NCBI RefSeq assembly: GCF_963921235.1
Contig: NC_086108.1
Location: 17,980,001-18,044,000, forward strand
Direction: 5' to 3'
From: Mobula hypostoma
Lineage: Eukaryota
Length of the DNA stretch: 64,000 nucleotides
The position numbers and the translations under genes are program-made. The first letter of the stretch is position 1; every line of letters starts with the position of its first letter. The notes beneath the pieces are model-generated. The model was not told where the DNA came from. It did no database searches and was given only the letters and a program-made list of their open reading frames with translations. Positions 1-64,000 of this stretch are shown piece by piece.

Positions 1-110
1 TAGAATTGAATGCAATATTCCAGATGAGGCCTAACCAGTGTTTTATAAAGTTGCACCATAACTTCTAGACTCTAGAACTCAATGCCTTGACTATTAAAGC
101 AAGCAAGCCT
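1..110 (-). mobile_element. Degenerate CR1 LINE ORF2 C-terminal fragment
   Basis: The reverse complement reads as the YKTLVRPHLEYC.QF region seen in the better-preserved CR1 copies in this window. Confidence 0.6.
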
Positions 111-1145
111 TATCTTCTCAAGAAAGGTTTCCACCAAAGAAAATGAAGGGTTTATCTCATAGACTGTGGTCTGTGGTATTGTGATGTTAAAGGGGGGCCT
201 GAAGGTATGGTGCTCTCTGCAATGTTTTTGGTTCGAGAATATCTGCCTGAATAGGTGTTCACTGTCAAGACAGGCTCTGGGAACCCACTCCTAACTAATC
301 CCTCAGCCCCCACAGCCTATGTCAGGTAAATTCTCAACTCCCCGTCCTGCCACACTGGTGCGCCCCAAGCTAGTCGCAAGACCAAACCCTTTGCTAGTAA
401 CCAGTCACAATGCTGGTGCACTGTATGACACAACAACCAAATAGCCTACTCCTGCATCTGATTATCCTGTAACCTCACCCCCCCCACAGGGTTAACTTAT
501 CATGTTGAAGGTTTTTCTTCACAGATACTGGCTAACCTGCTGAGTCTTTCCAACATTAAAAATAATCTTTATTCCAATTACATATTTATAGGGCAGCACT
601 GGGAAACTACTTTAACTGGTTTGGAAATACCATTAGCTCTTCTGAATGAGCAGTAACCTTGCAAAGTGAACAATCCAGATTCCAGGAGGTAAAATTGATC
701 TTGCCATTGCTCTGTGAATGACTCTTACTCTGCTGACTGGTGTGTGTAGTTACAGTATTGCATTGCTGTGCTATTATGCAGTATGTAAGTCTTACTTTAT
801 TGACTACTGGCAGTGGATCTGCACTGTTCTATAGTGGGTAACCTTACCCTGTTTAATAACTGCTCTTTATTTCCACCTGGTTCTGCAGAGCGAGTGTGCA
901 GGCATCATGTTGTCTGCAAATGACATGTAGAAATAATGAGCTGTGAAAATTTCAAGATGCTTGTTATCTCCCTCCCAGCCCAAGTATTTTGGTGACAGGC
1001 CTCTCGCTGTGCCTTTTTTCTGCATTCCACATTATTGAACATGATGGGTAGCCTCTCCCACTGAGATTCCCTGCTTTCCAATTAGCATCAAATCCACATT
1101 TGACAGTCAGATTTGCAGTTAATTAAGCTGCCCAGTAATTGACAT

Positions 1146-1285
1146 GCAGATCATCGAGAGATGGATACCAGAGACGCAGATTATCGGGAGGTGGATACTA
1201 GAGATGCAGATCGTCGAGAGATCGATACTGGAAATGAGGATCATCGTGATCTGATACACAGATCATTGACAGATGGAGACCAGAG
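1146..1285. repeat. Short degenerate tandem repeat, ~30-bp unit
   Basis: Three to five diverged copies of a GCAGATCATCGAGAGATGGATACCAGAGAC-like unit. Confidence 0.7.
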
Positions 1286-1541
1286 CTTCTGGAGCCTAGA
1301 AAACTGACTGAAGTTGTTTAACTCCTCAGTAAGATTGAAGCCTCCCTGCTTGAATCACTTCCACACATTAAGGAGGGTGCAATAATCTGCCTTCCTCCCT
1401 CAGTCATTAGAACAGTCACCCATTGTTAACCCTTAAAAGCATCAAATCAGGGAGCATTCTGATTAATGCAATAATTTAAATTGAATCACCAACTCAGAAC
1501 AGATGCAAGGTGCCTCAACTGTCCATCTTAAACCTCTAAAG

Positions 1542-1618
1542 CAAGTCTTCCCAACCTGGGATCCGCTGACACCTTGCTTCATGGTGTCTATGACCTAACG
1601 AAACGTTGGGAACCCCTG
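1542..1618. mobile_element. hAT (Charlie-like) MITE, ~80 bp
   Basis: Ends CAAGTCTTCCCAAC...GTTGGGAACCCCTG; perfect 8-bp TSD CTCTAAAG (1534-1541 and 1619-1626). Confidence 0.8.
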
Positions 1619-1761
1619 CTCTAAAGCCTTTGATCTTCTTTGTGGATAATACGACTGTTGGCTACTCTTGAGTACCTGAAGAGGTGTCCATTTTCTCTGC
1701 AACACACATCAAAGTTGCTGGTGAACGCAGCAGGCCAGGCAGCATCTCTAGGAAGAGGTAC

Positions 1762-1797
1762 AGTCGACGTTTCAGGCCGAGACCCTTCGTCAGGACT
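1762..1797 (-). ncRNA. Minimal type-I hammerhead ribozyme motif (Penelope-type)
   Basis: Minus strand reads AGTC-CTGACGA-AGGGTCTCGGCCT-GAAAC-GTC-GACT: intact CUGANGA and GAAA core, GUC triplet, stem I AGUC/GACU, palindromic ACGU stem III. Confidence 0.75.
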
Positions 1798-2118
1798 AAC
1801 TGAAGGAAGACTTAGTAAGAGATTTGAAAGTGGGAGGGGGAGGGGGAGATCCAAAATGATAGGAGAAGACAGGAGGGGGAAGGATGGAGCCAAGAGCTGG
1901 ACAGGTGAATGGCAAAGGGGATATGAGAGGATCATGGGACAGGAGGTCCGGGGAGAAAGACAAGGGGGGGTGGGGAACCAGAGGATGGGCTTTATCCCCT
2001 TTGCCAATCACCTGTCCAGCTCTTGGCTCCATCCCTCCCCCTCCTGTCTTCTCCTATCATTTTGGATCTCCCCCTTCCCCTCCCACTTTCAAATCTCTTA
2101 CTAACTCTTCCTTCAGTT

Positions 2119-2154
2119 AGTCCTGACGAAGGGTCTCGGCCTGAAACGTCGACT
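2119..2154 (+). ncRNA. Minimal type-I hammerhead ribozyme motif (Penelope-type)
   Basis: AGTC(2119)-CTGACGA(2123-2129)-stem II-GAAAC(2143-2147)-GTC(2148-2150)-GACT. Predicted cleavage after 2150. Confidence 0.75.
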
Positions 2155-2849
2155 GTACCTCTTCCTAGCGATGCTGCCTGGCCTGCTGCATTCACCAGCA
2201 ACTTTGATGTGTGTTGCTTGAATTTCCAGCATCTGCAGAATTCCTGTTGTTTCCATTTTCTCTGTGTGGTTTTAGGCAGATGTGTCAATTGGAAGCGGGG
2301 GGGGGGGCGGTGATCTTTATCAATTGCTTTCCCACTCCATGCCCACAGAATAGCTTTCTCCCAGCTAAGGATAGTGGAAGCTGATAGGGAGCCTCTCTGC
2401 TTTCAATGCCCACTCCCGCCGGTTGGGGTTATGCACCTAGGTACCAAGAGGAACTTTCTGTTTTCTTTCCTTGCCTGGTTTAGCCATTCCTGGTAAGGAC
2501 TGGTAAGCAGCTTGGCATTTGTTTCCATCTGATTTCCATTGCTGAGTCCAGGGCATGTTCTGTTGGGTTGGTAAATTTGGAAGAGCTGATGTCATGATTG
2601 GTTTTTTCAATCAGCTCAGTGGTCAAAATTAACTGGGCACGATTGAATTGCTGCTGGTGGGATCTTGCTGTGCACAGTTTAGCTGCCATGTATTATGCAT
2701 TACAAGACAGCGTATACTTGCTTGGCTGTACAGCAAGCATGGGGTGTCCTGAGGATCTCATCAGTATCAGTGCAACTGATTGAATTCTTCTTTTCTCTTA
2801 TAAAGAAGCAATATAATTCTGCTGAATTATCTTATATTCATTGATCATT

Positions 2850-3112
2850 CATGAGGTTTACCAGGATGCTGCCTAGATTAGAGGGCAGATGCTATAAGAT
2901 AATGCTGGATAAACTATGGTGGTTGCTTCTTTGTGGTGACTGATAGGTTTATAAAATTACAAGAAACATAAATAGGGCAAAGAGAGTCTTCTTTCCCTGG
3001 TTTGAAATGTTCAATACTGGACAGCAGAACATTACGAAAGGGAAAATTGAAAGGAGATGTGTGGGACAGTTTTAAATAGAGAGAGTTGGGTGCCTGGAAT
3101 GGGCAGCCAGGG
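2850..3112 (+). mobile_element. Old CR1 3' fragment
   Basis: AGGTTTACCAGGATGCTGCCT (RFTRMLP) followed by the usual CR1 3' landmarks, highly decayed. Confidence 0.6.
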
Positions 3113-3169
3113 TTTCACTTCTCCTTTCCTGATGGAAAGGTATCAAAAATGCAAGAGATTTAGTCCTCG

Positions 3170-4622
3170 TTTTCTTTAGGTCCTCGTTGTCTACGGGAAT
3201 GGTATCGGAGGATTGGAGGGAGGCGAATGTTGTCCCCTTGTTCAAAAAAGGTAGTAGGGATAGCCCGGGTAATTATAGACCAGTGAACCTTACGTCTGTG
3301 GTGGGAAAGCTGTTGGAAAAGATTCTTAAAGATAGGATCTATGGGCATTTTGAGAATCATGGTCTGATCAGGGACAGTTACTATGGCTTTGTGAAGGGCA
3401 GATCATGTCTAACAAGCCTGATTGAGTTCTTTGAGGAGGTGACCAGGCATATAGATGAGGGTAGTGCAGTGGATGTGATCTACATGGATTTTAGTAAGGT
3501 ATTTGACAAGGTTCCACACGGTAAGCTTATTCAGAAAGTCAGAAGGCATGGGATCCAGGGAAGTTTGGCCATGTGGATTCAAAATTGGATCGTGGTGAAG
3601 GGAGTACATTCAGTTTGGAGGGTTGTGACTAGTGGTGTCCCACAAGGATCGGTTCTGAGACCACTACTTTTCGTGATTTTTATTAATGACCTAGATGTGT
3701 GGGTAGAAGGGTGGGTTGGCAAGTTGCAGGCAACACAAAAGTTGGTGGTGTTGTAGATAGTGTAGAGGATTGTCGAAGATTGCAGAGAGACATTGATAGG
3801 ATGCAGAAGTGGGCTGAGAAGTGGTAGATGGAGTTCAACCCGGAGAAGTGTGAGGTGGTACACTTTGGAAGGACAAACTCCAAGGCACAGTACAAAGTAA
3901 ATGGCAGGATACTTGGTAGTGTGGAGGAGCAGAGGGATCTGGGGGTACATGTCCACAGATCCCTGAAAGTTGCCTCACAGGTAGATAGGGTAGTGAAGAA
4001 AGCTTATGGGGTGTTAGCTTTCATAAGTCGAGGGATGGAGTTTAAGAGTCGCGATGTAATGATGCAGCTCTATAAAACTCTGGTTAGGCCACACTTGGAA
4101 TACTGTGTCCAGTTCTGGTCGCCTCACTATAGGAAGGATGTGGAAGCATTGGAAAGGGTACAGAGGAGATTTACCAGGATGCTGCCTGGTTTAGAGAGTA
4201 TGGATTATGATCAGATATTAAGGGAGCTAGGGCTTTACTCTTTGGAGAGAAAGAGGATGAGAGGAGACATGATAGAGGTATACAAGATATTAAGAGGAAT
4301 AGATATAGTGGATAGCCAGCGCCTCTTCCCCAGGGCACCACTGCTCAATACAAGGGGACATGGCTTTAAGGTAAGGGGTGGGAAGTTCAAGGGGAATATT
4401 AGAGGAAGGTTTTTTACTCAGAGAGTGGTTCGTGCGTGGAATACACTGCCTGATTCAGTGGTGGAGGCAGATGCACTGGTGAAATTTAAGAGACTACTAG
4501 ACAGGTATATGGAGGAATATAAGGTGGGGGGGGGGTTATATGGGAGACAGGGTTTGAGGGTTGGCACAACAATGTGGGCCGAAGGGCCTGTACTGTGCTG
4601 TACTATTCTGTGTTCTATGTTC
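3170..4622 (+). mobile_element. 5'-truncated CR1 LINE (RT pseudogene)
   Basis: ORFs 3187-3756 and 3828-4631 carry NYRPV.LTS, DFSK.FDKVPH, GVPQGSVL and YKTLVRPHLEYCVQFWSP. Frameshift at the FADD motif. (TTCTATG)n-like tail. Confidence 0.95.
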
Positions 4623-4729
4623 AGATGCTAGAAATCCAGAGCAACACCTGGAGGAACTCAGCAAGTCAGGTAGCTTCTATGGAGATGAATAAATAGTTGA
4701 TGTTTCAGGCCAAGGCCCTTCCTCAGGAC
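4623..4729 (-). mobile_element. Penelope pLTR fragment with degenerate hammerhead
   Basis: GGAGGAACTCAGC...AGTTGATGTTTCAGGCCAAGGCCCTTCCTCAGGAC is homologous to 1700-1797. Confidence 0.65.
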
Positions 4730-4739
4730 AATAATAAAC

Positions 4740-4820
4740 CAGGGATTCCCAGCCTGGGTTCCACGGACCTCTCGGTTAATGGTAGGGGTCCATGGCATAA
4801 AAAAAGGTTGGGAACCCCTG
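4740..4820. mobile_element. hAT MITE, ~80 bp
   Basis: TIRs CAGGGATTCCCAGCC / GGTTGGGAACCCCTG; TSD TAATAAAC / TAATGAAC. Confidence 0.8.
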
Positions 4821-5501
4821 TAATGAACTATTTTACCAGATGAATTTGGAGTGCAGATGGAAATAAATTTGATCTGACAGCCTTTAGAAACAAGTAATTG
4901 CAGAACTGCAAAGATTGGAACCTGAAAGTTGATAGGTCAGAATACTTAACCACAGCAGAAAGCTGGATAGAAGTGTGCTGGGACTTGGTTAATTAATGAT
5001 GGTCTTGGAGAAATTGGGAGGGCTGACCCAAGTCCTGGAAACAGTGGTTGGCGGGGTGATATAGAAAATGTCTGGGGAGAGATGAGTAGATCAGTAAGTG
5101 ACTTATGACTCAGGTCCCTAACTAATTATGTGGTAGGACAGTATGTAATTGAGGAGGGGTGGTGGTTGATGGTCTGATAGCCTTTTATTTTTGCATTGAT
5201 TCTCTCTGTACCCAGCCTTGAGTGATGCCCAAAGTACTTCCCAAGATATTTATTTCTTATTTATTTATTGTTATTGTTTCTTCTTTTTGTATTTGCACAG
5301 TTGGTTGTCTTCTGCACTCTGACTGAATACTCTAGTTGGATACTCTTTCATTAATTCTGTTATAGTTATTATTCTATAGATTTGCTAAGTATGCCCACAA
5401 GAAAATGAATCTCAGGATTGTATATAGTGACATGTATGTATTTTGACAATAAAATTTACTTTGAACTTTGAACAATGATGTAAGAGCCTAGAATCAGGCC
5501 G

Positions 5502-5582
5502 CAGGGGTTCCCAACCTGGGGTCCACAGACCCCTCAGTTAATGGTTAGGTTCCACGGCATAAAAAAACGTAGGAAACCCCTG
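5502..5582. mobile_element. hAT MITE, ~80 bp
   Basis: CAGGGGTTCCCAACC...AGGAAACCCCTG with the same internal sequence as 4740-4820. Confidence 0.75.
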
Positions 5583-5656
5583 AATCAGGGTATTCTCAGA
5601 ATGGGTGGTAGGCTCTTTAGTACAGCGATTGTGGGAAGTTTCTTCACTCTGGATTT

Positions 5657-5977
5657 GGGTGCCATGGTAACATAACAGTTAGCACGATGCTTTTACAGCT
5701 CGGGGTGTTCTGAAGCTTGGAGTTCAAATCCGGTGCTATTTTGGAAGGAGTCCCTGTACATCCGCCCTGTGGAATGCGTGTACAGATTTTCCCTGGATGC
5801 TGCAGTTTCTTCCCACAGTCCAAAGACAGACAAGGTAGATTAACTGGTCATTGTAAATTCTCCTGTGATTTGGTTAGGGTTAATTCGGGTTGTGAAGTTG
5901 CTGGCACAGTGTGGTTCAAAGGGCCAGAAAGGCCTAATCCACACAGGTTCACTAAATAGATAAATACATAAATAAAT
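5657..5977 (+). mobile_element. tRNA-derived V-SINE (HE1-like)
   Basis: A-box-like head, B box GGAGTTCAAATCC, V-domain-like GGATGCTGCAGTTTCTTCCCACAGTCCAAAGAC...TTAACTGGTCATTGTAAATT, and (TAAA)n tail. Confidence 0.75.
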
Positions 5978-6227
5978 CTTTGGAATTCTCTCCCTTGGAC
6001 AGCCAGCTCCTTCTGCTTCCTCTGTTATCCTGTCTCAGCTCATGGCTGATCCTGGTCACTGCAATAGCAGAATCTGATTGCAAGCCCTGGGGAATTCTCT
6101 CACCGTCCAGATTTAAGGATGCTGCTGGACTCTTACTGCAGAGTGATGTGTGTATATTTGAGGGCAAATTCTATCACGATATGTAGAAAGCAGAACTACT
6201 TGTATTCTAAGTATGGGAGAAATTAGC

Positions 6228-6528
6228 TTGGATCGGGACCTACAGAGTGAAGTGGGAGCTGAATTCTGAAGGAAGGCAGTTTTTTAAAAAACTTCTTCAA
6301 GTGCAAGAAGGACGAGACTGTGCAGGCACGTGATGTAACAGGACAGTGCGGAGAGTTTAAAAAGGAAGGTTGCTACCAACGACTTTCTTTTGGATCGATA
6401 CTACAGAGCGTCATGGGAGCTGAATTCTGAAGGAAGGCAGTTTTTTTAAAAAACTTCTTCGAGTGCCAGAAGGATGAGACTGCGCAGTCGCGTGACGTAA
6501 CAGGACAGCGCGGAGAGTTTAAAAAGGA
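6228..6528 (+). promoter_or_regulatory. Two tandem ~162-bp monomers in the CR1 5'UTR (putative internal promoter)
   Basis: Units start at 6228 and 6390. Each has a (C/G)CGTGA(T/C)GTAA motif followed by TTTAAAAAGG. Promoter function is inferred. Confidence 0.55.
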
Positions 6529-6798
6529 GACCACCCTATACAGCGGGCAGCGGAGAGAGTGGTAGCAGAGTGTAAGGCTTTGGCTTCAACGGGCTTTGGC
6601 GGTAAACGGGAAGAGGCGAGAGCAAAGCACCAACTCTTTTTTTCTCCCCCCTTTCGCGAATCGGCCCAGACAGACAGGAACAGCAGGGCTCTCACAGCTA
6701 ATGGTACGAGCTAACAGTTTAAAAAGTTCGTCTGTTTGGCGAGGTAAGTGGGTCAGTAGACTTATTTTCACTGTTTCATTCCTGTAGAATTAGATAGC

Positions 6799-7712
6799 AT
6801 GCCAGCAGGGTTAGTGCTTTATTCAGGGTGTCAGATGTGGGAATCCTGGGAGACCTCCAGCCTCCCTGATGGCCACATCTGCGCCAGGTGCACCGAGCTG
6901 CAGCTCCTCAGAGACCGTGTTAGGGATCTGGAGCTGCAGCTTGATGACCTACTGCGTATCAGGGAAAGTGAAGAGGTGATAGACAGGAGCAACAGGGAGG
7001 TAGTCATCCCTAGGCTACAGGGGTCAGAAAACTGGATCACTGTCAAGAGAGGGAAGGGAAATGCCCAGATAGTGGAGAGCACACTTGTGGCTGTCTCCCT
7101 CAGCAACAAATATCATGTTCTGGATGCTGTGGAGGGGGTGACCTGACAGGGGGCACCCGCGGTGACCGGGTCTCTGGCACTGTTGTGCAGGAGAGAAGGA
7201 GGGAGAAGAGGAATGCAGTAGTCATAGGGGATTCCATAGTCAGGGGAACGGACAAGAGATTCTGTGAGCCTGACAGAGATACTCGCATGGTGTGTTGCCT
7301 CCCAGGTGCTAGGGTACGGAATGTCTTGGATCGGGTCCAGAATATTCTGAAGGGGGAGGGTGAGCAGCCAGTTGTCTTGGTATATGTTGGTACCAACGAC
7401 ATAGATAGGACAAAGGAGGAGGTACTGAAGAGAGATTTCTGGGAGTTAGGAAGGAAGCTGAGAAGCAGGACCTCCAGGGTAGTAATCTCGGGATTGCTAC
7501 CTGTGCCATGTGCTCGCGAGGGCAAGAATAGTAGGATCAGGCAGATGAATGTGTGGCTGAGAGACTGGTGCAGGGGGCAGGGCTTCAGATTCTTGGATAA
7601 TTGGGATCTCTTCTGGGGGATGTATGACCTGTTCAAAAAGGACCTGAACCCGAAGGGGACCAATATCCTGGCGGGAAAGTTTAATAGAGCTGTTAGGAAG
7701 GGTTTAAACTAA
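6799..7712 (+). pseudogene. CR1 ORF1: Cys-rich N-terminus, coiled coil, SGNH/GDSL esterase (frameshift near 7140)
   Basis: ORF 6799-7146 (C..C, LELQLDDL) and ORF 7185-7712 (VVIGDSIVR, CLPGA, VGTNDI). Confidence 0.9.
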
Positions 7713-7847
7713 TTTGGCAGGGGGATGGGAACCGGAATGATAGAGCGGAGGAAGGGGAAAACAGAAATAAATCTAAGATAGTGAGCAGTAAAGATGTCAA
7801 GAAAGACAGGCAGGTGATGGGGCAAATTTCTTAGCCATTGGGATGAG

Positions 7848-8952
7848 TTGCAGTGCAATAAAGTTACAGTGAAATCAAAGCAAAAAGTACCAAATACTGG
7901 TCTTAAGGTGTTATACTTAAATGCACGCAGCATAAGGAATAAGGTGGGTGATCTTGTCGTACAGCTACAGGTTGGCAGGTATGATATTTTTGCCATCACT
8001 GAGACGTGGCTAAAGGATGCATGTCTCTGGGAGCTGAACGTCCAAGGATACACGGTGTATCGGAAGGATAGGAAGGTAGGCAGAGGGGGAGTTGTGGCTT
8101 TATTGGTAAGAAATTATATTAAATCATTAGAAAGAGGTGATATAGGATCGGAAGGTGCAGAATCTTGATGGGTTGAGCTAAGAAATTGCAGGGGTAAAAG
8201 GACCCTGATGGCAGTTATTTATAGGCCTTCAAAAAGCTGCAGTGAGGTGGACTACAAATTACAACAGGAAATAGAAAAGGCTTGTCAGAAGGGCAGTGTT
8301 ATGATAATTGTGGGGGACTTTAACGTGCGAGTGGATTGGGAAAATCAGGTCGGCACTGGATCTCAAGAGAGAGAATTTGTAGAATGTCTGCAAGATGGCT
8401 TTTTAGAACAGCTTGTTGTTGAGCCCACTAGGGGATCGGCTGTACTGGATTGGGTATTGTGTAATGAACCAGAGGTGATTAGAGAGATTGAGGTGAAGGA
8501 ACCCTTAGGAGGCAGTGATCATAACATGATTGAGTTCATTGTGAAGTTTGAAAAAGAGAAGCCGAAATCTGATGTGTCGGTATTTCAGTGGAGTAAAGGA
8601 AATTACAGTGGCATGAGAGAGGAACTGGCCAAAGTTGACTGGAAAGGGACACTGGCGGGAAAGACAGCAAAGCAGTGGTGGCTGGAGTTTATGTGAGAAG
8701 TGAGGAAGATGCAAGACAGGTATATTCCAAAAAAGAAGAAATTTTCGAATGGAAAAAGGATGCAACTGTGGTTGACAAGTGAAGTCAAAGCCAAAGTTAA
8801 AGCAAAGGAGAGGGCATACAAGGAAGCAAAAATTAGCGGGAAGACAGAGGATTGGGAAGTTTTTAAAAGCTTACAAAAGGAAACTAGGAAGGTCATTAAG
8901 AGGGAAAAGATTAACTATGAGAGGAAGCTAGCAAATAATATCAAAGAGAATA
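7848..8952 (+). pseudogene. CR1 ORF2 5' part: APE-like endonuclease and linker (stops at 8166 and 8694)
   Basis: YLNARSI, ITETWL, YRKDR, IYRP, GDFN, LDWVL and SDHNMI motifs. Confidence 0.92.
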
Positions 8953-10503
8953 CAGATTTCACCCGCCATCCGAAGGTGGAGTGTTCCTATGAAACGTTTC
9001 GTAAGCCGAAACGTCATAAAGTGAAGAAGCAATTACCATTTATTTATATGGGAAAATTTTGTGAGCATTCGCAGACCCAAAAATCACCTACCAAATCATG
9101 CCATATAACACATAAAACCTAAAATAACAGTAACATATAGTAAAAGCAGGAATGATATGATAAATACACAGCCCATATAAAGTAGAAATACTTCTCTACA
9201 ACAACTGCCTGCACGGATCTCCGTAGCGAAAATCTCACGCAAGCGCTCTTGGCAGGAAGTCTCACGCAAGCGCTGTTGGCATAAACGCGCTCTCCAGTAA
9301 CCTTTAAACTGTGAAGCTGCCAAATCTACCAAATAACACGTAAAAATACACAGCCTATATCAAGTAGAAATAATGTATGTACAGTGTAGTATCACTTACC
9401 GGAATTGAGAAGACATCGAGCACACTAATGATGGTGTGTTTGGCTGAACTGTTGCAGGCTGGGGTGGTGCAGTGGCTTCCACTCCCCAGGCCGCTGACTG
9501 ATACATTGCCGTGAAGCACGCAGGGGTAGCCGGGAGGCACAGAGCACATCGTTAAGAAAAAAGCTGAAATAAACGTGCTAACTAATTCGGTGCTGCCTGG
9601 CACGTAAATGTTGGCGCAGATCAGAGGCGATTGCCGATTGCATCGGCACTGATCTGGGCCGACAATTATGTGCTAGGCGGCACCTAATTAATTAGTATAT
9701 TTATTTCGTTTTTTTTCTTAAAGATGAGCTGGGTGCGTCCCAGGTACCGTTGCATTTTCCGCGAATCAGTATCTGTCCGTGGCCTGGGGGTTGGAGTGGT
9801 GGGACACTGGGGTGCAATCTCGTCGTCTGTTTCCATTAGAGCAGGCGGCTCATCTTCTTCTATCTCTGCCCGCCTCGATGTCGAAGGTCGAAGTTCGTCG
9901 TCTGCTGCGGCTGATGTGGAAGGCTTGCTTGACTGCTGAGCCTTGCGCATTTTTCTATCACACAGTTCTTTAATAAGGACTCAAACCATCCTGCAAATAT
10001 CTCCTAAACCGACGTACCCTTTCAAAATTAAAGTTGTACTTTATCATTACTCATTTGGTTTTGATTGTTACCCTTTTTTCTTCCAATTGCATCAGCTCTT
10101 CATCTGTCAGTTCTTGGTGATGGGATGCCAAAACCTCTTCAACATCATGTTCGTCAGCTTCCACAAGCCAAACTCACGTTGTCTTTACTTGGTTCACCAC
10201 GATCAAAACGCTTAATTATGTCTAGATTTATGTAAGTGTAACACCCTTACGAGCTCTTTCAGGCTCTTCCGATACCATAGAACTCATCTTGCAAATGGCT
10301 GCTCACAGGCATGTGTTAAAGCAAAGCAGTTCCGAATCCGGGGGAGAGCGACTGCTTGGGGTGCACCCTGCCTTTTATCGCACGCTGAATTTTTTTTCGT
10401 AACAGTGAAAACACCTTCTGGAAGCAGAAAGAGGGTACTAATGTAGGTCTTTCGTAACAGTGAGGTTTCGTAAAGCGAACGTTTGAAAAGCGGGGGACAC
10501 CTG
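8953..10503 (-). mobile_element. Internally deleted Tigger/pogo DNA transposon
   Basis: TA TSD (8951-8952 and 10504-10505); removing the element restores CR1 ORF2 (NIKENTKSFFKY). Imperfect TIRs CAGATTTCACCCGC / CAGGTGTCCCCCGC. The minus strand holds an N-terminal remnant (LDIIKRFDRGE) fused to a C-terminal remnant (DVEEVLASHHQELTDEELMQLEE). Confidence 0.85.
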
Positions 10504-10505
10504 TA

Positions 10506-12215
10506 CTAAAAGCTTTTTCAAGTATATGAAGAGTAAAAGACAGGTGAGAGTAGATATAGGACCGATAGAAAATGATGCTGGAGAAATTGTAATGGGAGAT
10601 AAGGAGATGGCGGAGGAACTGAACGAGTATTTTGCATCAGTCTTCACTGAGAAAGATATCAGCAGTATACCGGACACTCAAGGGTGGCAGGGAAGAGAAG
10701 TGTGCGCAGTCACAATTATGACAGAGAAAGTCTTCAGGAAGCTGAATAGTCTAAAGGTAGATAAATCTCCTGGACCAGATGGAATGCATCCTCGTGTTCT
10801 GAAAGAAGTAGCTGTGGAGATTGCGGAGGCATTAGTGATGATCTTTCAAAAGTCGATAGATTCTGGCATGGTTCCGGAGGACTGGAAGATTGCAAATGTC
10901 ACTCCGCTATTTAAGAAGGGGGCAAGGAAGCAAAAAGGAAATTATAGACCTGTTAGCTTGACATCAGTGGTTGGGAAGTTGTTGGAGTCGATTGTCAAGG
11001 ATGAGGTTACAGAGTACCTGGAGGCATATGACAAGATAGGCAGAACTCAGCATGGATTCCTTAAAGGAAAACCCTGCCTGACAAACCTATTACAATTTTT
11101 TGAGGAAATTACAAGTAGGCTAGACAAGGGAGATGCAGTAGATGTTGTATATTTGGATTTTCAGAAGGCCTTTGACAAGGTGCCACACATGAGGCTACTT
11201 AACAAGATAAGAGCCCATGGAATTACGGGAAAGTTACATACGTGGATAGAGCATTGGCTGATTGGCAGGAAACAGAGAGTGGGAATAAAGGGATCCTATT
11301 CTGGTTGGCTGCCGGTTACCAGTGGTGTTCCACAGGGGTCCGTGTTGGGGCTGCTTCTTTTTACATTGTACATCAACGATTTGGATTATGGAATAGATGG
11401 CTTTGTAGCTAAGTTTGCTGATGATACGAAGATAGGTGGAGGGGCCGGTAGTGCTGAGGAAATGGAGAGTCTGCAGAGAGACTTGGATAGATTGGAAGAA
11501 TGGGCAAAGAAGTGGCAAATGAAGTACAATGTTGGAAAGTGTATGGTTATGCACTTTGGCAGAAGAAATAAACGGGCAGACTATTATTTTAATGGGGAGA
11601 GAATTCAAAGTTCTGAGATGCAACGGGACTTGGGAGTCCTTGTACAGGATACCCTTAAAGTTAACCTCCAGGTTGAATCGGTAGTGAAGAAGGCGAATGC
11701 AATGTTGGCATTCATTTCTAGAGGAATAGAGTAAAGGAGCAGGGATGTGATGTTGAGGCTTTATAAGGGACTGGTGAGACCTCACTTGGAGTACTGTGGG
11801 CAGTTTTGGTCTCCATATTTAAGAAAGGATGTGCTGACGTTGGAGAGGGTACAGAGAAGATTCACTAGAATGATTCCGGGAATGAGAGGGTTAACATATA
11901 AGGAACGTTTGTCCGCTCTTGGACTGTATTCCTTGGAGTTTAGAAGAATGAGGGGATAGGAGACCTCATAGAAACATTTCGGATGTTGAAAGGCATGGAC
12001 AGAGTGGATGTGGCAAAGTGGTTTCCCATGATGGGGGAGTCTAGTATGAGAGGGCATGACTGAAGGATTGAAGGGCACCCATTCAGAACAGAAATGCAAA
12101 GAAATTTTTTTAGTCAGAGGGTGGTGAATCTATGGAATTTGTTGCCACGGGCAGCAGTGGAGGCAAAGTCATTGGGTATATTTAAGACAGAGATTGATGG
12201 TATCTGAGTAGCCAG
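10506..12215 (+). pseudogene. CR1 ORF2 reverse transcriptase domain
   Basis: ORF 10526-11734 has KSPGPDG, NYRPVSLTS, QHGF, DFQKAFDKVPH, GVPQGSVLG and FADDTK. Stop at 11732 and frameshifts downstream. Confidence 0.95.
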
Positions 12216-12739
12216 GGCATCAAAGGTTATGGTGAGAAGGCGGGGGAGTGGGACTAAATGGGAGAATGGATCAGCTCATGATAAAATGGCAGAGCAGACT
12301 CGAGAGGTCGAATGGCCGACTTCTGCTTCTTTGTCTTATGGTCTTAAGAGGAAAGTTTGCCATTCACTTTTTATTCTTGAATTCTGTCATAAGTTAATGA
12401 AAAGTTTTAGTTGAAGCGGGTAGGAGAGGAGGGGTAGACAGTCAATAGTATACACAAGTAGTGGAGGGAAAGACAAGTTGTCTTCTCTTCAACCCCAAGT
12501 GATCCTGTCTCATATTGGTGCAAAACAGACTTCACTCATGTGCTCCTTTGCAATTACATTCTTAATTGATTCTGCATATCTCCATCAGAAAGCTCCATTC
12601 CCTGTCAAGTCATATTCCTATTTACTGATCACACAAGCTACTGCCACCTTACATCCCACGATGCACCTCTCCTTTTAATATCTCTGTCAATCACCTGCCT
12701 TGTGAAAATAAATTCCTTTCCATTCCTTTTATAATCATT

Positions 12740-13640
12740 TTTTCTGGATGTTAGTGTTGCTGGCAAAGCCAGTATTTATTGCCATCCCCAACTGCCCTTG
12801 AAGAGGTGATGGTGAGCTGCCCTCATGAACTGCTGCAGTCCTTCTGTTGAAGGTGCTATCACAGTGCTATTGTGGAGGGATTTCCAGGGTTTCAACAATG
12901 AAGCAACACTGATATGTTACAAAGCTAACATAGATTTTGACTTGGATAGACATCTGCAGAACTCATGATCCTGCTACCATTGCTTAGGTCACTGGCTTGA
13001 GAGATGTAGTTGGAGTAGCTTAGATGAGTAAGGAGGTGAGGGTATAGATGGTGAACAGTGCAGCCTCTGTGAATCAGTAGTGGAAGGAATAAATGATTAG
13101 CGTAGTGTATGGGGTGCCAGTAATATGGACTGCTTTGTCCTGCATGTTGTTGAATATTGATGAACCTGAAGTCATTGTTTTAAAAAACTGACCAACTGCA
13201 AGCACAGTTTCAAGGTGCTTGGAAGAAGGTACAGAGGAGATGTCAGGGGTAAGTTTTTTACACGAAGTGCATGGAGTGGGCTGCTGGCGACGGTGGTGGA
13301 GGTGGATACGTTGGGGTCTTTTTAAAGACTCCTGGTTAAGTACATGGAGCTTAGAAAAGTAGAGGGCTATGGGTAACCCTAGGTAATTTCTAAGTAAGTA
13401 CATGTTCAGCACAACATTATGGGCTGAAGGGCCTGTATTGTGCTGTAGGTTTTCTATGTTTCTATGTTTCATCCAGTCAAATGAAGTGTGTTCCTTCATA
13501 CTCCTGACTCATGCCTTGTAGATGGTGGCAAGGTTTTGGACTGTCACTCAGTGCTGGATACTCAGCATTCTCTTAAAGCCACAGTATTTATGATCCTAGT
13601 TCAAGCTGAGTTTCTGGTCAGTGGTGACCCCCCCCCCCAG
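12740..13640 (-). mobile_element. Old LINE of a second family (3' part), interrupted by a CR1 tail at ~13200-13470
   Basis: Minus strand QDKAVHITGTP...SFH remnant and a 3' end with AATAAA. The nested plus-strand CR1 tail ends TTCTATGTTTCTATGTTTC. Confidence 0.55.
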
Positions 13641-13689
13641 GTGGTTGACAAAGGAGAATTGATGACAGTAAACCCATTGAACTGGGAGG

Positions 13690-14598
13690 TGTTGCTCTTA
13701 GGGATTTCAAATGTAAAGGGAAAGTACACCATAATGTCAGGACCTTTGACAGTGTTGGTATACAGAGGGATCTTGGGGACCAAGTCCATAGCTCCCTGAA
13801 AGTGGTTGCACAGGTTGTTGGGGGATAAAGAAGGTGTATGACATTAATAGTCAACGCATTGAGTTCAAGAGTCAGAAAGATATGTAAACACGAGGAAATC
13901 TGCAGATGCTGGAATTTCAAGCAACACACATAAAAGTTGCTGGTGAATGCAGCAGGCCAGGCAGCATCTCTAGGAAGAGGTACAGTCGACGTTTCAGGCC
14001 AAGACCTGACGAAGGGTCTCGGCCCGAAACATCAACTGTACTTCTTCAGAAAGATATGTAGCAGTTTTATATACTTCTGGCTAGCCTCTATCTGGAGTGT
14101 TGCATTCATATTTGGTCACCCAAGTGTTTCAAGGCTTTGGAGAGGGTTCAGCAGAGATTTACCAGGATTCTGCCTGGATTGGTGGGTTATAAGAGGACAT
14201 CTAGACAAACCAGCGTTTTTTTCTATGGAGCAGCGGAGACTGAGGGGGAGACCTAATACATCTGTACAAAATTATGAGGGGCATAGACAAAGTAGACAGC
14301 TGATATCTTTTCCCCAGGGTTGAAATACCTATTAGTAGAGGGTATGCATTAAAGGTGAGAGAAAGAGAGCTCAAAGGAGATGTGCAGGGTAAATGTTTTA
14401 CACAGGGAGTAGTGGTGAAGTCAGAGAGGATAGAGGTGCTGAAGAGGCTGTCAGGTACATGAGTATGCAGAGGATGGAGGGATTTGGACCATGTAAGAGC
14501 AGAAGGGATTAGTTTTGGTTGTCATTAGCTCAATTTGTTCAGTACGACATGGTAGGCTGAAGGGTCAGATTTTATACTGGACTGTTTTATGTTCTATG
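13690..14598 (+). mobile_element. Degenerate CR1 3' portion
   Basis: RDLG, EFKS, QQRFTR remnants and the CR1 3'UTR/tail. Confidence 0.75.
13887..14045 (-). mobile_element. Penelope pLTR mini-insertion with inversion at the hammerhead
   Basis: 15-bp TSD TCAGAAAGATATGTA (13872-13886 and 14046-14060). Contains CTGACGAAGGGTCTCGGCCCGAAAC at 14006-14030. Confidence 0.85.
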
Positions 14599-14774
14599 AA
14601 TGTCCAGGGTAGGTCATTAAAATTCACCTGTGTTGGAAGTTTTGCTTCTCCCTTCTTCAAATGTAAAGATGTGGTGGTTTGTATGTAGGTAGGACATTGC
14701 CAATCATATTCCACCTCAGAGTCTCTCTCTCTCTGGGAAATTAATGTTGTTCAGACTCCCATTTGGCCCTTAAC

Positions 14775-14854
14775 CAGTGGTTCCCAAACTTTTTTATGCC
14801 ATGGACCAATAACATTCAGCAAGGAGTCTGCGGACCCTAGGTTGGGAACCCCTA
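14775..14854. mobile_element. hAT MITE, ~80 bp (opposite orientation)
   Basis: CAGTGGTTCCCAAAC...GGTTGGGAACCCCTA. Confidence 0.75.
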
Positions 14855-15390
14855 GTCTAAGCTTTTAATGATACTTCACTCTTGCAATCAAGACAGGTCA
14901 ACCTTCATCCTACCTTCTGTGGTGCCCAGTGAAGCAGGTGGTTGTCATTGGTGGAGATGCTGCCAAGGTGATGTTAGGTTGGCAGGGCACTCTAGCAATG
15001 ATAAAGAAGGAAATCATGTTTAGATGGTAGCACTCCCAGTCTCAGGAAATCCCAGCCTACCTCACAACCAATGACGTATATTCATTATCATCCTGTGTTG
15101 TACATGCCACAAGGCCAAAACCCACCAACAATGATCTGACAGCTGTCAAGATAATTTGCTTTTTCACTTCTGGTTCAAAACTAACTTTCAGGAAGATAGG
15201 GAGAACTCACTTGCATCTGTTGGAACTTGTACCTTTTTATCTTTTAACTAAGAATTTCAGGATGTATATTTCATACATTTCTCTGACACTAAATGTACCT
15301 ATTGAAACCTTGAGAACATAGATGGGAGTTGGATTAAATCTCATTCAAAACTAAATACATGAGGTTTCCCAGTGATTTACGTAAAGTCCT

Positions 15391-17100
15391 CATAGAACCA
15401 TAGAACCACAGAACACTATAGCACAGAAAACAGGCCATTAGGCCCTTCTAGTCTGTGCTAAAACTTTACTCCACTAGTCCCATTGACCTGCACCCAGTTC
15501 ATAACCCTCCAGACCTCTCCCATCCATGTATCTATCCAATGTATTCTTAAAACTTAAGCATTTACCACGTCAGATGGCAGCTCGTTTCAGACTCCCACCA
15601 CTCTCTGAGTGAAGAAGTTCCCCCAATGTTCCCCCTAGACCTTTCTCCTTTCACCCTAAAGCCATGTCCTCTTGTATTTATCTCTCTAAATCTAAGTGGA
15701 AAGAGCCCTCTTGCATTTACTCTGTCTATACCCCTCATAATTTTGTAAACCTCTATCAAATCTCCCCTCATTCTTCTACGCTCCAAGGAATAAAGTTTAA
15801 TCTTTAATCTTGTTTAATCCTGTATAATCTTTCCCTGTAACTCAACTCCTGAAGACCCAGCAACATCCTAGTAAATCTTCTCTGCACTCTTTCAATCTTA
15901 CTGATATCCTTCCTATAGTTACGTGACCAGAACTGCACACAATACTCCAAATTTGGCCTCACCAATGTCTTATACAACCTCACCATAACATCCCAACTCC
16001 TATACTCAATACTTTGATTTTTGAATGCCAGGATGCCAAAAGCCTTCTTAACAACCCGATTCTACCTGTGACACTACTTTCAGGGAATTATGTATCTGAA
16101 CTTCAGATCCCTTTGTTCCTCCGCACTCCTCAGTGCCCTACCATTTACTGTGTATGTCCTATCTTGATTTGTCCTTCCAAAATGCAACACCTCACACTTG
16201 TCTGCATTAAATTCCATCTGCCATTTTCTGGCCCATTTTTCCAGTTGGTCCAGATCCCTCTGCAAGCTTGGAAAGCCTTCCTTGCTGTCCACAATGCCTC
16301 TAATCTTAGTGTCATCAGCAAACTTGCTGATCCAATTTACCACATTATCATCTAGATCATTGATATAGACAACAAGCAACAATGGTCCCAGCACAGATCC
16401 CTGAGGCACACCACTAGTCACAGGCCTACAGTCTGATAAGCAATCATCCACTATCACTCTCTGTCTTCTCCCACACAGCCAATTTCGAATTCAGTTTACG
16501 ACCTCTCCATGGATACCTAGTGTCTGAACCTTCTAAACTAACCTCCCATGTGGGACCTTGTCAAAGGCCTTACTAAAGTCCATGTAGACAACATCCACAG
16601 CCTTTCCTTCATCTATTTTCTTGGTAACCTCCTCGAGAAATTCTGCAAGATTCGTTAAACATGATCTACCATGCACAAAGCCATGTTGACTATCCTTAAT
16701 CAGCCCTTGGCTGTCCAATATCTGATCTCTCAGAACACCTTCCAATAATTTACCTACTACTGATGTCAGGCTCACAGGCCTGTAATTACCTGGTGTACTT
16801 TTGGAGCTTTTTTTAAACATCGGAACAACATGAGCTACCCTCCAAACCTCTGGCACCACACCTGAGGCTAAGGACATTTGAAATATTTCTGCCAGGGCCC
16901 CTGCAATTTCTACACTAGTCTCTCTCAAGGTCTGAGGAAATATCATGTCAGGCCCGAAGGATTTATCTACCTTTATTTGCTGTAAGGTAGCAAGCACCTC
17001 TTCCTCTTTAATCTCTATATGTTCTATGACACTACTGCTTGTTTCCCTTCCTTCCATATATGCTATGCCAGCTTCCTGAGTAAATACTGATGCAAAAATA
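15391..17100 (-). mobile_element. 5'-truncated CR1 LINE (RT pseudogene)
   Basis: Minus ORFs 16533-17153, 16080-16457 (FADDTK), 15804-15986 and 15562-15786. Tail (CATAGAAC)n at 15391. Confidence 0.95.
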
Positions 17101-17279
17101 CTGTTGCTATACTGTACTGGGAATGCTCTATATTGCCATACTCCATATCTCATTATGATTTAGAGTCTATTGAGTATGTTCATGCCTAGGGTAATCCCAT
17201 TATCCCTTTGTAATCCTGTAATCTATTCTTCCTGCATTCCTATCAAATTATCGTGTGCATTTCTAGTTGTCCCATTAGA

Positions 17280-18180
17280 GGAAGAATATGGAAGTTTTGG
17301 AAAGGGTAAAGAAGGGTTTTGCCAGGATGCTGCCTCGATTAGAAGTTATGAGCTATGAAAAAAGAGGTTGGACAGAATTTATCTGTTTTTGTGGAACATT
17401 GGAGGCTAAGGAGAAACCCAACGGAATTTAATAAAATAATGAGGCAAAGATAGGGCAGACAGTCAAAGACTTTCTCACAGGGTCGAAGTGTCAAACACAA
17501 TTTCAAATTTCAAGACAGAAAGCAAGGTTAATGGCAGGATTCTTAGCAGTGCAGAGAATCTTGGGGTCCATATTGATAGATCTCTCAGAGTTGCCACACA
17601 AGTCGATTGGTGTGTTGGCTTTTTCTATGTCGAGGAATGAGTTCAAGAACTGCGAGGTAATGTTATAGCTCTATAAAACGCTGGTTAGACCACACAGGAT
17701 ATTATGCTCAGTTCTGATCACCTCATTATAAGAAGGATGTGGAAGCTTTAGAGAGGCTGTAGAGGAGATTTACCAGATGCTGCCTGGATTGGAGAACATG
17801 ATTTATGAAGAAAGATTGAATGAGGTAGGGCTTTTCTCTTTGGAGCGAAGAAGGATAAGAGGTGACTTTGCAGAGGTGTACAAGATGATAAGAGGCATAG
17901 TTAGCGTGGCATAGAGGCATAGAGACATTTTTTCCAGGGCAGAAATTTCTAATATGAGGGGACATATTTTTAAGGTGATTGGAGGAAAGTAGAGTGGGTT
18001 TCAGAGCTAAGTTTTTCACACAGAGATTAATAGGTGATTGGAACGCACTGATAAGGTAGTGATAGAGGTAAATACAAAAGTGACAATTAAGAGACTCTTA
18101 GACAAGCACATGGACGAAATAAAAATGGAGGATTGTGTGGGAGAGAAAGGCTAGACTGATCTTAGAGTAGGTTAAAAGGT
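17280..18180 (+). mobile_element. Two adjacent degenerate CR1 3' fragments
   Basis: Repeated RFTR.LP / YKTLVRPH / RKDVEALE remnants. Confidence 0.7.
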
Positions 18181-18339
18181 TCCAATGGTTCAAGTGTTTA
18201 GTTTATTATCGGAAAATGTATACAGTATACAACCTGAAATACCCGTCTTCGCAGACATCCATGAAAAACAGACGAACCCAACAGGAATGGATGACAGAAA
18301 AACTATAGAACTCCAAAGGCCCCCTCCCCCTCCCCCCAC

Positions 18340-19021
18340 AGAGCGGACAGAGCGTAGGTGTTTAGCAAAACGATCTCTATGGGAGATCTCCACGCTCTGT
18401 CCGCCAGAGAAAGCAGGATCTCCCAGTGGCCACATGTTTTAATTCCACATCCCATTCCCATTCTGATATGTCTATCCACGGCCTCCTCTATTGTAAAGAT
18501 GAAACCACACTCAGGTTGGAGGAACAACACCTTATATTCCGTCTGGGTAGCCTCCAACCTGATGACATGACCATTGACATCTCAAACTTCCACTAATGCC
18601 CCACCTCCCTCTCGTACCCCATCCCTTATTTATTTATATACACACATTCTTTCTCTCTCTCTCTCCCTCCTTTTTCTCCCTCTGTCCCTCTGACTATACC
18701 CCTTGCCCATCCTCTGGGGTTTTTTCCCTCCTCCCTAGGCCTCCTGTCCCATGATCCTCTCATATCCCTTTTGCCAATCAACTGTCCAGCTCTTGGCTCC
18801 ATCCCTCCCCCTCCTGTCTTCTCTTATCATTTTGGATCTCCCCCTCCCCCTCCCACTTTCAAATCTCTTACTAGCTCTTCCTTCAGTTAGTCCTGACGAA
18901 GGGTCTCAGCCCGAAACGTGGACTGTACCTCTTCCTAGAGATGCTGCCTAGCCTGCTGCGTTCACCAGCAACTTTGATGTGTGTTACTTGAATTACCAGC
19001 ATCTGCAGAATCCCTCGTGTT
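18340..19021 (+). mobile_element. Penelope-like element 3' end (GIY-YIG C-terminus + pLTR) with short 5' inversion
   Basis: Plus frame DLPVAT.FNSTSHSHSDMSIHGLLYCKDETTLRLEEQHLIFRLGSLQPD (~18415-18596). Inverted DRFAKHLRSVR piece at ~18340-18378. pLTR with hammerhead at 18889-18924. Confidence 0.9.
18889..18924 (+). ncRNA. Hammerhead motif with GUG at the cleavage triplet (probably inactive)
   Basis: AGTC-CTGACGA-AGGGTCTCAGCCC-GAAAC-GTG-GACT violates the NUH rule. Confidence 0.6.
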
Positions 19022-19441
19022 TTCAGAGAGATGTCATCTATTTTCACAGCGAAAGAGGAGAGTGATAGTTGTTGTTACAATATTATAGTCTGTCACATCC
19101 CTTTTCCATACATCCACCACAGTGAAATCCTGAGCTTCCATCTCCTGCGACACCTCAGTCAGCAACACCAGCCTGAAATTGGCCATCCACAAGGCCGCAT
19201 CCTGGAGGCGCCATCTTCCAACTTGTGCCTGGAGAATATCGGAAAACAGTTGGCCAAAGAGCTCCAGGAGCGGGCTCTCATCCACTATAAAAAAACACAG
19301 TTTTGAGTGCTACTTGCAGAACAGGACCCCAGTAGAACGCCAACCACCTTAAAAACAAATAAAGAGACAATAAAGAGAGGAATTACGCTGTTTTTTGCAG
19401 ATGGGCTTGAAGGGCCTGTACCATGCTGGAGTTCTATGTTC

Positions 19442-20273
19442 TGCCATAGTTGGATGCATCAGCAAGGGAGATGAGGCTGAGTACAGGGCTACGGTAGGAA
19501 ACTTTGTCACATGGTGTGAGCAGGTTATCTGCAGCTTAATGTGAAAAAGACTAAGGAGCTGGTGGTAGACCTGAGGAGAGCTGTTTCCATCCAGGGGGTC
19601 AGTGTGGACATGGTGGAGGATTACAAATACCTGGGGATATGAATTGACAATAAACTGGACTGGTCTAAGAACACTGAGGCTGTCTACAAGAAGGGTCAGA
19701 GCTGTCTCTATTGCCTGAGGAGACTGAGGTCCTTTAACATCTGCCAGACGATGCCGAGGATGTTCTACGAGTCTGTGGTGGCCAGTGCTATCATGTTTGC
19801 TGTTGTGTGCTGGGGCAGCAGGCTGAGGGTAGCAGACACCAACAGAATCAACAAACTCATTAGTAAGGCCAGTGATGTTGTAGGGATGGAACTGGACTCT
19901 CTCACGGTGGTGTCTGAAAAGAGGATGCTGTCTAAGTTGCATGCCATCTCGGTCAATGTCTCCCATCCACTACATAATGTACTGGGTGGGTACAGGAGTA
20001 CATTCAGCCAGAGACTCATTCCTCCGAGATGCAGCACAGAGTGGCATAGGAAGTCATTCCTGCCTGTGGCCATCAAACTTTACAACTCCTCCCTTGGAGG
20101 GTCAGACACCCTGAGCCGATAGGCTGGTCCTGGATTTATTTCATAATTTACTGGCATAATTTACATATTACTATTTAACTATTTATGATTCTATTACTAG
20201 TTATTATTTATGGTGCAACTGTAACGAAAACTAATTTCCCCCGAGATCAATAAAGTATGACTAAGACTACTAT
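19442..20273 (+). mobile_element. Rex1/Babar-type LINE, 3' portion
   Basis: LNVKKTKELVVDLRR, YKYLG, KKGQS.LY.LRRL and FYESVVASAIMFAVVCWG (ORF 19751-20122). AATAAA plus (TATGAC)n tail. Confidence 0.85.
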
Positions 20274-21506
20274 GTACTGGAGGGCATTCATTTAAGGTGA
20301 GGGGAGAAAGTTTAAAGGAGATGTGTGTATCACAGAGAGTGATGGGTGCCTGGAATTGCTCCTGCGATGGTGGTAGAAACAGATATGATAATGGCTTTCA
20401 AGAGGCTGTTAGACAAATGAATATGTGGGGATTGCAGGGATATGTAGCCAGAAGAGTTTAGTTAAATCAGGTCTGTTGTTTGATGTAGACATTATTGGCT
20501 GAGGGACCTGTGCCTGCGCTGTTCTATGTTCTAACACTCTGCAGCTTCTACTATACACCTACACTCCAGAGGCAATTTACAGCAGTAAATCGATTTGCCA
20601 GCTCACATTTGTTAGAAATGTGGGAAGAAACCAGAGCACATGGAGAAAGCCCACGAGGTCACAGCAACTTGTGCAGACTCCACATAGACAGCACCATAGG
20701 TTACCGGAGGTGTAAGGTTGCAGATCTGCGAGTCACAAACTGTGCTCTTCCTGGAGAGGGACTCTTGCTGACCCACTCCTGCACTTAATGCATCTTGTGA
20801 TGGTTCTGAATTTGCCTTTTGATCACACTGTGCCCAATGCTGGATCAGGGAGCTCCAATGCTATAGGAGCAACAAAGGGTTTCTTCTGCCTCTATGTTTG
20901 AAAGGCTTCTCACCAGCTCTTCATCTTTCTCTACCTGCTGTGACTCTAACATGGCTCATGTTTCTTTCATCCCATGTTGCTGATATCTGTCTGTCTGTCT
21001 GTCTGTCTTTCCCCACCCCCTCCTCCCAAACCCTCTCTCCATTAACACAAGCAGTGCAGGATTTAGAGAGCTGCTCTATAATGAATTCCTCTGTGGCTGT
21101 ACACACACAAAATCTCCTCACCTCATTACAGAGCTCAAAGGTGTCAAATTAAAACATGCCCAATGGGAGGAAGAATTGAGAGGAAAGGACAAGGGATGGA
21201 TGGAATAATGAATTTGGAATTGGAAATTCAGACGCCTGACTAAGAAGAAGCAGAAACATTTGTAGTTTGTTTGGAATGCTAAGCCTGTTTTTTGTTATCA
21301 TCAGTAAGTTTCCAGAAGCAAACATAGGGAATGCTGAAAACATTCCCAAGTCAGAGAGCAAAAAACAGGCAACATTTCTAACTTGTGACCCTCTGGTGGA
21401 CTGGGGAAGAAACCTGATAATTTTCAGTTTCTGTGGAAGTGGAGTAATGGTGTTTAGAGATGTCAGATACTAGAGGGCAGATGTATAAGATGTGCGAGGG
21501 ATTGAT

Positions 21507-22922
21507 TAATGATTATAGGCCAGTTGCTCTGACTTCAGTAGTTACGAAAACTTTTGAACATCTGGTAAGTCCATCACCGATCCTCTTCTTGACCCTACAA
21601 TTTGCTTATTGAGCAAATTTCTCAGTTGAGGATACAGTTACTGTGTGCTTTCATCACATTCTTCAACATTTGGACTCCCCCCTCCCCCCCAACACCTACT
21701 GTATATGACGATCTTGTTTGTGGATATTAACTCCGCCTTCAACACTATTGTTCTGGTAACCCAGCGAGCTGTAGCCTACAGTATCTGTTAGTGGATTATG
21801 AACTTCCTGACAGGAAAGGAGCAGTATGTAAGGCTGGGCTCCTGCTTGTTCAATCCAATGTCTGTACACAGAAACTCTCCACAGGGCTGTGTTCTTTTAC
21901 CCCACCTGCTCTCACTTAATACAAATGACTGCCTCCACAGACAAATCCATTAAAATCATAAAGTTTGCGGATTACACGACTGCAGTTGGTCTCATCTCTA
22001 ATAATTATGTGACCTGCTATCAAAGAGAGGTAGACCATCTCGCAGCATGGTGTGCTTGTAACAAATTGAAGCTAAATGCAGTGGAAATGAAGATTGACTT
22101 CCACTGACAACCCCCTATCCGCCGGAAATTAATGGTCAGGCTGTGTCTGTGGTTGAGTAATTCTAATTCCTGGGGACGACCATTACCAATACATTGAAGT
22201 GGGACACAAACATTACACTCGTCACAAAGAAAACCCAGCTAAGATTATTCTTCCTACGCCAGTTTAGGACTTAACATATCAGGTTGTATCCTGATGAATT
22301 TTTACTCAGCAATCATTGAGAGTGTTGTGACCACCTCCATCAACATTTGGTTTCCTGCTGTCTCCTCCTTCTCCAGGTCCAGGTTGCAGTGCGTGGTCCA
22401 TTCAGCAGAGAAGATTATTGGCTGTCAACTACTGACATTAGAATTCCTGTTCATTGCCAGAGAAAAGGAAAGAGCTGAAAAGATTGTCAATGATTCAATC
22501 CACCTGAGCCATCACCAATTCACCCAAATTGCCATCAGGGAGATACTACAAATCCATCACAAGCAGGACTACACGTCAACCCTGAAGCTTCTTTCCTGTA
22601 GCTATCCAGTTTCTCAACAAAACTTACTCAGATGTAATACCCTACCTGTCCCTGCTCAACATCTGTTAATGGTCTTTCCTCTTCTCCTCATTCTGTAAAT
22701 ATTTAATCTGTTCATATGTTCACATTTATTTAAGTTTGACTATTGACTTTTGAACATGTGAACATTCTGTTAATTGTTGATTGCTCATGACTGAATTATT
22801 GCCTTTAAATTGTTGGTTGCTATTGTTTTGTCTGTTATGGTATTGTCCTGTGTTTTATGCTTGGCACCGAACCACAATCAGTTCCACCATGTTTCACCTA
22901 CTGGCAAGGAAGTGATTCTGAA
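21507..22922 (+). mobile_element. Degenerate Rex1/Babar LINE RT region
   Basis: NDYRPVALTSVV.KTFEHL, D.NSAFNTI, SPQGCV, KFADYT and FYSAIIESV.T remnants. Confidence 0.85.
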
Positions 22923-23299
22923 AGTCTGAGGGGGATTTACAGGGCAAGCTTTTTGCATAGAGCAGTAGGTGCCGAGAATGCTGCAGGGGAAATGGTGGAA
23001 GTAGATATGATAGCAACATTTTAGAGACATTTAGATATGTACACAAATAGGCAGCAAAAATGTCAGAGCTACCTTGGTACTATGGTAGGACCATAACCCA
23101 ATCAACAAAACATGATTGATCTTTGGTAATATATGTTCAATGCACTTCCCAGCCTCATCAGTCTTTTGGAGAAAAGACATTCATTATCTGACTACATTGC
23201 GCATGAAGAAACACTTTCTTATACCATCCACGAGTAGATAAAGCGCATAGAAAAACTTGTGTCACATTTGTCTCATCAAACATCCTCAAGGAGGATAGC

Positions 23300-23500
23300 A
23301 GAGGTTAGATACATTGTCCCATCACATACTCCCAGTACAGGATAGATGGTTTAGACACAAGGTAAAGTTCCCTTTGTACTGTCCCATCACACACTCAGAG
23401 GGAAGGAACAGACGGATTAGATACAGAGCAAAGCTCCATCAAACACCGTTCCATCACACACTCGCAAGACAGGCTAGATATAGAGTGCATCTCCCTCTAC
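23300..23500. repeat. Dispersed ~60-bp minisatellite (GGTTAGATACAGAGTAAAGCTCCCT...CATCACACACTC-like)
   Basis: Three to four diverged tandem units; related units at 53925-54115. Confidence 0.65.
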
Positions 23501-23502
23501 AT

Positions 23503-23584
23503 CTGGGGTTCCCAGCCTTTTGTTTATGCCACGGACATTTACCATTAACCAAGCGGCTCATGGACCTCAAGTTGGGATCCTGTG
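23503..23584. mobile_element. hAT MITE, ~80 bp
   Basis: CTGGGGTTCCCAGCC...GTTGGGATCCTGTG; TSD CTCTACAT / CTCTACAC. Confidence 0.75.
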
Positions 23585-24689
23585 CTCTACACTTTTCCTA
23601 TTAATGTCTGATCACAGGCTGCAAAAATATATTGTATTAGCCAAAGGAGAAGTGACCATGTACTGTATGTCAACATCAAAGGAGTGGGAATATGTTAAGA
23701 ATGTGTCCTCATCAGAGGCCAAAAATCCAAAAAAAGCATATTTTGAAAATGACTGGAAGTTTACACTGTCCACAAGAAACCTTTGGATATGCATGAGCAG
23801 TCAAGAACTGGCAGGAAGCACACAAAAGAAAGAGTAACCCTAAAAGCAAGTCCCAACTCTTAGATAAGGGATACCAGGACTGTTCTCAGCTTGGTTTCCA
23901 TAAGATTCCAGGGGAAGGGGAGGCAGGGGGACTTGGCAGGTAGAGGGGAGACATTGGATTGAAATAAATCATAAAAGAACTGAAGCTGTGATAAGTCACT
24001 TCAGTTACTACTTGCAATGAAGCTGAAACAATATCTCGAAACAGCATCTACGAGCTAAACGTGGGTATTATTCACTGCTTGCTCCATGGCAGCCTATAAA
24101 CATTCAGTGCCTAATGTCTTCTGTTACACTGCTCGTACTCTGCACCTCTAAGCTAATAACAAACCTCAAGCCTGAGCAACACCGAAATCATCCCAAAATC
24201 CAAGGTGAAATAAGGTCCCTTGTGTTTCAGCCATCCTTTTTCCAGGATGGATTCCAGAGGCATAAACTTTCTGTACCTCCTGTGCTTTAAGTATGAATGA
24301 GGCAGTACAGTACTGTGAAGCAGTATGCACTAGGATTAAAAATGGGCTCTAAATGAAAACCTCATTATTTTAAATTAATCCTTAATTAAAATATATTACT
24401 CTTCAAATTCTGCCCGTCTATCTTAATATGCAAATACCATTCATACAAGGATATTTACACATCATTAATTAAAACAGTGCGTTCTTTAGCTCCAATAAAA
24501 TACAGGGAGAATGGAGACAGACAGGCAAACACTGCTATAATTGATTGGGAAGTAGAGTGGGAGATAGCTGGGGGAGGGGGTGGTGTGGAATCAATGATAG
24601 TATATTTCTGGGCTATTTTTTGGAACTCTTTGCCAAAAAGTCAACTACAGTTCTATGGCAGCACTCCCAAGCTCCTGGGTTCTACAGAA

Positions 24690-25235
24690 ATTCATCATGT
24701 CCCTGGTGACTCTTATTAATTCTTATAAATACACCATAGAAAGCATCCTACCCGGATGCATCATGGCTTGGTTTGGCCATTGCTCTGGCCAAGGCCGCAA
24801 GAAACTTCAACACAGCCCAATCCAGCCTTCCCTCCATTAACACTTCTCGTGGCCTTTGGAAAGTTGGCAACATAATCAAGGATGCCTCCACCCTAGTCAT
24901 TCTTTCTTCTCCCCTTGTCATCGAGCAAAGATACAAAAGTTTGAGAGCATGCACCACGAGACTCAAAGACAAGTTCTATGCCACTGTTATAAGATTTTTG
25001 AAGACTTTTCATGCACTAAAAGATGGAGCTTTGATCTTCCAATCTACCTTGTCATGGCCCTTGCAATTTATTTGTCTATCTGCACTGCCTTTTCTCTGTA
25101 ATTACAACATGTTTTCTTTCCTTTTTACCACCTCAGAGCAGTAACGTATGGCATGATCCATCTGGATAGCATGCAAGACAAACAGTTTTCACTATATCTC
25201 AGCACATGTAACAATAATAAACTAATAATAATAAT
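24690..25235 (+). mobile_element. Degenerate Rex1/Babar 3' fragment
   Basis: YKYTIESIL.GCI.AWFG, NIIKD.S and RYKSLRA.TTRLKD.FY remnants, followed by an (AAT)n tail. Confidence 0.75.
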
Positions 25236-25885
25236 AGTCCTATTGGCCCATCAAATCGGTACCACTATTCAATATGATTTTGGTTGATCTATGTTGGCCT
25301 TAATTTCTCTTCTGTGCCAGTTCCCCATAACTCTTAACTCCTGAGCTTTCTGATATCTAGCCACCTTAAGTATTCTAAAGATCTGGCTAGATGACTCTTG
25401 AGGGCAGAGAATTCTGATGATTCATCACCCACTAGAAAAAAATTTCTACTCCACTTAGCTTTGAAAGACCAGCTGTAATTTTAGAACAAGACACAAAAGG
25501 CTACGGATTACGTGCTCGTAAATGAAATTAGCATGGATGGACACTTGCTGATCAGCATTGATCTGATGGACCGAAGGGTTGTTTCTGTGTGCATTACTCT
25601 TGAGTATGACTCTCTGCACTGGATTTCAACCCATGTCTTCCCCTTGTGCCTGGGTTTAACAGGGTTGGGAAGTTAAACTCTCTCCATGTGAATACCAACA
25701 CTGGAGGCATGAGTAGAGGCAAACTCAAAGGAGTTGTGCAGGGCAAGTTTTTTTTTAACGGAAAGAACAGTAGATGTCAGGAATGTGCTGTCTGGGTGCT
25801 AGTGAAAGCAAAGATGACAAAGGAATTTAAGAAAGTTCAAAGTAAATTTTATTATCAAAATACACATACATGTATGTCATCATAT

Positions 25886-27076
25886 TTCTTACTTCAGTGG
25901 TGGACAAGTTGTTGGAGAAGATCCTGAGAGGGAGGATTTATGAACATTTGGGGAGAATAATCTGATTAGGGATAGTCAGCATGGCTTTGTCAAGGGCAGG
26001 TCGTGCCTTATGAGCCTGAATGAATTCTTTGAGGATGGAGCAAAACACATTGATGAAGGTCGAGCAGTGTGTGTAGTGTATATGGATTTCAGTAAGGAAT
26101 TTGGTAAGGTTCCCCATGCAAGGCTCATTCAGAAAGTAAGGAGGCATGGAATCCAAGGAGACTTTGCTTTGTGGATCCAGAACTGACTTGCTGACAGAAG
26201 TCAAAGGGTGGTTGTAGATGGTTTGTATTGTGCATGGAGGTCAGTGAACAGTGGTGTTCTGCGGAGATCTGCTCTGGGACCCCTCCTCTTTGTGACTTTT
26301 ATAAATGACCTGGATGAGAAATAGAAGAGTGGGTTAGTAAGTTTGATGATGACATAAAAGTTGGGGGTGTTTTGGATAGTCTGGAGGGGTGTCAAAGGTT
26401 ACAGAGGGACATCGATAGGATGCTGAACTGGGCCGAGAAGTGGCAGATGGAGTTGAACCCAGATAAATGTGAAGTGCTTCATTTTGGAAGGTCAATTCAA
26501 GAGCCGTAAGGTAATGCTGCCGCTATATAGGACCTTGGTTAGACCCTTCTTGAAGTACTGTGTTCAGTTCTGGTCTCCTCGCTACAGGAAGGATGTAGGT
26601 ACTATAGAAAGAGTGCAGAGAAGATTTACAAGGATGTTGCCTGGATTGGAAAGCATACCTTATGAAAATAGGTTGAATGAACTTGGCCTTTTCTCCCTGG
26701 TGCGACAGAGGAGGAGACATGACTTGATAGGGGTGTATAAGATGGTGGGAGACATTTTCCCAGGGGCTTTTTCCCAGGGCTGAAATAGCTAACATGATGG
26801 GCATAGTTTTAAGGTGCTTGGAAATTGGTACAGCAAGGATGTCAGGGGTAAAGTTTTCACACAGAGAGTGGTGGGTGCATGGAATGCACTGCTGGCGGCG
26901 ATGGTAGAAGTGGATCTAATAGGGTCTTTTAAGTGACTCTTAGATAGGTACATGGATCTTAGAAAAATAGAGGGCTATGCAGTGGGCAATTCTAGGCAGT
27001 TTCTAGAGTAGGTTATATGGTCGTTACAACAATGTGGGCCGAAGGGCCTTTAATGTGCTGTAGGTGTCTATGTTCT
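25886..27076 (+). mobile_element. 5'-truncated CR1 with an internal deletion near 26495
   Basis: RT motifs SVVDKLLEKIL, QHGFVKGRSC and YRTLVRP.L.YCVQFWSP. TSD ATCATAT (25879-25885 and 27077-27083). Confidence 0.9.
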
Positions 27077-27757
27077 ATCATATACAGCCCAGATTCATTT
27101 TCCTGGAGGCATACTTAACAAATCTATAGAATAGTAACTATAACGGGATCAATGAAAGATCAACCGGAGTGCAGAATACAACAAACTGTGGAAATGCAAA
27201 TATAAATATATAGTAATAAATAATGAGAACATAAGATAACAATGGATGGGAAAGTGAATTGTAATGGAAGGAACATGAATATATAGTGAATGGAGGGATG
27301 TAGACCTTGTGCAGGCAGAACGAATAAGCTTAATTAATTCGGCACATCATGGTCCGAAGGAATTGTTCATGTGCTGTACTGTTCTATGGTCTATGAAACT
27401 GGAAAAGCTTGTTCTGCTAAAGATTTAACAAAGCAATCTCAATCAGCTTCACAGAGCTGAGCTATACTCACTAATGAAGGTTACCTTATTGGAGAAAAGA
27501 CACAAAGCTGAAGTTAGAGATTGGTCATAATGAAGGCATGAAGGTGTTTTGAGAGAGTGGGGTGAAGAAAGGGAGAGATGTTCATGTCCAAGGGTGGGTT
27601 CCATAAAGTGTGGCCCTGGTGAGAACAAGACAGATAGACAACTGACAATCTTCCTCTCAAGAGGACGTCTAATATCCCATGACATTATCTGAAACAGAGC
27701 AAGGGTATTTGCCTAAAACTACAGGGCTTTTCTCTCAGAATCCTAACAAACCTTCAG

Positions 27758-28285
27758 AAACAAGAGAAAATCTGCAGATGCTGGAAATCTTGAACAACAC
27801 ACACCAAATACTGAAGGAACTCAGCAAGCCAAACAGCATCTATGGAAAAGAGTAAACAGTTGAGGTCTTGGGCCAAAGCCTGAAGAAGGGTCCTGGTCCG
27901 AAACATTGACTGTTTACTCTTTTTCACAGATGCTGCCTGGCCTGCTGAGCTACACACATAATGCTGGAGGAATTCAGTAGGCTAGGCAGCATTTATGGAA
28001 AAGAATAAACAGTCAATATTTCGGGCTGCAGCCTAATGAAGGGTCTTGGTCCGAAATGTTGACTGTATACTCTTTTCCATAGATACTATCTGGTCTACTG
28101 AGTTAAAAAAAACACACACGCATTTTGCATGTGTTGCTTGGACTTCCAGCATCTGCAGATTTCCTTGTCTTAGTTGAAATGAACAGTCCCAGTGAAGGGT
28201 CGTGGCCTGAAATGTTGACTGTTTATTTCTCTCCATTGCTGTTACCTGATTTGCTGTTCCTCCAGCACTTTGCATGTATTGCTCA
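27758..28285. mobile_element. Cluster of three Penelope pLTR-derived palindromic mini-elements
   Basis: Degenerate hammerhead cores near 27880-27911, 28033-28064 and 28186-28220, each preceded by inverted pLTR sequence. Confidence 0.75.
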
Positions 28286-29389
28286 CAAACCTTCAGGGGC
28301 TTTACCCCTCACCTCCACGACAATAATTTTCAACTAGCGATTTCAAAATTAAACTCTCCAATCAATAACAAAACAAGCCTTGCAATTGTATCTCACTTTT
28401 TTTCTGACCTCAGGAAGCCCAGAGACTTTACATTTCCATGGGAACATTCCCAAGGATAGTCCTTGTTGGAGTAAAGAGTCTGGTGACAGGGCAAAGAAAT
28501 TCTAGGATGTTCAAGAGGTCAAAATTGACAGACTGTAGGTACGTCAGGTTATTATGCAGAATGGTGGTAGAGATTGGTAAGAGCTGGGAAGTGAAAATTA
28601 TTAGAGTTGAAGCTGATGAGCCTTGAATATAGACTATAGATGACAGATGGGTCGTAATGGACAAGTACTAAAAATTCAGATGATATCCTAGGTCTCACCA
28701 GCTAACCATTAACAGCCCATTTCACAGACCATGATACTTAAAGCACTGGTCACTGTTGCTATTAAGCCATTTGGCATAGTCTTATTACAGACATTCCTTT
28801 TGTTAAAATATAGAACAGTACAGCACAGGAAGAGGCCCTTCGGCCCACCGTGTCTGTGCTGCCCATAATGCCAATCAAAAATAATCCCATTCACACTCCA
28901 GGTACAAGGACAGTCACTTCCCTTTAGCCATTTGGTTCTTGAACTAACCTGCAGAACCTAATCACTATCTCAGTAAAGCAACACTTTTTTACCACTGTGA
29001 CCACTTTGTATTATGATGGACTTTTTCCTTACAATTGTGCTTTTGTATAATTTTGTTTAATTTATATTCAATTTTTATATTTCTTGTGAATGTTGTGTCT
29101 GTAATGTGTGCCTGTGATGGAACATAGAAAAGTACAGAATAGTACAGGCCCTTCGACCCACCCACGGTATTGAATCGACCTTTTGCCATACTCCAAGGTC
29201 AATCTAATCCTTTCCTCCTATATAGGCCATTTTTCTTTCATCCATACAATTGAGAAGTAGATCAGCCTTGACATATTGTACTCGCTGCACAGAAACAAGT
29301 CTCCACTGCTGCCCTCTGACTCCTATCACCACGCCAATTTGTATCAATTTGGCTAGCTCACGACAACCACTCAGTTGTGGATTTTTATT

Positions 29390-29570
29390 CTTTGTGGAGT
29401 CTCCATGTTTTCCTTGTGGCCTCTCGGGCTTCACTGGGTGCTCTGGTTTCCTCCCACATCACAATGAAGTGATGGTTGGTCATTTACTAGGCTTCTGTAA
29501 AATATTCCTGGAGTGTAGGTGAGTTATCGTATCTTCATAGAGTTTATGGGAACATGGGGAAGGTAAAATA
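29390..29570 (+). mobile_element. V-SINE fragment
   Basis: GGGTGCTCTGGTTTCCTCCCACATC V-domain motif. Confidence 0.6.
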
Positions 29571-29577
29571 GGTCATG

Positions 29578-31725
29578 GGGACATGTAAGACTGTAGGTGC
29601 TGGAATCTTGTGCAAAATAAACTGCTGGAGGAACTCTGCAGATGAAGCAGTATCTGTGGAAGCAAAGGGATAGTAGATAAATCAGGTCTGAACTCTACAC
29701 CAGGACTGAGAATGTAGGGGGAAGGTAACCAGTATGAAGAAACAAAAGGGAGGAGCGCAATAGAGGCAGGTAAATGATAGGTGGAACCGTATAAGTGAGG
29801 GATGGTGGGTAGTCAAAGCCAGGAGGGGGAGGGGGAGGGGTAGGGATAGGAAAGGTGAACCAAGGAGGAAGAAAACCAAGAGATAGGTATGTTGGTGATG
29901 GGTAGGGGAAGCCAAGTGGGGGAAAGGGGTGAGTCTGGGTAACGAGGAGGAAGGAATGGAGTGGGAACCCAGCCAGACTGTTGGGAATAGGAAGTTATCT
30001 CTGGGAGAATAATATGGAAGCTAGTGAGTTTGGGAAGAGAACAGTGATGTCCTGACAGAGATTGACATGATGAAAGAAGGGATGCTGGCAGTCTCAAGGC
30101 AGATAAAGGTGGATAACTTCCTGAAACCAGACCAAGTGTGTCCCAGGACTTTATGGGAAGCCACTTTGTTTAAGAAGGACTGCAAGAACAACCTGGCATC
30201 TAGAGACTGTGAGTGTAACATTAGCATTGGGGAAGTTCCTGGATGGATTCTGAGATTCAGGATATATCTGCATTTGGAAAGGCAAGGTGAATTAGGGATC
30301 GTCATCATGGCTTTGTTCATGGGAAATTGTGTCTCATGAATTTGTTTAAGCATTTTGAAAAGGTGGCCAAGACGATTGATGAGGGTAGGCTTTATAAATT
30401 GTCTTCATGGACTTTAGCAAAAACTTTGACAATGACCTGCATAGTGGGCTAATCTAGATCATGTGGGATCCATGTTGAGCTAGCCAAATAGCTACAAATT
30501 TGGCTTGTAGAGATTAAAGAAAGGTAATGGAGGGTTGTTTTCCAGATTAGAAGCCAGTGATCGGTGGCATACCATAGGGAGCACTGTTTAATATCTGTTG
30601 CTTTAACAATTTGGACAAGAATGTAGGAGCTTAGTAAGTTTGCAGCTGACACCACATTTGATGGTACAGTGGACAGTAAAGATAATTGTCTAAGGTTGCA
30701 ACAGGATCTGGGTCAGCTGGGAAAAGTGGGAAAAGGAATGGCAGTTTGAATTTAACTAGGACAAATGTGAAGTGGTAAACTTTAGGAAGTTCAACCAGGA
30801 TAGGACAAACACAGTGAATGTCAGATCCCTGGGAGTGTTGTTGATTGGAGAGATCAAGGGATTCAAATTCACAATTTGCTGAAAGTGGTAACAGAGGTAG
30901 ACAAGGTGGTGAAAATGGAGTATTGCCTACAGGAGTTGGGATGTCATGTTTCGACTGTACAAGTCATTGGTAAGATCACAATGAAGTAAGTACTGTGTGT
31001 CGTTCTGATTGCCCAGCTGCAGGAAGGATGTGACTGAGCTAGAAGTGGTGCAGGAAAGTTCCAAAGAACTTTGCTGAGATTGGAGTACTTCAATCATAAG
31101 AAGAGACATCAGAGACTGGGAGCAAAACAGGCCAAGGGTAACCTTATTGAGGTTTATAAAATCATGAGGGGTGTAGATGAGGGGAAAGATTTAAAGGAAG
31201 CTGAACGACAGGTTTTTCACACAGAGTGGTGGGTATATAGATTGAGCTGTCAGAGGAAGCTGTAGAGGCAGGTACAATTACAACATTAAAAAAAACATGT
31301 GAATAGGAAAAGTTTATATGAATGGGGCCAATCACAGGTAAATGGCAAATGAGTACAGGTAAGCACCTTTATTGGCACAGATGAGTTGGACCAAAGGGCC
31401 TGTTTTTATGCTGTATAATTCTATGATAGGTAGTGTAGGTTACTTGAATTGGAAAATTCAATGTTCAGACTATTTAGGTTACTCAAGTGGAATATGAGGT
31501 GCTGTTTTTCCAGTTTACGTTCAGCCTCACCATGGGAATGGAGAAGACCGTGGGCAAACAGGTTGGTGTAGGAATGGGAAGAGGACTTGTAATGAAAAAC
31601 TACCTGAAGCTGAAGATGGCTGTTGCTCTGTCTGGTCTGTGCTTGGACTCAGAGGAGGCCACATCAGGATTGATGAATGGAGTAGATGAATTTAGAGGAG
31701 ATACACATAAATATTTGCCTCATAT
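29578..31725 (-). mobile_element. Old Penelope-like element (pLTR 29578-30000, GIY-YIG remnant 31440-31725) split by a CR1
   Basis: Minus strand EAERKLEKQHLIFHL...LNIEFSN near 31450-31530; pLTR-like tail at 29578-29710. Confidence 0.65.
30050..31428 (+). mobile_element. Degenerate CR1 RT region
   Basis: IKVDN, HGFVHG, MDFSK.FD, KFAADT and QQDL.QL remnants plus 3'UTR. Confidence 0.8.
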
Positions 31726-31743
31726 TTATTTGCCATAAATATT

Positions 31744-32374
31744 GGTGGGTGGAGAGAGAGCTGCACGCTGTGTGTGCGCAGCCTTCCAGTGAAAATGATA
31801 TCGTATCCGTTAAATAGGGGCTGTGGACAATTCTGATTTGATGGAGACAGAAGTGAAAGCACAGAGGAACATCTGGAGAAATTTCTGAAACGCCAGTTCG
31901 CGGCTGTTGTTACTGCGTGATCGAGAAATTTTCTGGAGTGAAGGCCTCAAAATCCCCGGCTGTGCCTGCTGCTGGTGACCGAGATTGAGGTCAAATTGTT
32001 CAGATAGAGATGGCGCTCGGTACTCGGTGTTGGAGGCTGATCGGAGGCTCGAAGTTTTCGGATGACTCAGAGTCGGACTGTGGTCGGGCATGGCAGGGAG
32101 TGTTCTTCTTCCTTCTCCCATCTGCATGAGATGTGAGACATTTGAGAGACTTCGAACTTTTTACTGTGCTCATGGACTGTTCTTCATCAAGTTATGGTAT
32201 TGCTGCCCTGTTGTAACAATATGCTATAATTATGTGGTTTTGTCAGTTTTTTCAGTCTTGGTCTGTCCTGTGTTTTGTGATATCACACCGGAGGAAATAT
32301 TGTATCATTTCTTAATGCATGCATTACTAAATGACAATAAAAGAGGACTGCGTGTCTTCATAATCTAATCTAAT
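31744..32374 (+). mobile_element. Non-coding retroposon of unassigned family (SINE-like)
   Basis: Ends GACAATAAAAGAGGACTGCGTGTCTTCATAATCTAATCTAAT. A related copy lies on the minus strand at 41925-42320. Confidence 0.65.
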
Positions 32375-34489
32375 TGAAACTAGAGGACATAGTTTTAAGG
32401 TTAAAGGTGAAAGGTTTAAGAAGAACCTAAGGGGCAACAGTTTTTATGGGTGGCAGATATATGGAATGGCTGCCAAAGGAAGTGGTTGAGGCAGGTACAT
32501 TAGATACAATTAGGAAGTATGTGGACAGATACAGAAATAACAAGAGTTTAGAGGGATACGGGCAAAATGCTGGGAAATGGGATTAGCTTGAATCTTGGTC
32601 AGTTTGAGCCAAAGGGTTTTTCTCCACACTATACAGATCTATAACTCTATGGAATGCACACAAAATGCTGAAGGAACTCAGCAGGTCAGACAGCTTCTGT
32701 GGAAATGAATAAACAGTAGACTTTTTGGGATGACACCCTTCTTCAGGACTCATGACTCTATAACTCTTTGCCTCATCCTATCAACTCATCACTTTTCATT
32801 TACCTCTTCCACGTACCTGTCTAACTTCCACTTAAATACTATGTGCTTCAATTACCCTGTGTCCTAACACATTCCACAGACCTACCATTCTCCAAATAAA
32901 TTGGATTTATTAGTGATCTTTAATATTCTTCATTAGAGGAGAAGAATAGCAAATATCCCCATGGCAGTGGAGAGTAGAAACCATGTTAGTTCCCAGTAAA
33001 TCAGGCTGTCATTCAGCGATTCCTCTTCTAGATAGTGATACTCTTTCAGATCCAGGATTATATGTATAATATGTATAGATTATTTAAAGTTACCATGTGC
33101 TTTTTATTATGTGAAGACTAGGACTGCCCACAGGGAGTTCGGTTTCTGTCTAGTAAACATTTGTTCCCAGGAATAGTGGATGATTCAGAGCCTCCCTTTT
33201 CGAATACAAGGGAATCACTGTGGGGAAACGCAGGGTGATGGCTCTGGGGGAGCTGTTAGGTGTAATGTCAGGATGTCCTGGAAGATGGCTAGGCTGGCAG
33301 TGGTGCAGCTTGTAGAGCCACTGTCCCTCAGTGCCAGCGACCTGGAGGAGTACTGAGCTTACACTGCCTGAGGTAGTGGTGAAAGCAAAGTTGGCATTTA
33401 AGAAGTGTCCAGACAAGTGCTTGAATTGCCAAGGTATAGAACGTTACAGGCCAAGTAGTGGAAGAAGGATTAATGCAGGATGGTGCCCACTTGTCAGTAA
33501 GGATGCGTGGGCCAAATGGCTGTATGACTCTTTGATTCTGGTAACAATATTATTTCAGATTAGGTGAACCTTCTGATATTGCTAAATTCCTCCTTCCAGT
33601 GCTATGGAATTTACAAAATCTCAGCCTTCCAAGTCATTGATATTGAAAACCTGGTCAGTTATTGGAAGAGCACAGAAGCCCAGTGTAAATTATGGAACGA
33701 CCACAGTATCTCCCGAAGTCCCCATATTCCCAACCCATCAACACCTCCTACCCTACATGTGGCAAAGTATGCAGGGCTCCTCAGCTGCCTCTAAACCCAT
33801 GGAGCCTGACAGGAACCTAGTCTTCCTCAGCCTGAGGGAGAGAGGGAAATAATGGTGAAACATGTTAAATCTTCCACAGTGCTGCTTTGTAGATTTTGTC
33901 TCATGAATGTTATCAGAGTCAGGTTTAATGTTACTGGCATATGTCATGAAATTTGTAGTGTTGTGGCAATAGTACAATGCACTATATAATAAACAGCTAA
34001 AGATTACGGTAAGGTACATATACACACACACACACACACACACATATAAATATATAAATTAAATTAATGAAATAGTGCAAGAAGAGAGCAAATAAATAGT
34101 GAGGTAGTGTTCATTGGTTCATTGTCCATTCAGAAATCTGATGGCAGAGGGGAAGAAGCTGTTCCTGCAACATTCAGTGTATGTCTTCAGGCTCCTGTAG
34201 CTCCTCTTTGATGGTAGTGCTGCTTGAGAAAACATGCTATGTACACATTGGTTGCTGCTTTTTAAAATTGCAACAGTGACTATACTTCAAAAAGATCTTT
34301 CTCTGCTGCATTTTCTTATGTTTATGAATCGTGGCACAGAGATAAAGAAATTCACAATTTTTTTCATTAGCTTTACGAACTTGGTGTCAGAATTAAGCTG
34401 CTGGCTAAAATACTTCAGCCTTAAAAAATAAAGTCAATCTTTTTTGCAAAATCTTTATGTGCCTTTTGGAATTTAGCTGTTTTGTGTTC

Positions 34490-35330
34490 AAAGGATATTT
34501 CTCCCCATCTTCCTCCCTCTGTGATAAAGGCCCTCATTGTCTATATATCTATTTTCTATTTCTCACTTTCTCACTCTTATTTTTTCTCTGCCTTTCACTT
34601 CCCTTTCCTTTCTGTTTCACTTTCTTGGGTTTCCCACCATCTTTCAGTCTGCTCACTCTCTCACCTCTCAGCATGGATCTCTGCCAGTCTTCCCTTCACC
34701 CCTTCCTTTCTCTCTCTCTTTTCCAATGTCTCGTTGTCTGTATGTCTGGTTTATTATCACCGTGCCCCACTCAGTGTTCTGGCTTTTGTCTCTCTTTCTC
34801 CCCATCTCTTTTGATTTTGTCTATCTATCTTTGACTGACTCATTCTCTCTTTATCTGTGTATTTCTTTCTGCCTCTCTGTATCTTGTCTCTCAATGTCCC
34901 AGTCTCTTTGCCTATTTGTCTCCCTCATCCACCTCTTTTGCTTCACCATTCCCGTCTTTTATTGTTTTTCATTGTCTCTGTGTCTGTTTCTTACTCTGTC
35001 TCTCATTATGTCTAACCTCCTCTCCCTGTCTATTTGTCTGTGTCTCATCTTTTTCTCTTTTTCTTTCTCCCTTTTTATACCATTTTCTCTTTCTCCCCAT
35101 CTCTCTGTGTTTCTGTCCCCCTCTGAATCTGTCTCCCATTGTCAGTCTGTCTCTGTCTTCCTTCTCTCTGTCTTTCTCCACGCTCCCCTTCCTTTGTGTA
35201 TCTGTCTCTCTTCCCTTGGTGTGTGTGTGTGTGTTTCTGTGTATTTGCCCTGCCTTTGTGTAGTTATCTCTCATTTCCTTCTGTCCGGATCCCTCTCCTT
35301 CCTTTCTTTTGTCTGTCTCTGTCTCCATTT
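34490..35330. repeat. Long CT-rich low-complexity (polypyrimidine) tract
   Basis: About 840 bp of degenerate (CT)/(CTGT) repeats, which explains the stop-free ORFs called here. Confidence 0.9.
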
Positions 35331-37514
35331 GGATATTAGTCTATTTAAAATCAGCACTTTTATAAAATTTAGCAATTACAACCGGACTGCCACTCCACCC
35401 CCTTGCCCATTCCCTGACTGTGGGATTCGATCACTGCAACAATTCACTATTGCAAAGACATTAATCACCTTGTAGATCTCTCCCCATTACCTCGGCACTA
35501 AACCTTTCACTGCGGTTTAATAAAAATTTCTCCTAATTATTTCATAGGAGGCAGCCAAGGGACAGTGCACTGCTGTGAAGGCCTGATCCACTGACGTGAC
35601 TGCTGTACTGATTATGTCAAAGGATCAATAATTCAGGCTGACTTTATGGAAGAGCTGAGTGAATGAGAGAGCTGTGTGCCTCTGTGAGACTTAGAGCAGC
35701 AAGCTACAATAAACCTGCCATGTTAATGGAGCAGTTTCAAGGCTAGACTCTTCCATTGAAGGAGGTTAATGGGTCCATCAAATAGCTTTTGTGATTATAA
35801 TTGCATTGGTATAAATTAAGTATAGGTTTATTCTGTGACTGCAGAAACCAGGTCCTTGACTTGCCTTCTGAATCTGTAATTTTCCACATACACTCACCCA
35901 CTCTTTTTTTTGTCTCTGTGTGAAGTGAATCTGACAGAGCTCCAGCCTCACATTTTGTTACTTCAGTGTAATTATGTTCTTTTCCAATCTTCTCTGCACT
36001 GTTTGCCAGGAGTGAGCATAGCATCCAGTGAAGGCACCCATCCAACCATCTGCTCCTTGGCACTGGAGTCGGCTTGTTGACACATCAATGCTGAATCCAC
36101 CACTAATTATTGTTCATTCATGGGATAGTTTTTAATCTCATAAAAAAACTTTTCTGTGCACAGCTTGCCTTGAAACTGTTCCATTAACAACCACGTACAC
36201 AAAGGTGGCCTGCAAGTACTGCAGCCAATGCCTGCATTTGTTACCTTTTTTTTTGCGGTTATCAGTTAACGAGATTGTCTGGGTTAGGAGTCACCTACAG
36301 GCCAGGATAGGCGTAGCTGGCAATTTCCCTCACCTGAAGGATGTTAGTGATCCCCATGGGTTTTTACACAACTCACTGGAGGACTTTTTGGTTATGATTT
36401 CTCAGATGATTCAGTCTTTTTATTAATACTGTGTTTATTACTTGTATTGAAATTCCCAAGCTACTATGGTAGGATTCAAACTTGGCTGATATCAGGAGCC
36501 CAACCCGTAAGCAATAACACCTCCAAATATTTCTGGACATCAGGTAAAAGACTGACGTGTGGTGTGCACATGTATGGACTCACACGCATATGCAGATCTC
36601 TATGTGTATGCACACATACATGCATATAATTGCATGCACATAGAACACATACTTACATATCCTTCATATCGCTAAGATTGATCAACTGATGATGCCATCG
36701 CCTCTACCCTTCACTCCGTCATGTCCCATCTGGAAAATGGTGCCTCATACGCTCGGATGTTTATGGACTTCAGCTCAGTGTTTAATATGATTGTCCCTCA
36801 GAAGCTGGTGGGTAAGCTGTCCTCACTGGGTCTCAACACCTCTCTATGTACTTGATCCTGGACTTCTTGACAGAAAGGCCAGTCAGTCCGTGTTGTCAGA
36901 CACATCTCTAGCTCCATCACACTGAGCAACCGGTGCCTGCCAGGGCTGCATGCACAGCTTGCTGCTGTTCACGCTGCTGCTGTAGGACTGCATTGCTAGA
37001 TCCAGTTCAAACTGAATCAAGTTCACTGACGACACAACAGTGGTTAGCCTCGTCAACAGCAATGACGAGACGGCGTATAGAGAGAAAGTAGTGCGGCTGG
37101 TAGAGTGGTGTAAATACAAAAACTTGAGGCTCAACGTGGACAAGACTAAAGAGGTGATTGTGGACTTTAGAAAGGTGCAGGCTGACCACTCCTCATTGTT
37201 CATAAATGGCTCATCCATGGAAAGAGTTAGGAGCACAAGTTTCAGCGAGTGAACATAACATACGTTCTCACCTGGTCCCTCAACACCATGTCTTTGGTGA
37301 AGAAAGCACAGTAGGGTATTCACTTCTGAGAGATTTTGAGGCAAATGAGGCTCCCTCTCCCTGATTTTAATCGATCTTTACAGGAGCACCATCGAGAGTG
37401 TACTGCCCAGATGTTCCCCATCTCGTATGGGATTTGCAAGGTATCTGACCACAAGACCCTACAAAGTATCGCAAGGGCTGCTGATAGGATTATCTGATCC
37501 CCTCTCAACCTATT

Positions 37515-37979
37515 AGTCATAGTCATAGTCATAGTCATACTTTATTGATCCCGGGGGAAACTGGTTTACGTTACAGTTGCACCATAAATAATAAATAGTA
37601 ATAAAACCATAAATAGTTAAATAGTAATATGTAAATTATACCAGTAAATTATGAAGTAAGTCTAGGACCAGCCTATTGGCTCAGGGTGTCTGACCCTCCA
37701 AGGGAGGAGTTGTAAGGTTTGATAACCACAGGCAGGAATGACTTCCTATGACGCTCTGTGTTGCATCTCGGAGGAATGAGTCTCTGGCTGAATGTACTCC
37801 TGTGCCCACCCAGTACATTATGTAGTGGATGGGAGACATTGTCCAAGATGGCATGCAACTTAGACAGCATCCTCTTTTCAGACACCACTGTCAGAGAGTC
37901 CAGTTGCATCCCCACAACATCACTGGCCTTACGAATGAGTTTGTTGATTCTGTTGGTGTCTGGTACCCTCAGCCTGCTG
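37515..37979 (-). mobile_element. Younger Rex1/Babar 3' end nested in antisense
   Basis: Near-identical to 19820-20273 (LDSLTVVSEKRMLSKLHAIL...); (AGTCAT)n tail at 37515. Confidence 0.9.
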
Positions 37980-38262
37980 AATAGAGATCTTTATCAAGAG
38001 CGCTGCGTATGCAGGTCCCTTAGCATCGTCAATGATCCCTCCCATCTGTCCAATAATCTCTTTGACCCATCTACCATCAGGCAGGAGGTAGCGTAGCATC
38101 AAGACAAGAACTGTGAGGATGGAAAACAGCTTCTTTCCCCAGGCGTAAGACTACTGAACTCCCTGCCACCACCCAGGTCTCATCACACATGAAATGCCAG
38201 TACTATTCTACTGCTTACTTTTTAATTTGTATCATAAATGCACCTTATTATTTGTGGTAATA

Positions 38263-38894
38263 CAGGTATCCCCCGCTTCTTGAAAGTTCACTTTATGCCA
38301 CTTCGCTTTTACGAAAGACCTACATTAGTACCTGTTTTCGCTAACCGAAAGAAATCCGAAGAGGATTTTTGCTTCTACGAAAAAGGCGAAAAGCGTAAAT
38401 AGCGTTCAACGTTTGTTTTGCAGTGAGCCGTTATAGAGGCAGCTTTAAACTGCGTGAGATTTTCACTACAATTGATAGTGCTGCAATGATTGCAGAAAAG
38501 TATGACTTTAATTTTGAAAGGACATGTAGGTTTAGGGCAGGTTTGCAGGATGTTTTGAGTGCTTACAAATAACTGTATGATCAAAAAATGCGTGAACCTT
38601 CCAGTGTGCTCGCTGTCTTCCCGATTCCGGTAAGTGAAATTACACCATACATACATTATTTCTGCTTTATATAGGCTGTGTATTTATCATATCATTCCTG
38701 CTTTTACTATATGTTAGTGTTATTTTAGGTTTTATGTGTTATTTGGTATGATTTGGTGGATTTTTTTTGGGTCTGGGAATGCTCAAAAATTTTTCCCATA
38801 TAAATTAATAGTAATTACTTCTTCACTTTACGCCATTTCGGCTTACAAAAGGTTTCATAGGAACGCTCTACTTTTGGATAGCGGGGAAAACCTG
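38263..38894 (+). mobile_element. Tigger/pogo-derived non-autonomous element
   Basis: TA TSDs; TIRs CAGGTATCCCCCGCT / AGCGGGGAAAACCTG. Shares blocks such as ACGAAAGACCTACATTAGTACC with 8953-10503. Confidence 0.85.
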
Positions 38895-39859
38895 TATTAC
38901 TTTATATGTTATGTGTGTACCTTAGTCTGGAGAAACATTGTTTCATTTAGCGGTGTACAGTTGAATGATAATAAACTGAACTTGAACTTTAAAACACACA
39001 CCCACACAGACACACAAACACACCCCTCCCCTCCCTTGCAACCATTTTGTTCCTAATTAACATTTTAAGTACCAAGCTTCCTCTGATTTCCAAATGGGAA
39101 TAACAGAACAATAATGGGAACAACAATGCGAATAACACTTCTTTATGGCTTCTTGGTGAATTGTTCAGCACCTCGAGCTTCAGCAATGAATTAATTCAAA
39201 TCCTCAAGGTGATTTCCTTGGTCTATAACCCAGGATACAGAAGGCTGACCCTCTCCACCTTAGAATGAGCTATCTACTGGGCTTGGATAAGGCACCCTAT
39301 TCTTTGGTGGTGAAAAAAGGGCAGAAACCAGTATAAAGGTGTCGGGGGGGGGAGTGGGTGGAATGAGAGCTGGCAGATTATGGATGGATCCAGATGAGAA
39401 GGGGAAGGTAGGTGGGTGGAGGGAAGGAGAGAGGAAATGATGTAAGAAACTGGGAGATGAGCGATGAAGTGACAGATACAATAGGAGGAGACAGTGGACC
39501 ATGGAATGAAGGAAGGAAGCGAGGAGGGAAACTCGGAGTATGGAAAACTAGATGGGGAACTAGGCACCCTAACTATATATATATATCTATCTATCAGGGC
39601 ACCCAGCTCTGAGTGTCCAGGTAAGGTCATTTGATTCCAACAATTGGTTTATTCATCATTACAGAATGTCTCTCTGGTGCTGACCACTCCCTCCTTCTCC
39701 CTTCCCCTTTTCCCTAATATGATTCCTCTCTCTCTAATCCCTTCCCACTTTCAGTCCACAATAAAGACTAATATCAGTATCAAGTTTATCATCACTCATA
39801 TGTGTCATGAACTTTGTTTTTTTTGTGGCAGCAGAACAGTGCAATACATAAAATTATCA

Positions 39860-39926
39860 CAGTACAGTGCAAAGGTCTTAAGCACCCTAGCTATATGTAT
39901 GTGCCTAAGATTTTTGCACAGAACTG
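39860..39926. mobile_element. Tc1/mariner-like mini-MITE hairpin
   Basis: 26-bp imperfect inverted arms CAGTACAGTGCAAAGGTCTTAAGCAC / GTGCCTAAGATTTTTGCACAGAACTG, followed by TA. Confidence 0.65.
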
Positions 39927-41239
39927 TACATGCTGACATCCCAATCACTGCCCACTCCACTTCAACAGGTTAAAACGGTTATGACAAAGGGTCCTTGATG
40001 AAATATATTAGCTCCGTATTGCTTCAGAATGGCAGAGGCTGAAGAAAAAACTAATAATAAAAACATTTATAAAATTATGAGAGGCAAAAACAGGGTAGAC
40101 AGTCAGAGTCTTAATCCACAATGGAAAGATCAAATGTTAGAGGACATACATTTAAGTTGAAAGGGAGGAAACTTAAGGGAGGTCTATGCGGCAATTTTTT
40201 TACACAGAGAGTGGTGGGTGCCTGGAATGTGCTGCCTGGGGGGAGTGTAGTGCTGGTAGTTTAATTTGGCATCTCAGTCAGCACAGACTCTGTGGGCTGA
40301 AGGACCTGTGCTGTACTGTTCTATGTAAACAAGTAATGGCAATAATAAGTAAAAATGCACTCTATTACTGTTAAAAGATTTTGGAAATAAGACAATCAAT
40401 CTTTCTGATGGACAGTGTGATCACAATCTGATGGTGGCTCACTTTGTGATGTAGGTCAGAGTGAGGGTCACAGGCTACAGTGTGTGGGGCTCATCCTGTG
40501 GAATTTTAAAACCACACATGACACTCAATCTATCTGTCCATGACCTCTGCTTCCTGTTCCACTGAGAGAGCCCATCGTTCCCAGGGGTCAGCCAACTGTA
40601 GTGCTGAGCCAAATCCATCCTCACATGGCAGCAGCATTTCCTCCACCTCTGCATGGAAGGCCGTGTCTCTCATTCAGTGTACTGCCACTCCTGTTCATCT
40701 CCTGTTTGTTTTGACTGCTGAATGATTTCCAAGATGTGGATGTGTCCCCCTGGGCTCCATTAACTTTCCCTCAGCATGTTGAGCCCCTGAGAATGTGCTT
40801 TCCAACTGAACACATGAGAGAAATAAAACGTGTCAGATTCAGCTGTCAAAGGAGACAGGCAGCTCAGGGAAAGCATTTCCATTACCCAGCTCCCCATTGC
40901 CTGCAGCTTTATTTGGGAAGGGGCATTTCTGGCTTGGGAGGACATTTGGGAACCGGAGCAGGCACTTCAGCCTAAAATGCCAGTGCCAACCATGCTGCCA
41001 AATTAAACTAAATCTCTTTCTGCCTGCACATGATCCATATCCTTTCATTTCCTGCAGATTCATAGGTCCAGAAGCCTCTTAAACACGGCCATCATGCCTG
41101 CTTTCACCACTATCTCTGGCAGCATATTCCAGGCACCCACCGTGGTCTGTGTAAAAAAAAAACTTATTCTGTACACATTCCCTTTAAACTTTTCTCCCCC
41201 ACCTTAAAGCTATGCCCTCCCTGCAGTATTTGACATTTC

Positions 41240-41616
41240 TTCATTCGTTATGTGACATGTCATATGATGTGGGTGATCATGGTCTTTCCATGACCATGAT
41301 TGTTCTTGGCAAATTTTTCTACAGAAGAGGTTTGCCATTGCCTTCTCCTGGGCAGTGTCTTTACAAAATGGGTGACCCCAGCTATTATCAATACTCTTCA
41401 GAGATTGCCTGCTTGGCTTCAATGGTCACATAACCAGCACTTGTAATATGCACCAGCTGCTCATAGACCATCCATCATCTGCTCTCATGGTCTTACATGA
41501 CTCTGATCAAGGGCTAAGCAGGCGTTACATCTTGTCCAAGGGTGACCTGCAGGCTAGCTTAGGGATGGAGTGCCTTACACCTTCTTTGATAGAGACTTAT
41601 CTCCACCCCACCACCT
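41240..41616 (-). mobile_element. Non-coding RTE/BovB-related retroposon
   Basis: Minus strand carries GGAGAAGGCAATGGCAA (41332-41348), resembling the Bov-A/Sauria-SINE segment. It sits inside a CR1 3' fragment. Confidence 0.5.
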
Positions 41617-41924
41617 TCTGCAGGCAAAAAGTTTCTTTCTATCCTATTTATGCTTCTCATAATTTGATAAACATTTTTCAGGTATCCCCTCAGCCTCCAA
41701 ACTTTTTCATTATCTGGGAATATACAACAGGATAAAATAGGAGTAGGTGTTAACAACACCACCATTCAATATGATCATTGCAGATCTATCATCCATTCCT
41801 CTTCTGTCCAGTTCCCTATAACTCCGAATTATTCCATCTTCTATCTCCAGCTTAAACACATAATGATCTGACACCACCATCTTCAGGGTTTGAGAATTTC
41901 TCTTCTTGTTCTGAGATTCCCACT

Positions 41925-42320
41925 TATGATTATGAGGACACACAGTCCCCTTTTATTGTCATTTAGTAATGCAGGCATTAAGAAATGATAAAAATGTTTT
42001 TCCAGAATGATACCACAAAAACACATGACAAACCAACTTAAAAACTAAAAACCATGTATTTATAACATATAGTTACAACAGTGCAAAGCAATACCGTAAT
42101 TTGATAAGAACAGACTATGGCACAGTAAAAGTCTCAAAGTCTCTCGAAAGTCCCATCATCTCACGCAGGCGGTAAACCTCCAGCGCTGCCAGCTTGCCGA
42201 TGCAGCATCCCAGAAGCATCTGACCACAGTCAAACTCTGAGTCCGTCCGAAAACTCCGAGCCTCCGACCACCTTTTCGACACCGAGCACCATCTCTGCCG
42301 AGCGTTTCGACCCCGACTTT
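41925..42320 (-). mobile_element. Second, 5'-truncated copy related to the 31744-32374 retroposon
   Basis: TTATGAGGACACACAGTCCCCTTTTATTGTCATTTAGTAATGCA.GCATTAAGAAATGATA is the reverse complement of the 32300-32365 tail. Confidence 0.7.
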
Positions 42321-42579
42321 GACAGTTACCTTTATTTACCTGAGTTTTATACCTGAAATATTATATGCAGGTCTGGTCTCTGTAACTGTGGAAGGAATAT
42401 ACTCATGATGGAACGAATGCATCCAAGGTTCATCAAATTGATTCCTTGTGTGGCAGGTTTATCCTGAGAGGAATATTTAAGATCAGTCCTGTTGTCTCTG
42501 CAGTTTGGAATAATGAGATGATTGCATTGAAATGTAGACTATTCCTTGGGCTTGGTAGGTGAGCTGGGGAGTCAAAGAG

Positions 42580-43100
42580 ACATAATTACATAGAAACAGG
42601 CCCTTAAGCCCAACTCACCCATCCTGACCAAGATGCCAATCTAACTCATCCCATTTCCCTGCATTTGGCCCATATATTGTACTTCTGAACCTTTTCTATC
42701 CATGTACCTGTCTAAATGCCTTTTAAATATTGTAATTGTCCCTCCCTCTGTCAGTTCCTCTGCCAGATCATTCCATATCCCATCACCCTCTATGTTTAAA
42801 AACCTGCTCCTCAGATCATTTTTAAATCTTTCTTTCTCACCTTAATCTATGCCTTTTTATTATAGATGCCCCTTCCCTAAGAAAAAAGATTGTGGCTATC
42901 TATCTTATCCATGCCCCTCATGCTCTAATAATCATATATATGTCATCCCTCAGTGACAACAATCTCAGCCTATCCAGAGACTCCTTATAATTCAAGCCCT
43001 CCAGTCCTTGTGAGTCTTTTCTGCATTCTCTCTCTAGCTTAATCACATCTTTCCTTTAGTCTGACAGTCAGAACTGCACACAATACTCAACGTGCAGACT
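42580..43100 (-). mobile_element. Degenerate CR1 3' fragment
   Basis: Minus strand HVEYCVQF remnant and CR1 3'UTR. Confidence 0.65.
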
Positions 43101-43861
43101 AACCTGCTCCCCTTCCAGGCTGAACAGAGCACAAACCACTGCCTCAGTATAAGCGGCCGTCCATTCAGGACAGAGATTACCAGAAGCTTCACCACCCACA
43201 GAGCAACATGAAGAGTACAGGCAGAATCGATGGAGAGAAAGTGTCTCTGTTAGCAGAGGGATCAAGAACCAGGTGACACAGAATAGTAATCAAAAAGAAT
43301 TTTGATGCAGCAAGTAGTTGGGATCTGGAATCCTTTGCCACAAAGAGTGGAGGAGGCAGACCCCTCATGAAAGTCTCAGCCGGAAACATTGCCTGCATTT
43401 TCCTCCACCACTGCCACTAGATTTGTTGAGTTCCTTCAGCCATTTGTGTATGTTGCTCAAGATTTCCAGCATCTACAGAATCACTTGTATCTCAGATTCA
43501 ATTCGGCATTCAAGAGGGAACTGGGTGCTTACCTGAATGGAAGCTTTTGCAAGTCTGTAGGAAGGAAGCAAGGGTCTAGGATTAGCAGACTGTGTTTACA
43601 TTTAGTTAGCACAGATAATTCTGCTATGACACTTGTACCCATGATGTGGATTGGTTATAACACTATCGATAGATTAGAGAACACTATTTGCATTATGTGA
43701 GCCTCTTTGAGTATCATGCAAACGTGATTGAGAAAGCCTGTTTAATTCTATGCTTTGAAGACAATTATAGGCCATCATGCTATAACCCAAGACTGCAAGA
43801 AATTGTGGTGAAATATGGATGTAACTCAGTCCATCATAGAAACCAGCCTTCTCTTTCTGGA

Positions 43862-45305
43862 ACACATTCAAAATGCTGGAGGAATTCAGCAGGTCAGGCA
43901 GCATCTATGAAAATGAATTAACAGTCAACATTTCAGGCTGAGACTCTTCTTCAAGACTGGAAAGGAAGAGGGAAGATGCCAGAATAAAAAGGTGAAGGGG
44001 AGGGGACAAGAGTAGCTCGAAGGTGATTGGTGAAGCCAGGTGGGTGGGAAAGGTCAAGGCTGGAGAAGATGAAATCTAATAGGAGAGTGAACCATAAGAG
44101 AAAGGGAAGGAGGAGGGGCACCCAGAGGAAGTGATAGGGAGCTGACAAGAGGTAAACGGTCAGAGTGGGGAACAGAAGTAGAAGGGAGAGGGAGGGAAAC
44201 AATTTTTACCAGAAGGGGAAATTGATACTCATGCCATCAGGCTGGAGGCTTCTCAGACTGAATATAAGGTGTTGCTCCTCCTCCTTGAGGGTGGCTTCAT
44301 CTTGGCACAAGAGAAGGCTATGGACCAACATGTTGGAATGGGAATGAGAATCGGAATAAAATGCCTGGCCACCAGGTATTCCACTTTTGGCAGATGGAGT
44401 AGAGATGTTCGACACAGTCCCCCAATTTATGACAGGTCTCACCAATGTAGAGGAGGCCGCATCAGGAGCTCTGGACACAATAAACGACCCTACCAGATTT
44501 GCAGGTGAAGTGTTATCTCACCTGGAAGGACTGTTTGGGCTCCCGAATGGAGATGAGGGAATAGATGAATGGGCAGGTGTAGCACTTAGACTGCTTTCAG
44601 GGATAAGTGCCAGGAGGGAGAATAGTGAGGAGGGATCAATGGACAAGGGAATTGTGGAGGGAGCGATCCCTGCAGAAGGCGGGGGGTGGGAGATGGTAAA
44701 GATATGTTTAGTGGTAGGATCCCTTTGGAGATGGTGAAAGTTGTGGAGGATAATGTGTTGGATGCGGAGTGAGATGGGGTGGTAGGTAAGGACAAGGGGA
44801 GCTCTATCTGTTAAGGCAGTGGGATGAGTGCAGATATCCAGGAGATGGAAGAGATGTGGGTGAGGGCAGTATCAATAGTGGAGGAAGGGAAATCCTGATC
44901 TCTGAAGAAGGAAGACATCTGTGACATCCTGGAAAGGAAAGCCACATCCTGGGAACAGATGCAATAGAGGCAAGGGAATTGAGGAAAGGGAATAGCATTT
45001 TAAAGGGAGATAGGGTGGGAGGAGGTATAGTCAAGATAACCGTGGGAATCAATAGGTTTATAAAAGATGTCAATTGATAATTTGTCTCAGAGATGGAGAC
45101 AGCGAGATTGAGAAAGGGGAAGGAGGTGTCAGAAATGGACCAAGTGAATTTAAGGGCAGGGTGGAAGAGGCAAAGTTGATAAAATTGACATGCTCAGCAT
45201 AGGTGCATGAAGCAGCGCCAATGCAGTCATCAATTTAGCAGAGGAAGAGTTGGGAGTATTACTGAGGAAGGCTTTGAATGTGAACTGTTCTACGTAGCCA
45301 ACAAA
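43862..45305 (-). mobile_element. Penelope-like element (RT C-terminal part + GIY-YIG + pLTR), decayed
   Basis: Minus strand YKPIDSHGYLDYTSSHP (~45010-45062); ORF 44206-44478 ends HSHSNM.VHSLL.CQDEATLKEEEQHLIFSL.SLQPDGM.I.F; degenerate hammerhead at 43923-43958. Confidence 0.88.
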
Positions 45306-46167
45306 ACCCCATCCATCAGACAGAAGATACAAAAGGTGGAAAACAACACGACCAGGCTCATGGTCAGTTCTGCTGTTAGACTTTTGAATGCACCTCTTGT
45401 GTAATAAAGATGAATTGCCGACATCGCATTCTACCTCATCTTGCCCCTTGCACATTGTCCGCCTGCACTACACTTTCTCTGTAACTGTAACAGGATCTTC
45501 AGCACTCTGCTATTGTTTTACCCTCAATGTTATGAAATTATGAATGGATGGCATACACAAATTTTTTTAGCATTACCTTAGTACATGTGACAATAGTAAA
45601 CCAATTACCAATAATGTGACAGTCTATAACACAAGGTTTCTTAGGATTATTATAACGGAAATAGCAGAATTGACATGATGGGCCAAAATGGCCTCTTTCT
45701 GTGCTGTAAATACCCAGTGTAACTATGCAATTAGAACTCAAGCATGTTTGAATTTGCAAAGAAGCAGGAGGCATTGCAAGATGGAATGGTTATGATGTGG
45801 AAATCTGAAGACACAGGGCTCAGCTTGTCCCAGGATGTTTCTCTTTAATTGCGATCTCTCTGAGCAGTGCAGTTGTCAAGAAAACAAAAATAAAGCTGCA
45901 ATTGAATTCCTGTAAGGTGTGCTCCAAAGCATACAGTAAACTGGCATTACCTCTGCTTCTGAAAAATCTCTTGTTTCCTCCTGAGAATTCGAGTCAGGAG
46001 TTGCAGATCCCTGTAAGACTTGAGTTATCAGAATCTGTGATGTAGACAGTGAACAGGGATTAGGGGATGTCAGTGCGCGTAGTATAGTGTGACTGCACCG
46101 ATATTTCTGTTGCATAACCTCTCCCCGACCCTGGTCAGACTGCAGGACACACATCCAAGTATCTGTC

Positions 46168-47670
46168 GGGTGTTGGGGTGTGAGATGGTATCGGGGATGG
46201 AGTAGTATGTGACTGTAGGGTGTGGCGATGTGAGATGGTGTTGGGGACAGGGTAGTGTGTGACTCTGCAGGGTGTTGGGGTGTGAGATGGTATTGAGGAT
46301 GGGGTAGTGTGTGACTCGATCGGGTGTGGGGGTGTGAGATGGTTTTGGGGACAGGGTAGTGTGTGACTCTGTAGGGTGTGGGGGAATGAGATGGTCTTGG
46401 GGATGGGGTAGTGTGTAACTGTAGGGTGTGGGGATGTGAGATGTTATAGGAGACGCAGTAGTGTGTGACTGTGTGGAGTGTTGGGGTGTGAAATGGTATT
46501 GGGAACGGGATAGTGTATGACTCTGTATGGTCTGGGGGTGTGAGATGGTATTGGGGACGGATTAGTGTGTGACTGTAGCGTCTGGGGATGTGAGATGGTA
46601 TTTGGTACAGGGTTGTGTGTGACTCTGTAGGGTGTCGGGGTGTGAGATGGTATTGGGGATAGGGTAGTGTGTGATCTGTAGGGTGTGGAGGTGTGAGATG
46701 GTATTGGGGATGGAGTAGTGTGTGACTCTGTAGGGTGTGGGGGTGTGTGATGGTATTCAGGATGGGGTAGTGTGTGACTCTGTAGGGTGTGGGGATGTGA
46801 GATGTTATTGGGCATGGGGTAGTCAGTGATGATTTGGGGTGTGGGGATGTGAGATGGTTTTGGTGATGGGGTAGTGTGTGAATGTAGGGTGTGGGGATGT
46901 GAGTTGATATTGGGGACAGGGTAGTGTGTGACTCTATAGGGTGCGGTGGTGTGAGATGGTATTGGGGGTCGGGTAGTATGTGACTCTGTGGGGTGTGGGG
47001 GATGAGATGGTAGTGAGCATGGGGCAGTGTGTGACTGTAGGGTGTTGGGATGTGAGATGGTATTGGGGACAGGGTTGTGTTTGACTCTATAGGGTGTGGG
47101 GGTGAGAGATGGTACTGGGGACGGAGTAGTCTGTGACTCTGTAGGGTGTGGTGGTGTGAGATGGTATTTGGCTTGGGGTAGTCTGTGACTGTAGGGTGTG
47201 GGGTAGTGACATGATATTGGGCACAGGGTAGTCTGTGACTCTGCAGAGTATGGGGGTGTGAGATGGTATTGGGGACAGGGTACTTTGTGACTCTGTAGGG
47301 TGTGGGGGTATGAGATGGTATTGGGGATAGGATGGCGTGTGACTCTTTAGGGTGTGGGAGTGTGAGAAGGTATTGACGATGGGGTAGTCTGTGACTCTGC
47401 AGGGTGTGGTTGTGTGAGATGGTATTTGGGACAGGTTTGTGTGTGACTCTGTGGAGTGTGGGGGTGTGAGATGGTATTGGGGATGGGGTAGTGTGTGACT
47501 CTGTGGAGTGTGGGGGTGTGAGATGGTATTGGGGATGGGGTAGTGTGTGACTCTGTGGAGTGTGGGGGTGTGAGATGGTATTGGGGATGGGGTAGTGTGT
47601 GACTCTGTAGAGTGTGGGGATGTGAGATTGTATAGGGGACAGAGTAGTGTGTGACTCTGTAGGTTGTCGG
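46168..47670. repeat. G-rich minisatellite, 50-52-bp unit, roughly 29 copies
   Basis: Unit GGGGTGTGAGATGGTATTGGGGATGGGGTAGTGTGTGACTCTGT(A/G)G(G/A)GTGTG. Near-identical copies around 47440-47610. Confidence 0.95.
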
Positions 47671-48032
47671 GAAAATGGAACTAAGTCAGCTCAAAACCTG
47701 GTGCGGATTTTAGCAGTGTCTGACCTGGAGTTTTAAGACGTTTTCACTAGACTGAAAAATCTAGGCCAAGAGTTAGTTAGCATTTAGCAAAGGCAAGAAC
47801 TGGGAGTCCTGATTAAAGTACATGCTCAAGGGCTGGAAGACTCAGGCTCTGCCCCTGGGAAGTTCATGTCATGCTGATGGAACCTGGAGTGATCTGCTTT
47901 TGGAAGGTGTGCATGCTGTGGATAATGATGCATTGGCTCACATGGTCGAATATTCAGAAGTACAGAATGGACAGTGCCTGGTGCCATTCTGAGAAGCTGG
48001 GATGGTAATAGATAGTGCAGTACCTCATGCCA

Positions 48033-48510
48033 AGCACAAGAAAATCTGCAGCTGCTGGAAATCCAAAGCAACACACACAAAACCTGAACACAACAAAGGC
48101 CTGAACAGATTATATATGACAAAGTTATTTCCCGTTGTAGGGAGTCTAGGACAAGGGGGCATGACTTCAGGATTGAAGGACATCCATTTAGAACAGAGAT
48201 GCAGCGAAATTGCTTTAGTCAGAGGGTGGTAAATCTGTGGAATTTGTGGCCACAAGTGGCTGTGGTGGCCAAGTCATTAGGTGCTTGTAAGGCATGGATA
48301 GAGAGGTTCTTGATTAGCCAGGGCATCAAAGGGTATGGGAAGAAGGCAGGGCAGTGGGGATAACTGGAAGAATTGGATCAGCCCATGATTGAATGGTGGC
48401 TACTTCTGTTCCTATGGTCTTAAAATGCTGGAGGAACTCAGTAGGCCGGGCAGCATCTATGGAAAAGAATGAACAGTTCATGCTTCAGACCAAGACCCTT
48501 CATCAGGACA
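48033..48510. mobile_element. Penelope pLTR (minus) interrupted by a CR1 3' end (plus, ~48100-48422)
   Basis: AAATCTGCAG.TGCTGGAAATCC...CACACAAAA resumes as AAAATGCTGGAGGAACTCAG after the CR1 tail CCTATGGTCTT. Confidence 0.75.
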
Positions 48511-48851
48511 CCTCGCCAAGTGTGTGCCTTCAGTAGGTGTAGTGGTGTTGACAGGTTGGGGTGTGTAGTTCAATATTATTGTTGTGAGCATACCTACCCT
48601 GGGTGAAAAAAATGCATTGAAAATTGGCTTTTGCAGCAGTAGCAGCACAGTCTATTATAAGGACATGGAAGTCAACATAAACTTAAATTAACATAAAATA
48701 TATATCTGACACAACAAAATAAATAGGGTGACATTTGTGCAAACTTGACACAGAGAAAAAGTATTGTCCAAGGTAGAATTAAGGATTTTCAGTTCTGTTC
48801 AGGAGCCTGACGGTACTTGGGAAGTAGCAGTTTTCAAATCTAGTGTCATGG

Positions 48852-51170
48852 AGTCATAGAAAAGCACAGCACAGAAACAGGCCCTTCAGCCCATCTAGTC
48901 CATGCCAAACCACTTAAACTGCCTACTCTCATCGACCTGCACCGGGACCATAACCCTCCATACCCCTACCATCCATGTACCTATTCAAACTTCTCAAACA
49001 TTGAAATCGAACTCGCATATGTCACTTGCGCTGGCAGCTCATTCCACACTCCCTCAAACCTGAGTGAAAGAAGTTTCCCTTCATATTCCCCTTAAACTTT
49101 TCTCCTTTCACCCTTAACCCATGACCTCTAGTTGTAGTCTCACCCAAGCTCAGTGGAAAATGCCTGTTTGCATTTATCCTACCTATACCCCTCATAATTT
49201 CGTATAGCTCGATCAAATCTGCTCTCACTTCTACATGCCAAGGAATAAAATCATTCAATCATTCCTTATAACTCAGGTCCTCCACTCCCAGCATCATCCT
49301 TGTAAATTTTCTCTGTATCTTTCAGCCTTACTTACATCTTTCTTGAAGGTAGGTGACCAAAACTCCAAATTTCACCTCACCAACATCTTATTGGACTTCA
49401 ACATAACATCCCACCTCCTGTACTCAATACTTTAATTAACGAAGGCCAGTGTGCCAAAAACTTTACCTGTGCTGCCACTGTCAATGAATTATGGGCCTGT
49501 ATTCCCGGATCCCTTTGTTCCACCACTCTCCTCTGTGCCCTACCGTTCACTGTGTATGAGATATCCTGGTAGGTCCTATCAAAGTGTAACACCTTGTCTG
49601 CATTAAATTCCATCTGCCATTTTTCAGCCCATTTTTTCTAGCCTGTACACAAGCTGGCCTTTCTTCAGTTTAGAATCTCATCCCGTGGACCAGATCTATC
49701 ATTTTCCATATTTACCTTGAAACTAATGGTGTTATAATCACAAGATGCAAAGTGTTCCCTTATACAAACTTCTGTCACTTGCCTTGTGTCATTCCCTAAT
49801 GGCAGATCAGGTATTGTGAACTCTCCCACTGGGACTTCTATGTACTGATTAAGGAAACTTTTCTGAACATAGTTGACAAACTCTATCCCATTTCGTCCTT
49901 TTATAGTATGGGATTCCCAGTCAATATGTGGACAGTCTAAATCACCAACTACAATAACCTTATATTTCTTGCAACAGTCTGTGATCTCTCAACAAATTTG
50001 GTCCTCTAAATAGACTGTTGTGTGGTCTATTATATAGCCCCATTAATGTGGTCATACCTTGCTTATCCCTCATAAAGTTCTACTCATAAAGCCTCACTAG
50101 ACAAGTTCTCCAGTCTGTCCTGACTGAGCACTGCCTTGGCATTTTCCGCGATTAGTAACGCCACCCCTCCCCCTTTAATCCTTCCCGCTCTGTCATGTCT
50201 AAAACAACAGACCCCCGGAATATTGAGCTGCCAGTCCTGCCCTTCCTGCAACCAAATCTCACTTATGGCTACAAAATTATAATTCCATATGTTGACCATG
50301 CCCCAAGCTCATCTGCTTTTCCTACAATACTTCTTGCATTGAAATATACAAAGCTCAGGACATTAGTTGCACCATGATCAACCTTTTGATTCCTGACTTT
50401 GTCTGAGGTCGTTACAACCGCTGTCTCCACAACCCCTCCACTCACTGTTCTGGCATTCTGGTTCCCATCCCCCTGCAACTCTTGTTTAAAACTCAGCAAT
50501 CACACTTAGCAATCACACTCAGCAATAAAACTTAGCAATCACAAACCTTCCCGCTAAGATATTAGTCCCCCGCCAGTTCAGATGCAAACAGACCTCTGGC
50601 TGCTTACCCTTCCTCTTAAGAATGCTGAGGATTCAATCCATGATGTCCTCGACTCTGGCAACCAGGAGGCAATGTACCATCCGGGAATCTCAATCTTGCC
50701 AACAGAACCTCCTGTCCGTCCCCCTAACTAATGAATCCACTATCACCACAGCGTGCTTCTTTCCCCCCCTGCTCTTCTGAGTCTCAGAGCTGGATACTTT
50801 ACTGTTGTGATTTTCCTCTGCTCGGTCATTTCCACTCCCCCCCCACCCCCAACATTATCCAAAATGGTACACCAATTGTTAAGTTGGATGCCCACAGGGT
50901 GCTCCACTGGCTATTTAATGGCTTTCCCCTTCCTGACTATCACCAAGTTTCCTGCTTCCTGCACCTTGGACGTAACTACCTCTCTATATGTCCTATCTGT
51001 CACTCTTTTACCTTCCTGAATGACCTGGAGTTCATCCAATTCCAGCTCCAACTCCTTAACATGGAGTATTAGAAGCTGCAGTTGGATGCTCTTCTTACAG
51101 GTGCCTTCATCCCTGCCTTCCCACATCCTGCAAGAGGAGCATTCAACAATCTGCCTGACATCCCTACTTT
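48852..51170 (-). mobile_element. CR1 with ORF1 and endonuclease remnants but most of the RT deleted
   Basis: VECSSCRMWE...ELELELDEL (ORF1), YFNARSIVGKADEL and ISEIWL. A junction near 49645 joins the linker directly to the WQMEFN region. Confidence 0.85.
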
Positions 51171-51224
51171 TCCAACTGTGCAAATATAAAAAATGAAAAA
51201 AATAAATAAACTGTTGGGGAAAAT

Positions 51225-52640
51225 GCATTGTCTCAGACTTATCTTTATTAAAATTCATCTGACGCTCCTCGGCCTATTTCCCAAACTGATCTAGGTCCCC
51301 TTCTAATCTACATAACCTGCTTCACTATTAACAACACCTCATAATTTCATGTTACCCGCAAATTCATTGATCAAGCATTGTCCATTTGCATTCAAAGTAT
51401 TATATAAATAAAAAATACTAAGGGCTCCAACTCTGGCATCTGAGGCACATCAGAATGGCCTCCATTCTGATAAACAACCTTCAAACACCATCCTCTGCAT
51501 CCTGCCACCAGGCCAATTTTGTATCTACTTAAGTACCTCTCTTGGATTCCATGGGACCTAACCTTCCAGACCAAGCAACCATGCTAGACATTGTCAAAGG
51601 CTTTGCTAAAATCCAGATAGACAACATCCACTGCCCTCCCCTCATCTACCTTTATGGTTACGTCTTCAAAAAACTCTAAAAGATTCATCAAGCATGACTT
51701 TCCATCCACAAAGCCATGCTGACTCCTCCTAACCAGTCTGCCTATCCAAATGCTCATAGATCGTGTCCTTCAAAATTCTCTTCAGTAACTTCCCCACTAC
51801 TGATTTCAGGCTGACAGGCCTACAGTTCTTTGGCTTGTCCTTGCTACCTTTTTTTTAAACTATGGAACAACACCAGCCACAATTCACTCTTCGGAAACTT
51901 CAGTGGTGGCTAATGATGAAGCAAGTATCTCCGTAAAGGCCTCCGTGATTTCCTCTCTAGCTTCCCACAAAGTCTGAGGATGTACTCAATCAGGGCCTGG
52001 GGATTTATCGACCTTGATGTGCTGTAAGGCTGCAAATACATACCTCGTCTTGGCTATATCAATGTCCTCCAAAATATCTGCAGTTGTTTCCCTTGTGTTT
52101 TGAGCAATTATGATTTTCTTCTCATATACACTGAGGAGAGCTATTCATTAAAAATCTCACCCATCTTCTGTCTTCTATGGCTCGAACGGGATCTACTCTC
52201 TCCGTCACCATACTTTTACTCTTATGGAACTTCTTGGGATTTTCCTTAACCTTACCTGCCAGATCTTTTTTTTTTTGCTCTCCTTATTTTCCTCTTAAGA
52301 GTATTCTTAATTTTTTTCATAGTCAGCAAGAAATTCACTTGATCCTGGCCTCCTAAACCCAATGCATGCTTGCTTCTTTTTGATCAGAACTTCAATAACT
52401 CTCATCAGTCAACCTTCCCTAAACTTCCAAATTTACCCTTCACCCTAACTGGAACATGCTGCTCCTGGACACTTGCTATCACACTCACAAAAGCTTCCCA
52501 CTTCCCATTCCTTCCTTTTCCATCAAACAATCTCACTCACCCAATCTTCCTCTGTTGGATTCTGTCAAATTCACACAAAAATTGGCCTGCTCTAGTTTAG
52601 GACTCTAACCCGTGGACCTGCCCTATCCTCTTCCATCTTG
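51225..52640 (-). mobile_element. Older CR1 middle segment (linker to RT core)
   Basis: KVDKSPGPD, RPVSLKSVVGKL, HGFVDGKSCL and DFSKAFD remnants. Confidence 0.85.
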
Positions 52641-52654
52641 CTCTTCATGCTCTT

Positions 52655-53370
52655 GTACATCTACCCGGTGGCAGCTCTAAGAGGGCATGTCTCTGGGGCT
52701 CCTTGAAGGTAGATGGTGCCTTCCCGAGACATCGGCTCTTGTAGATGTTCTTGATCACGGGGGAGTTCTAGCTGTGATGAAACTGGCTGAACACACCACA
52801 CTCTGTAGCCTCTCACATTCCTGTGCGTTGGAGTTTCCATACCATTCAATGATGCACCTAATCAGAATGTTTTCTACTGTACACTTGTGGATTCTTCAAA
52901 GACATGCTGAATCTTAAACTTCTAACATATTAGAGATGCTGGTGTGCCTTCTTCATGGTTGCATTTATGTGCTGGGACCAAGGTAGTTCCTTTAAGATGT
53001 TGACACCTTGGTACTTAAAGCTTTTCATCCATTTCACTGCTAGCCCTTCAATGAGTACTGGTGCATATTTCCTGAATTCTCCTTTGTACAGTCCACAATC
53101 ATTTCCTTGGTTTTGCTGATGTAGAGTGCAATGACATTGTTGCAACACCACTCAACCAGCTGACCTATCAAACTTATATGCCTTCTTGTCATCATCTGTG
53201 ATTCTACAATAACAGAGGTGTCATCAGTGAATCTGTAGCTGGCACTAGAGTTGTGCACAGCTATACTGTTGTAGGTGTAAAGAGAACAGAGCGGTAGGCT
53301 AAGCACACAACCTCTTGTGTAGGTGTACCTGTGTTGTTTCATCTGCACTCTTTGTAGTCACTCAGTGAGA
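52655..53370 (-). mobile_element. Degenerate Rex1/Babar fragment
   Basis: GCVLS, YRFTDDT, SKTKEMIVD and KKAHQHL remnants. Confidence 0.8.
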
Positions 53371-53924
53371 AAGGTAATTGGGTGGATTTTGCTCAAAGCA
53401 GGTGAGCTTCTTGAGGAGATACCAGACTAAAACCATTATCAGCCACTGGTATCCAAGTTTTCATCAGGACTGGGTGAAACCTGGTTGAAACCCAGCTCAG
53501 ACACAGCCTTAGAAAAGCTTCTACTGTGTTTTTTTAGAAAGGGATAGATATTTTCAGAGTTATTTTTCTCGATTATGAACCTTCTAGATCAATATTTGAG
53601 TAGGAATGATACTATTTCCCATTCAGAAACAGGAACTGGGAACTTAGATCCACTCAGGTAAAATGATCAAGAAATTATACAGCTACTTTAAGTTAATGGG
53701 CGCTAAATCCCGAGACAGTCAGTGAACTGTAATAAACTGGAAATCAACACTTATGTTTGAGTTAATACGGACAATACAATTGGATCAACGAACAATTTAA
53801 CTTAAGAAAAATGTTTACAGTTGCTACTTAGCGACCCCACAACCAAAATCAATTTTATTTGTTTTCAATACTTTCGATAATGAAAAGCAACTTTCAGCAC
53901 TGATATCACTTTAATGGCAAGGCC

Positions 53925-54115
53925 AGAGGGGTTAGATACAGAGTAAGGCACTCTCTGAACTTCCAACACACTCTGCCAGGGCTGTCATACACTCCCAGGG
54001 CAGGGACAGAGGGTTAGATATAGTGTAGAGCTCCCTGTACTTTATGTCATACACAAATTAAATGAAAAGGAAATGGGCTCTGTACCCTGACTCGTCAAAC
54101 ATTCCCAGGGCAGGC
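53925..54115. repeat. Dispersed minisatellite related to 23300-23500
   Basis: GGGTTAGATACAGAGTAAGG / GGGTTAGATATAGTGTAGAGCTCCC and CACTCCCAGGGCAGG blocks recur. Confidence 0.6.
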
Positions 54116-54979
54116 CTGATACACACCACGGCCGAAGGCACAAGTTGCTGCCTCAACTCCTCATAAAGATGACAGATTTATCCCAAAGTGAAAAACCACA
54201 AGCCTTTGAAGGTGAGCTGGCAGATGTTAAAGTTTATAGTACCATCTCACAATGAAGATATTTACAGTGACAGGGCTTTCCCCTGGCCATTCCATAGAAC
54301 TGTGCTGTGTGTTTATTGGCCCAGTGCAGTTGTTTAAACTTTATTAGACATGACTTGTAAAGCCTTTATGAGTATATTACTCAACTAAGATGTGTTTCTC
54401 AGATAACTGATGTTTCTAGTCTGCCACTTTCTTGAGAATGCTAGGTTGAGCTTGGTTCATCAGTTGAATAGAATGGGAGGTGACCAGCCCCAAGTAGGCT
54501 GGGAATTCAAGGTGCAAAAACAAGACAGGACAAGGAAGAGGAAGGGGGTGGGGAGGGAGGGAAAGAGGGGGGAGAGAGGGGGGGGGGTGGATAGAGTGAG
54601 AGGGGGAGAGAGAGAGAGAGAGAAAGGCTATGAAATATAGAAGGAGTTAGCCTGCTTGCTTTCTCATTTCTATGAATGTTTTTTATTGTTTTCTGTTTGT
54701 TTAGTAACATTCACCAACTCATTATCCATTTCTCTGTTTGAATTATAATGAATATAGCAGTAACTTTTGACATTACACTCCTCCATAAAACAATCCTTGC
54801 ACTGTTGTAGATGAGGTTGTTTTTCCCTTCATCCACTTGCTCAAGTTGGTCTTTGATGCCTGACCCCCATCCCAATGTGCCCTCCAACATACCAGTCAGC
54901 ATCTTTCCTTCCTCTTTGTTCACTTTGACTCCGTTTGGTGTATAAGCAGGTTTTGTTATCTGGTTGGACTACTTCACAT

Positions 54980-55132
54980 GTCAACATTTCAGACCCTTCA
55001 TCAGGAAGAAGGATCTCAGCCTGAAATGTCAAATGTTTACTCTTTTCCATAGATGCTGCCTGGTCTGCTGCGTTCCTCTAGTATTTGCGTGTGTTGCTTA
55101 GGTTTCCAGCATCTGCAGATTTCCTCTTCTTT
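54980..55132 (+). mobile_element. Penelope pLTR mini-element with inversion at the hammerhead
   Basis: GTCAACATTTCAGACCCTTCATCAGGA abuts AGAAGGATCTCAGCCTGAAATGTC, followed by the pLTR 3' end TTCCAGCATCTGCAGATTT. Confidence 0.7.
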
Positions 55133-55482
55133 GTGATTGGATTACTTTACACGTGCTTGGTTTTCCCTGGCCTCTGCAAGACATCTCCTTTTCAGCCTCA
55201 TTTCTCCGGTGCTACCTATCTCCACTTCTAACACCTTGGTCTGGGCATGGTATACATACAATCTCCTGGTATTATCACTGTTAAGCTGTTGATGTTGCAT
55301 TCTGCCTTTTCCCATTCTCAGAGCCAGAAACTCTGAGACCATGCTCTCAAGCCCACTCTACCTGTCAATCACCCATTTACAACAACTGTACAGTAAAGCT
55401 AAACTCTTGTACTCATAATCTACCTCATCACTTCCCTTATAGTCTGCCTGCACTGGATTCTCCCTGTAACTGTAACAGTATA

Positions 55483-56007
55483 CACTCAGTGGCCACTTTA
55501 TTAGGTACACCTATACACCAGCTTATTAGTGCAAATATCAAATCAGCAACTCAATGCATAAAAGCGTGCAGGCATGGTCAAACGGTTCAGTGGTTGTTCA
55601 GCCCAAACATTGGATTGGGGAAGAAATGTAATCTAAATAACATGAAATAATTGTAGGTGTCTGACGGGGTGGTTTGAATATCTCAAAAAACTGCTAATCT
55701 CCTGTGACTTTCACACACAACAGACTCTAGAGTTTACAGAGAATGGTGCAAAAAATGAAAAAAACATTCAGTGAGTGGCAGTTCTGTGGGAGAAAACACT
55801 TTGTTAATGAGAGAGGTCAGAGGAAAATGGTCAGACTGTTTCAAGCTGACAGGAAGATAACAGAAACTCAAATAACCACACTTTACAACAGTGACGTGCA
55901 GAAGAGCATCTCTGAACACACAACACATCAAACCTTGAAGTGGATGGGCTACAGCTGCAGGAGACCACAAACATACACTCAGTGGCCACTTTATTGGGTA
56001 AAGGAGG
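55483..56007 (+). mobile_element. Truncated Tc1-like element (transposase DNA-binding region only)
   Basis: Starts TA-CACTCAGTGGCCACTTTATTAGGTA. Encodes GRKHFVNERGQRKMVRL.QADRK.T.TQI...SISEHT.HQTLKWMGY..RRP (Tc1 second HTH region). Confidence 0.8.
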
Positions 56008-56439
56008 TTATCGATTTTCCCTTTGTACTTATGTTTCAAAATGATCTGTATGGATGGCATGCAAACAAAGTTTTTAACTCTATATGTGATTATTATTAGC
56101 CAATTATACTGATGAATGACAATAAACAATCTTGAATCTTGAATTACCAAATCTATCCTAATTCCATTTTATTCCTGATGATGGAATGTATAATCCTAGA
56201 GGGAATGCATGTAAAGTGAGAGAGGGGAAGATCAAAGGAGATATTCAGGGCGTTTTTTTACATAGGGCATGGAATGCCTGGACTGCACTGCCAGACGTGG
56301 TGCAGGAGGCAGGTATGACAGAAGTGCTTGAGAGGCTCTTGGTCTGGCACCTGAACATATGGAGAATGGAGGGGTAAGGATTTTGTATTGACAGAATGGA
56401 ATTGTTTAATTAGCAGTTTAGTTCATCATACCTGATAAT

Positions 56440-56600
56440 TAGGGTTCTCCACATGACCTCATGGGGTTCCTCTGGCTGCTCTGGTTCCCTCCCACATTCC
56501 AAAGATGAATGGCTTAGTGGGTTAATTGGTCCCATGGGTTTAATTGGACGATGCAGGCTCAAGTGGTTGTAAGAGCCTGTTACCATCATGTACATCTAAA
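56440..56600 (+). mobile_element. V-SINE fragment
   Basis: GGCTGCTCTGGTTCCCTCCCACATTCCAAAGA...GGTTAATTGGTC. Confidence 0.6.
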
Positions 56601-57272
56601 CATTGATACCATTGTAGGTTGAAGGGCCTGCTCCTGTCCTGTACTGTGCTATTTTCATAAACTCTCTCCAATCCCATCATCCACACTCCAGAGTTTACCA
56701 CTCAGCTGTATACTAGGGGCAATTTGCAGCTGCCAACTAACCATGTCTTTCGTTCCTCTTGCCCTGTCTTCCTGCTGCACCTTAAATTCTCTCTCTATTT
56801 GGGCCTGTTCGAAACCATTTCCATTCAATTATAAACCAACCTCAGCTCAGCATTCCAAGGAAAGTTGCAAACTCCAGGTATGGAGAGACACTTTGTTGAT
56901 TATTATACTCAAATCATGCAGTCACATGAGAACATGCAAATTCCACACAGACAGGACCAGGGAGCACTGGACCTGTGAGACAGCAGCTCCACCAGCATTC
57001 TAAATAGCCATGGCAGATTAATGGTGTCTCACCCTCATCTACCAATTGGCACCTTGACACTCCTTGGAACTATCCTGAAGAGCCAGTTTGCTCTCTGTTC
57101 AGATCCTTGACTGAGGCTTGAGAAAATGGTGCCCACCAATGAGTCAAGCTTTGAATTTTGATTAGTAATGTGGGGTGTGGTCGTGAAAAGTTACCAGGAC
57201 AGCCATGATTGTGGAGCAGGTTAGAAGGGCTGAATGCTTTTTCCAGCTTTCATTTCACATCTTTCTAAGCAG

Positions 57273-57549
57273 TGTTACGTACCCCGTAATTGGGTTGCCA
57301 AACCAGCAGAAATGGACCTCGCAGTTGGAGTCTGGATTACTGGAACTAAGAAAGTTTTATTAAAAAAATAAGCAACACAGTACTCTAATAGTAAGGATAT
57401 AAATGCAACAGGTTAGCAATGAATAAACACACATGTACACAGAACTAGGATAATAGGATCAATCAAGCTCTATCGTCGTCCAGGGGTAAATGACCAGTTT
57501 CAAAGTGACAGTGTTCAGTTTAGTTCAGTTCGCAGTAATCGCCGGCGCC

Positions 57550-57595
<46 letters not shown>

Positions 57596-58193
57596 ATGAA
57601 TATTCAAATCGGATTCCAAACAGACCTTCGATATTCCTCACAGTCAGCTTTCCGGCGAGCCCTTTGTAATGTCTTCTGAGGTCACCGACTGTAACCCCTC
57701 CGTTTCAGATACGATCGTTCCTCTGCAGTGAACCTGGCACCCAGGCAAGGGCGGACACACACCAGGTTCCCGCCGATCGTACCTTTCCACCCTGTGCGTC
57801 TATGGCTTGGTCCCGCGACCAGCCCCCCAAAACTCCCACCGACTTGTGGGAGGTGCACCGCTTCCAGGGTCTCATTACCTCGTGGTCTCGTGTGTGTCCT
57901 GCCTTAGCGAACCTGTCCCTTTTTATCCCCCTGCTGGGGTATCGCCTGTCCATCACACTTCAAACAGTTCAGGGTTCAAACAGGAGCCGATCTTGACAGT
58001 TCTCAGACAGGTGTCTCCTTCCGTTAAACTCTCTCGTCTCTTCATTAACATTTCCAAATCCTGCTCCATTGTCTTCCTTATCTCTCTTTCTCCTGAAGAC
58101 AGGTGGCAGATCAACTGTTGATCCCACTGGTGCCAGCACAGGACAGTTAACATCTTAATCTATGTGTACTTTTTGTAACCCTCTTTCGTCACA
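57273..58193 (-). mobile_element. Solo LTR, 921 bp (Gypsy-like by its 4-bp TSD)
   Basis: TGTTACG...CGTCACA termini; TSD GCAG (57269-57272 and 58194-58197). Minus-strand AATAAA near 57356-57361 and a TATA-like GATAAAAAG near 57920. Internal (GA)n at 57552-57592. Confidence 0.85.
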
Positions 58194-58777
58194 GCAGGTA
58201 CTTTGAATTGTCAAAATCAAAACTTAGAAGTGTTAACAGCTTTGTGCGGATAGATTGTTTAGGAATGTACTCTTCTTGTGTTGCTTCTTGAAGCCTTGCT
58301 TGCTCCCAGATGTACACGGCTCTGTGGTCTGTTATACCTATACCAAAGTTGGATGAAAGCCTTCCAGGTGTTGAATTTCAAGGTCAGGGAGCCTTGTTAC
58401 AGCTGTGTAAATCTAGCTCTCAATTCTCCAAACCTGGGTAAAAGAGTTCACTGGGATTTTTCCTAGACTGGAGTGAATTAGCTATCTGGAGAGATTGGAC
58501 ACACTTGGACTGTTTTCTCTGGAGCACTGGAGGCTGATAGAAGTTTATAAAATTACGTGTGTGTAGAAAGTCAGAGTCTTTTACCTCAAGTGGAATGTCA
58601 AATACTAGAGGATATAACTTGGGAGGAAAGTTTGAAAGGGAATATGAAGCAAGCTGTTTTACAGGGTAATGGAATGTGTTGTCAGGGAAGGTGCTGGAAT
58701 CAGACATAGAGCAACACCTAAGAGACATTTAGACAGGCATATGATCAGGTAGGAGATGGAGGAATTTAGATCATGAT

Positions 58778-61476
58778 CATGGAGCAGATTGGGAGGCAGA
58801 TTTTGGAAAGGTGCAAAAATAACAGGGTTGTTATCATGGGTGACTTTAACTTCCCTAATATTGATTGGCACCTGATTAGTTCCAAAGGTTTGGACGGGGC
58901 AGAGTTTGTTAAGTGTGTCCCAGGATGGATTCCTGTCACAGTATGTTGACAGGTCGACTAGGGAGAATGCCATACTAGATCTAGTATTAGATAACGAACT
59001 GGGTCAGGTCACAGATCTCTCAGAGGGTGAGCATCTGGGGGACAGTGACCATCATTCCCTGACCTTCAGCATTATCATGGAAAAGGATAGAATCAAAGAG
59101 GACAGGAAAAGTTTTAATTGGGGAAGGGCAAATTATGAGGCTAGAACTTGTGGGTATGAATTGTGGTGATGATGTTTTTGCAGGGAAATATACTATGGAC
59201 GTGTGGTCAATGTTTAGAAATCTCTTGCAAGATGTTAGGGATAAATTTGTACGGGTGAGGAAGGTAAGGAATGGTAGGGTGAAGGAACCATGGGTGAAAA
59301 GTGAGGTGGAAAATTTAGTCAGGTGGAAGACGGCAGCATACATGAGGTTTAGGAAGCAAGGATCAGATGGGTCTATTGAGAATATAGGGTGGCAAGAAAG
59401 GAGCTTAAGAAGGGGCTGAGAAGAGCAAGAAGGGGGCATGAGAAGGCCTTGGCGAGTAGGGTAAAGGAAAACCCCAAGGCATTCTTCAATTATGTGAAGA
59501 ACAAAATGATGACAGGAGTGAAGGTAGGACCGATTAGAGATAAAGGTGGGAAGATGTGCCTGGAGGCTGTGGAAGTGAGCGAGGTCCTCAATGAATACTT
59601 CTCTTCAGTATTCACCAATGAGAGGGAACTTGATGATGGTGAGGACAATATAGATAGATAGACAGATATACTTTATTGATCCCGAGGGAAATTGGGTTTC
59701 ATTACAGCTGCACCAACCAAAAATAGAGCATAAATATAGCAAATCAAAAACCACAAACAATCAAACAACAATATGCAAACTATGCCAGATGGAAATGAGT
59801 CCAGGACAAGCCTATTGGCTCAGGGTCTCTGATCCTCCACGGGAGGAGCTGCATGAGTGAGGTTGCTGTTCTGGAGCATGTTGATATTAAGGGAGAGGAG
59901 GTGTTGGAGTTGTTAAAATACATTAGGACAGATAAGTCCCTGGGGCCTGATGGAATATTCCCCAGGCTGCTCCAGAAGGCAAGGGAAGAGATTGCTGAGC
60001 CTCTGGCTAGGATTTTCATGTCTTCGTTGTCTACGGGACTGGTACCGGAGGATTGGAGAGAGGCTAATGTTGTCCCCTTGTTCAAAAAAGGTAGTAGGGA
60101 TAGTCCGGGTAATTATAGACCAGTGACCCTTATGTCTGTGGTGGGAAAGCTGTTGGAAAAGATTCTTAGAGATAGGATCTATGGGCACTTAGAGAATCAT
60201 GGTCTGATCAGGGACAGTCAGCATGGCTTTGTGAAGGGCAGATAGTGTCTAACAAGCCTGATAGAGTTCTTTGGGGAGGTGTCGAGGCATATGGATGAGG
60301 GTAGTGCAGTGGATGTGATCTATATGGATTTTAGTAAGGCACTTGACAAGGTTCCACACGGTAGGCTTATTCAGAAAGTCAGAAAGCATGGGAACCAGGG
60401 AGGTTTGACCAGATGGATTCAGAATTGGCTTGCCTGCAGAAGGCAGAGGGTCATGGTGGAGGGAGTACATTTGGATTGGAGGGTTGTGACTAGTGGTGTC
60501 CCACAAGGATCGGTTCTGGGACCTCTACTTTTTGTGATTTTTATTAATGACCTGGATGTTGGGGTAGAAGGGTCGGTTGGCAAGTTTGCAGATGACAGAA
60601 AGGTTGGTGGCGTTGTGGATAGCGTAGAGGATTGTCAAAGGTTGCAGAGAGACATTGATAGGTTGCAGAAGTGGGCTGAGAAGTGGCAGATGGAGTTCAA
60701 CCTGGAGAAGTGTGAGGTGGTACACTTTGGAAGGACAAACTCCAAGGCAGAGTACAAATTAAATGGCAGAATACTTGGTAGTGTGGAGGAACAGAGGGAT
60801 CTGGGTGTACATGTCCACAGAATCCTGAAAGTTACCTCACAGGTAGATAGGGTAGTTAAGAATGCTTATGGGGTGTTAGCTTTCATAAGTTGAGGGATAG
60901 AGTTTAAGAGTCGCAAGGTAGTGATGCAGCTCTATAAAACTCTGGTTAGGCCACACTTGGAGTACTGTGTCCACTTCTGGTCACCTCACTATAGGAAGGA
61001 TGTGGAAGCATTGGAAAGGGTACAGGGGAGATTTACCAGGATGCTGCCTGGTTTAGAGAGTATGGATTATCATCAGAGATTAAGGGAGCTAGGGCTTTGC
61101 TCTTTGGAGAGAAGGAGGATGAGAGGAGACATGACAGAGGTATACAAAATACTAAGAGGAATAGATAGAGTGGATAGCCAGCGCCCCTTCCCCAGGGTAC
61201 CACTGCTCAATACAAGAGGACATGGCTTTAAGGTGGGAAGTTCAAGGGGGATATTAGAGGAAGGTTTTTTACTCAGAGAGTGGTTGGTGCATGGAATGCA
61301 CTGCCTGAGTCAGTGGTGGAGGCAGATACACTAGTGAAATTTAAGAGACTACTAGACAGGTATATGGAGGAATTTAAGGTGGCGGGTTATATGGAAGGCA
61401 GGGTTTGAGGATCTGCACAACAATGTGGGCTGAAGGGCCTGTACTGTGCTGTACTATTCTATGTTCTTTCTATTCT
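58778..61476 (+). mobile_element. 5'-truncated CR1 (endonuclease C-terminus through RT to tail); same subfamily as 3170-4622
   Basis: MGDFNFP, ILDLVL, SDHHSL, NYRPVTL, GVPQGSVLG and FADDRK motifs, with several stops and frameshifts. Confidence 0.95.
59650..59851 (-). mobile_element. Rex1/Babar 3' tail inserted in the CR1
   Basis: (AGAT)n-ATACTTTATTGATCCCGAGGGAAATTGG...AGCCTATTGGCTCAGGGT is homologous to 37538-37710. Removing it restores CR1 GEDN|MSEV. Confidence 0.85.
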
Positions 61477-62307
61477 AAGATGAGTTAGATTGATACGATG
61501 GTCAACACATACTTAATAGCTTGATAGGCCTGTTCCTTAGTGCACTGTTCTATAAACATGAGATCCTGGACTTACAGTCTCAGAGTATGTTACACACAAT
61601 ATACCCACAGGAGCAGAGTGACACATACTGCAGCTAATTTGCATATAAACAGCAGTAAAGGTTTAACAACCAGTTCATCTGTTTTCAGGGATTCAGCTTG
61701 AACAATAACTTTTTTTCGGATATCAAGACTAATATCTATGGTCATCTTGAAAATAGGATTTCTTGTGGGCATTTGAGGGAACAGGCAGGGCATCAGCTCA
61801 AAGATACCCGGAGATACTCTCTAGAGGAGCACAATGCTTAGTTCTCATAACAATAGATAGGGTTTGTTGCTTCTTCTGTCCAGCTGTGGCTCCTGGCAGT
61901 TCAAGTCCTTATAAAGACTGACCACGAAGCACAGGCTTAGTCTCTGCATGGACTCTCAGGTAAACCTGCAGCGATGGGCAGGAACAGCAGGAGAGTCAAT
62001 GCAGGCTGAACATCAACAAGTTCTTGTATGATCTTAGTAGAGATAATGGGAAATTCATGACTGTCACATTCAAAGGCCTCTGTGGGACATGTGTGCACAT
62101 GTATGCATGTTTGTAAATCCTTAGTGTGTTTGTATAATTGTGTGCCAGTGCATGCATATGCTTCCATGTATGTGCAAGTGAGTACATTCATTGCAGATGT
62201 AGCTATTGAGTTTATTGTCATGTGTCATATAGTGAGGTACAAGTATCATTACAAACTAACCTTGCTTGCAGCAGCATCACAGGCAGTTTCAGACAACCAC
62301 AAAATAT

Positions 62308-62866
62308 GTTCGTCCATCGTCGACATCGATGAAGACCTTGACACCATTATTGATGGTGTCGAGACTAGCGCTTGATTTGGATTTAAGTGAGGGAGAGTTG
62401 CACAGCATCAGCCTCACTCTCTCTTCCCAATTCCCATCTGGGTCCAGTGGCAAGACAGAGTCAAGACAGCTGGAGATGGGACTAGGCGCAGTGGATGACC
62501 AGGATGTCTTCTGTGTCTTGTCCTGCTCTACACGTTCCACGACGCCTGCAGAGACCGCCTTCTTGACCGTTGGACCTTCCATTGGTCTCGTCCGCTCAAT
62601 CCGCCGGAGCCTTCTTCACATGCTGGGATAGACAACTCCCTATCTCACCGAGGGTTTGAGACCTGTCGGCTACCCTCACCTGGTTTAGCCGGCTTGTCGA
62701 AGCCGTTGCCCGGGGTGTGGCCGCTGTCACATGTAAACAGCTACGGGGAGCCACAGGTGAGAGCTGAGTGCCAGGTGGGGACCAAAGGTGGACTAACCGC
62801 CTTGAAAAGGACGCGGCATGTTACCCCACCAGAGGTGCTACCCCTCCCTGACACCGCATACACCCC
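62308..62866 (-). mobile_element. Full-length non-autonomous retroposon, 559 bp (probably RTE-clade-derived)
   Basis: 12-bp TSD ACCACAAAATAT (62296-62307 and 62867-62878); GC-rich 5' end that folds as an HDV-like ribozyme; no recognisable protein ORF. The RTE assignment is inferred. Confidence 0.8.
62673..62866 (-). ncRNA. HDV-like self-cleaving ribozyme candidate
   Basis: P1 GGGGUGU/ACACCCC, P2 CUCUCACCUG/CAGGUGAGGG, P3 GGC/GCC, L3 starting UCCCC, GGGCAAC after P1, P4 GGCUU-CGAC-AAGCC, J4/2 GGCUAAAC with candidate catalytic C at 62688. Confidence 0.75.
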
Positions 62867-62925
62867 ACCACAAAATATAAATTATATGTGATTTATACAA
62901 AAGAGTGAAGACAAATAAGGTTAAG

Positions 62926-62927
<2 letters not shown>

Positions 62928-62974
<47 letters not shown>
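62928..62974. repeat. (GT)n microsatellite
   Basis: About 23 uninterrupted GT units. Confidence 0.95.
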
Positions 62975-62976
<2 letters not shown>

Positions 62977-63617
62977 GCGTCTGCATGTCTGTATATGTAT
63001 TCCTGTATTAGCTGCATTAGCATGTGCATATACTGCGCCATATTTGTGTGTACATGAGTGTAAGAGAGAGAAGAAAGAGGGGAACGAAGAAGATGGAAAC
63101 AATTCAAGCATAGGAAGGGAGCCCAAACAGGTGAAGGGGGGGGGGGGGAGAGAGAAAAAGAAATGACAAACTGAAATCAATGGGGAAATCAGACTGAATT
63201 GAGAATTAGACCAGAATTTTAAAAAATGAGAGCACAGAAATAATAAGTGAAGGGAGGAAAAGAAAGAGAAAGGTGCATAGCAGAGAGAGGGAAGATTTAA
63301 CTGGAAGTCAATCAAACTGGAGCAATTTGGACCCTGCCTATCACAAACAATGAACCACACACACGGATAAAAAATCAACACAGTCTGAAACAGATAAAGA
63401 TTTCAGCAGCATGAATATTCCATCATATCTTTTCCAAACAGTACTGGACCCTTACCATGGTGAGGAGTCACAGACACAAAAGTTAGCATGGGACAGCATA
63501 CTGTGATCTCTCTAACAATGCACTCTGCACAGTATGAATGGCCTGAATCTCACTCTCACCTTTGTTTAGCACAGGCTTTGCATTATATCTACTGTCTACA
63601 TCTACCTGACTATCTCC

Positions 63618-63714
63618 CTCACCTGGTGACTTTCCAGTGAGATGATGCTCAGAACTATTGTCCACCTTGACCATCTTCCTCACCTGGTGACTTTACAGTG
63701 AGCTGACGCTCAGA
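63618..63714. repeat. Short direct duplication (36 bp, period 61)
   Basis: CTCACCTGGTGACTTT(C/A)CAGTGAG(A/C)TGA(T/C)GCTCAGA occurs twice. Confidence 0.75.
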
Positions 63715-64000
63715 CCTTTCAAAATTCAGGCTGCAGAATTTCCAGTGTCCAATTGAATTATGCTTTGACCAACTTCAGAAGTAGAATTGGATTTTAATAT
63801 CACTGTATTTTCTGACAAGGGATTTGTTATTTTGCAGCAGCAGTGCAGTGCAAAGACAAAGTCAAAGACATAAAAATTATAAAATAAATAAATAGCACAG
63901 AAATAAGAGGAATAATGAAATGGTGTTCATGAGCTCATGGACCATTCAGAAATTTAATGGTGGAGGGGAAGAAGCTGTTCCTGTTATTAAATATGGGTCT

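Follow-up and report, generated by a model that had tools for sequence, protein, structure and literature searches.

A short bipartite RTE retroposon of Mobula hypostoma that begins with a predicted HDV-like ribozyme carrying a hairpin in L3

The window analysed here, a stretch of 64,000 nucleotides of the M. hypostoma genome, contains on its minus strand a 559 bp insert framed by an exact target site duplication (TSD) of 12 bp. The base adjoining the TSD, G1 (62866), is the start of the element, so that the TSD-flanked retroposon announced by the original prediction was found at its expected place. The features of the locus, from the 5′ to the 3′ side of the element, are the following:

62867-62878, minus strand: TSD, 5′ copy, 12 bp
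62308-62866, minus strand: non-autonomous bipartite RTE element, 559 bp, one copy of a high-copy family
62860-62866, minus strand: P1 5′ strand, GGGGTGT; G1 (62866) is the predicted cleavage-site nucleotide
62764-62859, minus strand: J1/2, 96 nt, predicted long hairpin, with linkers of 4 nt to P1 and 3 nt to P2
62754-62763, minus strand: P2 5′ strand, 10 bp, then one extra U at 62753
62750-62752, minus strand: P3 5′ strand, GGC
62722-62749, minus strand: L3, 28 nt, made of the canonical 7 nt and an inserted hairpin at 62741-62723
62712-62721, minus strand: P3 3′ strand, GCC, and P1 3′ strand, ACACCCC
62690-62711, minus strand: J1/4 and the P4 hairpin (62705-62690, 6 bp)
62683-62689, minus strand: J4/2, with the predicted catalytic C at 62688
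62673-62682, minus strand: P2 3′ strand
62351-62672, minus strand: remainder of the RTE 5′ UTR part, with a domain common to RTE-1_PSi, RTE-3_AMi and RTE-1_NV
62337-62363, minus strand: junction hairpin, with arms 62363-62353 (5′ UTR) and 62347-62337 (3′ UTR)
62308-62349, minus strand: last 42 nt, from the RTE 3′ UTR
62296-62307, minus strand: TSD, 3′ copy, 12 bp

We identified no host gene in the vicinity of the element. Long frames at 3133-4631, 8169-11734 and 59799-61334 of the window are presumably related to ORF2 of CR1-type LINEs. The element itself has no ORF remnant, its one open frame of ∼100 codons lying inside what is the 5′ UTR of a LINE (see below), and no tRNA-derived head: ARAGORN returned 0 hits, no B box was present, and a search for Pol III motifs in the element gave one loose A-box-like match only. 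Elsewhere in the window (63607-63717) lies a pair of direct repeats of 50 nt, 88% alike and spaced by 61 nt; they include 12 nt that match the P2 3′ region, and are probably unrelated to it.

A first look at the 3.48 Gb genome yielded 5035 candidates for the family. Two core patterns gave 1465 and 1748 exact matches, compared to 0 for the reversed controls, and the best 30 copies had a mean identity of about 96%. Upstream flanks of the copies are unrelated, and at their 3′ end short tandem repeats precede short duplications; most copies finish with (AAC)n, (AAG)n, (AC)n or (AACC)n, while the window copy has no repeated tail. With its TSDs, tails and copy number, the family has spread as a unit. 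More than half of the sampled family words were also present in 14 public runs carrying seven organism labels, and in three runs guessed to be RNA. One copy (L073:1359-1507, in the orientation of the element) has about 145 foreign bases in the loop of the junction hairpin.

The position of the 5′ end was examined in 30 copies picked by their last 143 nt, in order to avoid a bias toward complete 5′ ends; the window copy is among them, and four loci overlap the first-look set. Seventeen copies start exactly at G1, another 11 begin between positions 2 and 9, and the remaining 2 are truncated. This means that 28 of the 30 copies begin within nine bases of G1, as anticipated for a 5′ end fixed at that base.

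To find the parent, we searched for the 3′-end pattern preceded by foreign letters, which led to loci ending an RTE-type ORF. All 41 loci fetched finish in element positions 518-559 or 520-559, and 6 of them carry element positions 1-516 about 4.1 kb upstream. Four of these six full-length LINEs start at G1, and one, a 5-kb copy, begins at position 13. Since the parent LINE supplies both 1-516 and 518-559, the element is a clean internal deletion, consisting of the first 516 and the last 42 nt of a 4.1-kb RTE LINE of the same genome. The frame of the LINE starts at about nt 730, beyond the 5′ breakpoint. As the ends of an RTE LINE are joined, the element is a bipartite non-autonomous RTE. An RTE-like LINE had been postulated as a helper in trans; an RTE partner does exist, and its relation to the element is closer than that, the element being its internal-deletion derivative.

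The parent LINE has a single ORF with an APE endonuclease and a reverse transcriptase, no RNase H match, and a microsatellite tail. On the basis of this architecture, and of the likeness of its UTRs to those of RTE-1_PSi and RTE-3_AMi, we assign it to the RTE clade. A Pelodiscus protein is 77% identical to its product over 60% of the query. Locus L115 begins at G1, has a TSD, and contains a frame of 1109 codons with Exo_endo_phos and RVT_1 domains; its reverse transcriptase is devoid of the usual catalytic motif, and decay is evident in all the LINE copies read. The 5′ part was, in three contig runs, roughly 100 to 300 times deeper than the ORF body, a figure that has no bearing on expression; the short form therefore far outnumbers the LINE. 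As for expression, the ratio of short to long form in two contig runs guessed to be RNA was about that of a run of unknown kind, with no enrichment.

We then considered the first 194 nt of the element. In HDV, as in the element, P1 is followed by the string GGGCAAC, and the core of HDV-like ribozymes comprises a paired purine at +1, an L3 that starts with UCC and has a G at position 6, and a catalytic C in J4/2. Each segment of the nested double pseudoknot predicted earlier was found on the minus strand at its coordinates, with P1, P2, P3, P1.1 and P4 in the order typical of HDV-like ribozymes; P1 is closed by its 3′ strand at 62718-62712, and P1.1 pairs CC 62748-62747 of L3 with GG 62711-62710 of J1/4. 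The extra U sits between P2 and P3, and the J1/2 hairpin has a predicted energy of −47.1 kcal/mol. The earlier placement of the segments was correct, but it left unmentioned that P3 closes an L3 of 28 nt instead of the usual 7. This L3 begins with the canonical UCCCCGU, after which comes a 6-bp hairpin (62741-62723), and the 7 nt preceding the insert are identical to those of canonical RTE ribozymes such as L200. Because L3 is 28 nt long, compared to 7 nt in five RTE loci, we file the element as an HDV-like variant, and not as a canonical member. We also considered an alternative P3, in which GGC pairs with the GCU right after the canonical L3 and P3 is separated from P1 by the insert, and rejected it, as it would destroy a hairpin that is kept in two distant RTEs (L133 and L176).

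A descriptor search with a pattern of our own design, which permits a longer L3, was run on both strands of the 64-kb window, as had been advised, and gave a single match, at 62866. Among 70 metagenome loci this strict descriptor found nothing, nor did it in three passes of shuffled control loci. Rfam gave no HDV-family match at E≤10 within 58000-64000. Nested folding of 62665-62880 was weakly better than that of shuffled sequences (z −1.84, 11/200), pseudoknots being outside the model of the program; it predicts competing pairings, of the 5′ end with the P2 5′ strand, and of the P3 5′ strand with J4/2.

Conservation of the fold was analysed at two levels. Among 53 distinct copies of the family, the predicted catalytic C and the core U are always present, and the core G in 47; broken cells amount to 1-4% per helix, and 18 copies, the window copy included, have G1 and every pair intact. 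The family's own copies are young, about 96% identical, and therefore show no covariation; the differences among them look like decay and were discarded as evidence. The covariation that the original prediction recommended looking for, absent within the family, is present between families. Two distant RTEs, the metagenome contigs L133 and L176, carry the same head as the element, with protein identities of 62% and 49% respectively. In an alignment of 8 rows, six of them from one family, and with P1 of L176 out of register, 95.5% of the cells pair, and 5 of the 34 pairs are altered on both sides (one in P1, one in P2, three in P4), compared to 0-1 in a slid-partner control. These five double changes represent few independent events, because only two distant families supply the covariation. 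They support the HDV-like fold proposed from the window copy. P3, P1.1, the catalytic C and the core residues are invariant in the 8 rows, while the L3 hairpin shows one-sided changes only. The inserted hairpin is kept in L133, L176 and an older sister family described below, with an L3 of 26 nt in L133 and 28 nt in L176. J1/2 is predicted to form one long hairpin in the element, L133 and L176 (z −4.05, −1.85 and −3.64).

A relaxed descriptor was also run on 35 RTE 5′ regions, with a control of 0.03 full matches per pass. Five full matches were obtained: L133 and L176 with a long L3, L169 and L200 with a 7-nt L3, and L184, which is probably spurious. L139, L168 and L195 have a 7-nt L3 without P1. 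By eye, L134:14-84 also has an RTE head, with a P2 much like that of the element, and an insert-free L3 of 7 nt; the contig truncates this head on its 5′ side, and the descriptor gave no match there. A chance arrangement in a GC-rich 5′ UTR could account for the missing Rfam match and the weak nested-folding score. However, the lone match in the window falls exactly on the boundary of the element, controls give none or almost none with either descriptor, and compensatory changes are present, so that we attach next to no probability to it.

We consider it probable that the element is an internally deleted 4.1-kb RTE LINE whose first 194 nt fold as an HDV-like ribozyme, which would cut before G1 and thereby fix the 5′ end of the RNA before the LINE protein copies it into DNA. 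Cleavage would be Mg2+ dependent, with C62688 as the putative catalyst. Against this reading stand the competing pairings predicted by nested folding, the decay of all LINE copies read, the low share of copies (18 of 53) with G1 and every pair intact, and the spread of a subfamily (L202-L213) with an A at position 6, in which all 12 copies read have an A-C mismatch in P1 without compensation. With 163 exact 5′ matches, versus 807, this subfamily makes up about 17% of such matches. According to the available part of a report, a P1 mismatch also separates the human from the chimpanzee CPEB3 ribozyme (PMC11810798). The older sister family (L214-L238; 200 exact matches in the same genome, roughly 500-600 nt) kept, among the matches listed, the ribozyme core and the L3 hairpin, with a different inner stem of J1/2 and a different RTE-type 3′ end; in 9 of the 17 copies scored among these matches, C-G replaces G-C at the second pair of P4.

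The spread of the mismatched subfamily would be easier to understand if the fold were inherited, but slow or dispensable in the short element, and if transcription began at or near G1 from an internal promoter for RNA polymerase II, located in the 5′ UTR, which would fix the 5′ end. The 11 copies starting at positions 2-9 point in the same direction, and so does the accessible text of Kojima 2018, where transcription is said to be driven by the 5′ extremes of LINEs, and Pol II to be the probable polymerase of bipartite elements (PMC5786205). However, the boundary coincides with the predicted cleavage base both in short elements and in LINEs, and is at most 1 base off in the distant RTEs; families that differ in their loops agree in the paired positions and the catalytic C; and R2 junctions made from cleaved RNA typically show small losses on the 5′ side, as presented in the portion at hand of PMC3774820. 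We therefore hold a promoter origin of the 5′ end to be unlikely.

The L3 insert raises a different question, L3 being part of the catalytic core in the available account of drz-Agam-2-1 (PMC4908430). It might have turned the ribozyme into a non-catalytic or conditionally active domain, serving protein binding or cap-independent translation of the ORF, of which the short element would be a mere carrier. HDV-like domains are proposed to aid translation initiation in the part consulted of PMC6765202, and the LINE frame of one decayed copy (L115:3666-3230, minus strand) has no AUG for about 140 codons, which is consistent with non-AUG or cap-independent initiation. On the other hand, the insert comes after an intact 7-nt L3, the same as in the canonical L200, core residues are kept in four families, and the non-coding element, which has no use for translation, keeps these residues in its source lineages. 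Loss of catalysis through the insert appears to us quite improbable, and we retain the cleaving ribozyme as the preferred reading.

HDV-like ribozymes of RTE elements are reportedly treated in Ruminski 2011. Our literature search met with no active HDV-like ribozyme having an insert in L3, extra domains being located in J1/2 or P4 only in the excerpts covered; Ruminski 2011 and Webb 2009/2011 may show more. In the accessible parts of the sources, the element shares the 5′ nested double pseudoknot with RTE HDV-like ribozymes (PMC5786205, PMC3774820, PMC6765202) and with drz-Agam-2-1 (PMC4908430), as well as a long structured J1/2 and an extended P2, but differs from them by its 28-nt L3 with a hairpin and by the extra base between P2 and P3. 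Such an extra base, and a G-C at the cleavage site, are found in active fungal variants (PMC5640933, same proviso). A stable J1/2 domain, a long P2 and short linkers speed cleavage in drz-Agam-2-1, and the arrangement of J1/2 in the element is the same (PMC4908430, available text).

The original prediction held that the family may be undescribed in this lineage. The class has been named by Kojima 2018 (PMC5786205) as bipartite non-autonomous RTE, and linked there to 5′ ribozymes, as far as the available portion goes. Like RTE-N2_Lch, RTESINE1/2, WALLSI3 and MAR4_MD of that paper, the element joins RTE 5′ and 3′ ends, with neither ORF nor tRNA head, its 5′ part being longer than that of RTE-N2_Lch (516 vs 214 nt). 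By eye, RTE-1_PSi and RTE-3_AMi of the supplement can be aligned with its 5′ UTR domain and 3′ end, and RTE-1_NV with its middle and 3′ end. That portion mentions a predicted ribozyme, with no structure, L3 insert or pairing of the two parts. In the accessible section of Eickbush and Eickbush 2012, Drosophila R2 SIDEs similarly join a 5′ HDV-like ribozyme to a LINE 3′ end, and require co-transcription and the LINE protein in trans (PMC3414825); they belong to the R2 clade, are rare and confined to 28S rDNA, whereas the element belongs to the RTE clade, is dispersed and has thousands of copies. The trypanosome RIME/NARTc, from the excerpts at hand, are likewise internally deleted non-autonomous retroposons with the ribozyme-bearing 5′ end of the LINE (PMC3414825, PMC6765202), but of the Ingi/L1Tc clade and unrelated in sequence.

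A further property concerns the deletion itself. In the LINE, the 11 nt preceding the 5′ breakpoint are complementary to the 11 nt just past the 3′ breakpoint, about 3.55 kb away, and in the short element the two UTR arms are predicted to form a hairpin at the deletion junction, with one mismatch in the 3′ arm of the window copy. The same positions pair through different sequences in 13 hand-anchored RTEs (L115, L133, L134, L137, L138, L143, L150, L151, L166, L167, L175, L176, L189), where the arms are 3.3-3.9 kb apart. For each, the 20 nt past the 5′ anchor were compared to the 20 nt preceding the 3′ anchor, the anchors being flanking conserved motifs. Mean duplex energy was −15.9 kcal/mol for cognate pairs, versus −6.1 for non-cognate ones; the cognate partner ranked first of 13 in 9 of the 13 RTEs, and 0 of 200000 permutations were as good, with hand anchors that were chosen after several stems had been viewed. 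This set omits 11 of 24 loci: ten without an automatic anchor, and L184, which is closely related to L189. Automatic anchoring allowed 11 of the 24 loci to be scored, L115 being mis-anchored, and 17 of 100000 permutations did as well. In most loci, cognate and control windows could not be told apart by whole-window duplex energy (6/19 loci without anchor).

The same complementarity was seen by eye in RTE-1_PSi, RTE-3_AMi and RTE-11_AMi, and at the junctions of WALLSI1A, WALLSI2, SINE2_Gav and SINE-1_Pmo, as given in the accessible supplement of Kojima 2018 (PMC5786205). No description of the UTR helix was met in the literature search; some of these SINEs have a long history of study, and a stem as conspicuous as this one may be noted in key papers. 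As to the origin of the junction, haplotypes track junction variants, and several origins, or one origin followed by later indels in the loop, both fit.

These elements suggest the following scheme, in which we infer the cleavage, read-through and recognition steps from R2 SIDEs and from reviews of RTE ribozymes. The element, presumably promoterless, would depend on read-through transcription, as is the case for published RTE and R2 elements: a transcript of the flanking DNA would run into it, and the ribozyme would cut before G1, leaving an RNA with a fixed 5′ end. The RTE protein, acting in trans, would bind the 3′ region including the junction helix, and target-primed reverse transcription, starting at a nick, would produce the short TSD. 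In the full-length RNA, the 5′/3′ UTR helix would loop out the ORF, contribute to the signal that is recognised, and direct the deletion, which likely results from the reverse transcriptase, or from repair, skipping the looped-out ORF. As a more tentative proposal, which could well fail, RTE RNAs in general may close their ends by a conserved, covarying UTR helix that is recognised by the RTE protein and is the site of ORF skipping, and a widespread RTE lineage may carry an active HDV-like ribozyme whose L3 contains a hairpin and which escapes current models.

We conclude that the feature is real, that its class is known, and that its structural variant is new. If active, a ribozyme with an L3 hairpin would widen the HDV-like family, and searches restricted to a short L3 would be missing thousands of copies in one vertebrate genome. 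The UTR helix, a side finding, may be the more interesting part. Kojima 2018, in the portion available, leaves open why only RTE, Ingi/Vingi and R2 form bipartite elements (PMC5786205); for RTE, a concrete and testable answer is offered by a covarying helix of the 5′ and 3′ UTRs located where the deletion falls. RTE-based gene-writing templates use both UTRs, according to the accessible text of PMC13708176, so that the helix bears on them as well. If true, the UTR helix, together with ORF skipping, would explain the repeated origin of two-part elements and SINEs from RTEs.
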